A stretch of 64,000 nt of DNA from assembly GCA_963664825.1 (NCBI GenBank), contig OY761614.1, positions 32,001-96,000 on the forward strand, written 5' to 3'. The notes under the pieces were generated by a model that saw nothing but the letters and a program-made list of their open reading frames with translations, was not told the origin of the DNA and made no database searches. Below are positions 1 to 64,000 of this stretch, piece by piece (positions within the stretch are counted from its first letter, which is position 1; each line of letters opens with the position of its first letter). The position numbers were made by a program, and so were the translations under genes. The DNA comes from an uncultured Holophaga sp. GTDB taxonomy: Bacteria; Acidobacteriota; Holophagae; Holophagales; Holophagaceae.

Positions 1-255
1 GCCTCTCTCCAGAGCAGCTCAGGCACCGGGTCCCTTGAGCAGCAGCTGAAAACCCTGGAGAAGGAACTCAAGACAGCCGAACAAAGCAAGTCGGACGAAA
101 AGACCAAGGCCCAGAAGGTCCAGGAGCTGAAGGCCCAGATCCAGAGGGTCCAGGCTCAGATCCAGCAGAAGGAAGCCCAGTCGGCCCAGAGCCAGACAAC
201 GGCCTCCGCCACCCCGTCATCGGCCAGCAAGGATCTTTTTAATTCACTGGCCTGA
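1..255 (+). CDS. Partial (5'-truncated) Gln/Lys-rich coiled-coil protein, FlxA-like
   Basis: Frame 1 open from base 1 to TGA 253-255: ...SLEQQLKTLEKELKTAEQSKSDEKTKAQKVQELKAQIQRVQAQIQQKEAQ...; pattern resembles the FlxA-like family. Confidence 0.6.
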   Translation, partial: ASLQSSSGTGSLEQQLKTLEKELKTAEQSKSDEKTKAQKVQELKAQIQRVQAQIQQKEAQSAQSQTTASATPSSASKDLFNSLA

Positions 256-342
256 AGGGTCTCCGGGCAGGCCATAGGTTTCCCATGCCCTTCCCGGAAC
301 CCAGGGAGCTTCCGCCTCATTTATCTTGGGACGGAAGCCCCC

Positions 343-684
343 ATGCTGATTCTGCTCGATCTCCTCCCCCAGACCCCTGCGGCCCTCTACGGGCCGCCGG
401 CCCCGGTATTGAAGGGCATGAAGGCCCGCTCCCCCTCCTTTTCCCTGGAGAGAGCCACCCATGCCGCCCTGCGGGAGATGCCCGGCGCGGTGGTGGTGGT
501 GGAAGAGGATGGGCCCGCCTTCCTGGCCAAGCTGCCCCCCACCCTGCGGCTCTTCAGCGGCGGCCTCCGTCTCTTCTCTGGAGTCGGCACCTCCCCCATG
601 CCCGTCTGGATGGACCCCAATGTCACCATGTCCGGCGGCAATGTGGTGAGCCGCGTCTATTCCTTCGGAGGGGGTGGCTTCTAG
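343..684 (+). CDS. Hypothetical protein (113 aa)
   Basis: ORF with GC3-rich codon usage, convergent with the next gene. Confidence 0.6.
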   Translation: MLILLDLLPQTPAALYGPPAPVLKGMKARSPSFSLERATHAALREMPGAVVVVEEDGPAFLAKLPPTLRLFSGGLRLFSGVGTSPMPVWMDPNVTMSGGNVVSRVYSFGGGGF

Positions 685-1019
685 AGAAGCCTCGGCAAGA
701 GCCGCGCCGCCTGATCCCGAGCCAGTTTGGCGGCCTCGATGGCGTGTTCCATGGCATGGGAGGCGTCCTGCTGGGGCGTGAGCAGCGCGAGGCACTGATC
801 CCGCAGGCGCAACAATTCGCCCTGGGGGTCGACCAGATGGCGCGTGGCGGCCTCTTCGAATATCTGAAGGAAGCACTTCACCGAATCGCAGGCGGCACTG
901 ATGGCCGCAGGCGCACTGCGCTGATCGGCCTGGAGCGCGAGGGCCGCGGCCAGGAAGCGCAGCCCATCCTCGAAGCGGCCCTGGTGCGGTCCGCTGGGCC
1001 CAGCGGAATCAGGATTCAT
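681..1019 (-). CDS. Hypothetical helical protein, translationally coupled to purF
   Basis: ATG at 1019 overlaps the purF TGA (ATGA); Ala/Leu-rich helical sequence. Confidence 0.65.
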   Translation of the reverse strand: MNPDSAGPSGPHQGRFEDGLRFLAAALALQADQRSAPAAISAACDSVKCFLQIFEEAATRHLVDPQGELLRLRDQCLALLTPQQDASHAMEHAIEAAKLARDQAARLLPRLL

Positions 1020-2386
1020 CCCTTGCACTTCGCGGGACAGAGGGGGTACTGCCCCGTGAAACAGGCGTAGCAGAAGCCCTTGCCCCCGGGGTCGGTCATG
1101 GCGAGCTGGAGATCCTCCACGGTGAGATAGCCCAGGCTATCGGCGCCTACGAATTCACCGATCTCCAGTATGTTCTTCCGGGCCGCGATGAGCTGTTCCC
1201 GGTCGGGGGTATCGATGCCATAGAAGCAGGAGTGGGTGGTGGGAGGGCTCGAGATGCGCATATGGACCTCGGAGGCCCCGGCCTGGCGGACCATCTGGAC
1301 GATCTTGCGCGAGGTGGTGCCCCGCACGATGCTGTCGTCCACGAGCACCACCCGCTTGCCCCGCAGCAGTTCCCGGCAGGGATTGAGCTTCACCTTCACG
1401 CCGAAGGAGCGGATGGACTGTTTGGGTTCGATGAAGGTACGCCCCACGTAGTGGTTGCGGACCAGACCGAAATCGAAGGGAATGCCGCTCGTTTCGGCAT
1501 AGCCCAGAGCCGCATGGACGCCACTATCGGGCACGGGCACCACCAGATCGGCTTCCACGGGATGCCTCCGGGCCAGGGCGCGCCCCATCTCGCGGCGGGT
1601 GGCCATGACGCTGCGGCTGAAGAGGAAGGAATCCGGCCGCGCGAAGTAGACGTGTTCGAAGACGCAAGGACGGGGTTCCTCCTTGGCCAGCATGAAGCGA
1701 GAGCGCAACCCCTTCGCATCGATCACGATCATCTCGCCGGGGAGGACCTCCCGCTGGTACTCCGCATTCACCAGATCGAAGGCCGTGGTCTCGCTGGAGA
1801 GGAACCAGGAATCATCGAGACGGCCCAGGGCGAGGGGCCGAAATCCCCTGGAATCCCGGGCGGCAATGAGGAGATCCTCCGAAAGGATCAGGAGGGAAAA
1901 GGCCCCCTCGGCCTGCTGAAGGGCCTCCACCACGGCATCTTCGAGGGTGGAAGCCTTGGCGCGATTGATGAGGGCCAGGAGCACTTCGGAATCCGAGGGG
2001 CTGGTAAAGACCTGCCCTTCGGCGATGAGCCGGGCCCGGATGGCTTCCGTATTGATGAGGTTCCCGTTATGACAAAGGGCCACCTGGCCGAAGCGCCCCC
2101 GCACCAGGAAGGGATGGGCCGCGCTGGCCACATTGCCCCCGGTGGTGGAATAGCGCGTGTGGCCGATGGCCGTATCGCCCTTGAGCTGGTCCAGCACCGA
2201 TTCGGTGAAGACATCGGCCACATAGCCCTGGGCCTTGTGGAGGATCAGTTCGCGGCCAGCACGGCTGCAGATTCCGGCGGCTTCCTGGCCGCGATGTTGC
2301 AGAGCGTACAGACCCAGGTAGGTCTGACGACTGGCTTCCGGCTGCTGAAAGACCCCGAAGACCCCGCACTCGTCCTTGAACGGCAT
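1016..2386 (-). CDS. purF: Amidophosphoribosyltransferase
   Basis: MPFKDE-CGVFG (Ntn Cys), LQHRGQE, GHTRYST, HNGNL, PRPP motif VLVDDSIVRGTTS, C-terminal CYACFTG; start trimmed to ATG 2386. Confidence 0.97.
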   Translation of the reverse strand: MPFKDECGVFGVFQQPEASRQTYLGLYALQHRGQEAAGICSRAGRELILHKAQGYVADVFTESVLDQLKGDTAIGHTRYSTTGGNVASAAHPFLVRGRFGQVALCHNGNLINTEAIRARLIAEGQVFTSPSDSEVLLALINRAKASTLEDAVVEALQQAEGAFSLLILSEDLLIAARDSRGFRPLALGRLDDSWFLSSETTAFDLVNAEYQREVLPGEMIVIDAKGLRSRFMLAKEEPRPCVFEHVYFARPDSFLFSRSVMATRREMGRALARRHPVEADLVVPVPDSGVHAALGYAETSGIPFDFGLVRNHYVGRTFIEPKQSIRSFGVKVKLNPCRELLRGKRVVLVDDSIVRGTTSRKIVQMVRQAGASEVHMRISSPPTTHSCFYGIDTPDREQLIAARKNILEIGEFVGADSLGYLTVEDLQLAMTDPGGKGFCYACFTGQYPLCPAKCKG

Positions 2387-2403
2387 CGGAACTCCAAAAA
2401 CCC

Positions 2404-2409
2404 AGTGTA
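2404..2409 (-). promoter_or_regulatory. Putative -10 element (TACACT) for purF
   Basis: The same TACACTGG 8-mer also lies upstream of the 2472..3098 gene (3166-3171, -), the esterase (18158-18163, +) and rbfA (30566-30571, -). Confidence 0.5.
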
Positions 2410-2471
2410 AACCGCCCCGAGCGCCCACCCTAGCCCTGATCTCGGAGGCGAAGGCGATTCCCGCGCAGGGC

Positions 2472-3098
2472 CTACTCCACCACCTGAACCCCACCCTCCT
2501 CGGGCACCCTTGCGGGAGCCAGAGCCAGATGGCGCAGGGTGCGCAGGAGCAGGGTGCCATCTTCCGCGGGAGCTGCACCCGCCTCCAGATGGAAACTCTC
2601 CAGCTGGATTTCCAGGGTCGCCACATCGCCCCCGGGGAAGCTGCCGCTGAAATAGCTGAGGGCCAAGAGCCCCGGCGCGACTTCCAGCAGGTAGGCATAG
2701 GCTTGGACATTGGCGGGAATCTGCGCGGCCCAGACCCGACAGTTTTTTTCGCCGAAACGCACCACCAGGTCCCGGGGAATGGTCTCCGCCGTGGGGCCCG
2801 AGAAGTAGAGCATCCGCTCCACCCGGGCCAGCACCATAGCCTGGGAGAAGGCGGCATCCTTCGGCTGCTGGGCCTCCAGGCGCCAGGCCTCCATGCGGGA
2901 TTTCTTCACCCGGTTGGCCGTGGCCGCCACATGCGTGGGAATCAGCGTGAAGCGAGTCTCCATGGGCTGGGATTCCCCCTGCATCCGCAGCTTCACCCGG
3001 TAGACCAGGGCACCCGTGCCCCGCGGGGGGGCCGTGGCCAGAAGCACGGCGGGCAAGGCAAACAGGCACAGGAGACGCAGGAGACGCAGACGGGACAT
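2472..3098 (-). CDS. Hypothetical exported protein
   Basis: MSRLRLLRLLCLFALPAVLLATA signal-peptide-like N-terminus; start trimmed from the longer ORF that overlaps the HAD gene. Confidence 0.7.
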   Translation of the reverse strand: MSRLRLLRLLCLFALPAVLLATAPPRGTGALVYRVKLRMQGESQPMETRFTLIPTHVAATANRVKKSRMEAWRLEAQQPKDAAFSQAMVLARVERMLYFSGPTAETIPRDLVVRFGEKNCRVWAAQIPANVQAYAYLLEVAPGLLALSYFSGSFPGGDVATLEIQLESFHLEAGAAPAEDGTLLLRTLRHLALAPARVPEEGGVQVVE

Positions 3099-3200
3099 AG
3101 AAATCCACTCACAACCGGGGGTCTCGGAGTAGTCGCACGGGAGATCTAGCACCGGGTCAGGATCCAGTGTACTGGCCAGCATCCGGGATAAGATCACGAT

Positions 3201-3863
3201 ATGCCCCTCTGCTTCGATCTCGACGGCACCCTCGGCAGCTTCGGCGGCGGCTACCTCCTGCTGCGCCAGGCCCTGGGCGAATTGTGGGGAGGAGAGCCCA
3301 GCGCCGAGCAGCTCCAGGCCTGCAAGGGTTCCACGGACTGGGAGATCGTCGACGAACTGCACCGCGAGCGCTTCGGGAGTCCCCTGGATCTCCAAGGCTA
3401 CGAGGCCTACGATCGCGCCTGCCTGGCCCGCTTCGAGGCCACCTTCCACCCCAAGGGCCGCAGTCCCATCGTGCACCAGGGCATCGTGACGGGCATGACC
3501 CATCTGGTGGATGCGGGGCATTGCGTCTGGCTGGTTTCAGGCAATACCCCGCGTGTGCTGGATTTCAAGGCCCGGATGCTGGGCGTGGATATCCGGGTGC
3601 CGCGCCTGGGCAGCCTGCCCCACCTGGACCGGGTGGGCCTCATCCTCAGGGCCCTGGAGGGCTGCAGAGGCCCCCATCTCTACGTGGGAGACCGCCCCCA
3701 TGACCGGGATGCCGCGACCCAGGCAGGTGTGCCCTTCCTGGCCGTGGGCGAAGCCGTCCCGGGGCCACACCCCATCCTCGGCGCGGAAGCGGAGGCTGGC
3801 GCCCTGGTGGGGGCCGTGGAGCGCCTGCTGGGCCCCTGGGTCCCCAGGGAAGATCCGAGCTGA
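3201..3863 (+). CDS. HAD-family hydrolase/phosphatase
   Basis: Motif I FDLDGT, motif II VSGN, motif IV YVGDRPHD. Confidence 0.9.
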   Translation: MPLCFDLDGTLGSFGGGYLLLRQALGELWGGEPSAEQLQACKGSTDWEIVDELHRERFGSPLDLQGYEAYDRACLARFEATFHPKGRSPIVHQGIVTGMTHLVDAGHCVWLVSGNTPRVLDFKARMLGVDIRVPRLGSLPHLDRVGLILRALEGCRGPHLYVGDRPHDRDAATQAGVPFLAVGEAVPGPHPILGAEAEAGALVGAVERLLGPWVPREDPS

Positions 3864-3867
3864 AAAG

Positions 3868-3900
3868 AGAACGGCTGGAGCATCCCACCCCAGCCGTTCT
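3868..3900. terminator. Hairpin between convergent genes, probable bidirectional terminator
   Basis: AGAACGGCTGG...CCAGCCGTTCT 11-bp inverted repeat. Confidence 0.65.
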
Positions 3901-3918
3901 TCCTATTTAGGCAAGCCC

Positions 3919-5964
3919 TCAGGCCTGACCACCCATCTGCTTTTTCAGATCCTCCCGGAGCTTCTCGGCCATGGGATCCCGAGGGGTCACAGGCGCGATG
4001 CCGGCCATGTCTGACACCTTCTGGCTGAGCAGGAGGCCCAACAGGTTCTCGATCACACTGCCTCCGCCCTGTTGGCCGCCGGCCATGTTGATCTTGGGCA
4101 CCACATCCACCTGGGATTTCTCGATGGCTTCGGCGAAGCGGTTCATGACCTGCTGCACCAACTGGAACTGCGGTCCGCCGTAGGCGCGCACCTGTTCCTC
4201 GATGGCCAAAGCCTGGGCCACGCCGACCCGGGCGGCCTGTTCGGCCTGGGCCTCGGCCATGACTTTGATGCGCTTGGCCTCGCCCTCACCCATGAGGCGC
4301 ACCTTCTCGGCCTCGGCGCCTGCGAGGGTCTGGATCTGGGCGGCCAGCTGCTGGGCCTTGGCGTATTCGGCCTTGCCCTGGTTGCTCTGCACCTCGATGC
4401 CGATGGAGGATTCCGTGAGGAGGGTCTGCTGCTTGGCCTTGGCTTCAGCCTCCCGCAGTTCCCGCTCCTTCACCGCCGCATTCTCTTGGCGCTCGTAGGT
4501 CTCCACCTGCTCGTTGGCGATCTGGCGGCTGCGGAGCTGGATGAGGATCTGCTCGATCTGCCCGCCGGGAGCGCCGCTGGTGGGCGTGCCGATGAGGACC
4601 TCCTGCAGCTCCAGGTTGTAGAGGACGAACTTCTCCTTCATCTCCTGGCTGCTCTGGGACTGGATATTGCTCCGATCCTGGATGAGCTGGATGAGCGTGC
4701 GTGTCTGGCCGATGTTCTTGAAATACGCCGAAACCATCGGATCGAGTGTCTGCTCCACGAGCTTTTTCACATCCCCGAAGCGCTGGATCACCAGGGGCGC
4801 CTTGCGGTAATCGATGTGGACAACCACTGACAAGGGCAGGCTGGGCTCGAAGGCGTCCTTGGTGATGAGGCTCACTTCCGTGAGGTTCTCGTCGAACTTG
4901 TGGCTGCCCACTTCGCCCTTGGTCCACTTGAGGATGAAGTTGGTGGTGGGCACGATGGCCACCTTGCCAGCGTAGGTGTTGAAGGCGTATTTCCCCGGCA
5001 GCAGGGGATCGCTCCACACGCCCCGCTGGCCCTGGGCCACCAGTTCGCCGTGGCGGTAGTCCAGCCCGCTGATATCGGCGCCCTTGTCGCCGGTGTAGCT
5101 CACCACCACGCCCACCGTGCCCACTTCGACCACCGTCTTGGGGATCAGTTCCACGGTCGCGAAGAGGCGATTGACGTAGTAGGTGCCCTCCACCAGCACC
5201 TGGTACTGGCGGCCCCGCAGGCCCCCGGCCCGCAGGAACTTATCGGAATCCTGGAAATTGTTGTGGTAGGTCTCGGGGTTGGCCAGGTCCTCCCCCACGG
5301 TGGGGGCGATGATTTCGCCGCTATGGAGGCTCGGCCCATCGTGGACCGTCACGATGCCCACCATATCGTCGGCACCGCGGATGATGATGGGCCGGAAGCC
5401 CCCGCGCTCGGCGATGATGGCGCTCATCTTCTGGAAGGTCTCCAGCTCGCTGCGGTCCAGGGGCAGGTAGTAGGTCTGGTCCTCGGTGAGGATGACGAAC
5501 TGGGCGATATTGATGGCGTAGGTGCCTTCCCGCAGGATCATGCGCTGGGGCCCCTTCTGGCCGCCAGTAGAGAGGAAGGCGCGCACATCCTGGAAGTTAT
5601 TGGCCTTCACGTTGCTCGCCAAGGCCTGCGTGGGCGGGAGGTCCTGACCATCCCGAGAGAACACGTAGCCGATCTTGCCCTGGGGGATCGTCACCAGGGG
5701 CATCTTGTGGATGCGGTACATGAAGGGCACGAAGAGATGCCAGCCGCCACGGAGCACTTCGGGCTGGAAACCGGCCTCGCCATTGAGGGCGATGAGGCCA
5801 TTTGCCACGGAGCCCCGACGGCTGACGAGCTTCTCCACGATGCCCACCCGGGTATTGGGGATGTAGCGGAAGGTCTTGGTGAGCAGGATCAGCAGGACGA
5901 TGCCCAGCACCATCCAACCTAGAACGACCAGGGCCGAGATGCCCTGAGCCTCAGGGATGTTCAT
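3919..5964 (-). CDS. SPFH/flotillin-domain membrane protein
   Basis: N-terminal TM helix, band-7-like region (EVSLITKDAFEPSLPLSVVVHID), Ala/Glu-rich coiled-coil C-terminus; AAAGGAG SD upstream. Confidence 0.88.
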   Translation of the reverse strand: MNIPEAQGISALVVLGWMVLGIVLLILLTKTFRYIPNTRVGIVEKLVSRRGSVANGLIALNGEAGFQPEVLRGGWHLFVPFMYRIHKMPLVTIPQGKIGYVFSRDGQDLPPTQALASNVKANNFQDVRAFLSTGGQKGPQRMILREGTYAINIAQFVILTEDQTYYLPLDRSELETFQKMSAIIAERGGFRPIIIRGADDMVGIVTVHDGPSLHSGEIIAPTVGEDLANPETYHNNFQDSDKFLRAGGLRGRQYQVLVEGTYYVNRLFATVELIPKTVVEVGTVGVVVSYTGDKGADISGLDYRHGELVAQGQRGVWSDPLLPGKYAFNTYAGKVAIVPTTNFILKWTKGEVGSHKFDENLTEVSLITKDAFEPSLPLSVVVHIDYRKAPLVIQRFGDVKKLVEQTLDPMVSAYFKNIGQTRTLIQLIQDRSNIQSQSSQEMKEKFVLYNLELQEVLIGTPTSGAPGGQIEQILIQLRSRQIANEQVETYERQENAAVKERELREAEAKAKQQTLLTESSIGIEVQSNQGKAEYAKAQQLAAQIQTLAGAEAEKVRLMGEGEAKRIKVMAEAQAEQAARVGVAQALAIEEQVRAYGGPQFQLVQQVMNRFAEAIEKSQVDVVPKINMAGGQQGGGSVIENLLGLLLSQKVSDMAGIAPVTPRDPMAEKLREDLKKQMGGQA

Positions 5965-6169
5965 AAGAATCTCCTTTCGAGGGACGGAGCCATTCTACGT
6001 CCAACCCCAAGGCCACCCGACGAGCCAGGGCACGGAAAGGCTCATCCGGCACTCCAAGGAGGGCTGAGGCCAGATTCCACCGCTGATCCGTGAAGCGGGA
6101 CAAACCTCACCTTGCGATGCCTATCCCTCCTGCGAGACACTCATGGCACGTTCTTTCCCAGGAGTTGCC

Positions 6170-9100
<2,931 letters not shown>

Positions 9101-9103
9101 TGC

Positions 9104-9140
9104 AAAAAGGCCCTTCCCATGTTCGCGAAGGGCCTTCTTG
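9104..9140. terminator. Probable bidirectional intrinsic terminator
   Basis: AAAAAGGCCCTTC...GAAGGGCCTTCTT between the convergent M16 peptidase and asd genes. Confidence 0.75.
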
Positions 9141-9146
9141 TATCTA

Positions 9147-10199
9147 TCAAAGCAGCCCCATGGCCTGGGCCAGTTCAGCGTTCAGCACCGATCCCCCCGC
9201 GGCGCCCCGTTCGGTATTGTGGCCCAGCAGGGTGAATTTGATCCCCAGCACGGGACATCTCCGGATGCGCCCCACATGGACGCTCATGCCGCCATCCTGC
9301 TCCACGTCCCGGCGCACCTGGGGCCTGTTTTCGGCCTCGTGCAGGCGGATGGGCACGGAAGGCGCGCTGGGCAGTGCCAGACGCTGGGGCTCGGGTCGCC
9401 AATGACTGAGCGCCTCGCGCACCTGTTCGGGGCTGGGGTCCCCCTTCAGGCGCACGCTCACGGCCTCCGTATGGCCGTCCAACACGGGCACACGATGGCA
9501 GAGGGCCGAGATGGCCAGAGGCGCGTCTTCCACGCGATCCCCCTGGAAGCGCCCCAGCAGCTTGGCCGTCTCCACTTCAACCTTGGACTCCTCGCCCGGG
9601 ATGAAGGGGATCACGTTGCCCAGCAGATCGAGGCTGGAGACCCCGGGATAGCCCGCGCCGCTGGCGGCCTGCATGGAGGTCATGAGCACGGCCTCCACGC
9701 CGAAGGCCACTTGCAGGGGGGCCAGCGCCATCACCAACACCGTGGTGGTGCAATTGGGATTGGTGAGGATGGCCCCGGGCCAATGGCGCCGGGCGCGTTG
9801 GCCCTTGAGCAGCCCCAGATGTTCAGGGTTCACCTCTGGCACCAGCAGCGGAACGTCCTCCTCCATGCGGAAGCTCGAGGCGTTGCTGAAGACCAGGCCT
9901 CCGGCCCGAGCATAGGCGGGTTCCAGTTCCTGGGCCACGTCGGCCTCCAGGGCGCTGAACACCACAGGCGCGAGGGCCCGTTCGGGGGAAGCCTCCACCA
10001 GCACCCGATCCCCCAGCCCCCCATAGGGTTCTCCCTCCAGACGCCATTCGCAGGCCTCCGCATAGCGCTTGCCCGCACTGCGCCCGCTGGCGGCGAGGTG
10101 GGCGATCTCGAACCAGGGATGGGCCGCCAGCCTGCGCACGAAGCGCTGCCCCACCACCCCCGTAGCGCCCAGCACCGTCACTGGAATTTTTTCTGACAT
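9147..10199 (-). CDS. asd: Aspartate-semialdehyde dehydrogenase (archaeal/fungal-type)
   Basis: VLGATGVVGQRF, SNASSFRMEEDVPLLVPEVN, catalytic NPNCTT, QAASGAG, HNTERGAAGG. Confidence 0.95.
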   Translation of the reverse strand: MSEKIPVTVLGATGVVGQRFVRRLAAHPWFEIAHLAASGRSAGKRYAEACEWRLEGEPYGGLGDRVLVEASPERALAPVVFSALEADVAQELEPAYARAGGLVFSNASSFRMEEDVPLLVPEVNPEHLGLLKGQRARRHWPGAILTNPNCTTTVLVMALAPLQVAFGVEAVLMTSMQAASGAGYPGVSSLDLLGNVIPFIPGEESKVEVETAKLLGRFQGDRVEDAPLAISALCHRVPVLDGHTEAVSVRLKGDPSPEQVREALSHWRPEPQRLALPSAPSVPIRLHEAENRPQVRRDVEQDGGMSVHVGRIRRCPVLGIKFTLLGHNTERGAAGGSVLNAELAQAMGLL

Positions 10200-10212
10200 G
10201 TTTTCCCCTTTT

Positions 10213-10240
10213 TCTCCGTGCCCCCGGTACTTCCGTGATG
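10213..10240 (-). repeat. Degenerate single arm of the CACGGAG-periodic repeat family
   Basis: Minus strand CATCACGGAAGTACCGGGGGCACGGAGA resembles the arms at 32597 and 47018. Confidence 0.45.
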
Positions 10241-10249
10241 GGTTTTCCT

Positions 10250-11020
10250 TTACCCGCAGAGCACGGTCCCGCCATTCACGTTCAGGATCTCGCCGTGCAC
10301 CGCCACGGCCCATTCGCTGAGCAGGAAGGCGATGGGGCCCGCGATATCGTCGGCCACGGGAATGTGGCCCAGGGGGAAGAGGCCTTCCACCCTTTCCCGC
10401 TGGGCGAGATCCTCCCGCAGGGCAGCCGCCGAAAGGTCCGTGTCCACCCATCCGGGGGCCACGCAGTTCACCCGGATATGGGCAGGTCCCAGCTCCGTGG
10501 CAAGAGTCTTCGTCAGGGAGATCACGGCCCCCTTGCTGGCGGCGTAGGCCCCAAAGCCCGCCTCCCCCCGCTGGCCGGCGGTGCTGGAGATGAGCACGAG
10601 GCTGCCGCCCCCGGCCCGTTTGAGGGCCGGCACCACTTCCGCGTTCCACCGGAAGAGGCCCGTGAGATTGGTCTCCAGCACAGACTCCAGATTGGCCTCG
10701 TCCTTCAGCTCCGCAGGGGTGGGCAGCCAGACCCCCGCATTGCCCACGAAGGCGTCCAGCCCCCCCCAGGCCTGTTCCAGGCTGCGCACCACGCTCCGGG
10801 CGTCCTCCCGGGAGCGCTGATTGGCGGGAAAGGCCAGCACCTGGTGGCCGTCGGCGGCCAGGGATCTCACCAGCGCGTCGGCGGCATCCTTGCGGATCTG
10901 GTAGGTGAAGGCCACCCGCGCCCCCAGGCGGGCCAAGAGGCGCACGGTGGCTTGTCCGATGCCCCGACTGCCCCCGGTGATGAGGATGCGCTTGCCGGAA
11001 AGAGAAGGATTGAAGGTCAT
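10250..11020 (-). CDS. Classical SDR-family NAD(P)-dependent oxidoreductase inside the met operon
   Basis: TGGSRGIG, NAG, SSTAG...YAASK, RVNCVAPGWVDT. Confidence 0.93.
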   Translation of the reverse strand: MTFNPSLSGKRILITGGSRGIGQATVRLLARLGARVAFTYQIRKDAADALVRSLAADGHQVLAFPANQRSREDARSVVRSLEQAWGGLDAFVGNAGVWLPTPAELKDEANLESVLETNLTGLFRWNAEVVPALKRAGGGSLVLISSTAGQRGEAGFGAYAASKGAVISLTKTLATELGPAHIRVNCVAPGWVDTDLSAAALREDLAQRERVEGLFPLGHIPVADDIAGPIAFLLSEWAVAVHGEILNVNGGTVLCG

Positions 11021-11046
11021 GGGTTTCTCCTATCGAAGTGAAAGAG

Positions 11047-12381
11047 TCAGGCGGGAAAGCAGTAGGCGTGCAGACGCGGAATCAGGGAGGAGAGGCGGGT
11101 CTCCGGCACGAGGAAGGCCAGGGAGACCCCCGTATCCCCCGCCAGGATGCCCGCAATCGGTTCTTCCTGGAGGGCTGAAAGGAGCCCCAGGGCACGACCC
11201 GGGGCCTCCCGCAGCCCTTCGCCCACCAGGGCCACCACAGCCCAGCCCCGCTGGATCGCAAAGCCCGCCCCGGAGAGTTTTTCCAGCATCGCCTCCGCGG
11301 CCGCGGTCTCGGGGCGCACCACCAGGAGGCTGCCATCGGGGCTTGAGAGCAGCCCGTAGCGGGAGGCCCCGGCCTCACCGAGCCCCAGGGCCGCCTGGAA
11401 CAGGAGCTCCAGATCCTGGTCCGGCCCCAGGCGGAGGCAGACGAGGCCCTCCTTGTAGGCCACGGATGTGATCTCCCCGGGGCGCCGGGAGGGAGCCTGG
11501 ACGGAAATCACCGTGCGGCTGGCCGTGGGCCGGTGGGTGTTGGCCACCACCAGCCGGAAGGGAGACCTGGCCAGGGGCGCCAGGGAATCCGCGTGCAGCA
11601 CCTTGGCGCCGAAGGCCGAGAGGGCCGCGGCCTCCCGGAGGCTCATCACGGGAATGGGAAGGGCGCCGGGCACCAGGCTGGGATCGGCGCTCAGCACGCC
11701 GTCTACGTCGGTCCAGATCTGCACTTCCTCGGCATCCAGCGCCTCCCCCAAGAGCGTGGCGCTGGTATCGGATCCCCCCCGGCCCAGGGTGGTGGTAGCC
11801 CCATCCGGTGCGGCCCCCAGGAAACCCTGTGTGACCAGGAGGGCGCCAGCCTGGAGTTCCTCCCGCCAAGACCCGCAGGCGGCCCGGATGGCGGTCGTGT
11901 CGGGCTGGGCCCGCCCATGGCGGCCGTCCGTGCGCAGGACCTCCCGGACGTCCCGGTAATGGGCGGGAGCCCCTTCGGAACCCAGGAGGGCCACCAGCAG
12001 ATGGGCCGAGAGGGTCTCCCCCATGGCGAGGGCGCCATCCCGGGCCCGGGGGGAAGCCTCTCCCAGGAGGCCCATGCCTTCGAGCAGGTCGGCCAGCCTT
12101 TCGAAGAGGGGCTCCCAGGGGGTTTGCAAGGATTCCAGGAGCCCCAGTTCCCGGGCCACGGCCCGGTGGCGTCGCCAGAGAACCTCGTGCCGCGCTCGCG
12201 CGCCCTCGGAGTCTCCCTTCGCCGCCAGAGCCACCGCGCCGAGAATGGCGTCCGTGGTGCCGGAAAGGGCGCTCACCACCACCAGGCCGCCAGCGGGCAG
12301 TTCCGCCCGGACGATGGCCGCCGCCCGGACCAGAGCCTCGGGTGTGCCCAGGCTGGTGCCGCCGAATTTCAATACGCGCAT
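11047..12381 (-). CDS. lysC: Aspartate kinase (monofunctional, no fused homoserine dehydrogenase)
   Basis: MRVLKFGGTS, VVSALSG, TTLGRGGSDTSA, IWTDVDGV, C-terminal ACT-like region; 444 aa. Confidence 0.93.
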   Translation of the reverse strand: MRVLKFGGTSLGTPEALVRAAAIVRAELPAGGLVVVSALSGTTDAILGAVALAAKGDSEGARARHEVLWRRHRAVARELGLLESLQTPWEPLFERLADLLEGMGLLGEASPRARDGALAMGETLSAHLLVALLGSEGAPAHYRDVREVLRTDGRHGRAQPDTTAIRAACGSWREELQAGALLVTQGFLGAAPDGATTTLGRGGSDTSATLLGEALDAEEVQIWTDVDGVLSADPSLVPGALPIPVMSLREAAALSAFGAKVLHADSLAPLARSPFRLVVANTHRPTASRTVISVQAPSRRPGEITSVAYKEGLVCLRLGPDQDLELLFQAALGLGEAGASRYGLLSSPDGSLLVVRPETAAAEAMLEKLSGAGFAIQRGWAVVALVGEGLREAPGRALGLLSALQEEPIAGILAGDTGVSLAFLVPETRLSSLIPRLHAYCFPA

Positions 12382-13286
12382 GACCTCACCTCCTGGAGCA
12401 CCCGCCCCAACCAACCTGCGACCTGCTCCCACTCCATGAGGAAGGCGTCGTGGCCGTGGGGGCTATCCAGCCAGTCCAGCCGGCAGCGGGCCCCGGCCTG
12501 GAGGGCGGCCCCGGCCAGTTCTTCCAAGACGGGCCTGGGAAAGAGCAGATCAGGATCCATGCCCAGCACGAAGAGGGGCGCCCCCAGCCCCCCGAGGGCC
12601 GACACCAGACCGCCCCGGCCCCGGCCCAGATCGTGCTCATCCATGGCCTCCAGGAGGACTAGGTAGCTCGCCCGGGTGAAGCGCTGGGCGAGAGCCTCCC
12701 CATGGAAGGCCAGCCAGCTGCGGGCTTCAAGAGAGGATCCGAAGCGCCCGTCCAGACTGCTGGGCGTGCGAAAACTCAGCATGGCGGCCCGGCGGGCCAG
12801 GGCGATGGCCTCCGCATCCCCCAATCGCTCGCTCTTCAGGATGGCCCGCTGGACCTCGTTGGTGGCCCAGAGCCAGGCGTCGGCCCGAGCCCCGCAGCCG
12901 ATGACGCCGATGGCTTTGAAACGCTCCGGCGCCAGCAGCGCCAGTTCCAGCGCCACCATGCCCCCCAGGGAGCCGCCGATGAGGGCCTCGAAATGCAGAT
13001 CCGCATCCCGGATCCATTCCACCAGAACCCGGGCCTGCTCCCGGGGGTTCAGGCCCACCGAAGGCCCGGTGCTGCCATAGCAGCTCCCCGCCAAGTTGGG
13101 CGTCCATACGGTGGCCGCCTCGGGGGCCAGGGGAGCCCCCTCCCGAAAGAGAGGCGCCCACCAGCCCTTGACGCCCTCCCGGTCCGCCGCCTCGGGACTC
13201 CCGGTGAGGGCGTGCAGGAGCAGCACCCGGAGGGGCCCCTGCCCCGTCACCCGAAAGGCCGTACGGGCCCGGTCCAGCGGGCTCAT
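12369..13286 (-). CDS. metX: Homoserine O-acetyltransferase (MetX family)
   Basis: HALTGS, GWW, GSCYGSTGP, GGSLGG nucleophile elbow, SPHGHDAFL; ATG overlaps the metY stop. Confidence 0.88.
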   Translation of the reverse strand: MSPLDRARTAFRVTGQGPLRVLLLHALTGSPEAADREGVKGWWAPLFREGAPLAPEAATVWTPNLAGSCYGSTGPSVGLNPREQARVLVEWIRDADLHFEALIGGSLGGMVALELALLAPERFKAIGVIGCGARADAWLWATNEVQRAILKSERLGDAEAIALARRAAMLSFRTPSSLDGRFGSSLEARSWLAFHGEALAQRFTRASYLVLLEAMDEHDLGRGRGGLVSALGGLGAPLFVLGMDPDLLFPRPVLEELAGAALQAGARCRLDWLDSPHGHDAFLMEWEQVAGWLGRVLQEVRSCAY

Positions 13287-14584
13287 CCCTGCACCCCGGA
13301 GAGGGCTTGGTCCAGGTCCGCCCGGAGATCCTCCACATGCTCCAGGCCTACGGAAAGGCGGATCAGATCCTCCGGGACGCCCGAGGCCAGACGTTCCACC
13401 GGGGAGAGCTGCGAGTGGGTGGTGCTGGCGGGATGGATGATGAGGCTCTTGGCATCCCCCACGTTGGCCAACCGGGAGAAGAGCTGGACCCCGTCGATGA
13501 CGGCCTTTCCCCCCTGGAGCCCGCCCTTCACGCCGAAGGTGAGGATGCCTCCGAAGCCCGCCCCCTCCCGGAAATAGCGCCTGGCCAGGGCGTGGCTGGG
13601 ATGCTCCTTGAGGCCGGGATAGTTCACCCAGGCCACCTTGGGATGGGCCTGGAGCCACTGGGCCAGGTCAAGGGCGTTCTGGCCGTGGCGCTCCATGCGC
13701 AGGGGCAGCGTTTCGATGCCCTGCAGGAGTAGGAAGGCGTTGAAGGGGGAGAGGGCCGGTCCGAAGTCCCGCAGGCCCTCGACCCGGGCCTTCACCGCAA
13801 AGGCCGCCGCGCCTGCGATATCACTCAGGATCGCCCCGTGGTAGGCGGGGTGGGGCTCGGTGAATTCGGGGAACTTCCCGTTGCGCCAGTCGAAGCGCCC
13901 CCCATCCACCAGGACACCCCCCAGGCTGGTGCCGTGGCCCCCCAGGAATTTGGTGGCGCTGTGCACGACGATATCGGCGCCGTGCCGGAGGGGCTGGCAG
14001 AGCCAGGGCGAGGCCAGGGTGTTATCCACGATGAGGGGCACCCCCGCCTCGCGCGCCACCGCGGCCAGGGCCTCGAAGTGGGGCACATCCAGCTTGGGGT
14101 TGCCCAGAGCCTCCAGGAAGATGGCCTTGGTGGAGGGCCTCAGGGCCTGGCGGAAGGCCTCGACATCCCCGCTATCCACGAAGGAGACCTCGATGCCCTG
14201 GCGCCGGAGGCTCTGGCTGAAGAGGGTGCTGGTGCCGCCATAGAGATTATTGCCCGCCACGATGTGATCGCCGCTCTTGGCCAGGGTCTGGATCGCCAGG
14301 GCGATGGCCGACATGCCGGAAGCCGTGGCCAGGCCCGCCACGCCCCCTTCCAGCTGGGCCACCCGTTCCTCCAGCACCGCCAGGGTGGGGTTCCCGATCC
14401 GGGTATAGATGTTGCCCGGCTCCTCCAGGCTGAAGAGCCGCGCCCCCTGGTCGGCGGAATCGAACACATAGCTGCTGGTCTGGTAGATGGGCACCGCGCG
14501 GCTGCGGGTATCCCCATCGGGGGTGTGGCCGCCGTGGAGGACGAGGGTCTCGAAGCGGTGTTGGACAGATGCAGTCTCACCCAT
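13283..14584 (-). CDS. metY: O-acetylhomoserine sulfhydrylase (aminocarboxypropyltransferase)
   Basis: AVPIYQTSSYVF, IYTRIGNPT, PLP lysine HSATKFLGGHG, LANVGDAKSLIIHPASTTH. Confidence 0.95.
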   Translation of the reverse strand: MGETASVQHRFETLVLHGGHTPDGDTRSRAVPIYQTSSYVFDSADQGARLFSLEEPGNIYTRIGNPTLAVLEERVAQLEGGVAGLATASGMSAIALAIQTLAKSGDHIVAGNNLYGGTSTLFSQSLRRQGIEVSFVDSGDVEAFRQALRPSTKAIFLEALGNPKLDVPHFEALAAVAREAGVPLIVDNTLASPWLCQPLRHGADIVVHSATKFLGGHGTSLGGVLVDGGRFDWRNGKFPEFTEPHPAYHGAILSDIAGAAAFAVKARVEGLRDFGPALSPFNAFLLLQGIETLPLRMERHGQNALDLAQWLQAHPKVAWVNYPGLKEHPSHALARRYFREGAGFGGILTFGVKGGLQGGKAVIDGVQLFSRLANVGDAKSLIIHPASTTHSQLSPVERLASGVPEDLIRLSVGLEHVEDLRADLDQALSGVQG

Positions 14585-14702
14585 GGCGGACTCCGTACAG
14601 AGCCTCCCCGACCCCGTCGGGGGGCAATTGATGTGCCCTTGTCCCCCTTGCTAAGGGCCTCCGGGCACGTCGAGGGAGTCTCGCCGCTCCTAGCTCGCTC
14701 CA

Positions 14703-14741
14703 AGAAAAAACGAAGGGGCCCGATAGAATCGGGCCCCTTCG
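14703..14741 (-). terminator. Intrinsic terminator, expression platform of the SAM-I riboswitch
   Basis: Minus strand CGAAGGGGCCCGAT-TCT-ATCGGGCCCCTTCG followed by TTTTTTCTT. Confidence 0.9.
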
Positions 14742-14758
14742 CGTGTGTCAGTTGTACA

Positions 14759-14865
14759 GCTCGACATCTCTCCGGCAAGTCCGCCGGCAGGAATTAGCAC
14801 CTTACGCGTCAACGCAGGTTGCCAAGGTTTCACAGGGCCCGTCCCTCCACCTTTCTGGATAGCTC
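14759..14865 (-). ncRNA. SAM-I (S-box) riboswitch aptamer
   Basis: Minus strand CTATCCAGAAAGGTGGAGGGACGGGCCCTGTGAAACCTTGGCAACC...AAGGTGCTAATTCC...GAGAGATG matches S-box consensus; upstream of metY. Confidence 0.95.
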
Positions 14866-14922
14866 GCTATGGAACTGACAAAGATCTCAGAAACGCTAGT
14901 CTCCGATGTCCCATCGTCTCTG

Positions 14923-15627
14923 TCAAGAGAGCCGCCATCCCTCCACGTCCCTGCGCACTTCCAGAGGCGCGCCCAGCTTGGTCAGGCTCCGCAGCAGGCG
15001 GGCCCGGTAGCGGGGGAAGAGGTCCCTGCCCCCCCAGGCCGCCCGGTCCCAATCCAGCAGCAGGGCTTCCCCCTCCGGCGTGATCATCACGTTGGTGGCG
15101 TTCAGGTCCGGCGAGAAGAGGCCCCAGGCGCAGAGGGCCTCGATGCGCCCTCGGAGCTGCGCCAGGAAATTAGTCCCTGAATCCCAGTGCCGGGGCCAGG
15201 GGGAGCCTTCCGCGTAGCGAGTGAGGAAGAGGCCCTCGAAGCCCCAGGCCCTGTGCCGCAAGGCGTAACCCAGGGGTTCCACCGTGGGGAAGCCCGCCAA
15301 CCAGAGCGCTCGGTGCACCAGGAATTCCTGGGCGAAGCGGGCGGGGGAAAGATAGATCCCCGCGTTCAGGTGCCGCACCAGGCCGCCCCGGCGGTAGGGC
15401 CGCAGGACCACCTCCCCCAGGCGCCGGACACCCCCTCGCCCGAAGGCTCCCTCCAGCCCTTGAGCTGCCCCCCCCAGATCCAGCTCCGGGGAAGCGATCA
15501 GCGTCCAGCCAGCCCCCAGCCCGGGGATCTCGATCCCAGGGCTGCAGACGGGGGCCTGGGCCGGACTTCGGCGTTCGAAGGGCCAGAGGGCAGGCAGGGC
15601 CGGAATAGCGGGGAGGGATCGATTCAT
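14923..15627 (-). CDS. Lipopolysaccharide kinase (KdkA/InaA/WaaP family)
   Basis: VLRPYRRGGLVR, RFAQEF, PDLNATN, LLDWDRA, RLLRSLTKL resemble Kdo kinase; start trimmed to ATG 15627. Confidence 0.8.
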   Translation of the reverse strand: MNRSLPAIPALPALWPFERRSPAQAPVCSPGIEIPGLGAGWTLIASPELDLGGAAQGLEGAFGRGGVRRLGEVVLRPYRRGGLVRHLNAGIYLSPARFAQEFLVHRALWLAGFPTVEPLGYALRHRAWGFEGLFLTRYAEGSPWPRHWDSGTNFLAQLRGRIEALCAWGLFSPDLNATNVMITPEGEALLLDWDRAAWGGRDLFPRYRARLLRSLTKLGAPLEVRRDVEGWRLS

Positions 15628-15697
15628 GACATCCAGATTGGCGCCGCTCCAGGCTGCGGGCCAGAGGAACCTTGAGGGTGGATTGCACAGGGCAGAA

Positions 15698-16240
15698 AAG
15701 AACGCGAACAGCGCCAAGGAAGCGAAGGCCGCGAATGGGACCTCAGGCAAAGGGGAACCTGGTTGTCGGCTTGGCTTAGCCAGAAAAGCCCACCACGGAT
15801 ACACACGGATTTCCGGGAACACCTCAGTCCGGCTGGTCTCCTTCCGGAACCGGGAAGGTCCATCTCAACCCGTGCGTTTCGCCAGGGAAGGAGAGGCAGA
15901 AAGTGACAGGGATGGAGGGGATGAACGCACTGCTGGGGCTGGCGGCCCTGGTCGGCAAGACTGAACCAGGTTTCCCAATGGCCGCAGGGAAACGGATGGA
16001 AAAAGAAGGTTGGCCGGGGATGCACCGGCAACACCTCGCAAATTCAGGCGCCCTGGCCCGCCTGCTGCACAGCCCAGGGTGCCGAGTCCGCCAGTATCTG
16101 ATCCCCGTTGATCCCCGGCCCTGAGGCCTGCTGGAGTAATCGGGCCTGGATCCCATGACCTCTACCCCTGTCCGCTTCTTCGCGCTCTTGGCCCCCTTCG
16201 CGACCTTCGCGTTCATTCCTTTCCTGATATCGAGACCCCG
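15698..16240. repeat. Repeat family A, long copy (543 bp) with 9-nt-periodic inverted terminal arms and nested inverted repeats
   Basis: Left 41 nt match 19839-19879 with 1 mismatch; right 50 nt (16191-16240) match 19935-19984 with 4 mismatches; arms are mutually inverted. Confidence 0.85.
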
Positions 16241-16297
16241 GTCATGCCTTGCCAATACCCCCGGAGCGCGGATACTCGGGAATACCCGGAGGCTCCC

Positions 16298-17110
16298 ATG
16301 GAACCTGGTGCCCCCCACGTCGCGGTCCTGATGTGCCACGCTCCCATCGTGATCCCCGCCATCGGCGGTGAGCGGGGAGCGAAATGCGCCGCCACCACGG
16401 CCTCCATGCGGGAGGCGGCCCGGGCCGTGGCCGGGAGCGGCGCCGAGACGGCCCTCATCCTGAGCCCCCATCTCCCCCGTCATCTCCAGGCCTTCGGCGT
16501 GGTGGCCTCGGAGAAACTCGTTGGAGACTTCGGCGCCTTCGGGCGACCCGAGATCGCCTGCGCCTTCCGGGGGGACGCCGCTGCCGGAGCCACCATCGCG
16601 CGGGTGGCCCAACGGGCGGGCATCGGCATCGAGCCCGTGGAGACCCGGGGCCTGGATCACGGCGCCCTGGTGCCCCTCTGGTTCCTCCAGGAGGCGGGAT
16701 TCAAGGGCCGCATCGTCGTATTCGGCTTCCCCTGGCACAGGGACGGTGCCTCCAATCGCGCCTTCGGAGGCGCCCTGAAGGAGGCCCTGGTCGGCCTCCA
16801 TCGCCCCTGGGCCCTAGTGGCCTCCGGGGACATGAGCCACGCCCTCCAGCCGGGAGCGCCTTCGGGTTTCCATCCACGAGCCCAAGGCTTCGATGACGCC
16901 GTGGTGGAGGCGGTGCGCCAGGGGCATCTCGGCGCCCTGGGCGCCATTCCCAGCGAACTCCGGGAATTGGCGAGCGAGGATGTCGTAGATTCCCTGGAAA
17001 TTTCCGCAGGCATCTTGGGAGACGAGATCGCGCCGAACCATGTTCTCTCCTACGAGGGGCCCTTCGGCGTGGGCTACCTCATCGCCCTGCTGCAGGGGAC
17101 CCGGCCGTGA
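16298..17110 (+). CDS. LigB/MEMO-fold (class III extradiol dioxygenase-like) protein of an AmmeMemoRadiSam-type locus
   Basis: CHAPIVIP, LSPH, LDHGALVPLWFL, ASGDMSH, SYEGPFGVGY; GGAGG SD; overlaps the radical SAM start. Confidence 0.82.
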   Translation: MEPGAPHVAVLMCHAPIVIPAIGGERGAKCAATTASMREAARAVAGSGAETALILSPHLPRHLQAFGVVASEKLVGDFGAFGRPEIACAFRGDAAAGATIARVAQRAGIGIEPVETRGLDHGALVPLWFLQEAGFKGRIVVFGFPWHRDGASNRAFGGALKEALVGLHRPWALVASGDMSHALQPGAPSGFHPRAQGFDDAVVEAVRQGHLGALGAIPSELRELASEDVVDSLEISAGILGDEIAPNHVLSYEGPFGVGYLIALLQGTRP

Positions 17111-18150
17111 GCCTTCACCCCGGCCACCTTCAAGCCGCCCGTTGGTGGCGGCGGGTGGCTCCAGACAGGGTCCTCTGCGAACTCTGCCCCCGGGGCTGCC
17201 TCCTGGCGGAAGGCCAGACAGGCTTTTGCGGCGTGCGCCGCATGGAAGGCGGCGCCCTTCAGACGGCAGTCTTCGGCACCACCAGCGGCCTCTGCGTCGA
17301 TCCCATGGAGAAGAAGCCCCTCTACCATTTCCTGCCGGGCAGCCCTGTGCTCTCCTTCGGGATGCTGGGCTGCACCCTCGCCTGCGACTTCTGCCAAAAC
17401 GCGAGCCTCAGCCAGGGAATGGAGCTCCCACGGCTGCGCCCCGCGTCCATCGAGGAGCTCGTGCGCATCGCCCTGGAACAGGCGTGCATCGGTGTGGCCT
17501 TCACCTACAACGAGCCCGTTGTTTCAGCGGAATGGTGCCTGGAAGTGGCCGCGGCCTGCCGGGAGGCGGGGCTCCGCACACTGGCTGTGAGTTCGGGCTA
17601 CATCTCCGGAGAAGCCCGAGCCGAATTCTTCGGGGCCATGGACGCCATCAACGTGGATATCAAGGGTTTCTCGGAAGCCTTTTACAGAAGGCACTGCCAG
17701 GGCCACCTCCAGCCTGTCCTGGAGACCCTGGAATACCTGGCGAAGGAGGGCCGCACCTGGCTGGAGGTGACCACGCTGATCATCCCGGGCGAAAACGATG
17801 GCAAGGACGAAATCGCGGCCCTCTCGGATTGGATCGCGGAGCATCTCGGAAGGGATGTCCCCCTGCACTTCTCGGCCTTTCATCCCGCCCACCGCCTCCT
17901 CGACCTCCCTCGAACGCCCCCCTCCACCCTGCGCCGGGCCCGGGAGATCGCCCGGACCCGCGGACTCCGCTACGTCTACACCGGCAATATCCTGGACGCG
18001 GAAGGCAGCACGACCCTTTGTCCCGGATGCGGCACGGCCCTCATCGAACGCCAAGGCTTCCGCGTCCTCTCCAACCGGGTCGAAGGGAGCCGCTGCCCGG
18101 ATTGCGGAACAGGCCTCCCGGGGCGATTCCCGGGAGAAACCCGCGGATGA
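17107..18150 (+). CDS. amrS: AmmeMemoRadiSam system radical SAM enzyme
   Basis: CELCPRGC...GFCGVR, DPMEKKPLYHFLPG, CTLACDFC (CxxxCxxC), FTYNEP, C-terminal CxxC pairs. Confidence 0.92.
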   Translation: MSLHPGHLQAARWWRRVAPDRVLCELCPRGCLLAEGQTGFCGVRRMEGGALQTAVFGTTSGLCVDPMEKKPLYHFLPGSPVLSFGMLGCTLACDFCQNASLSQGMELPRLRPASIEELVRIALEQACIGVAFTYNEPVVSAEWCLEVAAACREAGLRTLAVSSGYISGEARAEFFGAMDAINVDIKGFSEAFYRRHCQGHLQPVLETLEYLAKEGRTWLEVTTLIIPGENDGKDEIAALSDWIAEHLGRDVPLHFSAFHPAHRLLDLPRTPPSTLRRAREIARTRGLRYVYTGNILDAEGSTTLCPGCGTALIERQGFRVLSNRVEGSRCPDCGTGLPGRFPGETRG

Positions 18151-18182
18151 CTCCGATTACACTGGATCCCAGAGGTTCGTTG

Positions 18183-19064
18183 ATGAAACGTCTGGCTCTG
18201 AGCGTCTTCCTTTTGCTGGCAAGCGTCATCCCAGCCCCGGCCCAGACCGGCGAGATCCGGGAAGGGCTGACGATGCAGAGTCAGATCCTGCATAAGCAGA
18301 TGCGCTATTCCATCTACCTGCCTCCGGGCTACGAGGCCTCCCGGCGCCTGTACCCTGTGCTCTACCTGCTGCACGGATACACGGACAATGATTCGGCCTG
18401 GATCCACTTCGGCGAGATGGCCCAGGCTCTGGACGATGGCATCGCTAGGCGCGAGATCACGCCCATGATCGTGGTGATGCCCGATGGGGGCACGAGCTGG
18501 TACGTGAACAATTTCGATGGCTCCCTGCGCTGGGAGGACTACTTCATCCAGGAGCTGATCCCGTTCCTGGAAAGCCGCTTCAGGGCCCATCCCGCCCGCG
18601 CCAGCCGGGCCATCGCGGGGCTTTCCATGGGCGGCTTCGGCGCCCTGGTGCAGAGCCTCCACCATCCGGATCTCTTCGGTGCCTGTGCGGCCCTCAGCGC
18701 GGCGGTCTACACGGATGCGGCCATTGAGGCCTTCGACCCGGAAGACTGGACCCAGGTGCGTGCCGTAGTGTGGGGTCCCGGCCTCAAGGGAGGAGCCCGT
18801 CTCACAGCCCACCTCCAGGCAAATAATCCCCTCAAGCTCGTGGCCACCGGAGATCTCCCGAAACTGCGGGAAGTGCGCTGGTACCTGGATTGCGGCGACG
18901 AGGACTCCCTGCTGCCCGGCAACCTCGCCCTGCATCAGGCCATGGTCGATCGCGGCATCAGCCACGCCTTGCGCGTCCGGGGCGGCAGCCATGTCTGGAC
19001 GTACTGGCGCACGGGACTGCCCGCCGTGCTCTCCTTCGCAACTTCAGCCTTCAGACAGAACTAA
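18183..19064 (+). CDS. Secreted alpha/beta-hydrolase esterase (CE1/Fes-like)
   Basis: Signal peptide, YPVLYLLHG, GLSMGG, DCGDED, GGSHVWTYW. Confidence 0.88.
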   Translation: MKRLALSVFLLLASVIPAPAQTGEIREGLTMQSQILHKQMRYSIYLPPGYEASRRLYPVLYLLHGYTDNDSAWIHFGEMAQALDDGIARREITPMIVVMPDGGTSWYVNNFDGSLRWEDYFIQELIPFLESRFRAHPARASRAIAGLSMGGFGALVQSLHHPDLFGACAALSAAVYTDAAIEAFDPEDWTQVRAVVWGPGLKGGARLTAHLQANNPLKLVATGDLPKLREVRWYLDCGDEDSLLPGNLALHQAMVDRGISHALRVRGGSHVWTYWRTGLPAVLSFATSAFRQN

Positions 19065-19752
19065 GCGCCGAGGTCCCGGTCCAGGACCCTCGCCGGGTGG
19101 GGAGCTGGATGGCCGCGGCCAGCCGGTCCAGGTAATCCTGGCGCCCGATGACGATGGCACCCAGCTGGAGCAGGTTGGGGTTGGGTAGTTGGCCATCGAT
19201 GAAGTGGAAGCCCCAGGCCTTGGCGGCCCGGCAGAGCCCGGCGAAGGCCGCGCGACTGGCATAGTCCCGCTGGCAGAACATGCTTTCGCCAAAGAAGGCC
19301 GCCCCCAGGGAGATCCCGTAGAGCCCGCCCACCAGGGCCCCGTCCTGCCAGGTCTCGATGGAATGGGCGAAGCCTTCCCGGTGGAGTGCGAGGTAGGCCT
19401 CGGCCATGGCCTCGGTGATCCAGGTGCCCCCCTGGCCCGGTCGCGGAATGCTCGCGCAGCCTTCGACCACCCTTGCGAAGGCCGTGTCGGCCCGCAGTTC
19501 GAAGGCCCCGTGACGGATCCCCCGCCGGGCCCGGGCCGGAATATGCTCCTCCCCGGGAATGAACAGCGCCCGCTCCGGGGGAGACCACCACAGGATCGGA
19601 TCCCCCGGGTTGAACCAGGGGAAGATGCCCCCGGCATAGGCGTTCAGGAGCCGCTGGACGCTGAGGTCTCCCCCCAGGGCCAGCAGCCCCTCGGGCTCGG
19701 CCTCCCGGGGATCGGGAAAGACCGGCGCAGGGGTGAGACGGTAGACGGGCAT
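19051..19752 (-). CDS. aat: Leucyl/phenylalanyl-tRNA-protein transferase
   Basis: GLLALGGDLS, AYAGGIFPW, WWSPPER, GTWIT, AHSIETW, FFGESMF. Confidence 0.95.
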   Translation of the reverse strand: MPVYRLTPAPVFPDPREAEPEGLLALGGDLSVQRLLNAYAGGIFPWFNPGDPILWWSPPERALFIPGEEHIPARARRGIRHGAFELRADTAFARVVEGCASIPRPGQGGTWITEAMAEAYLALHREGFAHSIETWQDGALVGGLYGISLGAAFFGESMFCQRDYASRAAFAGLCRAAKAWGFHFIDGQLPNPNLLQLGAIVIGRQDYLDRLAAAIQLPTRRGSWTGTSALSSV

Positions 19753-19838
19753 GGCAACAGGATTCCACGCCGATGATCCCCTTGGGGACATCGACGTGAA
19801 TTAGGAGTTCAGAACCGCCTACAAAGAACCGAAAAATG

Positions 19839-19984
19839 AAGAACGCGAAGAGCGCCAAGGAAGCGAAGGCCGCGAATGGAATCTCTGGGATAGGAGAATG
19901 GCTCAGCCCCTTCCCCGTTGGTTTTCATTTCTTCGCCCCCTTCGCGGCCTTCGCGTTCATTCCTTTCCTGCTATCGGGAACCCG
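19839..19984. repeat. Repeat family A, short copy (146 bp)
   Basis: AACGCGAAG-AGCGCCAAG-GAAGCGAAG-GCCGCGAAT ... TTCGCCCCCTTCGCGGCCTTCGCGTT; same ends as 15698-16240. Confidence 0.85.
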
Positions 19985-20015
19985 CAGGGAAAGCCATCAG
20001 GACTCCGTTGAATTT

Positions 20016-22127
20016 TCAGTCGACCTGCTTGAGCTCGATGCCCTTGAAGTAGTGCTGGATGATCTGATCGTAGTTCCAGCCTTCCAGGGCGAAACCGTAG
20101 GCGCCGGTCTGATCCATGCCCACGCCATGCCCCCAGCCGCGCCCGTAGAAGGTCCAATGCCGCAGGGGCTTCGTGCCGGTCTGGATGAACCCGAAGACAT
20201 TATCCTTGAGGCCCAGCAGGCTGCGAATGCGCATGCCCGTGAAGCGGAAGGCCTTGCCCCGCCCATCCCGCACCGTGAGCTCCAGCACCCGGCCCTGGTC
20301 GTTCCGTTTGACTTCCAGGCTCCCCAGGGAATGGAGACCGACCTTCTGCTGAAGGCGATCCAGGAGATCGGCTTCCTTCAGCTCCTGCTTCCAGTGGGCG
20401 GTGGGGTTGTAGCGGTCCAGGCTCGCCCCATCGGGGTCCAGGCGCCGCAGCAAGAGCCGAGAAGGGCCATGCTTGGGGACCCAGCGCACACGGTCTCCCA
20501 CCTGGATGGCGCTCTCGCCCACCAGGCGCAGGCTGCCGCCGGGGGCCTCCTCCACCAGCAGGAGGGAGGGAGCCAGGGCCAAGGGTCCGGGACCGCCCCC
20601 CTTCACGCGCACCTGGCCATCCCGCAGCAGGGTGCCCTCCGCCAGTTCGAAGGGCTCCAGCTCCTGCCAGAGCCTGCCGAGCACGTGCAGCCCCTGGCCC
20701 AAGGTGAGGGTTTGGGCCTTCCACGCGTTGGGAGGCACCAGGCCACGTCGGGCCAGGAAGCCCGCCAGGAGCAGATCCCGGGGTTTCAGGTCCAAGCCCG
20801 GCAGGAAGTAGGCCGCGTCCTGGGGCCGTTCCTGGCCCTGGACCACGGATTCGAAATCCAGGCTGCGCGCCATCCAGAGCAGGATCTCCGGCCCCTGGGC
20901 CACACCTGCCTCGGGTTCCGACAGGGAGAGCCGCGCCGCGAGCGCCTCCACGATGCCCTTGATTTCGACCATCCTCAGGGGCCTCCCCAGCCGCTCCCCA
21001 TCCAGCAGTTCGGGCGGAATGAGGCCCTCGGCGGCGAAGCGGAGCATATCCAGGCTGAGCCAGCCCTGGTCCCCCTTGGGCGCGGCGCTGCCCCTGAAGG
21101 CAAGCGTGGTGGCCTTTTCGAGGTAGTTGCTGGCGGGCTGCAGGTAGGGCGTGGCACCTCCGCCGAAGACGAAGCGGTTATCCACCGTGGCGCCGCCGCT
21201 ATTGGCCATGAAGAGGGCCTGGATGGGTTTGCCGCCATAGGTGGCCACCAGCCCCTTGGTCTCCTCCACGGCGCGATCCGTGAGGCTCTGTTCGGCATCC
21301 CGGCCACCGTAGACCTGGTCGGCCACCGTATCGACGAGGTCGAGGCCCTCCTTGGCGCGCTTGCCCCGATTGGCCACCGCGTAGGTGCGGGCGGCCACGG
21401 CCTGGGCCTTCAGGGCCTCCAGGTTGGGGAATTCCCAGGCGCCCATCTCCTTGGGCACCACGCCCCTCAGGTAGGTCTCCAGTTCCACGGCGTTCATCAC
21501 CGTGAGCCGCCCTTGAGCATTGGGGAATATCTCGATCCGCCCCCGGTAGCGCCCCTTCCCGAGGACCGTGGTCAGTTCGCCCAGGGGCCTGAAGGAGACG
21601 CCCTCCAGGGGCAGGGCCTGACGCTCGAAGCGTTCCGTGATCGCATAGAGGGCCCGACCCTGGCGGGCTTCGCCGACCCGCTTCTCCGTGGAGACCCACA
21701 GTTCCTGAAGCCCGCTGGAAGCGAGCCTCTGGAGCAGGGCTTCGGCCTGGATGGCCTTGGCGAAATGCCCCGTGAGGACCCTCCAGGTGCCGCCATCGGA
21801 AACCGCCACCCGTTCGGGCACCTCGCCCAAATCCCGCAGGCGCTTCATGAGAGCCTCGGCCTCGTCGAGGGCCAGGGGGCCTCCCACCTGGAGCCGCAAT
21901 TCGTCGGTGGGATCGGCCTCCCCCCGGCTATCCCACCAGATCCGCAGTTTCTCCCCCGGGGCCAGCTTCATGAGCGGCTGCCCGCCCCGTGTGCAGACCT
22001 CGCCCCCCCCTTCCAGGCTCACGATCCATTCCAGGCCCTGGGTATCGAGGCCCACCCGGAGGGGAATCTCCGCCCCCAGGGGGGCCGCGAGCAGAAAGAC
22101 GGGAAGGAGCCGGAGCATGCCATTCAT
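20016..22127 (-). CDS. SpoIID/LytB-domain lytic transglycosylase with SPOR-like domain
   Basis: ETYLRGVVPKEM, EALKAQAVAARTYA, DQVYGG, GRGWGHGVGMDQTGA; signal peptide. Confidence 0.92.
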   Translation of the reverse strand: MNGMLRLLPVFLLAAPLGAEIPLRVGLDTQGLEWIVSLEGGGEVCTRGGQPLMKLAPGEKLRIWWDSRGEADPTDELRLQVGGPLALDEAEALMKRLRDLGEVPERVAVSDGGTWRVLTGHFAKAIQAEALLQRLASSGLQELWVSTEKRVGEARQGRALYAITERFERQALPLEGVSFRPLGELTTVLGKGRYRGRIEIFPNAQGRLTVMNAVELETYLRGVVPKEMGAWEFPNLEALKAQAVAARTYAVANRGKRAKEGLDLVDTVADQVYGGRDAEQSLTDRAVEETKGLVATYGGKPIQALFMANSGGATVDNRFVFGGGATPYLQPASNYLEKATTLAFRGSAAPKGDQGWLSLDMLRFAAEGLIPPELLDGERLGRPLRMVEIKGIVEALAARLSLSEPEAGVAQGPEILLWMARSLDFESVVQGQERPQDAAYFLPGLDLKPRDLLLAGFLARRGLVPPNAWKAQTLTLGQGLHVLGRLWQELEPFELAEGTLLRDGQVRVKGGGPGPLALAPSLLLVEEAPGGSLRLVGESAIQVGDRVRWVPKHGPSRLLLRRLDPDGASLDRYNPTAHWKQELKEADLLDRLQQKVGLHSLGSLEVKRNDQGRVLELTVRDGRGKAFRFTGMRIRSLLGLKDNVFGFIQTGTKPLRHWTFYGRGWGHGVGMDQTGAYGFALEGWNYDQIIQHYFKGIELKQVD

Positions 22128-22215
22128 GCTCTCAGATTAGCAACCCAGGCCTCCCCTTGCGTCGTTCCCGGAACCCGCGACAGATCCTCCTCGACCCGGG
22201 TAGCCTTTCCTGACC

Positions 22216-25200
22216 ATGGCACTCCCTACGCAAGACCCCATCCCCCAGTGTTCTCCCGAGGCCCGCCAGCGGCTCCTCGGGGAATGGAGCGGTCCGGCCT
22301 GGGATCCAGGCCTGGTGAGGGACGAGGGACTGCACCAGCTCTTCGAAGCCACGGCCGATAGGTCCCCCCAATTGCCCGCGGTAGAGATGGGCGGCAGGAG
22401 CCTCAGCTATGGGGAACTGGAGGCCCGGGCCAACCGCATCGCCCATCTGCTGGGCGCCCGAGGGGCCTGCCGGGGCAGCCACGTGGCCCTGTTCCTGCCC
22501 CGCTCCCTGGATGTCTATGCGACCCTGCTGGGCATCCTCAAATGCGGCGCCGCCTACGTGCCCCTGGACCCCGAATACCCCAGGGAACGCGTCTCCCAGA
22601 TCCTCCAGGATTCCGGCGCCCGGATCCTGGTGAGCGTTTCGGGCCTAGCCGCCCGCCTGGGGCCTGGGACCTATGCGACGGTCCTGCTGGACCAGGAGGG
22701 CCCGGCCCTGGAGGCCCAGTCCTCCTCCCGCATTCCCCGGAGCCAGACGGGGGTGGGCCCGGAGGATCCCTGCTACGCCATCTTCACCAGCGGCTCCACC
22801 GGCCGTCCCAAGGGCGTCAGCGTGCCCCACAGGGCGGCCTGCAATCTGGTGCGGACCGAGGGGCAGATCTTCGGCGTGGGGCCCCAGGACCGGGTCTTCC
22901 AGGGGTTCTCCATCGCCTTCGATGCTTCGGTGGAAGAGGTGTGGCTGGCCTTCCATGCTGGAGCCACGCTGGTGGCGGGCAGCGCCGAGGATATGCGCAG
23001 CGGCCCCGAATTGCCAAGTCGCCTGAGCCGCGCGGGAATCACGGTGCTCTCCACCGTGCCCACCCTGCTCTCCACCTTCCAGGACGATATCCCGGGCCTG
23101 CGCCTGCTCATACTGGGCGGCGAGGCCTGCCCCGCCGATCTCGCCCAGCGCTGGGCCAGACCGGGTCGACGCCTGGTGAACACCTACGGCCCCACGGAGG
23201 CCACCGTCATCGCCACCTTTGCCGATCTGGAACCCGGTCGCCCTGTCACCATCGGCCGCGCCTTGCCCAATGACCGCCTCTACGTGCTCGATGAGCAGCT
23301 CCGCCTAGTGCCCCCGGGGCTCCCTGGAGAGCTCTGCCTCTCGGGAGCAGGCCTGGCGCTGGGGTACCTGGGCAGGCCCGATCTCACGGCGGAGCGCTTC
23401 AAGGCCAATCCCTTTGCCCAGGGACCCTTCACGGAGCGCCTCTACCTCACGGGCGATCTGGTGCGCTTCGACGCAAAAGGCGATCTGGAATTCCTGGGGC
23501 GCCGGGACGAACAGGTGAAGATCCGGGGATTCCGCGTGGAGCTGGGGGAGATCGAAGAAGCCCTCCGGGAGCGGCCGGAGATCCTCCTGGCCGCGGCCAC
23601 CCTCCGCCAGGACGGAGGCCCCGAGCGCCTGGTGGCCTACGTGGTGCTGAAGGAAGGCTGCGCCCTGGACGAAGATGCCCTGATGACCTGGCTCCGCACA
23701 CGGCTCCCCGTCTACATGGTGCCTGCCCTCGTGGAGCCCATCGGAGAGCTGCCCACCCTGGCCAGCGGCAAGGTGGACCGCAAGAGCCTGCCGGCCCCCA
23801 GACCCCGGGCCGCCAAGGCCCGCACGGCGGAGCTCGAACCTCGCAGCCCCTTCCAGGCCCGCATGACCGAAGGCTGGGGCCGCCTCTTCCACCGGGAGGA
23901 CCTGGATCTGGACGAGGACTTCTTCCTGGATCTGGGCGGCCACTCGCTGCTGGCGGCCCTCATGGTTTCCGACCTGCGGACCTGCAAGGACTTCGAGAGC
24001 CTCTCGGTCCCCGATGTGTACGCCTTCCCCACCCTGCGGCGCCTGGCGGCTGAACTCGAGACCCGCCAGGGGCGGGAAGACCGCGAAGAAAAGAAACAAG
24101 CAGCGCCCCCGGCGCCGGTCTCGAGAAGGGGCCGCATCCTCTGCCAGCTGGGGCAGTTCGGCGGCCTCTACCCGATCCTCGGGTACTTCGGTCTCCAGTG
24201 GCTGGCGCCCTACCTGGCCTACAGCTGGATGATCGACCACGATTTCAGTCGCACGGCGGCCCTGATGGCGGCTTTCGGGGGCCTCCTCTGCCTCTACCCG
24301 GCCATGTACCTCCTCTCCATCGCCCTCAAATGGGCCCTGCTGGGGCGCGTCAAGCCCGGCGTCCACCGGGTCTGGGGCCTCTACTACTGGCGCTGGTGGC
24401 TGGTGAACCGCCTGCTTTCGGCCACGCCCACGGGCTACCTAGTGGGCACCCCCATGTACCGCCTCTATCTGCGGATGATGGGGGCAAGCATCGGCCGGGA
24501 TGCCCACTTCGCCAGCGATTGCGTGCGGGCCTTCGATCTGCTGAGGGTGGGCGAGGACACGAGCATCGGCGTGGACGCGCGCCTGGAGGGCTATTCCATC
24601 GAGGGGGGCCTCCTCCGGATCGGAGCGATCACCCTGGGAAAGCGCTGCTACGTGGGCGCCCGCTCGGTGCTGGGCCTGGATGTGTGCATGGAGGATGGTT
24701 CCTCCCTGGGGGAACTGAGCCTGCTGCCTACGGGGGCTCGCATCCCGGAGGGCCAGCGCTGGGTGGGTTCCCCCGCCAAGCCCCTGCCCTTGGGCGAAGA
24801 GGATCGCCTCCGGGCCGCCACAGAAGCCCACAAGCATTCCAGAACCCGCAAACTCCTCTTCACCCTCTGCTACGCCCTGGGGGCCTTCCTGGTGCCCGTG
24901 AGCTTCCTGGCGGCCATCCTGCCCGGGATGATGCTGCTCAACGAGCTGTGGATCAAGATCCCGGGCTATTTCGGGTATCTGTGGGCCGTGCCCCTGGCGG
25001 CGCTGTCCTACATCATCCTGCTGGCGCTCGAGATACTAGCCGCCAAGTGGCTGCTGCTGGGGCGCGTGCGGCCCGGCACCTTCGAGATCCACACCGGCTT
25101 CTATCTGCGGAAGTGGTTCATCGACCAGTTCATGGAAGTCTCCCTGGATCTGCTGGCGCCGCTCTACGCCACGCTCTATCTGAACCCCTGGTACCGAGCC

Positions 25201-26247
25201 CTGGGCGCTCGCGTCGGGCCCCGGGCCGAGATCTCCACGGCCGGCGCGGCCACCCCGGACCTGCTCAGCATCGGCGAAGAGGCCTTCATCGCCGACGCGG
25301 CCTCCCTGGGCACACCGCGCTACGACCTGGGCCGGGTGACCCTGCGGCCCACCCTCATCGGAAGGCGGGCCTTCGTCGGCAATAGCGCCATCGTCCCCAA
25401 TGGCACCGAACTGGGGGATCTGGCCCTGGTGGGCGTGCTCTCGGCGCCGCCCCTGGACCCTCTGGAAGCCCGTCGCCGGGATGCCTCCTGGCTGGGTTCC
25501 CCCGCCATCTACCTGCCCCGAAGGGCCCACGCCGGGGGCTTCAACGAAGAGGAGACCTTCCGGCCCACCAAGCGCCTGGTGGCGCTGCGGCTCTTCATCG
25601 AGTTCTTCCGGGTGCTCCTGCCCGCCACGGGCTTTGCCCTGCTCACCTGCCTCCTGCTCACGGCCATGACGGAGCTGGAGAGTTGGCTGGGGCTGGGGGC
25701 CGCCATCGCCCTCTTCCCCCTGCTTTATTTTTTGGGAGGCGTCGGGGCCTGCCTCTTCACGAGCGGGATGAAATGGCTGCTCATGGGCCGCTATCGCCCC
25801 GGGGAAAAGCCCCTCTGGTGCGGCTTCGTGTGGCGCACGGAACTCGTGACGGGCCTTCATGAGGGCCTGGCCGATCCCTGGATCCTGCGCATGTGCATGG
25901 GCACGCCCCTGGTGCCCCTCTTCTTCCGTGGGATGGGTTCGAAGATCGGCCGGGATGCCTGCATGGAGAGCACCTGCCTCACGGAATACGATCTCATCAC
26001 CCTCGGCGACGACGTGTGCCTGGGCTCGGACTGCACGCTCCAGACCCATCTCTTCGAGGACCGGGTGATGAAGATGTCCACCATCGTGCTGGGCCGGGGT
26101 TGCAGCGTGGGCACGGACGCGGTGGTGCTCTACGATACGCGGATGGAGGAGGGGGCTTCCCTGGGCGAACTCTCCCTGCTCATGAAGGGCGAGGTGCTCC
26201 CCGCGGGCAGCCACTGGGAAGGCAGCCCCGCCAGGCGGCTGGGATGA
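22216..26247 (+). CDS. Pls/PosA-family single-module membrane NRPS-like poly(amino acid) synthetase
   Basis: A domain (FTSGSTGRPKG, FDASVEE, NTYGPTE, TGD, QVKIRGFRVELGEIE, GKVDR), T domain FFLDLGGHS, then three beta-helix/acyltransferase-like repeats separated by TM segments. Confidence 0.93.
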   Translation: MALPTQDPIPQCSPEARQRLLGEWSGPAWDPGLVRDEGLHQLFEATADRSPQLPAVEMGGRSLSYGELEARANRIAHLLGARGACRGSHVALFLPRSLDVYATLLGILKCGAAYVPLDPEYPRERVSQILQDSGARILVSVSGLAARLGPGTYATVLLDQEGPALEAQSSSRIPRSQTGVGPEDPCYAIFTSGSTGRPKGVSVPHRAACNLVRTEGQIFGVGPQDRVFQGFSIAFDASVEEVWLAFHAGATLVAGSAEDMRSGPELPSRLSRAGITVLSTVPTLLSTFQDDIPGLRLLILGGEACPADLAQRWARPGRRLVNTYGPTEATVIATFADLEPGRPVTIGRALPNDRLYVLDEQLRLVPPGLPGELCLSGAGLALGYLGRPDLTAERFKANPFAQGPFTERLYLTGDLVRFDAKGDLEFLGRRDEQVKIRGFRVELGEIEEALRERPEILLAAATLRQDGGPERLVAYVVLKEGCALDEDALMTWLRTRLPVYMVPALVEPIGELPTLASGKVDRKSLPAPRPRAAKARTAELEPRSPFQARMTEGWGRLFHREDLDLDEDFFLDLGGHSLLAALMVSDLRTCKDFESLSVPDVYAFPTLRRLAAELETRQGREDREEKKQAAPPAPVSRRGRILCQLGQFGGLYPILGYFGLQWLAPYLAYSWMIDHDFSRTAALMAAFGGLLCLYPAMYLLSIALKWALLGRVKPGVHRVWGLYYWRWWLVNRLLSATPTGYLVGTPMYRLYLRMMGASIGRDAHFASDCVRAFDLLRVGEDTSIGVDARLEGYSIEGGLLRIGAITLGKRCYVGARSVLGLDVCMEDGSSLGELSLLPTGARIPEGQRWVGSPAKPLPLGEEDRLRAATEAHKHSRTRKLLFTLCYALGAFLVPVSFLAAILPGMMLLNELWIKIPGYFGYLWAVPLAALSYIILLALEILAAKWLLLGRVRPGTFEIHTGFYLRKWFIDQFMEVSLDLLAPLYATLYLNPWYRALGARVGPRAEISTAGAATPDLLSIGEEAFIADAASLGTPRYDLGRVTLRPTLIGRRAFVGNSAIVPNGTELGDLALVGVLSAPPLDPLEARRRDASWLGSPAIYLPRRAHAGGFNEEETFRPTKRLVALRLFIEFFRVLLPATGFALLTCLLLTAMTELESWLGLGAAIALFPLLYFLGGVGACLFTSGMKWLLMGRYRPGEKPLWCGFVWRTELVTGLHEGLADPWILRMCMGTPLVPLFFRGMGSKIGRDACMESTCLTEYDLITLGDDVCLGSDCTLQTHLFEDRVMKMSTIVLGRGCSVGTDAVVLYDTRMEEGASLGELSLLMKGEVLPAGSHWEGSPARRLG

Positions 26248-26750
26248 GCCATCGCCCTGCCCTCGTCCTGGGCCCCGATTCCCAGGGCCAGGCCCTTCTG
26301 GAAGACCTGGTAGCCAGCTGCGGCCTCTCGGGGGCGATCCTGCCCGGCCATGATGCCCACGGTCGCCCGACCCTGCGGATCGCAGGGCGCCCGGTGGCCT
26401 TCAGCCGCAGCCGCGCCAGAGGCTACTGCGCCCTGGCACTCGCCCAGGAGGGTCGCGTGGGCGTGGACCTCGTGGGGCCGGTCCAGGTGCCCACGGAACT
26501 CCTGGAAATGCACTTTCTCCCTGCTGAACGGCAATGGCTCCAGGACCTCCCAGGGGAGGCGCGCCTCCGCTGCTGGGCCGCCAAGGAGGCCATGCTCAAG
26601 GCCCTGGGCCTGGGCCTGGCCTTCGGCCTGGAGGCCGTGGAACTGGAGCCGGAGGGGGTGGCGCGCATCGCCGGAGGAAGGGCCGAGGGGTGGAACCTGG
26701 AGATCTCGCAGATCGAAGGGTTTGTCCTGGCCCTGGCCTGGGCGGACTAG
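26244..26750 (+). CDS. 4'-phosphopantetheinyl transferase (Sfp-type)
   Basis: GRP, FSRSR, VGVDL, WAAKEAMLKALGLGL; ATGA overlap with the NRPS stop. Confidence 0.9.
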   Translation: MSHRPALVLGPDSQGQALLEDLVASCGLSGAILPGHDAHGRPTLRIAGRPVAFSRSRARGYCALALAQEGRVGVDLVGPVQVPTELLEMHFLPAERQWLQDLPGEARLRCWAAKEAMLKALGLGLAFGLEAVELEPEGVARIAGGRAEGWNLEISQIEGFVLALAWAD

Positions 26751-27649
26751 AGCCCGCCCCGCAGATTGGCGTGGGTCCTCAGTTGGCCGTCCTCTTCACC
26801 CAGCAGGGCCACCAGCAGGTCCCCGTGGAGGCCCCGGATCGGGGCGCCGGGATCGGGAAAGCCCTCCAACAGCGCCACCGCCGGCGCCTGGCATTCCCCC
26901 AGGGGAATGGCCCGGCCGTGGGAGAGATGATCGGCTTCTTCGTCCGACAGGATCCGGGAGGGGCACCAGGGGATCAGGTCCCTGCCCTGGAGCAGCCGTT
27001 CCTCGCCGGGACCCGGATCCAGCCAGGGACCGATGGCCGTGCGCGTGAGCCGCTCCAGGTGGGCGCCGCAGCCCATCAGCTGCCCCAGCTCCCGGGCCAG
27101 GCTGCGCACGTAGAACCCGCCGCGGCAGGTGATGCGCAGGGTGCTGGCGCGAGGCAGATCGTGGGAGATCCAGGCCGCCTCGTGCAGGTAGACGCGACTG
27201 GGGGGCAGCACCACCTCCTCGCCGCGATGGGCCTTCTTGTAGGCGGCCTCGCCTCCGATCTTCTTGGCGCAGGTGGCCGGGGGGATCTGGTCCCGCCAGC
27301 CCAGGAAGGCCGGGAGAGCGGCGTCCAGGGCTTCCGGTGTGAGCCTGGAGGGATCGCCCTCCATGATGGACAGCCCCAGGTGGTCGCAGGTATCGGTCTC
27401 CACGCCCCAGACCAGCCTGGCCTCGTAGGTCTTGGGCAGGGGGTGCATCAGTTCCATCAGGCGGGTGGCCTGACCGGAGAGCACCAGCAGCAGCCCTTCG
27501 GCGAAGGGATCCAGGGTGCCCCCGTGGCCCAGGGCCCATTTTTTTTGGCCCGCCTCGAAGGCGAGGTGCTTGAAGCGCCGCACCACATCGAAGCTGCTCT
27601 CACCGACCTGCTTGTGGACCAGGAAGATACCGGATTCGACCATCCCCAT
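26747..27649 (-). CDS. truB: tRNA pseudouridine(55) synthase
   Basis: LVHKQVGESSFDVV, GHGGTLDPFAEGLL, KTY, QIPP, GFYVRSLARELG, HLERLTRTAIG; ATG 27649 overlaps the REase TGA. Confidence 0.92.
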   Translation of the reverse strand: MGMVESGIFLVHKQVGESSFDVVRRFKHLAFEAGQKKWALGHGGTLDPFAEGLLLVLSGQATRLMELMHPLPKTYEARLVWGVETDTCDHLGLSIMEGDPSRLTPEALDAALPAFLGWRDQIPPATCAKKIGGEAAYKKAHRGEEVVLPPSRVYLHEAAWISHDLPRASTLRITCRGGFYVRSLARELGQLMGCGAHLERLTRTAIGPWLDPGPGEERLLQGRDLIPWCPSRILSDEEADHLSHGRAIPLGECQAPAVALLEGFPDPGAPIRGLHGDLLVALLGEEDGQLRTHANLRGGL

Positions 27650-28647
27650 CACACCCGCGTCCCAGGCAGTGCGTCTGGGTATGGGCCGAGATATCGCTCC
27701 CCATTGAAATGGATTAGGTGTTCTGGATCATCCGCGATCCATACCTCACTCTCCCAGGCAATCTGAGATAGAAATCCCTGCATCGCTTTCCGAGTTTCAA
27801 AACAGGTCACGAAGACCAAACCCGCCACGCATCCAGCGAAAAGATCCTTCAATTCCTTCCGCCGCTTCCCATCCACGGGGCCCGCAGTCGTGACGGCCTC
27901 GATGAGCAGCAGCCAGTTCCGCCGCTGGTCATAGACCATCACATCGGGAATCTTGGCAGCCGCAGGCAGCCGAACACCCAGTTCCTTGAGGCGCTCGGTC
28001 TCAAGGTGAATGAATTTGTCCTCAGCATCCCCGAGGTAGAGGACTTCCCCACCGGGGGCAAAACGCGAACAGAAATCATGGACGATCCTTCTTATTAGCG
28101 AATTTTGGCCTCCTGGTGATAGCTGGACCCTTCCCCCACCCGGGAGGCTAACGGGGATTCGCACCAAGGATCTCCCACGCTGCATTTCCTTGAGGAGGCC
28201 TGACCGATCCTTCTGATACTCGGCCAGAAGCATCGTCCAGCTCTTGGTGCCATAGGCCTGCAGGACAGCCAGCGCCCGGGGTTCAATCTGGTAGACCGTT
28301 TTCCCGCTGTTCACCGGACGGTCCAGCTGATCGGGGTTTTTCAGAAGAAGCCCGTACTCGACGAAATATTTCACGGCTTCATCACGAATGGTTTCCCGAG
28401 TATTCGGGGCGTACCGGATTCCGTAATGTTCCGCGATGAAATTGATGATCGGCGTAATGCCCATGAGCGGAGAGGATGCTCTGCTCCATTTGTTTCGTGG
28501 ACCGAGGCCGGCAAGGGCAAGCAGCGTGTATGCGGCGACTTCATTCCTCTGTCGAGAGGGACATCCCAGCGCTTCGAGGACCTTCATGGCCTCCCGAACT
28601 CGGGTCGGTATCTCGCGCCCGCCCCGGACCTTCGCTTCATCAGTCAT
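27649..28647 (-). CDS. BsuBI/PstI-family type II restriction endonuclease
   Basis: YAPNTRETIRDE, LSPGGQN, RFAPGG, KIPDV...WLLLIEAVT (PD-(D/E)XK-like), IAWESEVW, HLIHFNGERYLGP. Confidence 0.92.
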   Translation of the reverse strand: MTDEAKVRGGREIPTRVREAMKVLEALGCPSRQRNEVAAYTLLALAGLGPRNKWSRASSPLMGITPIINFIAEHYGIRYAPNTRETIRDEAVKYFVEYGLLLKNPDQLDRPVNSGKTVYQIEPRALAVLQAYGTKSWTMLLAEYQKDRSGLLKEMQRGRSLVRIPVSLPGGGRVQLSPGGQNSLIRRIVHDFCSRFAPGGEVLYLGDAEDKFIHLETERLKELGVRLPAAAKIPDVMVYDQRRNWLLLIEAVTTAGPVDGKRRKELKDLFAGCVAGLVFVTCFETRKAMQGFLSQIAWESEVWIADDPEHLIHFNGERYLGPYPDALPGTRV

Positions 28648-30115
28648 GGAGGTGCCTTTCGAGGATCGCGTCAATCTCGGATTGTTCCATATCCAATCGC
28701 GGCATGTCTCGGCCGATCGCGTCCAACGTGCTTCGCGAGGGGTAGTTGAGCTTCCGAAGATCGGTCGCGTTCACTTGGGTATGGCCGCTGAAACTCCTGA
28801 AATAATCGTCCACCATCGTGGAATTGAGGTAGGTGTACAACCCTGCGGCCAAATCGCGATCCAGGCCGTGCCCGCCACGATGGAAATAGTTCAGATGGTT
28901 TTCGAACCCGACCAGATCACCCGGAACATCCGCTGAATCGAAGACGGACGCCACCAGACGCCTCTTTTCTTCCTTCGAGGTGAAGCGCTTGGTCAGGACA
29001 TATCTCCCCGCAGGAATCAGCCAGGAGCGGGTCGCATCATTCACGAGAATCGAATTGGGTTTCTTCCCACCCAGCCGTGGCCAGAGGATGCCTCCATCGT
29101 TGAAATGACAGGGGTATAAGAGAGGCACCGCACCGACGGCAGGATCTTGCATAATGAATTCCCGCAGCCGAAAATCGACAACCCTCCCCGTGGAAACGGT
29201 CAGGCCCAGGTGATCCAGCAGGGCAGGCAGCGATGTGACCCGACGCTTTGATTCGAGATGCCTCTCCCCCGAGGGAATGTGAATAAAACGCTGGGCATCC
29301 CCCGGGTGAAGGATCTCGGCAATGGGAATATCCGCTCCAGTCATGGCGGATTCGTCGACACCCTGACTACAGGAGACATGAACGGTCGCGCCCTGAGCCA
29401 AACCACGCACGGCGTGGAGAATGATCGTCTCTTGAAGCACTTGATCTGCCTTGAAGGTATCTGTTCGCGACTCGAAAACGTGTAGGCGTTTCAGCGCCAT
29501 ATCGTTCAAGAATTGCTGGCGGAAGGGCCGAAAGTAGGGGCCATTACAAAAACTTCTCGGCGTAATGGCCACGAGCTGGCCCCCAGGACAGAGCCGCTTC
29601 GAGATGATGGCCAGAAACCCCGTGTAGAGATTGCTCGTCTCGATTGAAAGGGCGCTCAGATCCCGCCGTTCATGTGAATGCGTGGCTATCTTCCGATAGG
29701 GCGGATTCACAATGGCCGCATGGAAGCATGGAACTTCCTCGGTAAAAAAGCCTCCGCCCAGGACTTCCCGGGATTCTTCTATGAAATCCCGAGCAATCAA
29801 TTGGAATGAAAATTGGATGCCCGCCTTCTGGCAAAGCGCTCCGCAGCTATCCAGAGTGCTCTGAAGCCTGGGCAAGACACTGGGGTCCACTTCGTAGACG
29901 ATCAGGGACAAGGCCCTGACCTGGGGATGGTGCAGACAGACCTCTCGGACCGCAGCGAGGCTGAGGGCCCCTTCCCCGGCCCCGGCATCCAGGAGTCGAA
30001 AATGCTCTGGCAAGGGATCGAACAGCGACGCCATGAACTTGGCGGTGGGAGCGGGGGTGAAGAACTGGCCCAGTAGACCGCGATTATTGCGCTCCATGCC
30101 CGGGCCCTTCGTCAT
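28640..30115 (-). CDS. N6-adenine DNA methyltransferase (gamma class, M.BsuBI/M.PstI/Eco57I-like)
   Basis: GQFFTP, LLDAGAGEG (motif I), NPPY (motif IV), PRSFCNGPYF, FSGHTQVNATDL; GAGGG SD before ATG 30115 (alternative start 30097). Confidence 0.92.
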   Translation of the reverse strand: MTKGPGMERNNRGLLGQFFTPAPTAKFMASLFDPLPEHFRLLDAGAGEGALSLAAVREVCLHHPQVRALSLIVYEVDPSVLPRLQSTLDSCGALCQKAGIQFSFQLIARDFIEESREVLGGGFFTEEVPCFHAAIVNPPYRKIATHSHERRDLSALSIETSNLYTGFLAIISKRLCPGGQLVAITPRSFCNGPYFRPFRQQFLNDMALKRLHVFESRTDTFKADQVLQETIILHAVRGLAQGATVHVSCSQGVDESAMTGADIPIAEILHPGDAQRFIHIPSGERHLESKRRVTSLPALLDHLGLTVSTGRVVDFRLREFIMQDPAVGAVPLLYPCHFNDGGILWPRLGGKKPNSILVNDATRSWLIPAGRYVLTKRFTSKEEKRRLVASVFDSADVPGDLVGFENHLNYFHRGGHGLDRDLAAGLYTYLNSTMVDDYFRSFSGHTQVNATDLRKLNYPSRSTLDAIGRDMPRLDMEQSEIDAILERHLHD

Positions 30116-30146
30116 CCGACATCCCTCAATTCCAATTTTCGAATGG

Positions 30147-30545
30147 TCAGTTTTGATCTTCAGATTCCGGCAGGCCATCCGGGGCTGGTTCGGCGGGCCT
30201 GGCGGCGCGCTCCTTCTCGAGTTCCGCGAGGAGGGTCTCCATCTTGTTGCCCTGTTCCAGGGTGGTATCCAAGAAGAAGCGCAGTTCGGGCGCCTTCTTG
30301 AGGCTCAGGCGCTGGGCCAGCTGGGTGCGCAGGAAGCCCGTGGCCCGGGCCAGGGCCTTGGCGCTCTTCTCCTGTTGGGCCGCTTCGCCCAGCACGGTGT
30401 AGTAGACCTTGGCGATGCCGCGGTCCCCGGTCAGGCGCACGGCCGTGAGTGTGAGAAATCCGAGTTCGGGATCCCGCACCTCCCGCTGGATCAGCGTGGA
30501 GAGGAGGAAATGGACCTGGTCTTCGAGTTTTTCGGGGCGGAGCAT
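30147..30545 (-). CDS. rbfA: 30S ribosome-binding factor A
   Basis: REVRDPELGFLTLTAVRLTGD, AKVYY, GFLRTQLAQRL, PELRFFLD. Confidence 0.95.
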   Translation of the reverse strand: MLRPEKLEDQVHFLLSTLIQREVRDPELGFLTLTAVRLTGDRGIAKVYYTVLGEAAQQEKSAKALARATGFLRTQLAQRLSLKKAPELRFFLDTTLEQGNKMETLLAELEKERAARPAEPAPDGLPESEDQN

Positions 30546-30610
30546 GGGGAATCCTTAAGGCTTCCAGTGTAGCGGCAACGTTCCCTCCCCGGCCCTGCCA
30601 CAATCCCTCC

Positions 30611-31345
30611 ATGGACGAATGGTTCAGGGACTGGTTCGATGCCGATTATGCGACCCTCTACGGCCACCGGGACGCCGCCGAAGCTGAGCGCGCCATTTCC
30701 ACCGCCCTGGAAGCCGCACCGGAGCTGCGCTCGGGCCCCGTCCTGGACCTGGCCTGCGGCACGGGCCGCCACCTGGTGGCCCTGCGCAAGCACAACCCCC
30801 TCGCCTTCGGCCTGGACCTCTCGGCCCATCTCCTGGGGGAGGCGCCTGAGGCCCTCCGCCCCTGGCTCCTGCGGGGGGATATGCGCCACCTGCCCGTGAA
30901 AGAGGAATCCCTCACAGGCATCACGCTCTGGTTCACGCCCTTCGGCTATTTTTCCGATGCCAGCAATCGCGCCCTCCTCCTTCAGCTCGCGGCCCTGCTG
31001 CGCCCGGGAGGCATCCTGCTCCTGGATTTTCTGAACAAGGCCCATCTGGAGCGCACGCTCATCCCCAAAGACGTGATCGAGCGCGGCGGCCTGCGGGCCC
31101 ACAGCCGCCGGACCCTGGAGGGGGACCGCATCGTGAAGCGGATGACCCTCACCCACTTGGATTCCCAGGAGACCCGGGAAGTCATGGAATCCGTTCGCGT
31201 CTATTCCCCCCGGGAACTGCGCGAGATGACTTCCGAGGTGGGGCTCGTCTGCGAACGGGAACTGGGCACCTATGGGGGCGGGCCCTTCCGGCCGGAGGAT
31301 TCCCCCCGCTGGATCGGCATCTGCCGCCGGAATTTCAAGCCCTGA
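30611..31345 (+). CDS. Class I SAM-dependent methyltransferase
   Basis: VLDLACGTGRH, GLDLS, GDMR, FTPFGYF, LRPGG. Confidence 0.92.
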   Translation: MDEWFRDWFDADYATLYGHRDAAEAERAISTALEAAPELRSGPVLDLACGTGRHLVALRKHNPLAFGLDLSAHLLGEAPEALRPWLLRGDMRHLPVKEESLTGITLWFTPFGYFSDASNRALLLQLAALLRPGGILLLDFLNKAHLERTLIPKDVIERGGLRAHSRRTLEGDRIVKRMTLTHLDSQETREVMESVRVYSPRELREMTSEVGLVCERELGTYGGGPFRPEDSPRWIGICRRNFKP

Positions 31346-31395
31346 AGATCCCTGCCCTTGGTGCCACAATGGGCCCCTATCTGCAGGAGCCGACC

Positions 31396-32592
31396 ATGGG
31401 ATTCAGGACACTCAAGGAACTGGACGTCAAGGGACACCGCGTGTTCCTGCGCGCCGATCTCAACGTCCCCATCAAGGAGGGCGTGATCAAGGATGCCACC
31501 CGCATCCGTGAGACCCTTCCCACCCTGAAGCATCTCCTGGAAGGGGGAGCTTCGGTGGTGATGTGCAGCCATATGGGCCGCCCCGAGGGCACCGGCTTCG
31601 AGCAGGCCTACAGCCTGGCCCCCGTGGCCGCCTGGCTCCAGGACAATGGCATCGACGCCAGACTGGCCAGTGGCCTCATCGGCGAGGCCGTGGAGGCCGA
31701 GGCCAAGGCCCTCAAGCCCGGCCAGGTGCTGCTCCTGGAGAATCTGCGCTTCGACAAGGGCGAGACCAAGAACAAGCCCGAATTCTGCCAGGCCCTGGCC
31801 AGGCTCGCCGACACCTACGTGGATGACGCCTTCGGCAGCGCCCACCGCGCCCACGCCTCCGTGGCCGGCGTCGTGCCCTATTTCCCCAAGGACCGCATCG
31901 CCGCGGGCTTCCTCATGGAAAAGGAGCTCAAGGCCCTCGGCAAGGTGCTGCACCACCCCGAGAAGCCCCTGGTGGCCGTCATGGGCGGCGCCAAGGTCTC
32001 CGACAAGATCGAACTCATCAAGCGCTTCCTGGGCATGGCCGACGCCATCCTCATCGGCGGCGCCATGAGCTACACGCTGCTGAAGGCCCAGGGCATCGCC
32101 ATCGGCAAGAGCCTCTGCGAGGAGGACAAGCTGGAGATGGCCAAGGCGCTGCTCCAGGAAGCCAAGGCCAAGGGCACGCGCCTCCTGCTGCCCCTGGATC
32201 ATGTGGTGGCTTCCGAGATCAAGGATGGCGCTGAATGCGCCATCACCCAGGACACGGCCATTCCCGAAGGCAAGATGGGCCTCGATATCGGGCCGGAAAC
32301 CGTGGCGGCCTTCGCCCAGGAGCTCCGCGCCGCCAAGACTATCGTCTGGAACGGCCCCATGGGCGTCTTCGAAATGGATTGCTTCGCCGCCGGGACCCTC
32401 GCCATCGCCGATGAGATGGCCGAAGCCGCCGATAAGGGCTGCTTCGTGGTGGTGGGCGGTGGCGATAGCGTGAGCGCCGCCAACAAGGCCGGCGTCACGG
32501 CCCGCATGAGCCACGTCTCCACCGGCGGCGGCGCCAGTCTGGAATTTCTCAGCGGCCTGGAACTGCCGGGCGTCGCGGCGCTGTCCATCTAA
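31396..32592 (+). CDS. pgk: Phosphoglycerate kinase
   Basis: RADLNVP, SHMGRP, LLENLRF, GGAKVSDK, WNGPMGVFE, STGGGASLEF; AGGAG SD. Confidence 0.98.
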   Translation: MGFRTLKELDVKGHRVFLRADLNVPIKEGVIKDATRIRETLPTLKHLLEGGASVVMCSHMGRPEGTGFEQAYSLAPVAAWLQDNGIDARLASGLIGEAVEAEAKALKPGQVLLLENLRFDKGETKNKPEFCQALARLADTYVDDAFGSAHRAHASVAGVVPYFPKDRIAAGFLMEKELKALGKVLHHPEKPLVAVMGGAKVSDKIELIKRFLGMADAILIGGAMSYTLLKAQGIAIGKSLCEEDKLEMAKALLQEAKAKGTRLLLPLDHVVASEIKDGAECAITQDTAIPEGKMGLDIGPETVAAFAQELRAAKTIVWNGPMGVFEMDCFAAGTLAIADEMAEAADKGCFVVVGGGDSVSAANKAGVTARMSHVSTGGGASLEFLSGLELPGVAALSI

Positions 32593-32596
32593 AGTC

Positions 32597-32664
32597 TCAA
32601 CACGGAGGCACGGAGGACACGGAGAAGAACCGCTTTCCTCCGTGTTCTTTGTGTCTCCGTGGTG
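32597..32664. repeat. Repeat family C: CACGGAG-periodic inverted repeat between pgk and tpiA
   Basis: CACGGAG-G-CACGGAG-GA-CACGGAG ... CTCCGTG-TT-CTTTGTG-T-CTCCGTG; first 24 nt identical to 47018-47041. Confidence 0.85.
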
Positions 32665-32685
32665 AATTTCTTTTCAGGAGCATTC

Positions 32686-33429
32686 ATGAAAATCGTCATC
32701 GCCAATTGGAAGATGAACATGCTGGGCCGGGATGCGGCGGCCTTCTGCGAGGCCTTCAAGGCCGGCTACGCGGCCAAGCAGGGCTGCGAGGCGGGCATCG
32801 CGCCGCCCTTCACGCTGCTGCGGGAGGTATCGGCCCAGCTGGCGGGCAGCGGGGCCAAGGTCTTCGCCCAGAATGCCTACTTCGCGCCCAAGGGGGCCTT
32901 CACCGGGGAAATCTCCATGGCCCAAATCAAGGACACGGGCTGCCATGGCGTACTCCTGGGCCACAGCGAGCGCCGCCATGTCTTTGGCGAGACCGACGAG
33001 AACTTGGTCAAGAAGATCAAGGCCGCCTGGGAATATGAATTGCTGCCCGTGCTCTGCATCGGCGAGACCCTGACCCAGCGGGACGCGGGTTTCACACTGG
33101 ATGTGCTGCAAACCCAGCTGGAAGTCTTGCAGGCCACAGGACCCGGCCCCATGGTCATCGCCTACGAGCCCGTCTGGGCCATCGGCACGGGCCGCGTGGC
33201 CGAACCCATGCAGATCGAGGAAGTCCACGCCTTCATCCACGACGAACTCCTGCGCCTCTGGAGCGATCTCGGCGCGGAAGTGCCCATCCAGTACGGCGGC
33301 AGCGTGACGCCAGACAACTTCGAGGGAATCCTGGAGGTCCCCTTCGTGGACGGCGGCCTCGTGGGCGGAGCCAGCCTGGATCCCGCCAAGTTCCTGAGAC
33401 TCCTGGAGCAGGCCCAGGCCAAGGCCTGA
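32686..33429 (+). CDS. tpiA: Triosephosphate isomerase
   Basis: ANWKMN, GAFTGEIS, GHSERR, AYEPVWAIGTG, YGGSV, GGLVGGASL. Confidence 0.98.
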   Translation: MKIVIANWKMNMLGRDAAAFCEAFKAGYAAKQGCEAGIAPPFTLLREVSAQLAGSGAKVFAQNAYFAPKGAFTGEISMAQIKDTGCHGVLLGHSERRHVFGETDENLVKKIKAAWEYELLPVLCIGETLTQRDAGFTLDVLQTQLEVLQATGPGPMVIAYEPVWAIGTGRVAEPMQIEEVHAFIHDELLRLWSDLGAEVPIQYGGSVTPDNFEGILEVPFVDGGLVGGASLDPAKFLRLLEQAQAKA

Positions 33430-33438
33430 ACCCGGATC

Positions 33439-33540
33439 GTGCATTTCGAGTAGCCGACCGCCGTCAGGCGGTGGCGTAGAGCGGCGCGGCACAGGCTTCG
33501 GCGAAGCCGAAACTGTGCAGTGCTGCGGCTCGAAATGCCG
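33439..33540 (+). other. Multi-stem structured intergenic element (family B), copy 1
   Basis: Closing stem GCATTTCGAG (33441-50)/CTCGAAATGC (33529-38) encloses two branched helices; same architecture as 58696-58816. Confidence 0.7.
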
Positions 33541-33590
33541 TAATGCACCGCTCACTTAAAACGAATCGACTGAACCAAACGCAAAATTTA

Positions 33591-34920
33591 GGTTCTTCAC
33601 GTTTTTCCGGGGAAGGCCGCACGGATCTTAAGGAAGAAGTAGCCCTCATCCCGGTAGCCGTAGGCGATGCGCTTGAGGACTTTGATCTTGTTGTTGATCC
33701 CTTCCTGGACGCTGGTATTGAGCGGCCAGCGGCAATGGGAGAGGATTCCGTCGATCCGCTGGGCGAGATTCTTGGCGAACTTCACGAGGGGCTGGAGTCC
33801 ACTTGAGGTGGCGAGTTCCATCCAGTTCTCCCAGGCCTTCAGAGCCCAGCCCTCCCGCGTGTAGCGCCACAGTGCCTTCAGGGCGTCTTTCAGCACGTAG
33901 GCGGTCATCAGAGGCTGGTTCGCGTCCAATAACTCGTTGAGGCGGACTTTGGCATCCCGATTCGGCAGGTTCTCCCAATTGCCCAGCAGGAGCCACTTCG
34001 CGCCCTTGACGAGCTCCCGCGAGGCCTTGTCGTGCCGGTATCGATTGGCCTCATCCACCCGGATCCGGTCGATGACGTCATGGCCGTACTTTGCCACGAC
34101 ATGAAACTGGTCGTAGACGATCTCGGCGTTGGGACAGCGCGCCCGGACTTCGCCTTCGAAGGCCGCCGACATGTCTATGCCCACGGCCTGGATCCGTTTG
34201 CAGCCCTTCTTCCCGATCAGATCGAAGAACGGGCGGATGTCCTCGCGGCCACGCCCTTTCCCGACCCAGAGCACGCGACGCGTTTCCGCATCCGTGATGA
34301 CCGTGGCATAGCTCTGTCCCTTGTGGATGGCGAATTCGTCCATCAGAAGAAGCCTCGCCTTGCTCAGCTTCACGGGCCCAAGTTCTCGGTCCAGGTAAGC
34401 CTTGTCGATCGCCTTCACCGTGCCCCAGTGCAGGTCATAGTGCTCCGCGACCTGTTTGATGGGCATGACCTTGCAAAGCCGCGCCACGCTCGCGGCAAGC
34501 CGGTTCGTGATCCGGGCATGGGGCTCCAACCAGTCCAGGGCTTCCAGCTTCGGGCCGCACCGGGGGCAGGCTACTCGAGCCCGCCACACCACTAGGACTG
34601 TGTCGGCGTCGAACAGCGGAAGGTCGCGGATCTCCCGCTCTGACCAGTCGTGGACGCTCCGCACGAAATGCCCACAACCGCTGCACTTCCGGGGATGATC
34701 GCCGAACCCAAGCAACTCGATCCACACCTCGGCCCGCGGCCCCTTCACCCCGGCTTCGAAGCGCTCCACGATTCCGACGCGTTGCCCTTTCCACCCGCCC
34801 AAGCGGGACATAAGCTCTTTGGTAGGCAGTGGCGGCCTCCTTCATCTCGAGTTCTCGACAAACCCAAGATGCCTGAAATCCGCCACTGCCGACCTACTTC
34901 ACGCAAATCCGCGAAGAACC
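33591..34920 (-). mobile_element. ISL3-family insertion sequence (1330 bp)
   Basis: Imperfect terminal IRs GGTTCTTCACG.../...CGCGAAGAACC; 8-bp direct repeat AAAATTTA at 33583-90 and 34921-28; internal IR GGCAGTGGCGG/CCGCCACTGCC at 34825-34890. Confidence 0.95.
33597..34811 (-). CDS. ISL3-family transposase
   Basis: Zinc finger CSGC...CPRC, RDLP, MDEFA, IDMS, YDQFHVV, EGINNKIKVLKRIAYGYR. Confidence 0.96.
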   Translation of the reverse strand: MSRLGGWKGQRVGIVERFEAGVKGPRAEVWIELLGFGDHPRKCSGCGHFVRSVHDWSEREIRDLPLFDADTVLVVWRARVACPRCGPKLEALDWLEPHARITNRLAASVARLCKVMPIKQVAEHYDLHWGTVKAIDKAYLDRELGPVKLSKARLLLMDEFAIHKGQSYATVITDAETRRVLWVGKGRGREDIRPFFDLIGKKGCKRIQAVGIDMSAAFEGEVRARCPNAEIVYDQFHVVAKYGHDVIDRIRVDEANRYRHDKASRELVKGAKWLLLGNWENLPNRDAKVRLNELLDANQPLMTAYVLKDALKALWRYTREGWALKAWENWMELATSSGLQPLVKFAKNLAQRIDGILSHCRWPLNTSVQEGINNKIKVLKRIAYGYRDEGYFFLKIRAAFPGKT

Positions 34921-35001
34921 AAAATTTAGCCTAAAGATTCCCCACATTCACCTCCGCCCCCCCGAGCGCCGAAAGAGGGAGTAGCCTCGGAATTCCCACC
35001 C

Positions 35002-38000
35002 ATGCAACGCCCCTCCATGACCCCCCCGCCCGGAAGCCGTGTCGTCCACTACGCGGGGGATAGGATCTGCGTGGAACTCAGCCATCCGGCTCCCGAGGAG
35101 GAGGGCTGGCGGGGCCTGCTTCGCACCAATCTCACCCGGGCCGAACATAGCCGCCTGGAGGTCATCCGACTGGCGGGGGTCCATTCGGCGGAGGCGCGCA
35201 CCTTCGCCGGGGCCTCCTGGCGGGATATCCCCTTGAACCCTACCGAAGGCGGGTGGGCGATGGACCTGCCCCTCTGCGAGGTGGGGTATTTCCGCGCCAA
35301 GGCCTACTGCGTGGACCCCCAGGGGCGGCAGCACTGGCCCGAGGGCGAGGACCTGGGCATCTCCGTCCATCCGGATCACCTGCGCACCGGGAACACCATC
35401 TACTGCGCCTTCCCCCGGATGTTCGGGGGGACCCGGGACCGCATCTCCACCCGCCAGCCCGCCCTGGAAGAACAGCTCCGGGACCTGGATGAGCGCGGGT
35501 TCACGGTCATCCCCCCCTCGGGGAAGCTGCGGGATCTCACGGCCTGCCTGCCGCACATCATCGAGAACCTGGGCTGCCGCATCCTGCATCTCCTGCCCCT
35601 GGGGCCCGCGCCCACCACCTACGCGCGCATGGGCCGCTTCGGCAGCCCCTACGCCCAGTTGGATCTGGCCGGCATCGATCCCGCACTGGTGGAATTCGAT
35701 CGGCGCACCACCGCCGAGGACCAGTTCCGGGAACTGGCCTACGCCACCCATCTGCGGGGAGGGCGGGTCTTCCTCGATATCGTCATCAATCACACGGGCT
35801 GGGGTTCCCGGCTCATGGAGGAACGCCCGGAATGGTTCAAGCGCGAACCCGATGGCCGCTTCCATAGCCCCGGCGCCTGGGGGGTCACCTGGGGTGATCT
35901 CGTGGAACTCGACAACGGCTATCCCGAACTCTGGGAATCCACAGCCAAGGCCCTGCTCACCTGGTGCCGCCGGGGCGTGGATGGCTTCCGCTGCGATGCG
36001 GGCTACATGGTCCCCATGCCGGCTTGGCAGTACCTGGTGGCGCGCGTCCGGGAGGAATTCCCCGATACGGTCTTCCTCCTGGAGGGCCTGGGCGGGGCCT
36101 GGGAGGCCACAGAAGCGCTGCTCACCGAGGGCGGGATGCAGTGGGCCTATTCGGAACTCTTCCAGAACTACAACCCCCGGGAGGTCTCGAGCTACCTGGA
36201 CCACAGCCTCCGCCAGGGCCAGCGGGTGGGGCCCCTGGTCCACTACAGCGAGACCCACGACAATGACCGCCTGGCCAAGCGGGGCGAGGCATGGTCCCGG
36301 CTGCGCAACCGGCTCTCGGCCCTCTGCAGCCACTGCGGCGCCTTCGGCTTCACCAGCGGCGTGGAATGGCTGGCGTTAGAGCAAATCGATGTCCATCAGG
36401 CCCGGGGCCTCGCCTGGGGCAGGGAACCCAATCTGGTGCCTGAATTGGCCCGGCTGAACCGCCTGCTCCGGGACCATCCCTGTTTTTTCGACGGGGCCCG
36501 TCTCCGCCGCCTGAGCGGCGAGGATTCCCCGGTACTGGCCCTCAGTCGCCATTCCGCCGAAGGGAAGGACGCCTGCCTGGTCCTGGTAAACCTGGATACG
36601 GAGGCCGCCCAGGAGCTGGCACTGGAGGCAGGGGTCTGGCGGGAGTTGGGGGAGCCGCGCCTGGATCTGCTGGACCAGGAACCTCCTCCCATCCTCACCG
36701 AGAAGGCGGGCCTGGTCACCCTACAGCTGGCGCCGGGCGCGAGCTTCTGTCTGGCAGGCACGGTCTCCCCCCGGGGCTTGCATGGCGAAGCCTACCGGAC
36801 GGCCCGCGCCCAGGCCGCCTGGGCCTATCGCCATCTCAGCCAGGTCAGGCCCGCGGAAACGCTTGGCCCCGCAGACTGGCAGGCCCTGGCCCGGCTCGTC
36901 GCCCGAGATCCCCAGCGCTTCCTCTCCGCCCTGACCCACCTGGACGGCGAAGGGGCCTCCCAGGATCTCCTCCAGGCCCTCCAAAACGCCCTCCGGCAGG
37001 AAGGCTACGCCCCCGTCCTGCGTTGGAGCGCCCAGGATCTCGGCCGCATCCTTCCGGTGCCTCCCCGGCACTGGATCCTGGTGGAGGATCCCTCCCCCTT
37101 CGAGATCACCTTGCGCCGTCCCGGCAGGCGGGTCCTCCATCTGCGCTCGACCCCCTGGGAGGGCGGCCACATGGCGGCCATCTACCCGGCGGAATTGGAG
37201 GTGGAGGGTTCCCATTCCCTGGACGCCGAGCTGATCCTGGACCGCTTCACGGAACAGGGGCGCCGGGCCACGGGGGCCCTGCGTCTGCTGCCGGTGGATG
37301 CCAGCTTCGAACCTGGGGATCCCAAGGGCCTGGCCCTGCTCACCAATGGCCGAGGGGCCATGGCGCGGCTCCACGCGGATCTGGGCCATGTCGATTCCAA
37401 GTACGACTGCCTGCTGGGGGCGAACCTCCACCCCCAGGCGCCCTCGGATCGCCATATCTTCGCCAAGCGCCTGCGGGCCTGGGTGAACGCCGACGGGTTC
37501 ATCACGGCCCTCGATGGGCGGAATCTCCTCTCCTTCCAGCCCGGCCCCCCGGCCCGGTGGGTTTTCCTGGCCAGCGCCGGGGATGGCCGCGCCGTGGAGA
37601 TCCACCTCCTGGCCGATATGCTGGCCGGACAGAACACCACCGCCCTGCGCTTCCTGAGGCCGGAAGGGCCACCCCAGCAAGGCGAAGAACTGCCTTTGAA
37701 TTGCGGGGTCAGTCTGAGTCTGCGCGTGGACCTGGAGGATCGCGGCTACCACGCCGAGACCCGGGGCACGCTAGAACTGGACGCCAACTTCGCGGCCTCC
37801 ACCCGCCCACTGGAGGATCGCGTGGGCTTCGCCTTCGAGCCCGCTGAGGGACGCCGTCTCCGGGTCTGGACCTCCGGCGGCCTCTACCACGAGGGGGCCG
37901 AGTGGAGCCGGGAGCTCTGGCACGCCCTGGAATCCACCCGGGGTCTGGCGGATCGGGGCGATGCCTGGAGCCCGGGCTGGTTCGAGGCCCCGCTCCCCCC

Positions 38001-39357
38001 CAGCGGCTCGGTGCTGCTGGTGGCCTCGGCCGATCCCCAGGATCCGTCGGCCCCGGAGCTCTCCCACCTGGGTCTGCCCCCGGCCCGGGTGCTCGCCCTG
38101 GATCTCCGACCTGGATTGGAACCCCAGGATAGTTTCGGGCGCCGCCTGCGGCTGGCGGCTTCCGATTTCCTCGCCCGGCGGGGAGAAGGGGCCACCGTCA
38201 TCGCGGGCTATCCCTGGTTCCTGGACTGGGGTCGGGATACGCTCATCGCCTGCCGGGGGCTCCTGGCGGGAGGCTTCCTGGAGGAGGTGCGAGATATCCT
38301 CCTTACCTTCGCCCGCTTCGAGGATCGGGGCACCCTGCCCAATATGCTCTCGGCGGATTCCACGGCGAATCGCGACACCTCCGACGCGCCGCTCTGGTTC
38401 GGCCTGGCCTGCGAAGAGGCCAGTGGGCCCCTGGGCCCTGGGTTCTATGGGACCCGGGTCGGGGACCGGCAGCTGAAGGAGGTGCTGGCCTCTATCGCCA
38501 CGGGGTATCTAGCCGGCACGCCCAATGGCATCCGTGTGGACCCGGATTCAGGCCTGGTCTGGAGCCCTTCCCATTTCACCTGGATGGACACCAATTACCC
38601 GGCGGGCACGCCCCGGGAAGGCTATCCCATCGAGATCCAGGCCCTCTGGATCCGCCTGCTGCGCCAGTTGGAACGGCTGGAACCCAAGGCCCCCTGGGCG
38701 CCCTTGGCGGCCCGGGCCGAGACGAGCCTCGAACTCTTCTGGAACGAGGAACTGGGTTGCTGCCATGACACGCTCCAGGCCCCCGCCGGGCGTCCCGCTC
38801 GGGAGGCCACGGCCGACGGCCATCTGAGGCCCAACCAGCTCTTTGTGGTGGCCCTGGGGCTCATCACCGGGGAACGGGCCCAGCGGACGGTGGACGCCTG
38901 CGCCCGGCACCTGCTGGTGCCCGGCGCCCTCCGCAGCCTGGCGCCCCTGCCGGTGAAGGAAGCGCTGCCCATCCGGACCCAGGATGGCCGCCCTCTCAAC
39001 GATCCCCGGCATCCCTACTGGGGCCGCTACGAGGGCGACGAGGATACGCGCCGCAAGCCCGCCTACCACAACGGCACGGCCTGGAACTGGCTGCTGCCGG
39101 TCTTCTGCGAGGCCCTCGCCCAGGCCCACGCCTTCGATCCCCAAGCCCTGGCTGCCGCCAAGGCCTACCTGGGATCGGCCGAACGCCTGCTGCACGAGGG
39201 CTGCACCGGCCACCTGCCAGAGATCCTGGATGGGGACGCGCCCCACACCCCCCGCGGCTGCGACGCCCAGGCCTGGTCGGTCACGGAAGCCTTGCGCGTG
39301 TGGCTCCTCCTTGTCGCTAAGATGAGGAATCCCCCCTCGAGCCCGCTGGAGTCCTGA
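35002..39357 (+). CDS. Large glycogen debranching enzyme (GH13 alpha-amylase domain + amylo-alpha-1,6-glucosidase GH133-like domain)
   Basis: GSPYA, DIVINHT, GVDGFRCDAGY, LEGLG, SETHDN in the N-half; VIAGYPWFLDWGRDT, TWMD, LRPNQ, YHNGTAW, GCDAQAWS in the C-half. Confidence 0.92.
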   Translation: MQRPSMTPPPGSRVVHYAGDRICVELSHPAPEEEGWRGLLRTNLTRAEHSRLEVIRLAGVHSAEARTFAGASWRDIPLNPTEGGWAMDLPLCEVGYFRAKAYCVDPQGRQHWPEGEDLGISVHPDHLRTGNTIYCAFPRMFGGTRDRISTRQPALEEQLRDLDERGFTVIPPSGKLRDLTACLPHIIENLGCRILHLLPLGPAPTTYARMGRFGSPYAQLDLAGIDPALVEFDRRTTAEDQFRELAYATHLRGGRVFLDIVINHTGWGSRLMEERPEWFKREPDGRFHSPGAWGVTWGDLVELDNGYPELWESTAKALLTWCRRGVDGFRCDAGYMVPMPAWQYLVARVREEFPDTVFLLEGLGGAWEATEALLTEGGMQWAYSELFQNYNPREVSSYLDHSLRQGQRVGPLVHYSETHDNDRLAKRGEAWSRLRNRLSALCSHCGAFGFTSGVEWLALEQIDVHQARGLAWGREPNLVPELARLNRLLRDHPCFFDGARLRRLSGEDSPVLALSRHSAEGKDACLVLVNLDTEAAQELALEAGVWRELGEPRLDLLDQEPPPILTEKAGLVTLQLAPGASFCLAGTVSPRGLHGEAYRTARAQAAWAYRHLSQVRPAETLGPADWQALARLVARDPQRFLSALTHLDGEGASQDLLQALQNALRQEGYAPVLRWSAQDLGRILPVPPRHWILVEDPSPFEITLRRPGRRVLHLRSTPWEGGHMAAIYPAELEVEGSHSLDAELILDRFTEQGRRATGALRLLPVDASFEPGDPKGLALLTNGRGAMARLHADLGHVDSKYDCLLGANLHPQAPSDRHIFAKRLRAWVNADGFITALDGRNLLSFQPGPPARWVFLASAGDGRAVEIHLLADMLAGQNTTALRFLRPEGPPQQGEELPLNCGVSLSLRVDLEDRGYHAETRGTLELDANFAASTRPLEDRVGFAFEPAEGRRLRVWTSGGLYHEGAEWSRELWHALESTRGLADRGDAWSPGWFEAPLPPSGSVLLVASADPQDPSAPELSHLGLPPARVLALDLRPGLEPQDSFGRRLRLAASDFLARRGEGATVIAGYPWFLDWGRDTLIACRGLLAGGFLEEVRDILLTFARFEDRGTLPNMLSADSTANRDTSDAPLWFGLACEEASGPLGPGFYGTRVGDRQLKEVLASIATGYLAGTPNGIRVDPDSGLVWSPSHFTWMDTNYPAGTPREGYPIEIQALWIRLLRQLERLEPKAPWAPLAARAETSLELFWNEELGCCHDTLQAPAGRPAREATADGHLRPNQLFVVALGLITGERAQRTVDACARHLLVPGALRSLAPLPVKEALPIRTQDGRPLNDPRHPYWGRYEGDEDTRRKPAYHNGTAWNWLLPVFCEALAQAHAFDPQALAAAKAYLGSAERLLHEGCTGHLPEILDGDAPHTPRGCDAQAWSVTEALRVWLLLVAKMRNPPSSPLES

Positions 39358-41558
39358 TGGCCGTCCCCCCCTTCCACAGCTTCAAGGCCGAGGCCTTCCT
39401 GCGAGGGGATTGCCCGGACGTGGGCGCGTGGTTCGGGCCCCAGATGGTGCCCGGCGAAGGCCTGCGCCTGCGGGCCTTCCTGCCCCGAGCCACACGTGTC
39501 GAGCTCCTCGACGCCAAGACGGGAGAAGCGCTGTTGGACCTGACGATGGTGCATCCCGAGGGCATCTTCGAGGCCCATCTGCCCCGCAGGCGCAAACCCT
39601 TCCCCTACCGCTTCCGGGTGCATGGCTGGGGGGAACCCGTGGAGCTGGTGGACCCCTACCGCTTCGGGCCGGTGCTGGGGGAACTGGACCGCTACCTCCA
39701 CGCCGAAGGCACCTTCCTCCACTCCTACGAGCGGATGGGCGCCCACCCCGCCGTGCGGGAGGGGGTCGAAGGCGCCGATTTCGCCGTATGGGCCCCCAAT
39801 GCCCGCCGGGTGAGCGTGGTGGGCACATTCAATACCTGGGATGGGCGGCGCCATATCCTCCACCGCTGGTCCGAGGCGGGCATCTGGGAGCTCTTCGTGC
39901 CCCATCTGCGCCCCGGGGATCTCTACAAGTTCGAGATCATCGGCAAGGACGGCAAACTCCTGCCCCTGAAATCGGATCCCTACGCCTTCCGGGGCGAGTA
40001 CCCGCCGGGATCGGCCTCCATCCTGAGCGCGCCGGAGGAGACCCCGTGGAAGGATGGGGCCTGGATGGCCGAGCGCTGGAAGCAGAATCGCCACACGGCC
40101 CCGGTGAGCATCTTCGAACTCCATCTGGGCTCCTGGAGGCGCCGGAAGGACGGCGGCTTCCTCTCCTATCGCGAGCTGGCCGAACAGCTGGTGCCCTATG
40201 TGAAGGAGCTGGGCTTCACCCACGTCCAGTTCATGCCCGTGAGCGAACATCCCTTCTACGGAAGCTGGGGCTATCAGCCCCTGGGCCTCTTCACGCCCAC
40301 GGCCCGCTACGGCAGCCCCGAGGATTTCAAGGCGCTGGTGGAGGCCTTCCATCTCCAGGGTCTCGGGGTGATCATCGACTGGGTCCCGGCTCACTTCCCC
40401 GAGGATGCCCAAGGGCTCGGCTCCTTCGATGGCACGCACCTCTTCGAGCATGCCGACCCCCGCAAGGGGCGGCACATGGACTGGGGCACGCTGATCTACA
40501 ATTTCGGTCGGCGCGAAGTCCAGAACTTCCTCATCGCCAACGCCCTCTACTGGCTGGACCGCTTCCACCTCGATGGCCTGCGGGTGGACGCGGTGGCCTC
40601 CATGCTCTACCTGGACTACAGCCGCAAGGCCGGCCAGTGGCTGCCCAACAAGAACGGGGGACGGGAGAACCTAGAGGCCGTAGCCTTCCTGCGCCGCCTC
40701 AACGAGACCGTCTACGCCCAGTTCCCCGACATCATGACCATCGCGGAGGAATCCACGGCCTGGCCCGGCGTCTCCCGTCCCACCGACGGGGGGGGCCTGG
40801 GCTTTGGCTTCAAGTGGAACATGGGCTGGATGCACGACACCCTGCGCTTCCTCTCCCGCAACATGCTCCACCGCAAATTCCACCAGCAGGAGATCACCTT
40901 CTCCATGCTCTATCAAGACAGCGAGAACTTCGTCCTGCCCCTCTCCCACGACGAGGTGGTCCACGGCAAGAAGTCCCTGCTCTGGCGCATGCCGGGCACC
41001 CGCTGGGAGCAGTTCGCCAACCTGCGCCTGCTCTATGCCTACCAGTGGGCCCACCCCGGCAAGAAGCTGCTCTTCATGGGATGCGAATTCGGCCAGGACC
41101 ACGAATGGGACCACAACCGGGCTCTCGACTGGGATCTGCTGGAATTCGCCGAACACCGAGGTGTTCAGAACCTGGTGCGGGATCTGAATGGCCTCTACCG
41201 CTCCCAGAGCGCCCTCTTCCAGAAGGACTGCGAGAAGGGCGGCCTCACCTGGATCGACGCCAATGACCGGAAGAATGCCGTCCTTTCCCTGCTGCGATGG
41301 GGCACGGCCCCCGGGGATCATATGCTGGTGGTGCTCAATCTCACGGCCCTGCCCCGCACGGGATTCCGCATCGGCGTGCCCGGACCTGGCCGCTATACCG
41401 AACTCCTCAATAGCGACGCCACCCTCTACGGGGGCCAGAATATCGGCAACCTGGGCGGCGTCGAGGCCAGCGCCGTTCCCATGCATGGCCACCCCTATTC
41501 CGTGCTCCTCACCCTTCCCCCCCTGGGAGCCGTCTTCCTGAAACCCGCTTCCCATTGA
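39357..41558 (+). CDS. glgB: 1,4-alpha-glucan branching enzyme
   Basis: FAVWAPNA, SWGYQP, DWVPAHFP, DGLRVDAVASMLY, IAEEST, KWNMGWMHD, LSHDEVVHGK. Confidence 0.97.
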   Translation: MAVPPFHSFKAEAFLRGDCPDVGAWFGPQMVPGEGLRLRAFLPRATRVELLDAKTGEALLDLTMVHPEGIFEAHLPRRRKPFPYRFRVHGWGEPVELVDPYRFGPVLGELDRYLHAEGTFLHSYERMGAHPAVREGVEGADFAVWAPNARRVSVVGTFNTWDGRRHILHRWSEAGIWELFVPHLRPGDLYKFEIIGKDGKLLPLKSDPYAFRGEYPPGSASILSAPEETPWKDGAWMAERWKQNRHTAPVSIFELHLGSWRRRKDGGFLSYRELAEQLVPYVKELGFTHVQFMPVSEHPFYGSWGYQPLGLFTPTARYGSPEDFKALVEAFHLQGLGVIIDWVPAHFPEDAQGLGSFDGTHLFEHADPRKGRHMDWGTLIYNFGRREVQNFLIANALYWLDRFHLDGLRVDAVASMLYLDYSRKAGQWLPNKNGGRENLEAVAFLRRLNETVYAQFPDIMTIAEESTAWPGVSRPTDGGGLGFGFKWNMGWMHDTLRFLSRNMLHRKFHQQEITFSMLYQDSENFVLPLSHDEVVHGKKSLLWRMPGTRWEQFANLRLLYAYQWAHPGKKLLFMGCEFGQDHEWDHNRALDWDLLEFAEHRGVQNLVRDLNGLYRSQSALFQKDCEKGGLTWIDANDRKNAVLSLLRWGTAPGDHMLVVLNLTALPRTGFRIGVPGPGRYTELLNSDATLYGGQNIGNLGGVEASAVPMHGHPYSVLLTLPPLGAVFLKPASH

Positions 41559-41621
41559 TCCTGCCCAGGGCGGAAACGGGAGCCCTCTCAATGCCACCAA
41601 ACCTTTAACGAGGAGCCGAGC

Positions 41622-43739
<2,118 letters not shown>

Positions 43740-43760
43740 GGCCGGGGGCCGGGCCCTGGA

Positions 43761-45050
43761 TCATCCCCTCTTCAGCGCCCGGTCCGCCCTATGGCCCAGC
43801 TCCCCGCCCCCCTGGCTATCGGCCAAGGCCTTGGCCAGGGCCTGGAGCATCGCGTCCCTGGCGGGCTCCGTGATCCGGGGCAGGAGTTCGGCAGCGGCGG
43901 CCAGGGCCAGGATCTGGTGACTGTGATCGAAGCCGGGATCATTGAGGGCGGCGGCCTCGGCCAGGACCCGCAGCACGCCCAGATCGCCCTTCAGGCACGG
44001 CACAAGGCCCATGGCCAGGGCGGGCTCCCCGTCGAGGATGGCATCCAGCAGCCCGGCGGCGGGGTCTGGCGTTTCGCGGCCTACCGTTTCGCAGCTTGGC
44101 ATCTGGGGTTCCAGACGTTCCTCGGCCTCCTCTGAAGGGAAGAAGTTCACCAGCGCCGCCCCCTGGCCCCAGGGCTCCGGGTCCTCCAACCAGGGGAGCA
44201 GGGCCAGATAGACGAAGGTCCAGGAAGTCTTGCCTTCCAGATCCCGGCGCGCATCCCATTGTTTCTCGGAAGCCGCCAGGATCAGGATCGTCAGCAGATC
44301 CCCCTGGTTCATGCCGCTCTTCATGCGGGTCGTGAAGGCGTCCAGCATGGCCACCAGGCCCATTTCGCAGATCTCCCGCGCCCCTGCCCGGTGTTCCTCC
44401 GGCCCAAGACGGGCCTCACCGGGGGCCACTCGAACATTGAACCCCTCCAGACGCCTGTGGACCCGGGCATTCCAGAAGCGATCCGAGGGCTCCGTGGCCG
44501 CCACCCAGGCCGCCAGGCCCACGAGAGGCCGAGGCTCGTCCAGCAGGCCGAAGAGATCCTGAAGCTGGTGCACCATCACGGCCTTGTGGCCCACGTTGGC
44601 CATGTCCCCGGCGACGAAGGGCAATATGCGGGCGAAGTCCCCGGAACCGGGGGCCTCCAAGCCCATCGCCTCCCCCCAGGCGATGGCGGGGTGATGATCC
44701 CGGAGGGCCATCTCCAGGTTGGGCCAATGGCCGGATCCCAAACCCAGGGCCTGCAACCCACGGGGGGCCCGAGGTTCCTGGGCCATGGCAAAGAGTTGCG
44801 TGGCCACGAGGCGCAGGAAGCGGGCCTCGGAGAGATGCTCCTTCAGCCTCAGGGCGGCCCGCAGACCCAACAGACCGTGGGGCATCTGGGGCAGATGGCC
44901 CTCCCAGTCCACCCGGGGCGTCAGGTGGATCACGGCCTCGCGCGCGGCGCCCCGCAGGCCCTCGGGCTCGCAGATGCGCCCGGCGAAGGCCCTGAAGAAA
45001 CCCTCGGTGGGATGCTCGAGTTCACGCAGCCATGCAGCGCGGGAGTCCAT
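43761..45050 (-). CDS. Hypothetical all-helical protein (429 aa)
   Basis: Long ORF with typical codon usage and GAAGG SD; no recognised motif. Confidence 0.75.
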   Translation of the reverse strand: MDSRAAWLRELEHPTEGFFRAFAGRICEPEGLRGAAREAVIHLTPRVDWEGHLPQMPHGLLGLRAALRLKEHLSEARFLRLVATQLFAMAQEPRAPRGLQALGLGSGHWPNLEMALRDHHPAIAWGEAMGLEAPGSGDFARILPFVAGDMANVGHKAVMVHQLQDLFGLLDEPRPLVGLAAWVAATEPSDRFWNARVHRRLEGFNVRVAPGEARLGPEEHRAGAREICEMGLVAMLDAFTTRMKSGMNQGDLLTILILAASEKQWDARRDLEGKTSWTFVYLALLPWLEDPEPWGQGAALVNFFPSEEAEERLEPQMPSCETVGRETPDPAAGLLDAILDGEPALAMGLVPCLKGDLGVLRVLAEAAALNDPGFDHSHQILALAAAAELLPRITEPARDAMLQALAKALADSQGGGELGHRADRALKRG

Positions 45051-45089
45051 GGAACCTTCCTTCCAAACCGGAATGTACGATCAGAAAAC

Positions 45090-45192
45090 AACCACAGATC
45101 CACAGAGGTCGCAGAGGAAACGCAGAGAAAGGAAACTGATTTGTTTTTCTTTTCTCTGTGTCCTCATTCTCTGCTCTGTGCCCTCTGCGGTT
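45090..45192. repeat. Repeat family C variant (CACAGAG/CGCAGAG periodic inverted repeat)
   Basis: CCACAGAT-CCACAGAGG-TCGCAGAGG-AAACGCAGAG ... CTCTGTG...CTCTGCTCTGTGCCCTCTGCGG. Confidence 0.75.
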
Positions 45193-45223
45193 CCGTTTTT
45201 TTGGGCTCATAGTGAACCTGATT

Positions 45224-45838
45224 TCACGCCGGAATCCCCCAGGCCTCGCCGACCAGGCGGCCCCAGTGGTGCTCCCAGGCGCGCCTCCAGACGAGCGTCC
45301 CCTCCTGGATGCCGGATTCCAGCAGGCGCGAGGTCAGTTCCCGCTGCATGCCCTGGGCCTTGGGACCCAGAGCGGCCTCGGCCAGGACCAGCAGGGCACG
45401 GTGGCCCTGGCGTTCCGCATCGAAATGTTCCAGGTACCCGGGACTTTCAGGGGAAGGGGCCGAGGCCCGCAAGCGCTGCCAGACATCAAAAGCGAGGCGG
45501 GCCTTGGGGTCGGAGCGAAGGGGCTCCTTCACCTTGTCCCACCCGGCCACGGGGAGGGCCTCGGGTTCGGCGCGGCGCAGGGCTTCATGCAGCTTCACGG
45601 CCTTGAGCACATCGCGTTCCAGGTGCGAGAGGGCCACGAAGCCCCGAGCCGAGGCTCGCTTGGCCCGCCGGGCGAAATAGGCCTCCATGGCGCCGATGAC
45701 GGCCTCCGCCGGGACGCCCTCCGAGCCCCAGGCCTGGAGCTGGGCGAAATCCTCCCGGCTCAGGAAGGCGCTGCGGCCATGGAGATGGAAGGCCCACTCG
45801 GCCTCGACCCAATCGAGTTCCTCTCGGGTGTAGGCCAT
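45224..45838 (-). CDS. Hypothetical protein, N-terminus possibly DnaD-like
   Basis: GRSAFLSREDFAQLQAWGSEGVPAEAVIGAM pattern; TGATG coupling to the upstream lipoprotein. Confidence 0.72.
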   Translation of the reverse strand: MAYTREELDWVEAEWAFHLHGRSAFLSREDFAQLQAWGSEGVPAEAVIGAMEAYFARRAKRASARGFVALSHLERDVLKAVKLHEALRRAEPEALPVAGWDKVKEPLRSDPKARLAFDVWQRLRASAPSPESPGYLEHFDAERQGHRALLVLAEAALGPKAQGMQRELTSRLLESGIQEGTLVWRRAWEHHWGRLVGEAWGIPA

Positions 45839-46152
45839 CAGCGCCGGGGAATCAGGAGCGTGCCGTCACTGAGATGCAGGGCCTCGCCATCGAAGCTCAG
45901 CACCTCCTTGGGCACGACCTGGGCCCGGGCCATGCCCCGCAAGACGTACGAGCCTTCGCGCCTCAGGGCCCCGTCGCGGCCGTAGATCTTCACGTGCCAG
46001 CCCATGCCCTCCGGAACGCCGATCACCACAAAGACGCCGTCCTTCCGCTTGCCCACGAAGAAGGATTCCGCCGGCACATTCGCAGGCCGGGGCGGTACGC
46101 GGCTGCAGCCGCCCATCAGAAGAGCCACCATCATCACAACACCGAGCCTCAT
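45838..46152 (-). CDS. Small lipoprotein
   Basis: MRLGVVMMVALLMGGC lipobox; GGAGG SD and TAGAAT -10 upstream. Confidence 0.75.
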   Translation of the reverse strand: MRLGVVMMVALLMGGCSRVPPRPANVPAESFFVGKRKDGVFVVIGVPEGMGWHVKIYGRDGALRREGSYVLRGMARAQVVPKEVLSFDGEALHLSDGTLLIPRR

Positions 46153-46203
46153 TCCATCCTCCAGTCTTCGCATTCTAGCGCGAGGCGTTATCCTGGACGG
46201 ATC

Positions 46204-47001
46204 ATGGGACCCTTCCGAGAGCAAATCCGATACAAGAGCCGCCGAGAGATCGACAAACTTCGCGAGGCGGGCCGACTCACCGCCAATGCCCTGCGGGTGG
46301 CGGCCCGCGCCGCCAAACCCGGCGTCACCCTGCTGGAGATCGATAAACTGGCGGAAACCTATATCCGCAAGAACGGCGGCACGCCGAACTTCAAGGGCTA
46401 TCACGGATTTCCGGCCACCCTCTGCACCTCGGTGAACGACCGGGTGGTGCATGGCATCCCCAATCACTACGCCCTGCAGGAGGGCGATATCATCGCCATC
46501 GATTGCGGCGCCAAGCTCGACGGCTTCCACGGGGATACCTGCCTGACGGTGGGCGTGGGCCACCTCAGCCAGGAGACGCGGATCCTGCTCCAGACCTGCC
46601 AGATGGCCATGTTCCTGGGCATCGAATACTGCCGCACGGGCTACCGCCTGGGCGACATGGCCACGGCCGTGCAGAAGTTCTCCGAGGAGCGCGGCTACTC
46701 CATCGTGCGCGAGTACATCGGCCATGGCCTGGGCCGGGAGCTCCACGAGGATCCCCAGGTGGTCTACGCCGATCAGCGCCCCGGCACGGGCTTCCGCATG
46801 GAGCCCGGCATGGTCATCACCATCGAACCCATCCTGAACCTGGGCACCCATCGCTGCCTGGTGGAGCCCGACGGCTGGACCGTGCGCACCGCCGACGGCA
46901 AGTGGAGCGCCCAGTACGAGCACACCGTGGCCATCACCAAGGACGGCCCGGAGATTCTCAGTTATCCGGATCCCGAGTTCGAACTGGAGGACGGGCTGTA
47001 A
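46204..47001 (+). CDS. map: Methionine aminopeptidase type I
   Basis: FKGYHGFP, CTSVND-VVHGIP, GDIIAIDCG, HGDT, GHGLGRELHEDP, TIEP, SAQYEHT. Confidence 0.97.
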   Translation: MGPFREQIRYKSRREIDKLREAGRLTANALRVAARAAKPGVTLLEIDKLAETYIRKNGGTPNFKGYHGFPATLCTSVNDRVVHGIPNHYALQEGDIIAIDCGAKLDGFHGDTCLTVGVGHLSQETRILLQTCQMAMFLGIEYCRTGYRLGDMATAVQKFSEERGYSIVREYIGHGLGRELHEDPQVVYADQRPGTGFRMEPGMVITIEPILNLGTHRCLVEPDGWTVRTADGKWSAQYEHTVAITKDGPEILSYPDPEFELEDGL

Positions 47002-47017
47002 ATTCAAAAAAACAGAT

Positions 47018-47117
47018 TCAACACGGAGGCACGGAGGACACAGAGGAATTCACGGGGAAGCACCAGGCCGTTTCCCCCTCCGTATTCATCGTTCCGTGTT
47101 CTCTGTGTCTCCATAGT
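47018..47117. repeat. Repeat family C copy between map and ispE
   Basis: TCAACACGGAGGCACGGAGGACACAGAG ... TTCCGTGTTCTCTGTGTCTCCATAG. Confidence 0.85.
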
Positions 47118-47141
47118 TTTGCGCCTCCTGGGAAAACCCTC

Positions 47142-47972
47142 ATGCGTATCCTCGCCCCCGCCAAGCTCAACCGCTTCCTCGCCGTGCTGGGATCAAGGCC
47201 CGATGGGTTCCATGAACTGGAGCTCGTCACCACGGTGCTTTCGGGTATCGAAGGACTGACGGATGTCTTGGAAGGCGAAGCCGCCGGAGCTCTCTCCCTG
47301 GAGCTGAGCGGCCCCATGTCCGAGGGCCTGGCCGTGGACGAATCCAACCTGGTGTTGCGGGCCTGGCGCTTGCTGGAGCGCGAAGTGGGCCGGGAGCTGC
47401 CTGTGCGATTGAAGCTCGAGAAGCGCATCCCCCATGGCGCGGGCCTGGGGGGCGGCAGCAGCGACGGGGCCGCAGCCTTGAGGCTTGGCAACGAGCTCTT
47501 GGGCCTCGGCCTCACCCAATCCACCCTGCTAGGCCTGGCCTCGGCCCTCGGCAGCGATGTGCCCCTCTTCCTCCTGGGAGGCACGGTGCTCGGCCTGGGG
47601 CGCGGCGAGCGGGTGCTTCCCTTGCGGCCCGTGGCCCTTGAACCCATCCTCCTAGTGCATCCAGGCCTCCATGTGGCCACCCCAAGCGTCTACCGGGCCC
47701 TTTCCAGCTCGGGATACCCCACGCCCCGGCCCTGCCCCAGCCTGCCCGATGGCCAAGCGCCCCCCTGGCGAAACGATCTCACGGGAGCGGCCCTCTGGGT
47801 CTGCCCACCCCTGGCCGATGTGTGCGACGCGCTGGCACAGAGCGGCGGCGAACCCCTGCTCTGCGGTTCCGGCTCCTGTTGGGCCGCCCGCTATCCGTCC
47901 ATCCGCGAGCGGGACGAGGGCGCTTCCAGGATTCGGCAGGCTCATCCCGAATGGAGCATCTGGGAGGTCTGA
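47142..47972 (+). CDS. ispE: 4-diphosphocytidyl-2-C-methyl-D-erythritol kinase
   Basis: APAKLN, RPDGFHEL, KRIPHGAGLGGGSSD, LGSDVP, GRGE, GSGS. Confidence 0.95.
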   Translation: MRILAPAKLNRFLAVLGSRPDGFHELELVTTVLSGIEGLTDVLEGEAAGALSLELSGPMSEGLAVDESNLVLRAWRLLEREVGRELPVRLKLEKRIPHGAGLGGGSSDGAAALRLGNELLGLGLTQSTLLGLASALGSDVPLFLLGGTVLGLGRGERVLPLRPVALEPILLVHPGLHVATPSVYRALSSSGYPTPRPCPSLPDGQAPPWRNDLTGAALWVCPPLADVCDALAQSGGEPLLCGSGSCWAARYPSIRERDEGASRIRQAHPEWSIWEV

Positions 47973-48045
47973 TCCCAAAGGAGACCATGGAGAGCAGGCC
48001 AGGACCGCCTCCGGGGCCACTGCGTGGCGTCCCCCCGAATCGGCG

Positions 48046-48087
48046 TCAAAGCAGAAGGCCCCGGAATCCCGGGGCCTTCTGCTTTGA
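48046..48087. terminator. Strong hairpin between convergent genes, probable bidirectional terminator
   Basis: 19-bp perfect inverted repeat TCAAAGCAGAAGGCCCCGG-AATC-CCGGGGCCTTCTGCTTTGA. Confidence 0.85.
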
Positions 48088-48098
48088 TGAGCTTTCGT

Positions 48099-48680
48099 CT
48101 ACTGCGCGGTCAACGTGCCCTTGGTGATCGTGAGGGGATCGGTGGCGCCGCTGGCCATCAGGATCTGCGCCCTGCCCGACACCACGTCCAGGGTCACGGC
48201 TCCCGCGGTGGCACCACTCTTCAGGCTCAGGGCCACGGTGGCGAGCGTGCCATTCAGAGTCTGACTGCCTGCCAAGCCCTTCTGGGACACCACCACCTGA
48301 AGGATATTGCCCGAGACCTTCCCCTTGAGGGCCTGTGGGACAGAGCCCAGATCAGCGAACACCGTGCCATTGCGCACGTACTCGGTATCCGCATCCTGGA
48401 CCTTGGCCCAGCTCACTTTGCTGGTATCGGCCGTCAAATGAAAGGCCGTGCCCGCACCGCTCCCGGCATTCACGGCCACCAGATCCAGCACCAGCTTGGT
48501 GGAGCTGCTAAAGGCCGCATTCTTCTTCAATTGGAAGGTCCCGGACGTGGGGTCCGTGTAGGTCAGGCCGGTGGCGGCGGCGGGTCCCTGGGAGCCCCCG
48601 CCCCCGCCTCCCCCGCAGGCAAGCAGGAGCATCAGGGCCGAGGCGCCGAAGAGGGAGGAAATTGTCTGTGGCTTAGTCAT
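48099..48680 (-). CDS. Lipoprotein with poly-Gly linker and beta-sandwich, cohesin-like domain
   Basis: Lipobox LLLAC then GGGGGGG; alternating beta pattern LVLDLV...GTAFHLTAD...LQVVVSQ...NGTLATVALSL...AVTLDV; GGAG SD 14 nt after the protease stop. Confidence 0.8.
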   Translation of the reverse strand: MTKPQTISSLFGASALMLLLACGGGGGGGSQGPAAATGLTYTDPTSGTFQLKKNAAFSSSTKLVLDLVAVNAGSGAGTAFHLTADTSKVSWAKVQDADTEYVRNGTVFADLGSVPQALKGKVSGNILQVVVSQKGLAGSQTLNGTLATVALSLKSGATAGAVTLDVVSGRAQILMASGATDPLTITKGTLTAQ

Positions 48681-48694
48681 GGATTCAGCTCCGT

Positions 48695-51310
48695 TCACAG
48701 GGCGTTCAGCATCAGCGTCAGGTCATCATTATCGATCTTCCCATCCCCGTTCAGATCGGCCTTGGCCAGATCCGCGGCATCGGTGCTGCCCCAGCGCTTG
48801 GTGATCTGAAGCACGTCCAGCGTATCGACCGCCGAATCACCGTTCAGATCCAGCGTCTTGACAGACACAGCAGCCGTGCCTGTAGGCCCCCAGCTGGAAG
48901 TGGCCGTCACTGTGTAGGTTCCAGCAGTCGCGGGCGCCTGGTAGACCCCCGCCGCACTGATCGTGCCGCCGGTGGCCGTCCAGGTGAAGGTTCCGGCACT
49001 GGGGGCCGCCGTCGCGGCGGCCGTGAAGGTGAAGGACGCACCGGTCAGCAGGGTCTTGGTGCTTGGCGTGACTGCCACAGAAACGGCGGCGGGATTATAG
49101 ACGTTCACCGTCGTGACCGCGGTCTTGGTGGGATCTTCGGCGCTGGTGGCCGTCACGGTGTACGTTCCGAGGGTGGCGGGGGCGGTATAGGTGGTCTCAG
49201 CCACGCCGTCCCCGGCAGTCGAAGTCGGAGCAATGGAACCACCGCCCGCACTCACCGTCCAGTTCACGCTGTTGCTGGTGGCATTGGCCACCGTGGCCTT
49301 GAAATTCACCGTGGCGCTGGGATTCACTTGCAGGGGCCCCCCGGGGGCCACAGACACCGAAACGGGCACCGACACGCCATTGGCGAGGTTCATGACACCC
49401 CAACCCCAGGATTTGTCCCAGGTCCCCTGGGTGGTATGCAGGGCCGTGCCCTGGGAGTTCGCCTTGAAGTAAGCGATCACGTCGGCATAGGTCCAGGAGG
49501 GGTGGCCTTCCTTCAGGAGGGCCACGGCGCCCACCACGGTGGGTGAGGCCATGCTGGTGCCCTGCATGTAGCGGTAGTACTGGGTGCCTGAGGCGGGAAG
49601 CAGGTTTGCTGCGGGGGCCGCCGCGTCCGAAGAGCGGGTGGAGAGCACATTGCTGCCACCCCCGGTGATATCGGGCTTCTGGCGTCCGTCCCGGGTGGGC
49701 CCAATGGAACTGAAGGTGCCAATCTGGTCCTGGGTCTGGCTGGTGTAGTGGTATGTCTTGCCGTCGGATGCGGCCCATTCATAGCGGGACACATAGGCCG
49801 CCACGGCGATGACGTTATTCCCGCAGGCATCGTTGCCCAGAGTCATATCGGAATCGGGATTCGTGAAGGTGGCGTCGATTTCCCCATCGCCCGCGTCATA
49901 GAGCCATCCGTCGAGGCGCGTGGAACCTGAATCCGCCTTGAACTGGAGTTCCCAGGAGCCCGGCCGCACATATTTGCCGTCAGTTTCACTGTCCAATTCG
50001 CCCACCAGCACGAAGATGCGTTTGAGGTTGGCGTTGTAGGACTCGGCCGCGTTTCCCACCTGGAGGTAGTACCCGCTCCCGTCCCCCATCGTGCCCTCGT
50101 AGGTGGTGGCCGAAGGGGCCATCCAGGCGCTCACGTTGCCCGCCGGGTCCTTGAGACGCACGCTAACGGCCGAGGTGGCGTCGTAGTAGAAATTGAACCG
50201 CAGGCGATCGTAGCGGGAGGCACCCTGGGTGTAGGTCGCCACGGTCACGGGCAGCGCCGAGACATCGGTGCCCACCGTGGCGCTGCCATGAATGGCATCG
50301 GCGGCGTAGTTGCCCCCGGAACGAACCACGATGAGCTTCCCTGCGGAAGCCGCCACCAGGTCATCGACGGCCTTCGTATCCAGGTCCGTTCCATCGTGAG
50401 GACCATAGCTGGAACCTAGGCTGAGATTGATCACCACCGGTTGGTTCAGTTCCTTGGCCTGCTCGGCCATCCACTTGATGCCATTCAGGATGTCCGTAGA
50501 ATCCATGGTGGTCTTCACGAACAGGATATTGGCCTTCTTCGCAGACCCATGGAGGGTCGGGAAGGCGGCATCGTAGCCGGCTGCCGAACCCGATACATGG
50601 GTGCCGTGACCATCCGTATCCGTCTCGGTACAGGTCCCGGCCGAGATCTCTGAATTCACCCAGAGGCGTCCGATATCGGAGGTGAAGGTGCCCACCGTGA
50701 AGGGGACGGCGGTCACCGTCTGGTCCCAGAGGTATTTCACGCGGCTGGCGCCACTGGCCACACCGTCCACACGGAAGGCCGGGTGCTTGGTATCGATGCC
50801 TGTATCGATGATGCCCACCAGCACACCCGCCCCGGTGTAACCGGCGGTGTAGGGGACATTGACATTCATCTTCGCCGTATTGATATCGTTATGCAGTTTC
50901 AGCTTGTGGGCCATGGCCACATGCTGGATGGAGGAGGCCGCCTCCAGGGATTCCAGGCTGGAAAGGGGCACCTTGGCGGTCATGATCGTCGGCGTGATGC
51001 GCGTGTAGGCAATGCCGAGGCGATCCAGGGCCTCGGTGGAAGTCAGCGAGAGCGTGACCGGAACCAGCACCTCCTGTCCATTCTCCGAGAGCCGGGCGGT
51101 CTTGGGCAGCATCGATGCCCCGGCCACCAAGCGGGACATGACCTCGGTGCGGTTTTTCAGCCACTGCTGCTTGGCCATCTTGAGATGGGGATCCAGATCC
51201 CCCGCCGAAAGCCCCACCAGGGGCAGCAGCGCCGTGACCAGCCCCACCTTGAATGAATAAATGACCCGTGGGGCAAGGGCCCCGGCGTGACACTCGAGGG
51301 AATGCGTCAT
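48695..51310 (-). CDS. Secreted S8 subtilase with inserted domain, two Ig-like domains and C-terminal dockerin
   Basis: IIDTGID, HGTHVSG, GTSMASP triad; Thr-rich Ig repeats (YTAPATLGTYTVTATS, YQAPATAGTYTVTATS); duplicated DLNGDSAVDTLD/DLNGDGKIDNDD. Confidence 0.93.
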   Translation of the reverse strand: MTHSLECHAGALAPRVIYSFKVGLVTALLPLVGLSAGDLDPHLKMAKQQWLKNRTEVMSRLVAGASMLPKTARLSENGQEVLVPVTLSLTSTEALDRLGIAYTRITPTIMTAKVPLSSLESLEAASSIQHVAMAHKLKLHNDINTAKMNVNVPYTAGYTGAGVLVGIIDTGIDTKHPAFRVDGVASGASRVKYLWDQTVTAVPFTVGTFTSDIGRLWVNSEISAGTCTETDTDGHGTHVSGSAAGYDAAFPTLHGSAKKANILFVKTTMDSTDILNGIKWMAEQAKELNQPVVINLSLGSSYGPHDGTDLDTKAVDDLVAASAGKLIVVRSGGNYAADAIHGSATVGTDVSALPVTVATYTQGASRYDRLRFNFYYDATSAVSVRLKDPAGNVSAWMAPSATTYEGTMGDGSGYYLQVGNAAESYNANLKRIFVLVGELDSETDGKYVRPGSWELQFKADSGSTRLDGWLYDAGDGEIDATFTNPDSDMTLGNDACGNNVIAVAAYVSRYEWAASDGKTYHYTSQTQDQIGTFSSIGPTRDGRQKPDITGGGSNVLSTRSSDAAAPAANLLPASGTQYYRYMQGTSMASPTVVGAVALLKEGHPSWTYADVIAYFKANSQGTALHTTQGTWDKSWGWGVMNLANGVSVPVSVSVAPGGPLQVNPSATVNFKATVANATSNSVNWTVSAGGGSIAPTSTAGDGVAETTYTAPATLGTYTVTATSAEDPTKTAVTTVNVYNPAAVSVAVTPSTKTLLTGASFTFTAAATAAPSAGTFTWTATGGTISAAGVYQAPATAGTYTVTATSSWGPTGTAAVSVKTLDLNGDSAVDTLDVLQITKRWGSTDAADLAKADLNGDGKIDNDDLTLMLNAL

Positions 51311-51344
51311 GATTCCTCCATAGTAAAAGGATCTATTCGACTCT

Positions 51345-51370
51345 AAAAAAACAAAGAGCCACGGGGCTCT
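51345..51370 (-). terminator. Terminator-like hairpin with U-tract between dnaX and the subtilase
   Basis: Minus strand AGAGCC-CCGT-GGCTCT-TTGTTTTTTT. Confidence 0.55.
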
Positions 51371-51468
51371 CGGGAGAAGCTGGACCAGTTTAATGGATTT
51401 CTAATGCCACCACAACACAGAAGCGTCCATGACAAATGGCCTGATTTTCTAGAGGGAGCTGGGGCCCC

Positions 51469-53118
51469 TCATTCGGCTCGCCGTACTTCGATCACTTCGC
51501 CCTGGGTCTCCAGCAGAAGCCGCTGGAAGATTGCATCCTCCCGCAGGATCTCCTCGGGCCGCTCGTGAAGGCCCTCATCGAAGGTGATGGCGATGCGGGC
51601 CAGCCCCGGCAGGATCCTGCGCAGGGTCTCCAGCAGGTGGGGGTTGGCCAGTTCCCGTTCGAAATCCTGGACGGTGTGGCGCACATTGGGCGGGAAGAAG
51701 AAGTGCAGGATATGGCCGTTGAAATCCAGGGAGCGGGCCATGTGGGGGAGACTGCCCAGGGTGCGTGGAAGGCCCCTCGGAACGGCCTTCAGGGCCTCGG
51801 TGACAGCCCGACGCAGCTCCTCGAGGTTGGCGGGATCGGCCACAGGCCGGAGCGAAGGCTCAGGCCGGGGCTCAGGCTGGGGCTCAGGCTGGGGCTCAGG
51901 CTGGGGCTCAGGCTGGGGCTGGGGCAGAGATTGGGCTGGGAGGGCCGGAGGCCTCGCGGAACCGGGCTGGTTGTTAGGGGGAGCCGCCGCCCGGGTCGCG
52001 GTCCCCACCTCAGGGCGGCTGGGCCTCGGCGGAGAGCCCCCGACGCGCAACAGGGCATCCAGGGGAGCCAGATGGGGCAGCTGGGCCGCCGTCACCAGGG
52101 CCAGTTCCACCACCACCTGGGGCAGGCTGGAATCCCGCAGATCCCGCTCCCGCTGGAGCAGCAAGTGGAGCATGCGAGCCAGGCGCAGGATCTCCTGGGG
52201 GCCGGGGCTGCGGCGCACCTCGATCTCCAGACGATCCCGGAAGGCCAGCATCAGCTCGCGCCAGAAGCTGGTCCAATCCGTGCCGAGGGAGGCCAGGGCC
52301 GCGCACTCATCCAGGACCGCGCCCAAATCCCCGTTGAGGATGGCATTGAGGGCATTCTGGACGCGCACGGCCGGCACGATGCCCAGCTGTTCCCGCACCA
52401 GTTCCTCGATCACCTGCCCGTCTCCGGCGGCGATGACGCGATCCAGGGTGGTGAGCGCATCGCGCATGGAGCCCGTGCCCGCTTCAGCCAGGAGCCGCAG
52501 GGAGCCTTCATCGAAGGTAACCCCCTCCTGCTCGCAGACGTATTTGAGGCGGGATTCGATGAGGCCTACGGGAATGAGCCGGAAGGGGTAGATCTGCACC
52601 CTGCTCTTGATGGTGTCAGGCACATCCTGCAATTCGGTGGTGGCCAGCACGAAGACCGCGTGGGCGGGGGGTTCCTCGAGGATCTTCAGCAGCGCGTCGA
52701 AGGCGCTGCGACTGAGCATGTGGACTTCGTCGATGATATAGACCCGGTAGCGGCAAAAGGCGGGCCGCGTCTGGACCTGCTCCCGCAGGGCCCGGGCATC
52801 CTCCACGCTGGCGCGGCTGGCGGCGTCGATCTCGATGACATCCAGGTTCCGGTCCGGCTGTTCCCCGGCCACACAGGCATCGCAGACGCCGCAGGGCTCG
52901 GGCGTCGGGCCCTGGAAGCAATTGAGGGCCCGAGCCAGGATGCGGGCCGTGCTGGTCTTCCCCGTGCCGCGCACACCCGCGAAGAGGAAGGCCTGGTGGT
53001 GGATATGGCCCGAGACCTGGGCCCGGCGCAGGGCATTACCCAGGGCGCGGACACTGGCTTCCTGGCCCACCAGATCGGAGAGCAGATTGGGACGGTATTT
53101 GAGGGCGAGAGTCGTCAT
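51469..53118 (-). CDS. dnaX: DNA polymerase III subunit gamma/tau
   Basis: LALKYRP, GVRGTGKTS, PCGVCDAC, EIDAAS, IIDEVHML, LLKILEEPP, GSMRDAL. Confidence 0.96.
   Translation of the reverse strand: MTTLALKYRPNLLSDLVGQEASVRALGNALRRAQVSGHIHHQAFLFAGVRGTGKTSTARILARALNCFQGPTPEPCGVCDACVAGEQPDRNLDVIEIDAASRASVEDARALREQVQTRPAFCRYRVYIIDEVHMLSRSAFDALLKILEEPPAHAVFVLATTELQDVPDTIKSRVQIYPFRLIPVGLIESRLKYVCEQEGVTFDEGSLRLLAEAGTGSMRDALTTLDRVIAAGDGQVIEELVREQLGIVPAVRVQNALNAILNGDLGAVLDECAALASLGTDWTSFWRELMLAFRDRLEIEVRRSPGPQEILRLARMLHLLLQRERDLRDSSLPQVVVELALVTAAQLPHLAPLDALLRVGGSPPRPSRPEVGTATRAAAPPNNQPGSARPPALPAQSLPQPQPEPQPEPQPEPQPEPRPEPSLRPVADPANLEELRRAVTEALKAVPRGLPRTLGSLPHMARSLDFNGHILHFFFPPNVRHTVQDFERELANPHLLETLRRILPGLARIAITFDEGLHERPEEILREDAIFQRLLLETQGEVIEVRRAE
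51857..51925. repeat. 12-bp tandem repeat (GGCTCAGGCTGG x5 plus partial) encoding a PQPE linker in DnaX
   Basis: Read directly; translates to PQPQPEPQPEPQPEPQPEPRPEP. Confidence 0.9.
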
Positions 53119-53176
53119 GGAATCTGCATTGTCCCACGACTCCGGCCCCGGCATGGGGACCTCAGAGAATTTGGAT

Positions 53177-54076
53177 TCATAGCCCCTCGAAAAGGGAGGG
53201 CTGGAGGCAGGGCGGGAGGGGATGACCCACCGGCCCGGGGAGGGGCCGGGTCACCCGCCGACCATGGCGGATGACAGGAGGCATGGCGGCCCGCAGGGCC
53301 TCACGGACCTCGGCCTGGTAGGCCTTGTCCAGCACGTGCAGCCAGCCGTAGCGGACCAGGACCTGGTAGAAGGGATCCTTCTTCAGGAGGCGCAGGCCCC
53401 CCACCCAGGCGCTGCTGGCCCCGCTCAGCCTGGCCCGGCGGGCGAAGGCCTGGGGGTCCACCATGGCCATGAGGGGGGTGGCCGCGATGCTCACCTGGAC
53501 CCCGGCCGCAGTCAGGCGCTCCACCGCCGCCCAGCGGCTGGGGATGGGGGGAGCCTTGGGTTCGACGATCTGGCGCACCGTATCGTCATCGGTGGGGATG
53601 GAAAAGCCCACACTCAAGCGGCTTCCGAATTCCCGGAGGAGTTCCAGATCCTGGAGCACCAAGGGGGAACGCGTGTGCAGCAGGACGCGGGTGGTGGGGC
53701 ACTTCAGGAGCACCTCCAGGCAACCCCGGGTGAGGCGGAATTCCTTCTCCAAGGGCTGATAGGGATCCGTGGCGGAGGCCAGGAAGACCGATTGTTCATG
53801 GAGCCTGTGACGCTGGGACCAGAGCAGTTCGGGGGCATTGAGCTTGGGCGCCGACCAGAGGCCCCATTCCTCGGCCCCGTGCAGGGCGTTGGGATATTCC
53901 CGCACGTAGCAGTAGCGGCAGCCGTGCCCGCAGCCGCGATAGGGGCTGAGGGCGAACCCAAACCCGTAGCGTTCATCCCTCTGGGGGCGGAGGATGCTGC
54001 GGGCCTCCTCCGGCTCAATCAGGAGATCGTGGAAGAGGCGGGGAGCGGGTTCAAGAACAGATAGGAGGGCGACCAT
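53177..54076 (-). CDS. Radical SAM protein, spore-photoproduct-lyase-like (Rv2578c-type DNA-repair-associated)
   Basis: SPYRGCGHGCRYCY, ATDPYQPLE, LTRGCLE, TRSPLVLQD, EPKAPP. Confidence 0.9.
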   Translation of the reverse strand: MVALLSVLEPAPRLFHDLLIEPEEARSILRPQRDERYGFGFALSPYRGCGHGCRYCYVREYPNALHGAEEWGLWSAPKLNAPELLWSQRHRLHEQSVFLASATDPYQPLEKEFRLTRGCLEVLLKCPTTRVLLHTRSPLVLQDLELLREFGSRLSVGFSIPTDDDTVRQIVEPKAPPIPSRWAAVERLTAAGVQVSIAATPLMAMVDPQAFARRARLSGASSAWVGGLRLLKKDPFYQVLVRYGWLHVLDKAYQAEVREALRAAMPPVIRHGRRVTRPLPGPVGHPLPPCLQPSLFEGL

Positions 54077-54084
54077 GTCCCGAG

Positions 54085-54105
54085 TATTCGCTTTTTTTTC
54101 GAATA
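54085..54105. promoter_or_regulatory. Operator-like site (possible LexA box) upstream of the radical SAM gene
   Basis: TATTCGCTTTTTTTTCGAATA is both a TATTCG-N9-CGAATA palindrome and an ATTC-N7-TTTC direct repeat. Confidence 0.5.
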
Positions 54106-54106
54106 A

Positions 54107-55252
54107 TCAAGGGGCCACTTCGACCAATGCGAGTTCCCGTCCGAGTTGCTCATGCCATGGGCCTTTCGGAACCACCCGCAACAGGGCCTGAATGGCTCTG
54201 GAATGAGCCACAGGTAGGGCCTTGCTGGCTGGAACCGGAATGTCGGGAATGACGCCAACCCCCTCCCAGTTCTTTCCAGTGAGAGATGATCGGAAGCATC
54301 CGTTTGGAATGATTACTTCAAAACACGAATTGAGAATGCGAGACGGAGGAACCTGGTTCGCACCACCCCCTGTCGTCTCACCGATTACCTCGGCACGGTG
54401 CCGTTCCTGAAGCAGGAAGGCGACGCCTTCTCCACCAGAGAAGGTCCGTGGAGAGGTGAGCAAGAAGGTGGGGCGTGTGAGATCCCGGTTGGCCAATTTC
54501 CCGGATTCGCTCAGGAATCGGGATGGAATGGCAGGAGGGCGCGGGATCAGCTCAAACAAGGGTTCCCCTGGGCTGCCAAGGAAATAGCTCACGAAAAGCC
54601 CAAGCGTAGGGGTTGATCCCCCTCCGTGTTCACGAAGATCGACAATGAGGGCGTCCGTATGGCTTAGGAATGCCATGGCCTCCGCGAGCACTTCCCTGAC
54701 TTCCACCGGGCGGTAGAAGGCCGTGAGGCGCAAATAGCCCACATTCCCAGGCAGGATTTCCACCCTTTGCAGGCCGTAGTTCTCATGTTTCCCACGTTCT
54801 TCCCGGCTTTGAGCGGCAGTGGGTGCTGCCATGGGTTGCTGAGATTTCGGCACATCCAAGACGCGTATGGATAGGTGCTTATCCTTGGCCAAGGCATACA
54901 TCTCTGAGGTGAGAAGATCCGCAAGGGTTTTCACATCACGAGCAAGGCCATACCGTCCCGCGGCCAATCCTTCCCGCAAGGAGGACGCCACCTTGGCGCC
55001 TAATGCAGGATCGAAGTAATCCGTCTCCACGCAACAGGCAAGGGCTTCAATCGTTTTCCGGGTGAAGGCCAAATCGAACGCGGCTTGGTCACCTTCATTG
55101 GCCCCCTTAGTCAGGAGCTTGGCTGGAGGGGCGGAGAGGCTGGGAAACCCGGTCCCAACCGAAAGGAGGATGGCAAGAGCGGAGAAGATAGAATTTGGGC
55201 AAAGGCTCATGCGGGTCACCAAGTGCCATAGAGAGGAACCCGATTCTCCCAT
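54107..55252 (-). CDS. S41-family (IRBP-like) peptidase
   Basis: DKHL, ILPGNVGYLRL, ALIVDLREHGGG, TFSGGE, IGETTGGGA, NWEGVGVIPDI; start uncertain (55252 or 55210). Confidence 0.9.
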   Translation of the reverse strand: MGESGSSLWHLVTRMSLCPNSIFSALAILLSVGTGFPSLSAPPAKLLTKGANEGDQAAFDLAFTRKTIEALACCVETDYFDPALGAKVASSLREGLAAGRYGLARDVKTLADLLTSEMYALAKDKHLSIRVLDVPKSQQPMAAPTAAQSREERGKHENYGLQRVEILPGNVGYLRLTAFYRPVEVREVLAEAMAFLSHTDALIVDLREHGGGSTPTLGLFVSYFLGSPGEPLFELIPRPPAIPSRFLSESGKLANRDLTRPTFLLTSPRTFSGGEGVAFLLQERHRAEVIGETTGGGANQVPPSRILNSCFEVIIPNGCFRSSLTGKNWEGVGVIPDIPVPASKALPVAHSRAIQALLRVVPKGPWHEQLGRELALVEVAP

Positions 55253-55258
55253 GAGGGG

Positions 55259-55771
55259 TCATTTCCGGATGACATTGATCCTGCCATTGGATTCCAGGAT
55301 GGCCACCCGGACTTCCTCGATCTCGGTGAGACCCACCTGGCGGATGGCGGCCATCAGCTCGTGGCGGGAAATCTGCTCCCGGTCCAGGGCCGCCTCGAGG
55401 GGCACTCCGTCGTGCACCAGGATGCAGGGCCTGCCTTCGATGATCCGCGCCACCTTCTTGCTGCGGAAGGCGAGCCAGCTCACCAGGGCGTTCAGGGCCA
55501 CCAGGGTCAGCACCAGCACGAAGCCCCCGGCCACCGAGTTATCTCCGCCGTTCATGCTGTTCTGGACCGCATTGGAGAGCACCAGCAGGAGCACCAGGTC
55601 GAAGGTGGAGAGCTGGCCCACCTGGCGCTTGCCCGTGAGCCGCAGGACCAGCAGCAGGAAGCCGTACACCAGGAAGGCGCGGATCACGAACTCCCACCAG
55701 GGCTGGGTGGTCTTCCAGAGGCTCAAGCCCAGCGGCTGGGGCCCATCGAGGAGAATCGCAAGCACGGCCAT
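55259..55771 (-). CDS. DUF421 (YetF) family membrane protein
   Basis: LRLTGKRQVGQLSTFD, IEGRPCILVHDG, AILESNGRINVI; GGAGG SD before ATG 55771. Confidence 0.92.
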   Translation of the reverse strand: MAVLAILLDGPQPLGLSLWKTTQPWWEFVIRAFLVYGFLLLVLRLTGKRQVGQLSTFDLVLLLVLSNAVQNSMNGGDNSVAGGFVLVLTLVALNALVSWLAFRSKKVARIIEGRPCILVHDGVPLEAALDREQISRHELMAAIRQVGLTEIEEVRVAILESNGRINVIRK

Positions 55772-55836
55772 CAGGCCCTCCAGGTATGCACCGACCCCGC
55801 GGACGCAGGGCCGATGCACCACTCTACCGGGAGCTC

Positions 55837-56253
55837 CTACTTCTCGAAGGCCACCTTGAAGGAAACGGTGCCAATCTCCGCACCCTTCTCGGAGAGCACC
55901 TTGGCCGTCCAGTCCCCCTCATCTCCGGTCCGGAAGGTCCGGTAGGCGTGGGTCCGGTAGGGGGAATAGGGCACATCGAGCTCCTGTTTGAAGACCTCCT
56001 CCTCACCCTTGAAGAAAGCGAGGGTGATCTTCGATTCGGCACAACCGGAGACCCGGGTCCAGGCGAAGACCTTGGTCCCGGTGGGAATCGTGAAGGTGCC
56101 CGCTTCGCCTGTGATCTCCAGCTTCTCGACCCCCAGCCCAACCTTCATTTCTGCGGCTGGAGCCACTGCTTCGGCGCCCTGAGCGAAGGCCGGGCGGGCG
56201 TAGGCCAGAGCCACCAGACTGAGACCGGTCGCGAAAAGGATTCCCTTGCGCAT
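55837..56253 (-). CDS. Exported small beta protein, DUF2914-like
   Basis: Signal peptide; KVFAWTRV, YRTHAYR, GDWTAKV; AAGGAG SD. Confidence 0.78.
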   Translation of the reverse strand: MRKGILFATGLSLVALAYARPAFAQGAEAVAPAAEMKVGLGVEKLEITGEAGTFTIPTGTKVFAWTRVSGCAESKITLAFFKGEEEVFKQELDVPYSPYRTHAYRTFRTGDEGDWTAKVLSEKGAEIGTVSFKVAFEK

Positions 56254-56349
56254 GGGATGCTCCTTGAAAGGATGCACGGAACTATACCAGCGCCCCCTAG
56301 ACAGGGTGGGACTTCCCAAGGGGAATCTTTTACCTAGGTCCCCAAAAAA

Positions 56350-57486
56350 TCACGCGCCGTCCCGGCCTCCGAGGGCCTTTTCGATAGCCGACCAGTCCCA
56401 ATCCGATAGAGGAGGCACGGCCCCCTCCCGCTGATCCCGCTGGGAGAGCCAAGCATCGTAGACCACCAGCGCGCACATGGCCTCCGCCACGGGCACCACC
56501 CGGGGGGCGATGCAGGGGTCGTGGCGCCCCTGGATGGAAAGCTCCCGGGGGTGGCCCTCTCGATCGAGGGTCTGCTGGGGCTTCGCGATGGAGCTGGTGG
56601 GTTTTACCGCCAAACGCAGCACGACGGGGGCCCCGGTGGAGATCCCCCCCAGGATGCCTCCGGCATCGTTCTTGAGGGACCCCTCCGGTCCCAGGGGATC
56701 GTTGTGGGCCGAGCCCTTCATGCGGGCGCTCGCAAAGCCCGCACCCACCTCCACACCCTTGACTGCGCCGATGGTCATGCAGGCGTATGTGAGCAGCGCA
56801 TCGAGCTTGGCGAAGACCGGATCCCCCAGGCCGCAGGGGAGCCCCTCGATCCAGACCTCGCAGATGCCGCCCACGGAATCCCCTTGGGCCTTGGCGGCTT
56901 CCACGGCCCGCCTCTGGGCCGGGAAGGCCTGGTCATCGGCACTCCGCAGGGGGTTCCGCTCCACATAATCCCAATCCAGGGATGCGCAGGGGATACCCGC
57001 GATCTCCCGGTTGAAGCCCCGAATCCGGATTCCAAGCGTCCCCAGTTGCTGTTTGGCCCAGGCCCCAGCCGCCACCCGCGCCAGGGTCTCGCGTCCGCTG
57101 GAACGCCCCCCCCCTCGGAGGTCCCGAATGCCGTACTTCCCCTCGAAGGTCAGGTCCCCGTGCCCCGGACGGAAGACATCTTTCAGGGCCTCGTAATCGC
57201 CGCTGCGCTGGCCTTCATTGAAGACCACCAGGGCGATGGGATGGCCCGTGGTAAGGCCTTCGAAGACGCCTGACAGGACGCGAATGCGGTCGCCCTCCTG
57301 GCGGGAGGTCGCCAGCTCGGACTGGCCGGGGCGTCGCCGGTTCAGTTCGAGCTGGATGGCCTCCAGATCGAAAGGCAGTCCGGGTTTCACGCCATCCAAC
57401 ACCACGCCTACGGCCGGACCATGGCTCTCGCCGAAGGTCAGAATGCGGAAGGCACGGCCGAAGGAACTGGGAGACTCGAAGAGCAT
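56350..57486 (-). CDS. aroC: Chorismate synthase
   Basis: TFGESHG, RRRPGQ, RPGHGD, GGGRSSGRET, GDSVGG, GGILGGIS, KPTSSI, GRHDPC. Confidence 0.97.
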   Translation of the reverse strand: MLFESPSSFGRAFRILTFGESHGPAVGVVLDGVKPGLPFDLEAIQLELNRRRPGQSELATSRQEGDRIRVLSGVFEGLTTGHPIALVVFNEGQRSGDYEALKDVFRPGHGDLTFEGKYGIRDLRGGGRSSGRETLARVAAGAWAKQQLGTLGIRIRGFNREIAGIPCASLDWDYVERNPLRSADDQAFPAQRRAVEAAKAQGDSVGGICEVWIEGLPCGLGDPVFAKLDALLTYACMTIGAVKGVEVGAGFASARMKGSAHNDPLGPEGSLKNDAGGILGGISTGAPVVLRLAVKPTSSIAKPQQTLDREGHPRELSIQGRHDPCIAPRVVPVAEAMCALVVYDAWLSQRDQREGAVPPLSDWDWSAIEKALGGRDGA

Positions 57487-57512
57487 CCTTCCACTATAGG
57501 GGAGCTTTGAGA

Positions 57513-58085
57513 CTACTCGGGCTCCTGAACCTCGGCCTCGAGAGGTTCCTCGGGGATCCGCTTCACCAGCTTCGGCAGGGGCACAGCCGATGGGGTGGGC
57601 GCACTGGCGGTCCAGACGTAGCGTGTCCCGCGCTTCTGGCCCTGTTTGCTGATCAGTCCCTCCTGCTCCAGCTCCCCGAAGAGGCGGCGCAGGGTGGCGG
57701 GTGCCCAGTCGCAATCCTTCAGCCCCAGTTCCTCCTGGGCCTGGAAGCTGGAGAGGCCGCCCTGCTCCTGGAGCGCGGCCACCAACTGGCTCCGCAGTTC
57801 CACCAGCTCCTGCCGGTTCCGGCGCGCCTTGTTCTTGTAGGCCTCCCCAACAGGAACAGAAAGGGGAGCCTCCCGGGGTGCGGCTTCGAAACTAGGCGCG
57901 GGCGCCGCGTCCAGTTCGTGGACCATCCCCCCATCGAGATAGATCTCGGACCGGTCCGGCTGGAAGAGAATGACCACCGAGGAAGCCGGAACCCCTTCAC
58001 TGTGAAGGGATTCGATGATCCGGTCCCCGATCCGCTTCTTCTGACCAGCCGAGAGTACGGGGGCCTGAATAATGACCAAAGACAT
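57513..58085 (-). CDS. Tautomerase-like N-domain fused to a winged-helix domain
   Basis: MSLVIIQAPVLSAGQKKRIGDRIIESLHSEGVPASSVVILFQ...IYLDGG resembles the 4-OT fold; TLRRLFGELEQEGLISKQGQKRGTRY is wHTH-like; AAGGGAG SD. Confidence 0.75.
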   Translation of the reverse strand: MSLVIIQAPVLSAGQKKRIGDRIIESLHSEGVPASSVVILFQPDRSEIYLDGGMVHELDAAPAPSFEAAPREAPLSVPVGEAYKNKARRNRQELVELRSQLVAALQEQGGLSSFQAQEELGLKDCDWAPATLRRLFGELEQEGLISKQGQKRGTRYVWTASAPTPSAVPLPKLVKRIPEEPLEAEVQEPE

Positions 58086-58184
58086 ATCAACTCCCTTTTC
58101 AGACGGATATCCTCAAATTTATGCTCTTCGTCCCTGGGAGGCAAAGGCATTTTCATGATTAACACTCCTAAACCCGGAGAATCC

Positions 58185-58691
58185 ATGGGCCCCTTCGCTG
58201 AACCCCCCAAGGCACGACCCGCGGAAGAGCTCCGTTTCGAGGCCTTTCTCCGGAGCAAGAAGCTCAAGCTCACGGGCGAACGCCTCGCCATCCTGGCGGC
58301 GATCTTCCAGAGGGAGACCCACTTCGACGCGGAAGCCCTGCATGCTCAACTGCGCAAGGCGGGCGGGGACATCAGCCGAGCCACGGTCTATCGCACCCTC
58401 GACCTGCTGGTGCAGGCTGGACTGGTCCGCAAAAACAGCCTGGGCGCCAGCCACGCCAACTACGAAGCCGCCCACGGCAACGAGCACCACGATCATCTGA
58501 TCTGCCTGAACTGCAACGAGGTGGTGGAATTCTTCCGGCCGGATCTGGAAGCAATCCAGGCGGGAATCTGCCGCGACCATGGTTTCAAGCTGATCCACCA
58601 CAGCCTGCAGATCTTCGGACTCTGCTCGGCTTGCAAGGAGAAGGCCGACGAAGGTGTGATCCGCAACCGCGTGGCCCAGCTCCACACCTAA
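58185..58691 (+). CDS. fur: Fur-family transcriptional regulator
   Basis: KLTGER, HFDAE, ISRATVYRTL, HHDHLICLNC, FGLCSAC; GGAG SD (alternative start 58155). Confidence 0.93.
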   Translation: MGPFAEPPKARPAEELRFEAFLRSKKLKLTGERLAILAAIFQRETHFDAEALHAQLRKAGGDISRATVYRTLDLLVQAGLVRKNSLGASHANYEAAHGNEHHDHLICLNCNEVVEFFRPDLEAIQAGICRDHGFKLIHHSLQIFGLCSACKEKADEGVIRNRVAQLHT

Positions 58692-58695
58692 GAAG

Positions 58696-58816
58696 GTGCA
58701 CTCCCGGTAGCCTGCCCCAGAAGGGGGTGCGACGAGGACACAGGAGGCGGCATAGAGCAGCGCGAACCAGGCTCGCCCACAGGGCGAACTGGGGCGTGCT
58801 GCGTCCGGGAGTGCCC
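58696..58816 (+). other. Multi-stem structured intergenic element (family B), copy 2
   Basis: Closing stem GCACTCCCGG (58698-707)/CCGGGAGTGC (58805-814); shares TAGCC, GGCRTAGAGCRGCGC, CAGGCT, AACTG and GTGCTGCG with 33439-33540. Confidence 0.7.
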
Positions 58817-58821
58817 GATAT

Positions 58822-58842
58822 GAAGGTGCACTCCCGGTAGCC
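58822..58842 (+). repeat. Exact 21-nt direct repeat of 58692-58712
   Basis: GAAGGTGCACTCCCGGTAGCC at both positions. Confidence 0.9.
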
Positions 58843-58905
58843 GCCGACCCGAGCCGTTGCGTCCTCTTTCCCTTGCAGGGGAAAATCCTGCTAGGCTGCT
58901 CAGTT

Positions 58906-59973
58906 ATGCCAAAACTCACGATTCAGGACCTCCAACGCCTCCCCAAGACGGATCTGCACGTGCATCTCGACGGCAGCCTCCGCATCCAGACCATCCTCGA
59001 TCTCGCCGAAGCGCAGAAGGTCAAACTGCCCGGGGATTCCCCAGAAACGCTCCGCCCCTTCGTCGAAGTGGCCGATGACTGCAAGTCCCTGGTGGAGTAT
59101 CTCAAGGCCTTCGACGTCACCCTCTCCGTGATGCAGACCTACGAGTCCCTCGTGCGCACGGCCTTCGAGCTGGCCGAGGATGCCGCCAAGGAAAACGTCC
59201 GCTACATGGAGGTGCGCTACAGCCCCATCCTCCATCAGCAGAAGGGCATGACGCTCCACAGCATCGTCCAGGCCGTGCTGGAAGGCTTGGCCCTGGCCGA
59301 GAAGAAATACGACATCAAGACCGGCGTCATCCTCTGCGGCATGCGCCACATCAGCCCCGAGATCAGCCTCAAGCTGGCCGACCTGACGGTGGCCTTCAAG
59401 AATAAGGGCGTCGTCGGTTTCGACCTGGCGGGCGCGGAAGTGGACTTCCCCGCCAAGCGCCACAAGGACGCCTTCGGCCGGGTGCTGGCCAATAACATCA
59501 ATTGCACCCTGCACGCCGGAGAAGCCTACGGCCCCGAGAGCATCCACCAGGCCATCCACCTCTGCGGCGCCCATCGCATCGGCCACGGTGTGCGACTGGT
59601 GGAGGATGGAGATCTCCTCAACTACGTCAATGACCACCGCATCCCCCTGGAATGCTGCCCCAGCAGCAATGTGCAGACCAAGGCCGTCAAGCGGATGGCC
59701 GACCATCCCATCCGTCTCTTCTACGACCTGGGTCTGCGGGTCACGGTCAACACCGATAACCGCATGGTGACCAACACCACCATGAGCCGAGAGTATCTGG
59801 TGCTCCACGAGCAACTGAACTTCTCCCTGGAAGAGATCAAAGAGCTCATCATCATGGGCTTCAAGAGCGCCTTCCTGCCCTATGCTATCAAGCGCGCCCT
59901 CCTCGCCGACGTGGTGCATGAGCTCAAGGCCTTCAAGCCCAAGAGCCTGGAGAGCAAGAAGGAGCAGTTGTAG
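58906..59973 (+). CDS. add: Adenosine deaminase
   Basis: PKTDLHVHLDGS, YMEVRYSP, GFDLAGAE, HAGE, RIGHGV, ECCPSSN, VNTDN. Confidence 0.95.
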   Translation: MPKLTIQDLQRLPKTDLHVHLDGSLRIQTILDLAEAQKVKLPGDSPETLRPFVEVADDCKSLVEYLKAFDVTLSVMQTYESLVRTAFELAEDAAKENVRYMEVRYSPILHQQKGMTLHSIVQAVLEGLALAEKKYDIKTGVILCGMRHISPEISLKLADLTVAFKNKGVVGFDLAGAEVDFPAKRHKDAFGRVLANNINCTLHAGEAYGPESIHQAIHLCGAHRIGHGVRLVEDGDLLNYVNDHRIPLECCPSSNVQTKAVKRMADHPIRLFYDLGLRVTVNTDNRMVTNTTMSREYLVLHEQLNFSLEEIKELIIMGFKSAFLPYAIKRALLADVVHELKAFKPKSLESKKEQL

Positions 59974-60148
59974 CGCTCCGTTGGGTCAGAGCGGTCTCGG
60001 TATCGCCGCAGGCGATGCCGAGAGGAAGGAACAGCTGTAGAGCTTCGCTGGGTCGGCGCAGATAGAAAAGCGGAGTTGGGGCCCGCCCTTCGGGCAAAAT
60101 GAAGGGGACCCAGCAGGACGCCGGGTCCCCTCCTTGAAAGCCGGATGA

Positions 60149-61150
60149 ATGCTCGCACGCTTCGCCCAATGCCTCGAATCCTCCCAACGGATTCTCCTCA
60201 CCTCCCACGAAAATCCTGACGGAGATGGCACGGGCGCCATGATTGGCCTAGCCCACTACCTGCGCTTCCGGGGCAAGGAAGTGCGCATCGTAGCCAACCC
60301 TGGGCTGCCCCCCTCCCTGGGTTTCATGGATCCCGAGGGCTGGATCGAGGCCTTCGATCCGGAAGGCCGCCATCGGGATCTGGCAAGCTGGCCCCAGGCC
60401 TGGGTGCTGGTGGACGCTTCCGAGCCTCAGCGCCTGGGGGGCATGGAAGGGGCCTTCCAGGCATCCAAGGCCTTGAAGGTATGCCTGGATCATCACATGA
60501 AGGAATCTCCCAACGGTTTCGATCAGGAGTTCACCAATAGCGCCGCCAGCGCTTCCGCGGAGCTGGTCTTCGATCTGGTCGCCCAGCGGATGCCCCGCCC
60601 CCTGCCCCGCCCCATGGCCACGGCCCTCTACGCGGGCCTAGTGGATGACACGGGCAATTTCCGGTTTTCCAACGCCACCCCTAAGGCCCATCGCATGGCC
60701 GCCGAGCTCATTGAAGAGGGCGTCGAACCCGCCCGGGTCTACCAGGATCTCTACTATCAGGAGCGCCCGGAGCGCCTCAAGCTCTTCGGCCGCGCCTACG
60801 AGGGCCTGCGCCTCCTGGGGAATGGGCGCTACGCCTGCCTCAGCCTGGTCCAGGCCGATCTGGAGGCCTGCGGCGCCAGCCACGAAGACATGGGGGGTCT
60901 GGTCAACAAACCCCTGGAACTCCGCGGGGTTGAAGTCTCCTGCCTCCTCCATGAACTGGAGGATGGCCGCATCAAGGCCAGCCTCCGCTCCCGGGAGCGC
61001 GTGGACGTCAACGCCATCTGCCGGAATTTCCGGGGCGGCGGCCACCGCCTGGCTTCGGGCGCCAAACTGGACGGCCCCATGGAGAAGGCTCAGACTGTCA
61101 TGGATGCCGCGGTCCTGGCCAGGCTCGAACAGGATCTCGGAAAGGCCTGA
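60149..61150 (+). CDS. DHH/DHHA1 phosphoesterase (NrnA-like)
   Basis: HENPDGD, VDAS, LDHH, DTGNFRF, SLRS, GGGHRLASG. Confidence 0.93.
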   Translation: MLARFAQCLESSQRILLTSHENPDGDGTGAMIGLAHYLRFRGKEVRIVANPGLPPSLGFMDPEGWIEAFDPEGRHRDLASWPQAWVLVDASEPQRLGGMEGAFQASKALKVCLDHHMKESPNGFDQEFTNSAASASAELVFDLVAQRMPRPLPRPMATALYAGLVDDTGNFRFSNATPKAHRMAAELIEEGVEPARVYQDLYYQERPERLKLFGRAYEGLRLLGNGRYACLSLVQADLEACGASHEDMGGLVNKPLELRGVEVSCLLHELEDGRIKASLRSRERVDVNAICRNFRGGGHRLASGAKLDGPMEKAQTVMDAAVLARLEQDLGKA

Positions 61151-61244
61151 ACACTCGCGCTTCGCTTGCGGACACCCCCGCCCCGGACGTTTCCCGAACA
61201 CCATTCAACGCATTCATATTCATTCTTTTACACGGGATCACCCC

Positions 61245-61928
61245 ATGTGCCCTAAGGACAGTAGCAGCGCACCCCAGCTCCACCTTCCCCCGGATTCACC
61301 CCTCGAAGTGGTGACCAAGTTCGAAACCGAAGCCGTGCCCTTCGTGGCGAAGGCCAAGGTGCCCTCGATCTTCGGCAAGTTCATGGTCTACGGCTTCCTC
61401 GAGAAGCTCACCGGCAAGGAGCACATCGCCATCGTCGCCGGTGATCTGGACGCCCGGAAGCGCACGGCCGTCAGGATCCACAGCGAGTGCTGGACAGGCG
61501 ATGTCCTGGGCAGCCTCAAGTGCGACTGCCGCGCCCAGCTTGAAGAAGCCCTCCGCTACATCGGCGAGCACGGCGGCCTAGTGCTCTACATGCGCCAGGA
61601 GGGCCGGGGCATCGGCCTCCTCAATAAGCTGAAGGCCTATGCCCTCCAGGAGCAGGGGCTCGATACGGTGGAGGCCAATCACGAACTGGGCTTCGAAGAC
61701 GATCTCCGTTCCTACGAAGCCGCCATCGAGATGCTGCGCTTCTTCGGCATCAACAAGGTGAAGCTCCTCACCAACAATCCTCGCAAGATCGAGGCCCTGG
61801 AAGAGGCCGGCATCCATGTCCAGCGGGAGCCGCACCAGATCGGCTCGAACCCCTACAACCTGCGTTACCTCCACACCAAGGCCGCCAAGTCGGGGCACCT
61901 GCTGGATTTCACGAAAGAAGTGCTGTAG
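61245..61928 (+). CDS. ribA: GTP cyclohydrolase II
   Basis: VRIHSECWTGD, KCDC, RQEGRGIGL, DTVEAN, LLTNNP, YLHTK. Confidence 0.95.
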   Translation: MCPKDSSSAPQLHLPPDSPLEVVTKFETEAVPFVAKAKVPSIFGKFMVYGFLEKLTGKEHIAIVAGDLDARKRTAVRIHSECWTGDVLGSLKCDCRAQLEEALRYIGEHGGLVLYMRQEGRGIGLLNKLKAYALQEQGLDTVEANHELGFEDDLRSYEAAIEMLRFFGINKVKLLTNNPRKIEALEEAGIHVQREPHQIGSNPYNLRYLHTKAAKSGHLLDFTKEVL

Positions 61929-61930
61929 CG

Positions 61931-62500
61931 CTACTCGTCCCTCCGGGGCAGCAACAGGGCTCGCTGGACCCGCTCCAGGTTGCCCTGGAGGCGCACCAGA
62001 TTCCAGGCAATGACCATGGCGTAGCCCAGCCAGACCCACAGCAGGCGGGGATCGCAGGGCGTGCGCCTCAAAGGGTCCAGGCCGATATCCAAGCGCAATC
62101 CGTTGAGGAACCAGACCACCACGCCGAAGGCGATGAGCAGATGCCCCCACCGGATCCAGTAGGGGCGCAGCCCTTCCTTGATCTTCCAGCGGAGCAGCAA
62201 CCAGCGATCGAAGCGCTCGGATTTCGCCTCGGCGAAATGCAGGGCCAGGAGCTTGTCCACCAGGGGCGCGTAGCGATGCACCCGGAGTTCCTCGATCTCG
62301 CTCTGGCCGTTCACCTGGCGGAGCAAGGCGCTGCGGATCTTCCCCACGCACTCCTCCCAGGGGGCCTCCTCCCGCCGGATGGTCATGTGCAGATGGACCA
62401 GCCCCACCCATAGCAGGGCCTGGGCCAGCAGCACGCCCCACAGGGCCATGCCCTGCCAACCACTGTGCCGAGCCACTTCGAAAAAGCGCGTCAGATCCAT
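61931..62500 (-). CDS. Hypothetical membrane protein
   Basis: Three hydrophobic segments; start at ATG 62500 supported by an upstream -10-like hexamer. Confidence 0.72.
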   Translation of the reverse strand: MDLTRFFEVARHSGWQGMALWGVLLAQALLWVGLVHLHMTIRREEAPWEECVGKIRSALLRQVNGQSEIEELRVHRYAPLVDKLLALHFAEAKSERFDRWLLLRWKIKEGLRPYWIRWGHLLIAFGVVVWFLNGLRLDIGLDPLRRTPCDPRLLWVWLGYAMVIAWNLVRLQGNLERVQRALLLPRRDE

Positions 62501-62533
62501 CCCAAAAGGATGGCACAGAGTCCGCATCCGGAC

Positions 62534-63340
62534 CTACGGCACGTTCCTCTGCATCCGCTCCATCCATTCGAGCATCTGGACCTCGGATTGCGGCCCCAGG
62601 CGGAGGGCTTCCTGGAAGTCCCTCACCGCTTCCACGGCTTCCCCCCGCTTGATCTGCACGAAGGCCCTGTCCCGGTAGGGAAGAGGATCCTCGGGGCTGA
62701 GCAGCGCCAAGTGGGTGGAGGTCCAGAGGGCTTCGTCCCAGGCCCGGTCGCGGAAATAGCGCGCATGGAGATTTCTCACCAGCCGCGCCAGGATCGCGCG
62801 GTGGGAGAGGGGTTCCAGCATGGCGGGTTCGAAGGAGCTCCGGCCTCCCGTGGCGCGCCTCACGAGGCGAGCCGCCTCTTCTTCGCCCACGGGCAGCCCA
62901 CCCTGGAAGGGATCGAAATAGAGCGCGCCCACGTCCAGTCGCAAGCCCGTGATGAAGTGCCCGGGCAGGCCCAGCCCGAAGGCATCGAAGCCGAGGCGCC
63001 GGGCCACATCGATCCACAGGATGGAAAGGGTGATGGGCAGGCCTCGTCTCTGGGCCAGCACCTTGGGTAGGACCGCGTTATCCGGATTATCAAATGTCTT
63101 CCGATCACCCTGCAGGCCCTGTTCTTCGAAGAGGTAGTGATTCAGGGCATCGATGGCGCCGTGGATGCTCCAGGGCAGCGGCATGCGCCCCACGAGTTCC
63201 AGGGTCCAGGCCTCCAGGATCCGATGAACGGGCCCGGGGTCTGTGTTCTCCAGGAGGGGCCCCACGGCGGCCACGGCCCCGCTAGCCAGATCCCGACATT
63301 CGGGATCCACCTGGAGGAAGGCCTGGAGGGAGGATGCCAT
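62534..63340 (-). CDS. SirB1-family (transglutaminase-like + TPR) protein
   Basis: LNHYLFEEQGLQGD, VLAQRRGLPITLSIL, GLPGHF, YFDPF, ILARLVRNL, C-terminal TPR; start approximate. Confidence 0.88.
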   Translation of the reverse strand: MASSLQAFLQVDPECRDLASGAVAAVGPLLENTDPGPVHRILEAWTLELVGRMPLPWSIHGAIDALNHYLFEEQGLQGDRKTFDNPDNAVLPKVLAQRRGLPITLSILWIDVARRLGFDAFGLGLPGHFITGLRLDVGALYFDPFQGGLPVGEEEAARLVRRATGGRSSFEPAMLEPLSHRAILARLVRNLHARYFRDRAWDEALWTSTHLALLSPEDPLPYRDRAFVQIKRGEAVEAVRDFQEALRLGPQSEVQMLEWMERMQRNVP

Positions 63341-63345
63341 GGGCT

Positions 63346-63879
63346 CTAGCCCCGGCGACGCAGCCAGCTCCGCAGCACGAGCGCCAGGAGCCCCATCCCG
63401 AGACCGATCCAGATCCATTTCTGCCATGCGTTCTGGGCCTTTTCCAGCTTGGCCTTCTCCTCGGCCTTGCGGATGTTCTCGGTGATGGAGAGCTTCTGCT
63501 GGACCTCCCGGGCATCCTTCACGGCCTGCTGGGCGGATTGTTTGGAAGCTTCCAGGTCCTTTTTAGCGGCCTGCTCGGCGGGATCGGAGGGTTCCTCCTG
63601 GGAGATGTAAGCTACGCGCTCCAGCCGGTGGGCGCGGCGGCCCATGCGCCTCCCCCGAGCCGGAGAGAGGCTGCCTTCCTCTTCGGCGCCCCCGGAGGTG
63701 CCCTGGTCCAGGCTATCGGTGAGGCCCTGGATATCCTCCCTCAGCCCCAGGATGTCCTGGTGCTGACGATGGAGCAGACGGCCCTGAACCCAGGCCAGGC
63801 CCAGCTGGGCGACCAGCAGGCCCACCACCACAGGACCAAACCAGGCATGGGGCCTCGATGACTGAAGATTTCCGTTCAT
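63346..63879 (-). CDS. Hypothetical membrane-anchored coiled-coil protein
   Basis: N- and C-terminal TM segments flank a Lys/Glu/Gln-rich coil; ATGA overlap with the upstream gene. Confidence 0.75.
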   Translation of the reverse strand: MNGNLQSSRPHAWFGPVVVGLLVAQLGLAWVQGRLLHRQHQDILGLREDIQGLTDSLDQGTSGGAEEEGSLSPARGRRMGRRAHRLERVAYISQEEPSDPAEQAAKKDLEASKQSAQQAVKDAREVQQKLSITENIRKAEEKAKLEKAQNAWQKWIWIGLGMGLLALVLRSWLRRRG

Positions 63880-64000
63880 AGCCCGTCCCGTCCAAGGATG
63901 AAGAGCGTGCGATCGTCCCGGTTCTGCCGTTCGAAGGCGGCCACGTCCTGGTACACGGCCTCGCAGGCCGCCCGGGCCGAACCCGTGGCCCGCATCCGGA
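63876..64000 (-). CDS. Partial CDS, C-terminus resembling a PP2C/SpoIIE phosphatase
   Basis: ...SARAACEAVYQDVAAFERQNRDDRTLFILGRDGL*; DDxT motif. Confidence 0.6.
   Translation of the reverse strand, partial: RMRATGSARAACEAVYQDVAAFERQNRDDRTLFILGRDGL

What the first reader, a model, noticed from the sequence alone, without database searches (positions are those of the whole stretch)
9147..14865. SAM-riboswitch met operon lacks homoserine dehydrogenase but carries an SDR matching the missing step: candidate non-orthologous Hom
Seen: a tightly packed minus-strand unit SAM-I riboswitch > metY > metX > aspartate kinase > SDR (10250-11020) > asd, with overlaps or gaps of 26 and 50 nt. The kinase is 444 aa with no fused dehydrogenase domain, and no hom gene is in the window. 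Known: Asp to homocysteine needs Ask, Asd, Hom, MetX and MetY; Hom is an NAD(P)H-dependent aldehyde-to-alcohol reduction, the chemistry SDRs perform. Inference: the SDR (intact TGxxxGxG and YxxxK) may be an undescribed SDR-fold homoserine dehydrogenase completing the pathway.
Basis: partly seen in the sequence, partly recalled or inferred. Interest (0 to 1): 0.82.

Follow-up and report, generated by a model that had tools for sequence, protein, structure and literature searches.

The report
Candidate SDR-type homoserine dehydrogenase in met operon
A short-chain dehydrogenase gene sits exactly where relatives carry the normal homoserine dehydrogenase gene in a methionine operon, in a genome that has no normal copy, so it is probably an unrelated enzyme that took over this textbook step.

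Summary
On the minus strand lie a SAM-I riboswitch with terminator, then metY, metX, a 444-aa aspartate kinase, a 256-aa classical SDR and an archaeal-type asd, joined by overlaps or gaps of at most 50 nt.

The closed 3.47-Mb genome (Holophagaceae, Acidobacteriota) has no homoserine dehydrogenase by a Pfam scan or by tblastn with relatives' proteins. This operon holds its only aspartate kinase and only asd. No dapA or homoserine kinase was found, and MetH is present. Aspartate semialdehyde therefore has no visible use except methionine, and Hom is the one missing step.

In 34 related operons, 23 carry this SDR after ask, 5 carry canonical hom in that slot, 6 carry neither, and none carries both. 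Among 80 family genomes, 9 of the 10 that lack Hom but keep metY have the SDR.

Against: no biochemistry; two genomes keep the SDR without the pathway; the wider SDR family (43-52% identity) shows no link to Hom loss; one fragmented genome has neither gene.

Verdict: a well-supported but untested non-orthologous homoserine dehydrogenase, confidence about 0.7. No description was found in the searched literature.

The parts
14761..14865 (-). SAM-I riboswitch aptamer (RF00162)
   Evidence: 79.5 bits against gathering 44.4, full model 1-108. The same element lies upstream of metY in 9 of 9 and 11 of 12 related loci scanned.
14710..14742 (-). Intrinsic terminator-like hairpin, the likely expression platform of the riboswitch
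   Evidence: 15-bp stem with 10 G-C pairs followed by TTTTTTCTT, between the aptamer and the metY start. It is the only such site on the minus strand within the operon.
13283..14584 (-). metY, O-acetylhomoserine sulfhydrylase
   Evidence: PF01053 462 bits; TIGR01326 642.5 bits, cut-off 495.
12369..13286 (-). metX-like homoserine O-acyltransferase (alpha/beta hydrolase)
   Evidence: Best NCBIfam hits are MetX models (TIGR01392 168 bits, NF001209 163 bits), all below their cut-offs. The ATG overlaps the metY stop as ATGA. In some relatives MetA/HTS (PF04204, 448-461 bits) replaces it in the same slot.
11047..12381 (-). Monofunctional aspartate kinase, 444 aa; the only one in the genome
   Evidence: TIGR00657 254 bits, cut-off 209; AA_kinase plus a weak ACT match; no Hom domain. 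A genome-wide search found this gene plus one 47-bit hit on a short amino-acid-kinase-like ORF.
10250..11020 (-). Classical SDR, candidate non-orthologous homoserine dehydrogenase
   Evidence: PF13561 and PF00106, 174-180 bits, with no NCBIfam model above its cut-off. AlphaFold model pLDDT 94.3. Same slot as canonical hom in relatives.
9147..10199 (-). Aspartate-semialdehyde dehydrogenase, archaeal/EA type; the only one in the genome
   Evidence: TIGR00978 423 bits and NF006416 447 bits. It is the only PF02774 hit in the genome.

Best explanation
The 256-aa SDR at 10250-11020 is the organism's homoserine dehydrogenase, which reduces L-aspartate-4-semialdehyde to L-homoserine. NADPH is the likely cofactor, inferred from the FabG-like TGGSRGIG motif. 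It is unrelated in fold to the canonical enzyme (PF00742/PF03447) and was recruited from a widespread FabG-like SDR family. One SAM-repressed transcript would then encode the whole route from aspartate to homocysteine: ask, asd, SDR (Hom), metX, metY. MetH, encoded elsewhere, completes methionine synthesis. Shown here: gene order, the riboswitch, absence of canonical Hom, the single-copy state of ask and asd, slot equivalence with hom in relatives, and the phyletic pattern. Inferred: the reaction catalysed, the cofactor, and co-transcription.
For: 1. Pathway hole. PF00742 gave 0 candidates in the closed genome (96.55% complete), with 14 of 14 controls positive. The only weak PF03447 hit is a GFO/IDH/MocA oxidoreductase. 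tblastn with 12 Hom proteins of relatives matched only their kinase halves.

2. No other use for the product. The operon holds the only ask and only asd. No dapA and no homoserine kinase of three types were found. MetH is present at 1170 bits.

3. Same-slot replacement. Of 34 Holophagaceae operons, 23 read ask-SDR, 5 of them ask-SDR-asd. Five read ask-hom(-asd) with canonical PF00742 hom, 6 have neither, and none has both. Within genus g14, G021, G088 and G089 carry hom in the slot, while G086 carries the SDR there and has no Hom anywhere.

4. Phyletic pattern in 80 family genomes at least 90% complete. Hom was not found in 16. The SDR orthologue (69-89% identity) is in 11 of those 16 and in 13 of the 64 with Hom. 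Of the 10 Hom-less genomes that keep metY, 9 have the SDR. Four of the 5 that lack both Hom and SDR also lack metY.

5. The ask-SDR pair stays linked to homoserine acylation whether the acyltransferase is MetX or the unrelated MetA.

6. The same SAM-I riboswitch precedes both the SDR-type and the hom-type operons.

7. The catalytic N118/S146/Y159/K163 and the glycine motif are invariant, and the model is confident. The operon SDRs form one clade (30 of 30 tips, support 0.90) on a long stem of 0.65, with 14 clade-specific residues.
Against: No enzymatic or genetic data exist, and no RNA run was available. G003 and G102 keep an intact SDR orthologue (76% and 71% identity) but have no ask, asd or metY, so the protein may have another or an additional role. 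Thirteen genomes have both the SDR and a ThrA-type Hom, so the two are not strictly exclusive. G017 has metY-metX-ask-asd with neither Hom nor SDR found, although its contig breaks inside asd. The wider SDR family shares the STAGQRGE, W98 and W191 signature, yet outside Holophagaceae it occurs in 31 of 89 Hom-less and 106 of 270 Hom-bearing genomes and has no conserved aspartate-pathway context. At least 12 Hom-less Acidobacteriota genomes with a strong ThrC lack this SDR family, so other unknown Hom substitutes exist. Structure and sequence point only to generic FabG or glucose-dehydrogenase-like SDRs.
Confidence: 0.7

Rival explanations
1. Homoserine dehydrogenase activity comes from another, unrecognised enzyme elsewhere in the genome. 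The operon SDR does a different redox job tied to methionine or aspartate metabolism, such as removing a reactive aldehyde or oxidising homoserine for salvage.
For: Outside Holophagaceae, 89 of 359 sampled Acidobacteriota genomes lack PF00742. At least 12 of these have a strong ThrC (E at most 1e-60) but no member of this SDR family, so other substitutes must exist. G003 and G102 keep the SDR without ask, asd or metY. Thirteen genomes have the SDR as well as ThrA-type Hom.
Against: It does not explain why canonical hom and the SDR occupy the same slot between ask and asd and never co-occur in 34 operons. It does not explain why 9 of 10 Hom-less, metY-bearing family genomes carry the SDR. No other candidate was seen; the only weak NAD_binding_3 hit is a GFO/IDH/MocA protein.
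Confidence: 0.15
2. The SDR is a FabG-like ketoreductase or sugar dehydrogenase that merely rides in the operon. The organism takes up homoserine or methionine and the operon is a decaying remnant.
For: The best NCBIfam and PDB matches are FabG and glucose 1-dehydrogenase. The genome has lost other amino-acid genes: no dapA, thrB or second PF02774 protein was found. G087 shows a fragmented hom and asd in its operon.
Against: All five genes here are intact, tightly coupled and still under an intact riboswitch. ask-SDR adjacency is kept across at least eight genera at 69-89% identity. No FabG or glucose dehydrogenase model reaches its cut-off. Other SDRs only 33-34% identical are encoded elsewhere in the genome. 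A useless sole ask plus asd would not be expected to persist.
Confidence: 0.06
3. The pathway bypasses free homoserine, for example by direct conversion of aspartate semialdehyde to homocysteine, or asd is bifunctional. The SDR serves that variant route.
For: A homoserine-independent route from aspartate semialdehyde to homocysteine is known in methanogens and Desulfovibrio (recalled; see PMC5764234, seen only in the listing). The asd here is of the archaeal type.
Against: metX (or metA in relatives) and metY are conserved in the operon, and both act on homoserine or its ester. The alternative occupant of the slot in relatives is canonical hom. Genes of the bypass route were not searched for here.
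Confidence: 0.04

Closest known systems
Canonical homoserine dehydrogenase (Hom, and the ThrA or MetL C-terminal domains; Pfam PF03447 + PF00742; EC 1.1.1.3)
   Same: It is predicted to catalyse the same reaction. It holds the same operon position between ask and asd and sits under the same SAM-I riboswitch as canonical hom in G019, G021, G088 and G089.
   Different: There is no sequence or fold relation. The protein is a 256-aa single-domain classical SDR, not the NAD_binding_3 plus Homoserine_dh architecture of about 330-370 aa.
E. coli MetL-type methionine-specific aspartokinase II / homoserine dehydrogenase II (recalled)
   Same: A methionine-regulated kinase and dehydrogenase pair exists alongside a threonine-type ThrA fusion. 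The 13 Holophagaceae genomes with both ThrA-type Hom and ask-SDR look like this.
   Different: There are two separate genes, not a fusion: the ask and SDR frames differ in the loci checked. The dehydrogenase is an SDR. Control is by riboswitch rather than by the MetJ repressor (the latter recalled).
FabG, 3-oxoacyl-ACP reductase, and Bacillus glucose 1-dehydrogenase (closest solved structures)
   Same: Classical SDR fold with TM-score about 0.9 and 32-35% identity. It has a TGxSRGIG glycine motif and the N-S-Y-K tetrad.
   Different: It scores below every FabG and glucose-dehydrogenase NCBIfam cut-off. It carries the family signature STAGQRGE, W98 and W191, which is not seen in the aligned H. 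pylori FabG. It lies in a methionine operon.
SDRs acting on small hydroxy or aldehyde acids: YdfG / serine 3-dehydrogenase, and the malonate-semialdehyde-reducing SDR domain of Chloroflexus malonyl-CoA reductase (recalled, not tested here)
   Same: These give precedent for SDRs that interconvert a short-chain carboxylate semialdehyde and its alcohol, the chemistry proposed here.
   Different: No specific similarity was tested. None of these families was among the 25 best NCBIfam hits shown.

Membership tests
Classical short-chain dehydrogenase/reductase (SDR; PF00106, PF13561) | Profile match above the curated cut-off | tested here: met
   PF13561 179.8 bits and PF00106 173.7 bits, against cut-offs of about 27.
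Classical short-chain dehydrogenase/reductase (SDR; PF00106, PF13561) | TGxxxGxG cofactor motif and the N-S-Y-K catalytic tetrad | tested here: met
   T15-G-G-S-R-G-I-G22; N118, S146, Y159 and K163 are invariant in 62 homologues.
Classical short-chain dehydrogenase/reductase (SDR; PF00106, PF13561) | Single-domain Rossmann fold of about 250 residues | tested here: met
   AlphaFold model pLDDT 94.3, pTM 0.92. TM 0.86-0.93 to solved SDRs.
Canonical homoserine dehydrogenase (PF00742 + PF03447) | Homoserine_dh catalytic domain and NAD_binding_3 domain | tested here: not met
   Neither family matches the SDR. Neither is found above cut-off anywhere in the genome. It is therefore not a member; the claim is 'works like', not 'is'.
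Canonical homoserine dehydrogenase (PF00742 + PF03447) | Catalyses aspartate semialdehyde + NAD(P)H to homoserine | not testable with these tools
   This needs an enzyme assay or complementation. Support here comes from context only.
FabG, 3-oxoacyl-ACP reductase (TIGR01830 and PRK05653 equivalogs) | Score above the equivalog cut-off | tested here: not met
   TIGR01830 175.7 against 297.75; NF004197 168.5 against 332; NF009466 189.5 against 222.
Glucose 1-dehydrogenase subfamily (NF005559) | Score above the subfamily cut-off | tested here: not met
   207.3 bits against a cut-off of 215. This is a near miss; some database records name orthologues this way.
SAM-I riboswitch (RF00162) | Covariance-model score above gathering, full-length aptamer, downstream expression platform | tested here: met
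   79.5 bits against 44.4, model positions 1-108 of 108. A terminator hairpin lies at 14742-14710.

The most novel reading that the evidence does not exclude
Homoserine dehydrogenase, so far known from a single fold, has a second, unrelated form. A FabG-like SDR clade in Holophagaceae displaced canonical hom in place within a SAM-riboswitch operon and now carries the whole flux from aspartate semialdehyde to homoserine in Hom-less species. A separate, looser case is a Terriglobales genome with metY-metX-SDR and no Hom. About a quarter of high-quality Acidobacteriota genomes lack PF00742. Together these hint that replacement of Hom by analogous reductases is common in this phylum and has happened more than once.
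Probability: 0.6. Interest if true: 0.78.

Novelty: new variant of a known kind. Interest (0 to 1): 0.7.

Why it matters
Homoserine dehydrogenase is a textbook step leading to methionine, threonine and isoleucine. Automated metabolic reconstruction treats it as having one enzyme family, so genomes without it are scored as auxotrophs. A validated SDR-type enzyme would correct those calls for a lineage of common soil, sediment and wastewater bacteria. It would add a non-homologous isofunctional enzyme for EC 1.1.1.3 and give a clean natural example of gene displacement inside a conserved, riboswitch-controlled operon. The latest GapMind update, of which I read the abstract, outline and matching passages, lists no alternative Hom (PMC13759103). 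The side observation that 106 of 401 sampled Acidobacteriota genomes lack PF00742, some with a clear ThrC, shows that the gap is wider than this clade.

Tried and rejected
1. Fusion of ask and SDR. Long open frames of 591-888 aa around SDR hits are not fusions; ask and SDR lie in different frames in the two loci checked (L145, L146).

2. Fusion in the wider family. Open frames of 590-940 aa in other Acidobacteriota are off-frame read-through of an upstream gene. Each SDR starts at its own MIDL... methionine.

3. The wider SDR family as a general Hom substitute. Outside Holophagaceae it occurs in 31 of 89 Hom-less and 106 of 270 Hom-bearing genomes (odds ratio 0.83). Of 50 genomes picked because they carry it, 20 lack Hom, which is about the background rate. 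Of the 77 outgroup loci (43-52% identity) among the 80 tested, only L096 has met genes beside the SDR, and L068 and L071 have an unrelated LysC-type ask about 2 kb away. Neighbour clustering of those 77 loci found only lineage-specific neighbours.

4. PF03447 candidate. It is a GFO/IDH/MocA oxidoreductase.

5. Structure search. It returned only generic SDRs and gave no substrate clue.

6. Expression data. No RNA holder was listed for this stretch, and read laying was not used.

7. Earlier findings of this scan. Nothing relevant came back.

8. thrC neighbourhood in a Hom-less f47 genome (G231). No obvious dehydrogenase candidate lies there. Two further f47 regions were fetched but not analysed.

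9. Literature. Seven searches found no SDR-type or alternative Hom (and passages of PMC9026213 and PMC13759103). The library holds open-access papers and bioRxiv only, and no supplements were read.

Full report
**What is there**

The window is G000:C1:32001-96000 of a closed 3,474,696-bp genome, 96.55% complete. Records of near relatives name them Holophagaceae, Geothrix or Holophaga, phylum Acidobacteriota.

On the minus strand the following lie in order:
- A SAM-I riboswitch aptamer at 14761-14865 (RF00162, 79.5 bits against 44.4).
- A 15-bp G+C-rich hairpin with a T-run at 14742-14710.
- metY, 13283-14584.
- A MetX-like acyltransferase, 12369-13286.
- A 444-aa monofunctional aspartate kinase, 11047-12381.
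- A 256-aa classical SDR, 10250-11020.
- An archaeal-type aspartate-semialdehyde dehydrogenase, 9147-10199.

The junctions are an ATGA overlap, a 13-nt overlap, a 26-nt gap and a 50-nt gap. No terminator-like site on this strand lies inside the unit.

- PF00742 finds nothing in the genome, while it finds Hom in 14 of 14 control genomes.
- The only weak PF03447 hit (15 bits) is a GFO/IDH/MocA oxidoreductase.
- tblastn with 12 Hom-containing proteins taken from relatives hits only the kinase halves, on this operon's ask. The best dehydrogenase-part E-value is about 0.08.
- The operon's ask and asd are the only ones in the genome. The second, 47-bit kinase hit lies on a short amino-acid-kinase-like ORF.
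- No dapA was found.
- No homoserine kinase was found with models of three types. TIGR00191 gave only a 41-bit hit on another protein, and TIGR02535 and TIGR00938 gave none.
- No second PF02774 protein such as ArgC was found.
- The 'ThrC' hit (186 bits, just over the cut-off of 167) lies between a peptidase and an amidohydrolase. Across the phylum, Hom-bearing genomes mostly have a strong ThrC (E around 1e-80), and many Hom-less ones have only this weak class at 1e-51 to 1e-58. It is therefore probably a paralogue.
- MetH is present (1170 bits) and no MetE was found.

The aspartate pathway of this organism has thus been pared down to methionine synthesis alone. This explains why its only ask and asd can sit behind a SAM riboswitch. 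Aspartate semialdehyde then has no visible fate except homoserine, so one reductase is missing, and the one unassigned gene in the operon is a reductase.

**Same-slot replacement**

I compared 34 Holophagaceae operons. The loci were chosen by me: SDR-bearing ones through the SDR hit, the others through metY or ask coordinates.
- 23 have the SDR orthologue directly after ask. Five of these read ask-SDR-asd (G000, G002, G004, G006, G086).
- 5 have a canonical PF00742 hom in that position, as ask-hom-asd in G019, G021, G087 and G089. In G088, asd follows hom after a gap of about 2 kb. In G087 both hom and asd are in fragments.
- 6 have neither, and none has both.

In genus g14, G021, G088 and G089 carry hom in the slot. 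G086 carries the SDR there and has no Hom anywhere.

The upstream acyltransferase is MetX in most operons but the unrelated MetA/HTS (PF04204, 448-461 bits) in G012, G015, G047, G049, G055 and G062. The ask-SDR link is unchanged.

The SAM-I aptamer precedes the operon in 9 of 9 and 11 of 12 loci scanned, including the hom-type ones. The single miss is the non-Holophagaceae locus L096.

On a tree of the operon's ask (31 rows; three rows with hits shorter than 380 residues, G060, G086 and G087, were left out), SDR-bearing, hom-bearing and empty operons are interspersed. The slot has therefore changed occupant several times.

**Phyletic pattern**

Among 80 family genomes at least 90% complete, Hom was not found in 16. 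The SDR orthologue (E at most 1e-60, 69-89% identity) is in 24 genomes: 11 of the 16 without Hom and 13 of the 64 with it.

The Hom-less, SDR-bearing genomes fall in four genera:
- g1: G000, G003, G006, G007, G008.
- g5: G051, G058, G060, G064.
- g14: G086.
- g3: G102.

Two of them besides this one are closed genomes (G007, G064).

Ten of the 16 Hom-less genomes keep metY, and 9 of these 10 have the SDR. The exception is G017, a 450-contig assembly. Its operon reads metY-metX-ask-asd and its contig ends inside asd.

Four of the 5 genomes that lack both Hom and SDR also lack metY, and three of those four also lack ask. They look like plain auxotrophs; two have genomes of only 1.1-1.2 Mb.

In 12 of the 13 genomes with both genes, Hom matches lie in open frames of about 700-900 aa that suggest ThrA-type fusions. 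G002 has only short monofunctional-size hits. This resembles E. coli, which has ThrA plus a methionine-specific MetL (recalled). Relatives are not independent samples, so I give counts and no test.

**Results against the reading**
- G003 and G102 keep an SDR orthologue (76% and 71% identity) although ask, asd and metY were not found in them. In G102 it lies beside an aspartase-like lyase and a BacA-family protein. In G003 the gene is cut by a contig end.
- The operon SDRs belong to a large family at 43-52% identity, found in Acidobacteriota, Gemmatimonadota, Zixibacteria, Bacteroidota and others. The family shares an unusual STAGQRGE motif with W98 and W191.
- That family is not generally tied to Hom loss. 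In a phylum sample of 401 genomes, outside Holophagaceae it is present (profile E at most 1e-85) in 31 of 89 Hom-less and 106 of 270 Hom-bearing genomes.
- The family's gene neighbourhoods are lineage-specific.
- One outgroup case is suggestive. A Terriglobales genome (L096 in G124) has metY-metX-SDR (46% identity), no PF00742 hit and PF02774-family (asd/ArgC-type) genes. Its SDR nests in the outgroup, so it would be an independent event.

**The protein itself**

It is a classical SDR:
- TGGSRGIG glycine motif.
- N118, S146, Y159 and K163 invariant.
- AlphaFold model with pLDDT 94.3.

No NCBIfam model reaches its cut-off. The best are glucose 1-dehydrogenase (207 against 215) and FabG models well below theirs. 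The closest solved structures are FabG and glucose dehydrogenases at 32-35% identity, TM about 0.9. Databases call orthologues 'SDR family oxidoreductase', 'FabG' or 'glucose 1-dehydrogenase'.

The FabG-like Ser-Arg in the glycine motif, and the lack of an acidic residue at the end of strand 2, suggest NADPH. This is inferred from recalled SDR rules.

The 30 operon SDRs form one clade (support 0.90) on a long stem of 0.65 substitutions per site. Fourteen residues are fixed in the clade and rare outside it: R11, Q68, R69, G93, T101, L111, E116, T117, W125, A127, A132, F215, L234 and T252. This is what a change of substrate would leave, but it does not identify the substrate.

**Most likely mechanism**

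When SAM is low the terminator is bypassed and one transcript yields five enzymes. Ask phosphorylates aspartate and Asd reduces the phosphate to the semialdehyde. The SDR reduces the aldehyde to homoserine, a primary alcohol, through the usual Tyr/Lys/Ser chemistry. MetX acylates homoserine and MetY adds sulfide to give homocysteine, which MetH methylates.

The order and co-regulation are shown by the sequence. The SDR's reaction, cofactor and co-transcription are inferred. I put this at about 0.7.

The main rival, at about 0.15, is an unrecognised Hom substitute elsewhere with the SDR doing a related side reaction. It draws on the orphan SDRs and on the wider Hom gap in the phylum. It does not explain the mutually exclusive slot occupancy.

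**Novelty**

Seven full-text searches found no alternative or SDR-type homoserine dehydrogenase. I also read passages of two comparative papers on non-orthologous amino-acid enzymes (PMC9026213: passages; PMC13759103, GapMind 2026: abstract, outline, passages), and neither lists one. The library is open-access only and no supplements were read.

The fold and the reaction are each known; the combination, and its displacement of hom in place, is not. I rate it a new variant of a known kind, interest 0.7.

Noticed in passing
Phylum sample of the genome search; for example G231, G283, G301, G325, G349, G365, G373 (family f47): PF00742 was not found in 106 of 401 Acidobacteriota genomes at least 90% complete. 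At least 20 Hom-less genomes outside Holophagaceae have a strong ThrC (E at most 1e-60), and 12 of these also lack this SDR family. They include seven f47 genomes of 5.2-8.7 Mb, five of them single contigs. A different, unknown Hom substitute or a very divergent Hom must exist there.
   Followed up: partly
L096 (Terriglobales MAG, genome G124), 3430-6747: metY-metX-SDR in one direction, the SDR 46% identical to the window's. No PF00742 hit in the 5.2-Mb genome, and PF02774-family (asd/ArgC-type) genes are present. No SAM riboswitch was found. This is a possible independent recruitment of the same SDR family.
   Followed up: partly
L162 1355-2098, L163 8341-9084, L146 8937-9695, L168 5435-6172 (relatives); not in the window: A second, distinct SDR (33-36% identical, without the STAGQRGE motif) lies about 300 nt downstream of the operon, in the same direction, in at least eight relatives. 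It follows asd, the first SDR or ask. Its function is unknown.
   Followed up: no
G000 whole genome: No dapA, no homoserine kinase (three model types), no second PF02774 protein (ArgC or LysY) and no MetE were found. The organism probably needs lysine or diaminopimelate, threonine and arginine from outside, which is notable for a 3.5-Mb free-living-size genome.
   Followed up: partly
G000:C1:2083196-2084593 (L057 1096-2493): A PALP enzyme scores just over the ThrC cut-off (186 against 167 bits) and lies between an M20 peptidase and an amidohydrolase. The same weak class (E 1e-51 to 1e-58) recurs in many Hom-less genomes. It is probably not threonine synthase.
   Followed up: partly
L165 (G087:C20:42000-52500): The hom-type operon here has hom in three pieces and asd in three pieces in different frames. 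This is either a decaying operon or assembly errors.
   Followed up: no
L151 3182-6730 (G102): The orphan SDR orthologue lies after a 614-aa aspartase/fumarase-class lyase with an N-terminal cyclic-nucleotide-binding domain and a 276-aa protein with no Pfam match.
   Followed up: no
window 14923-15822 (-): A 299-aa ORF with no Pfam match lies just upstream of the riboswitch on the same strand.
   Followed up: no
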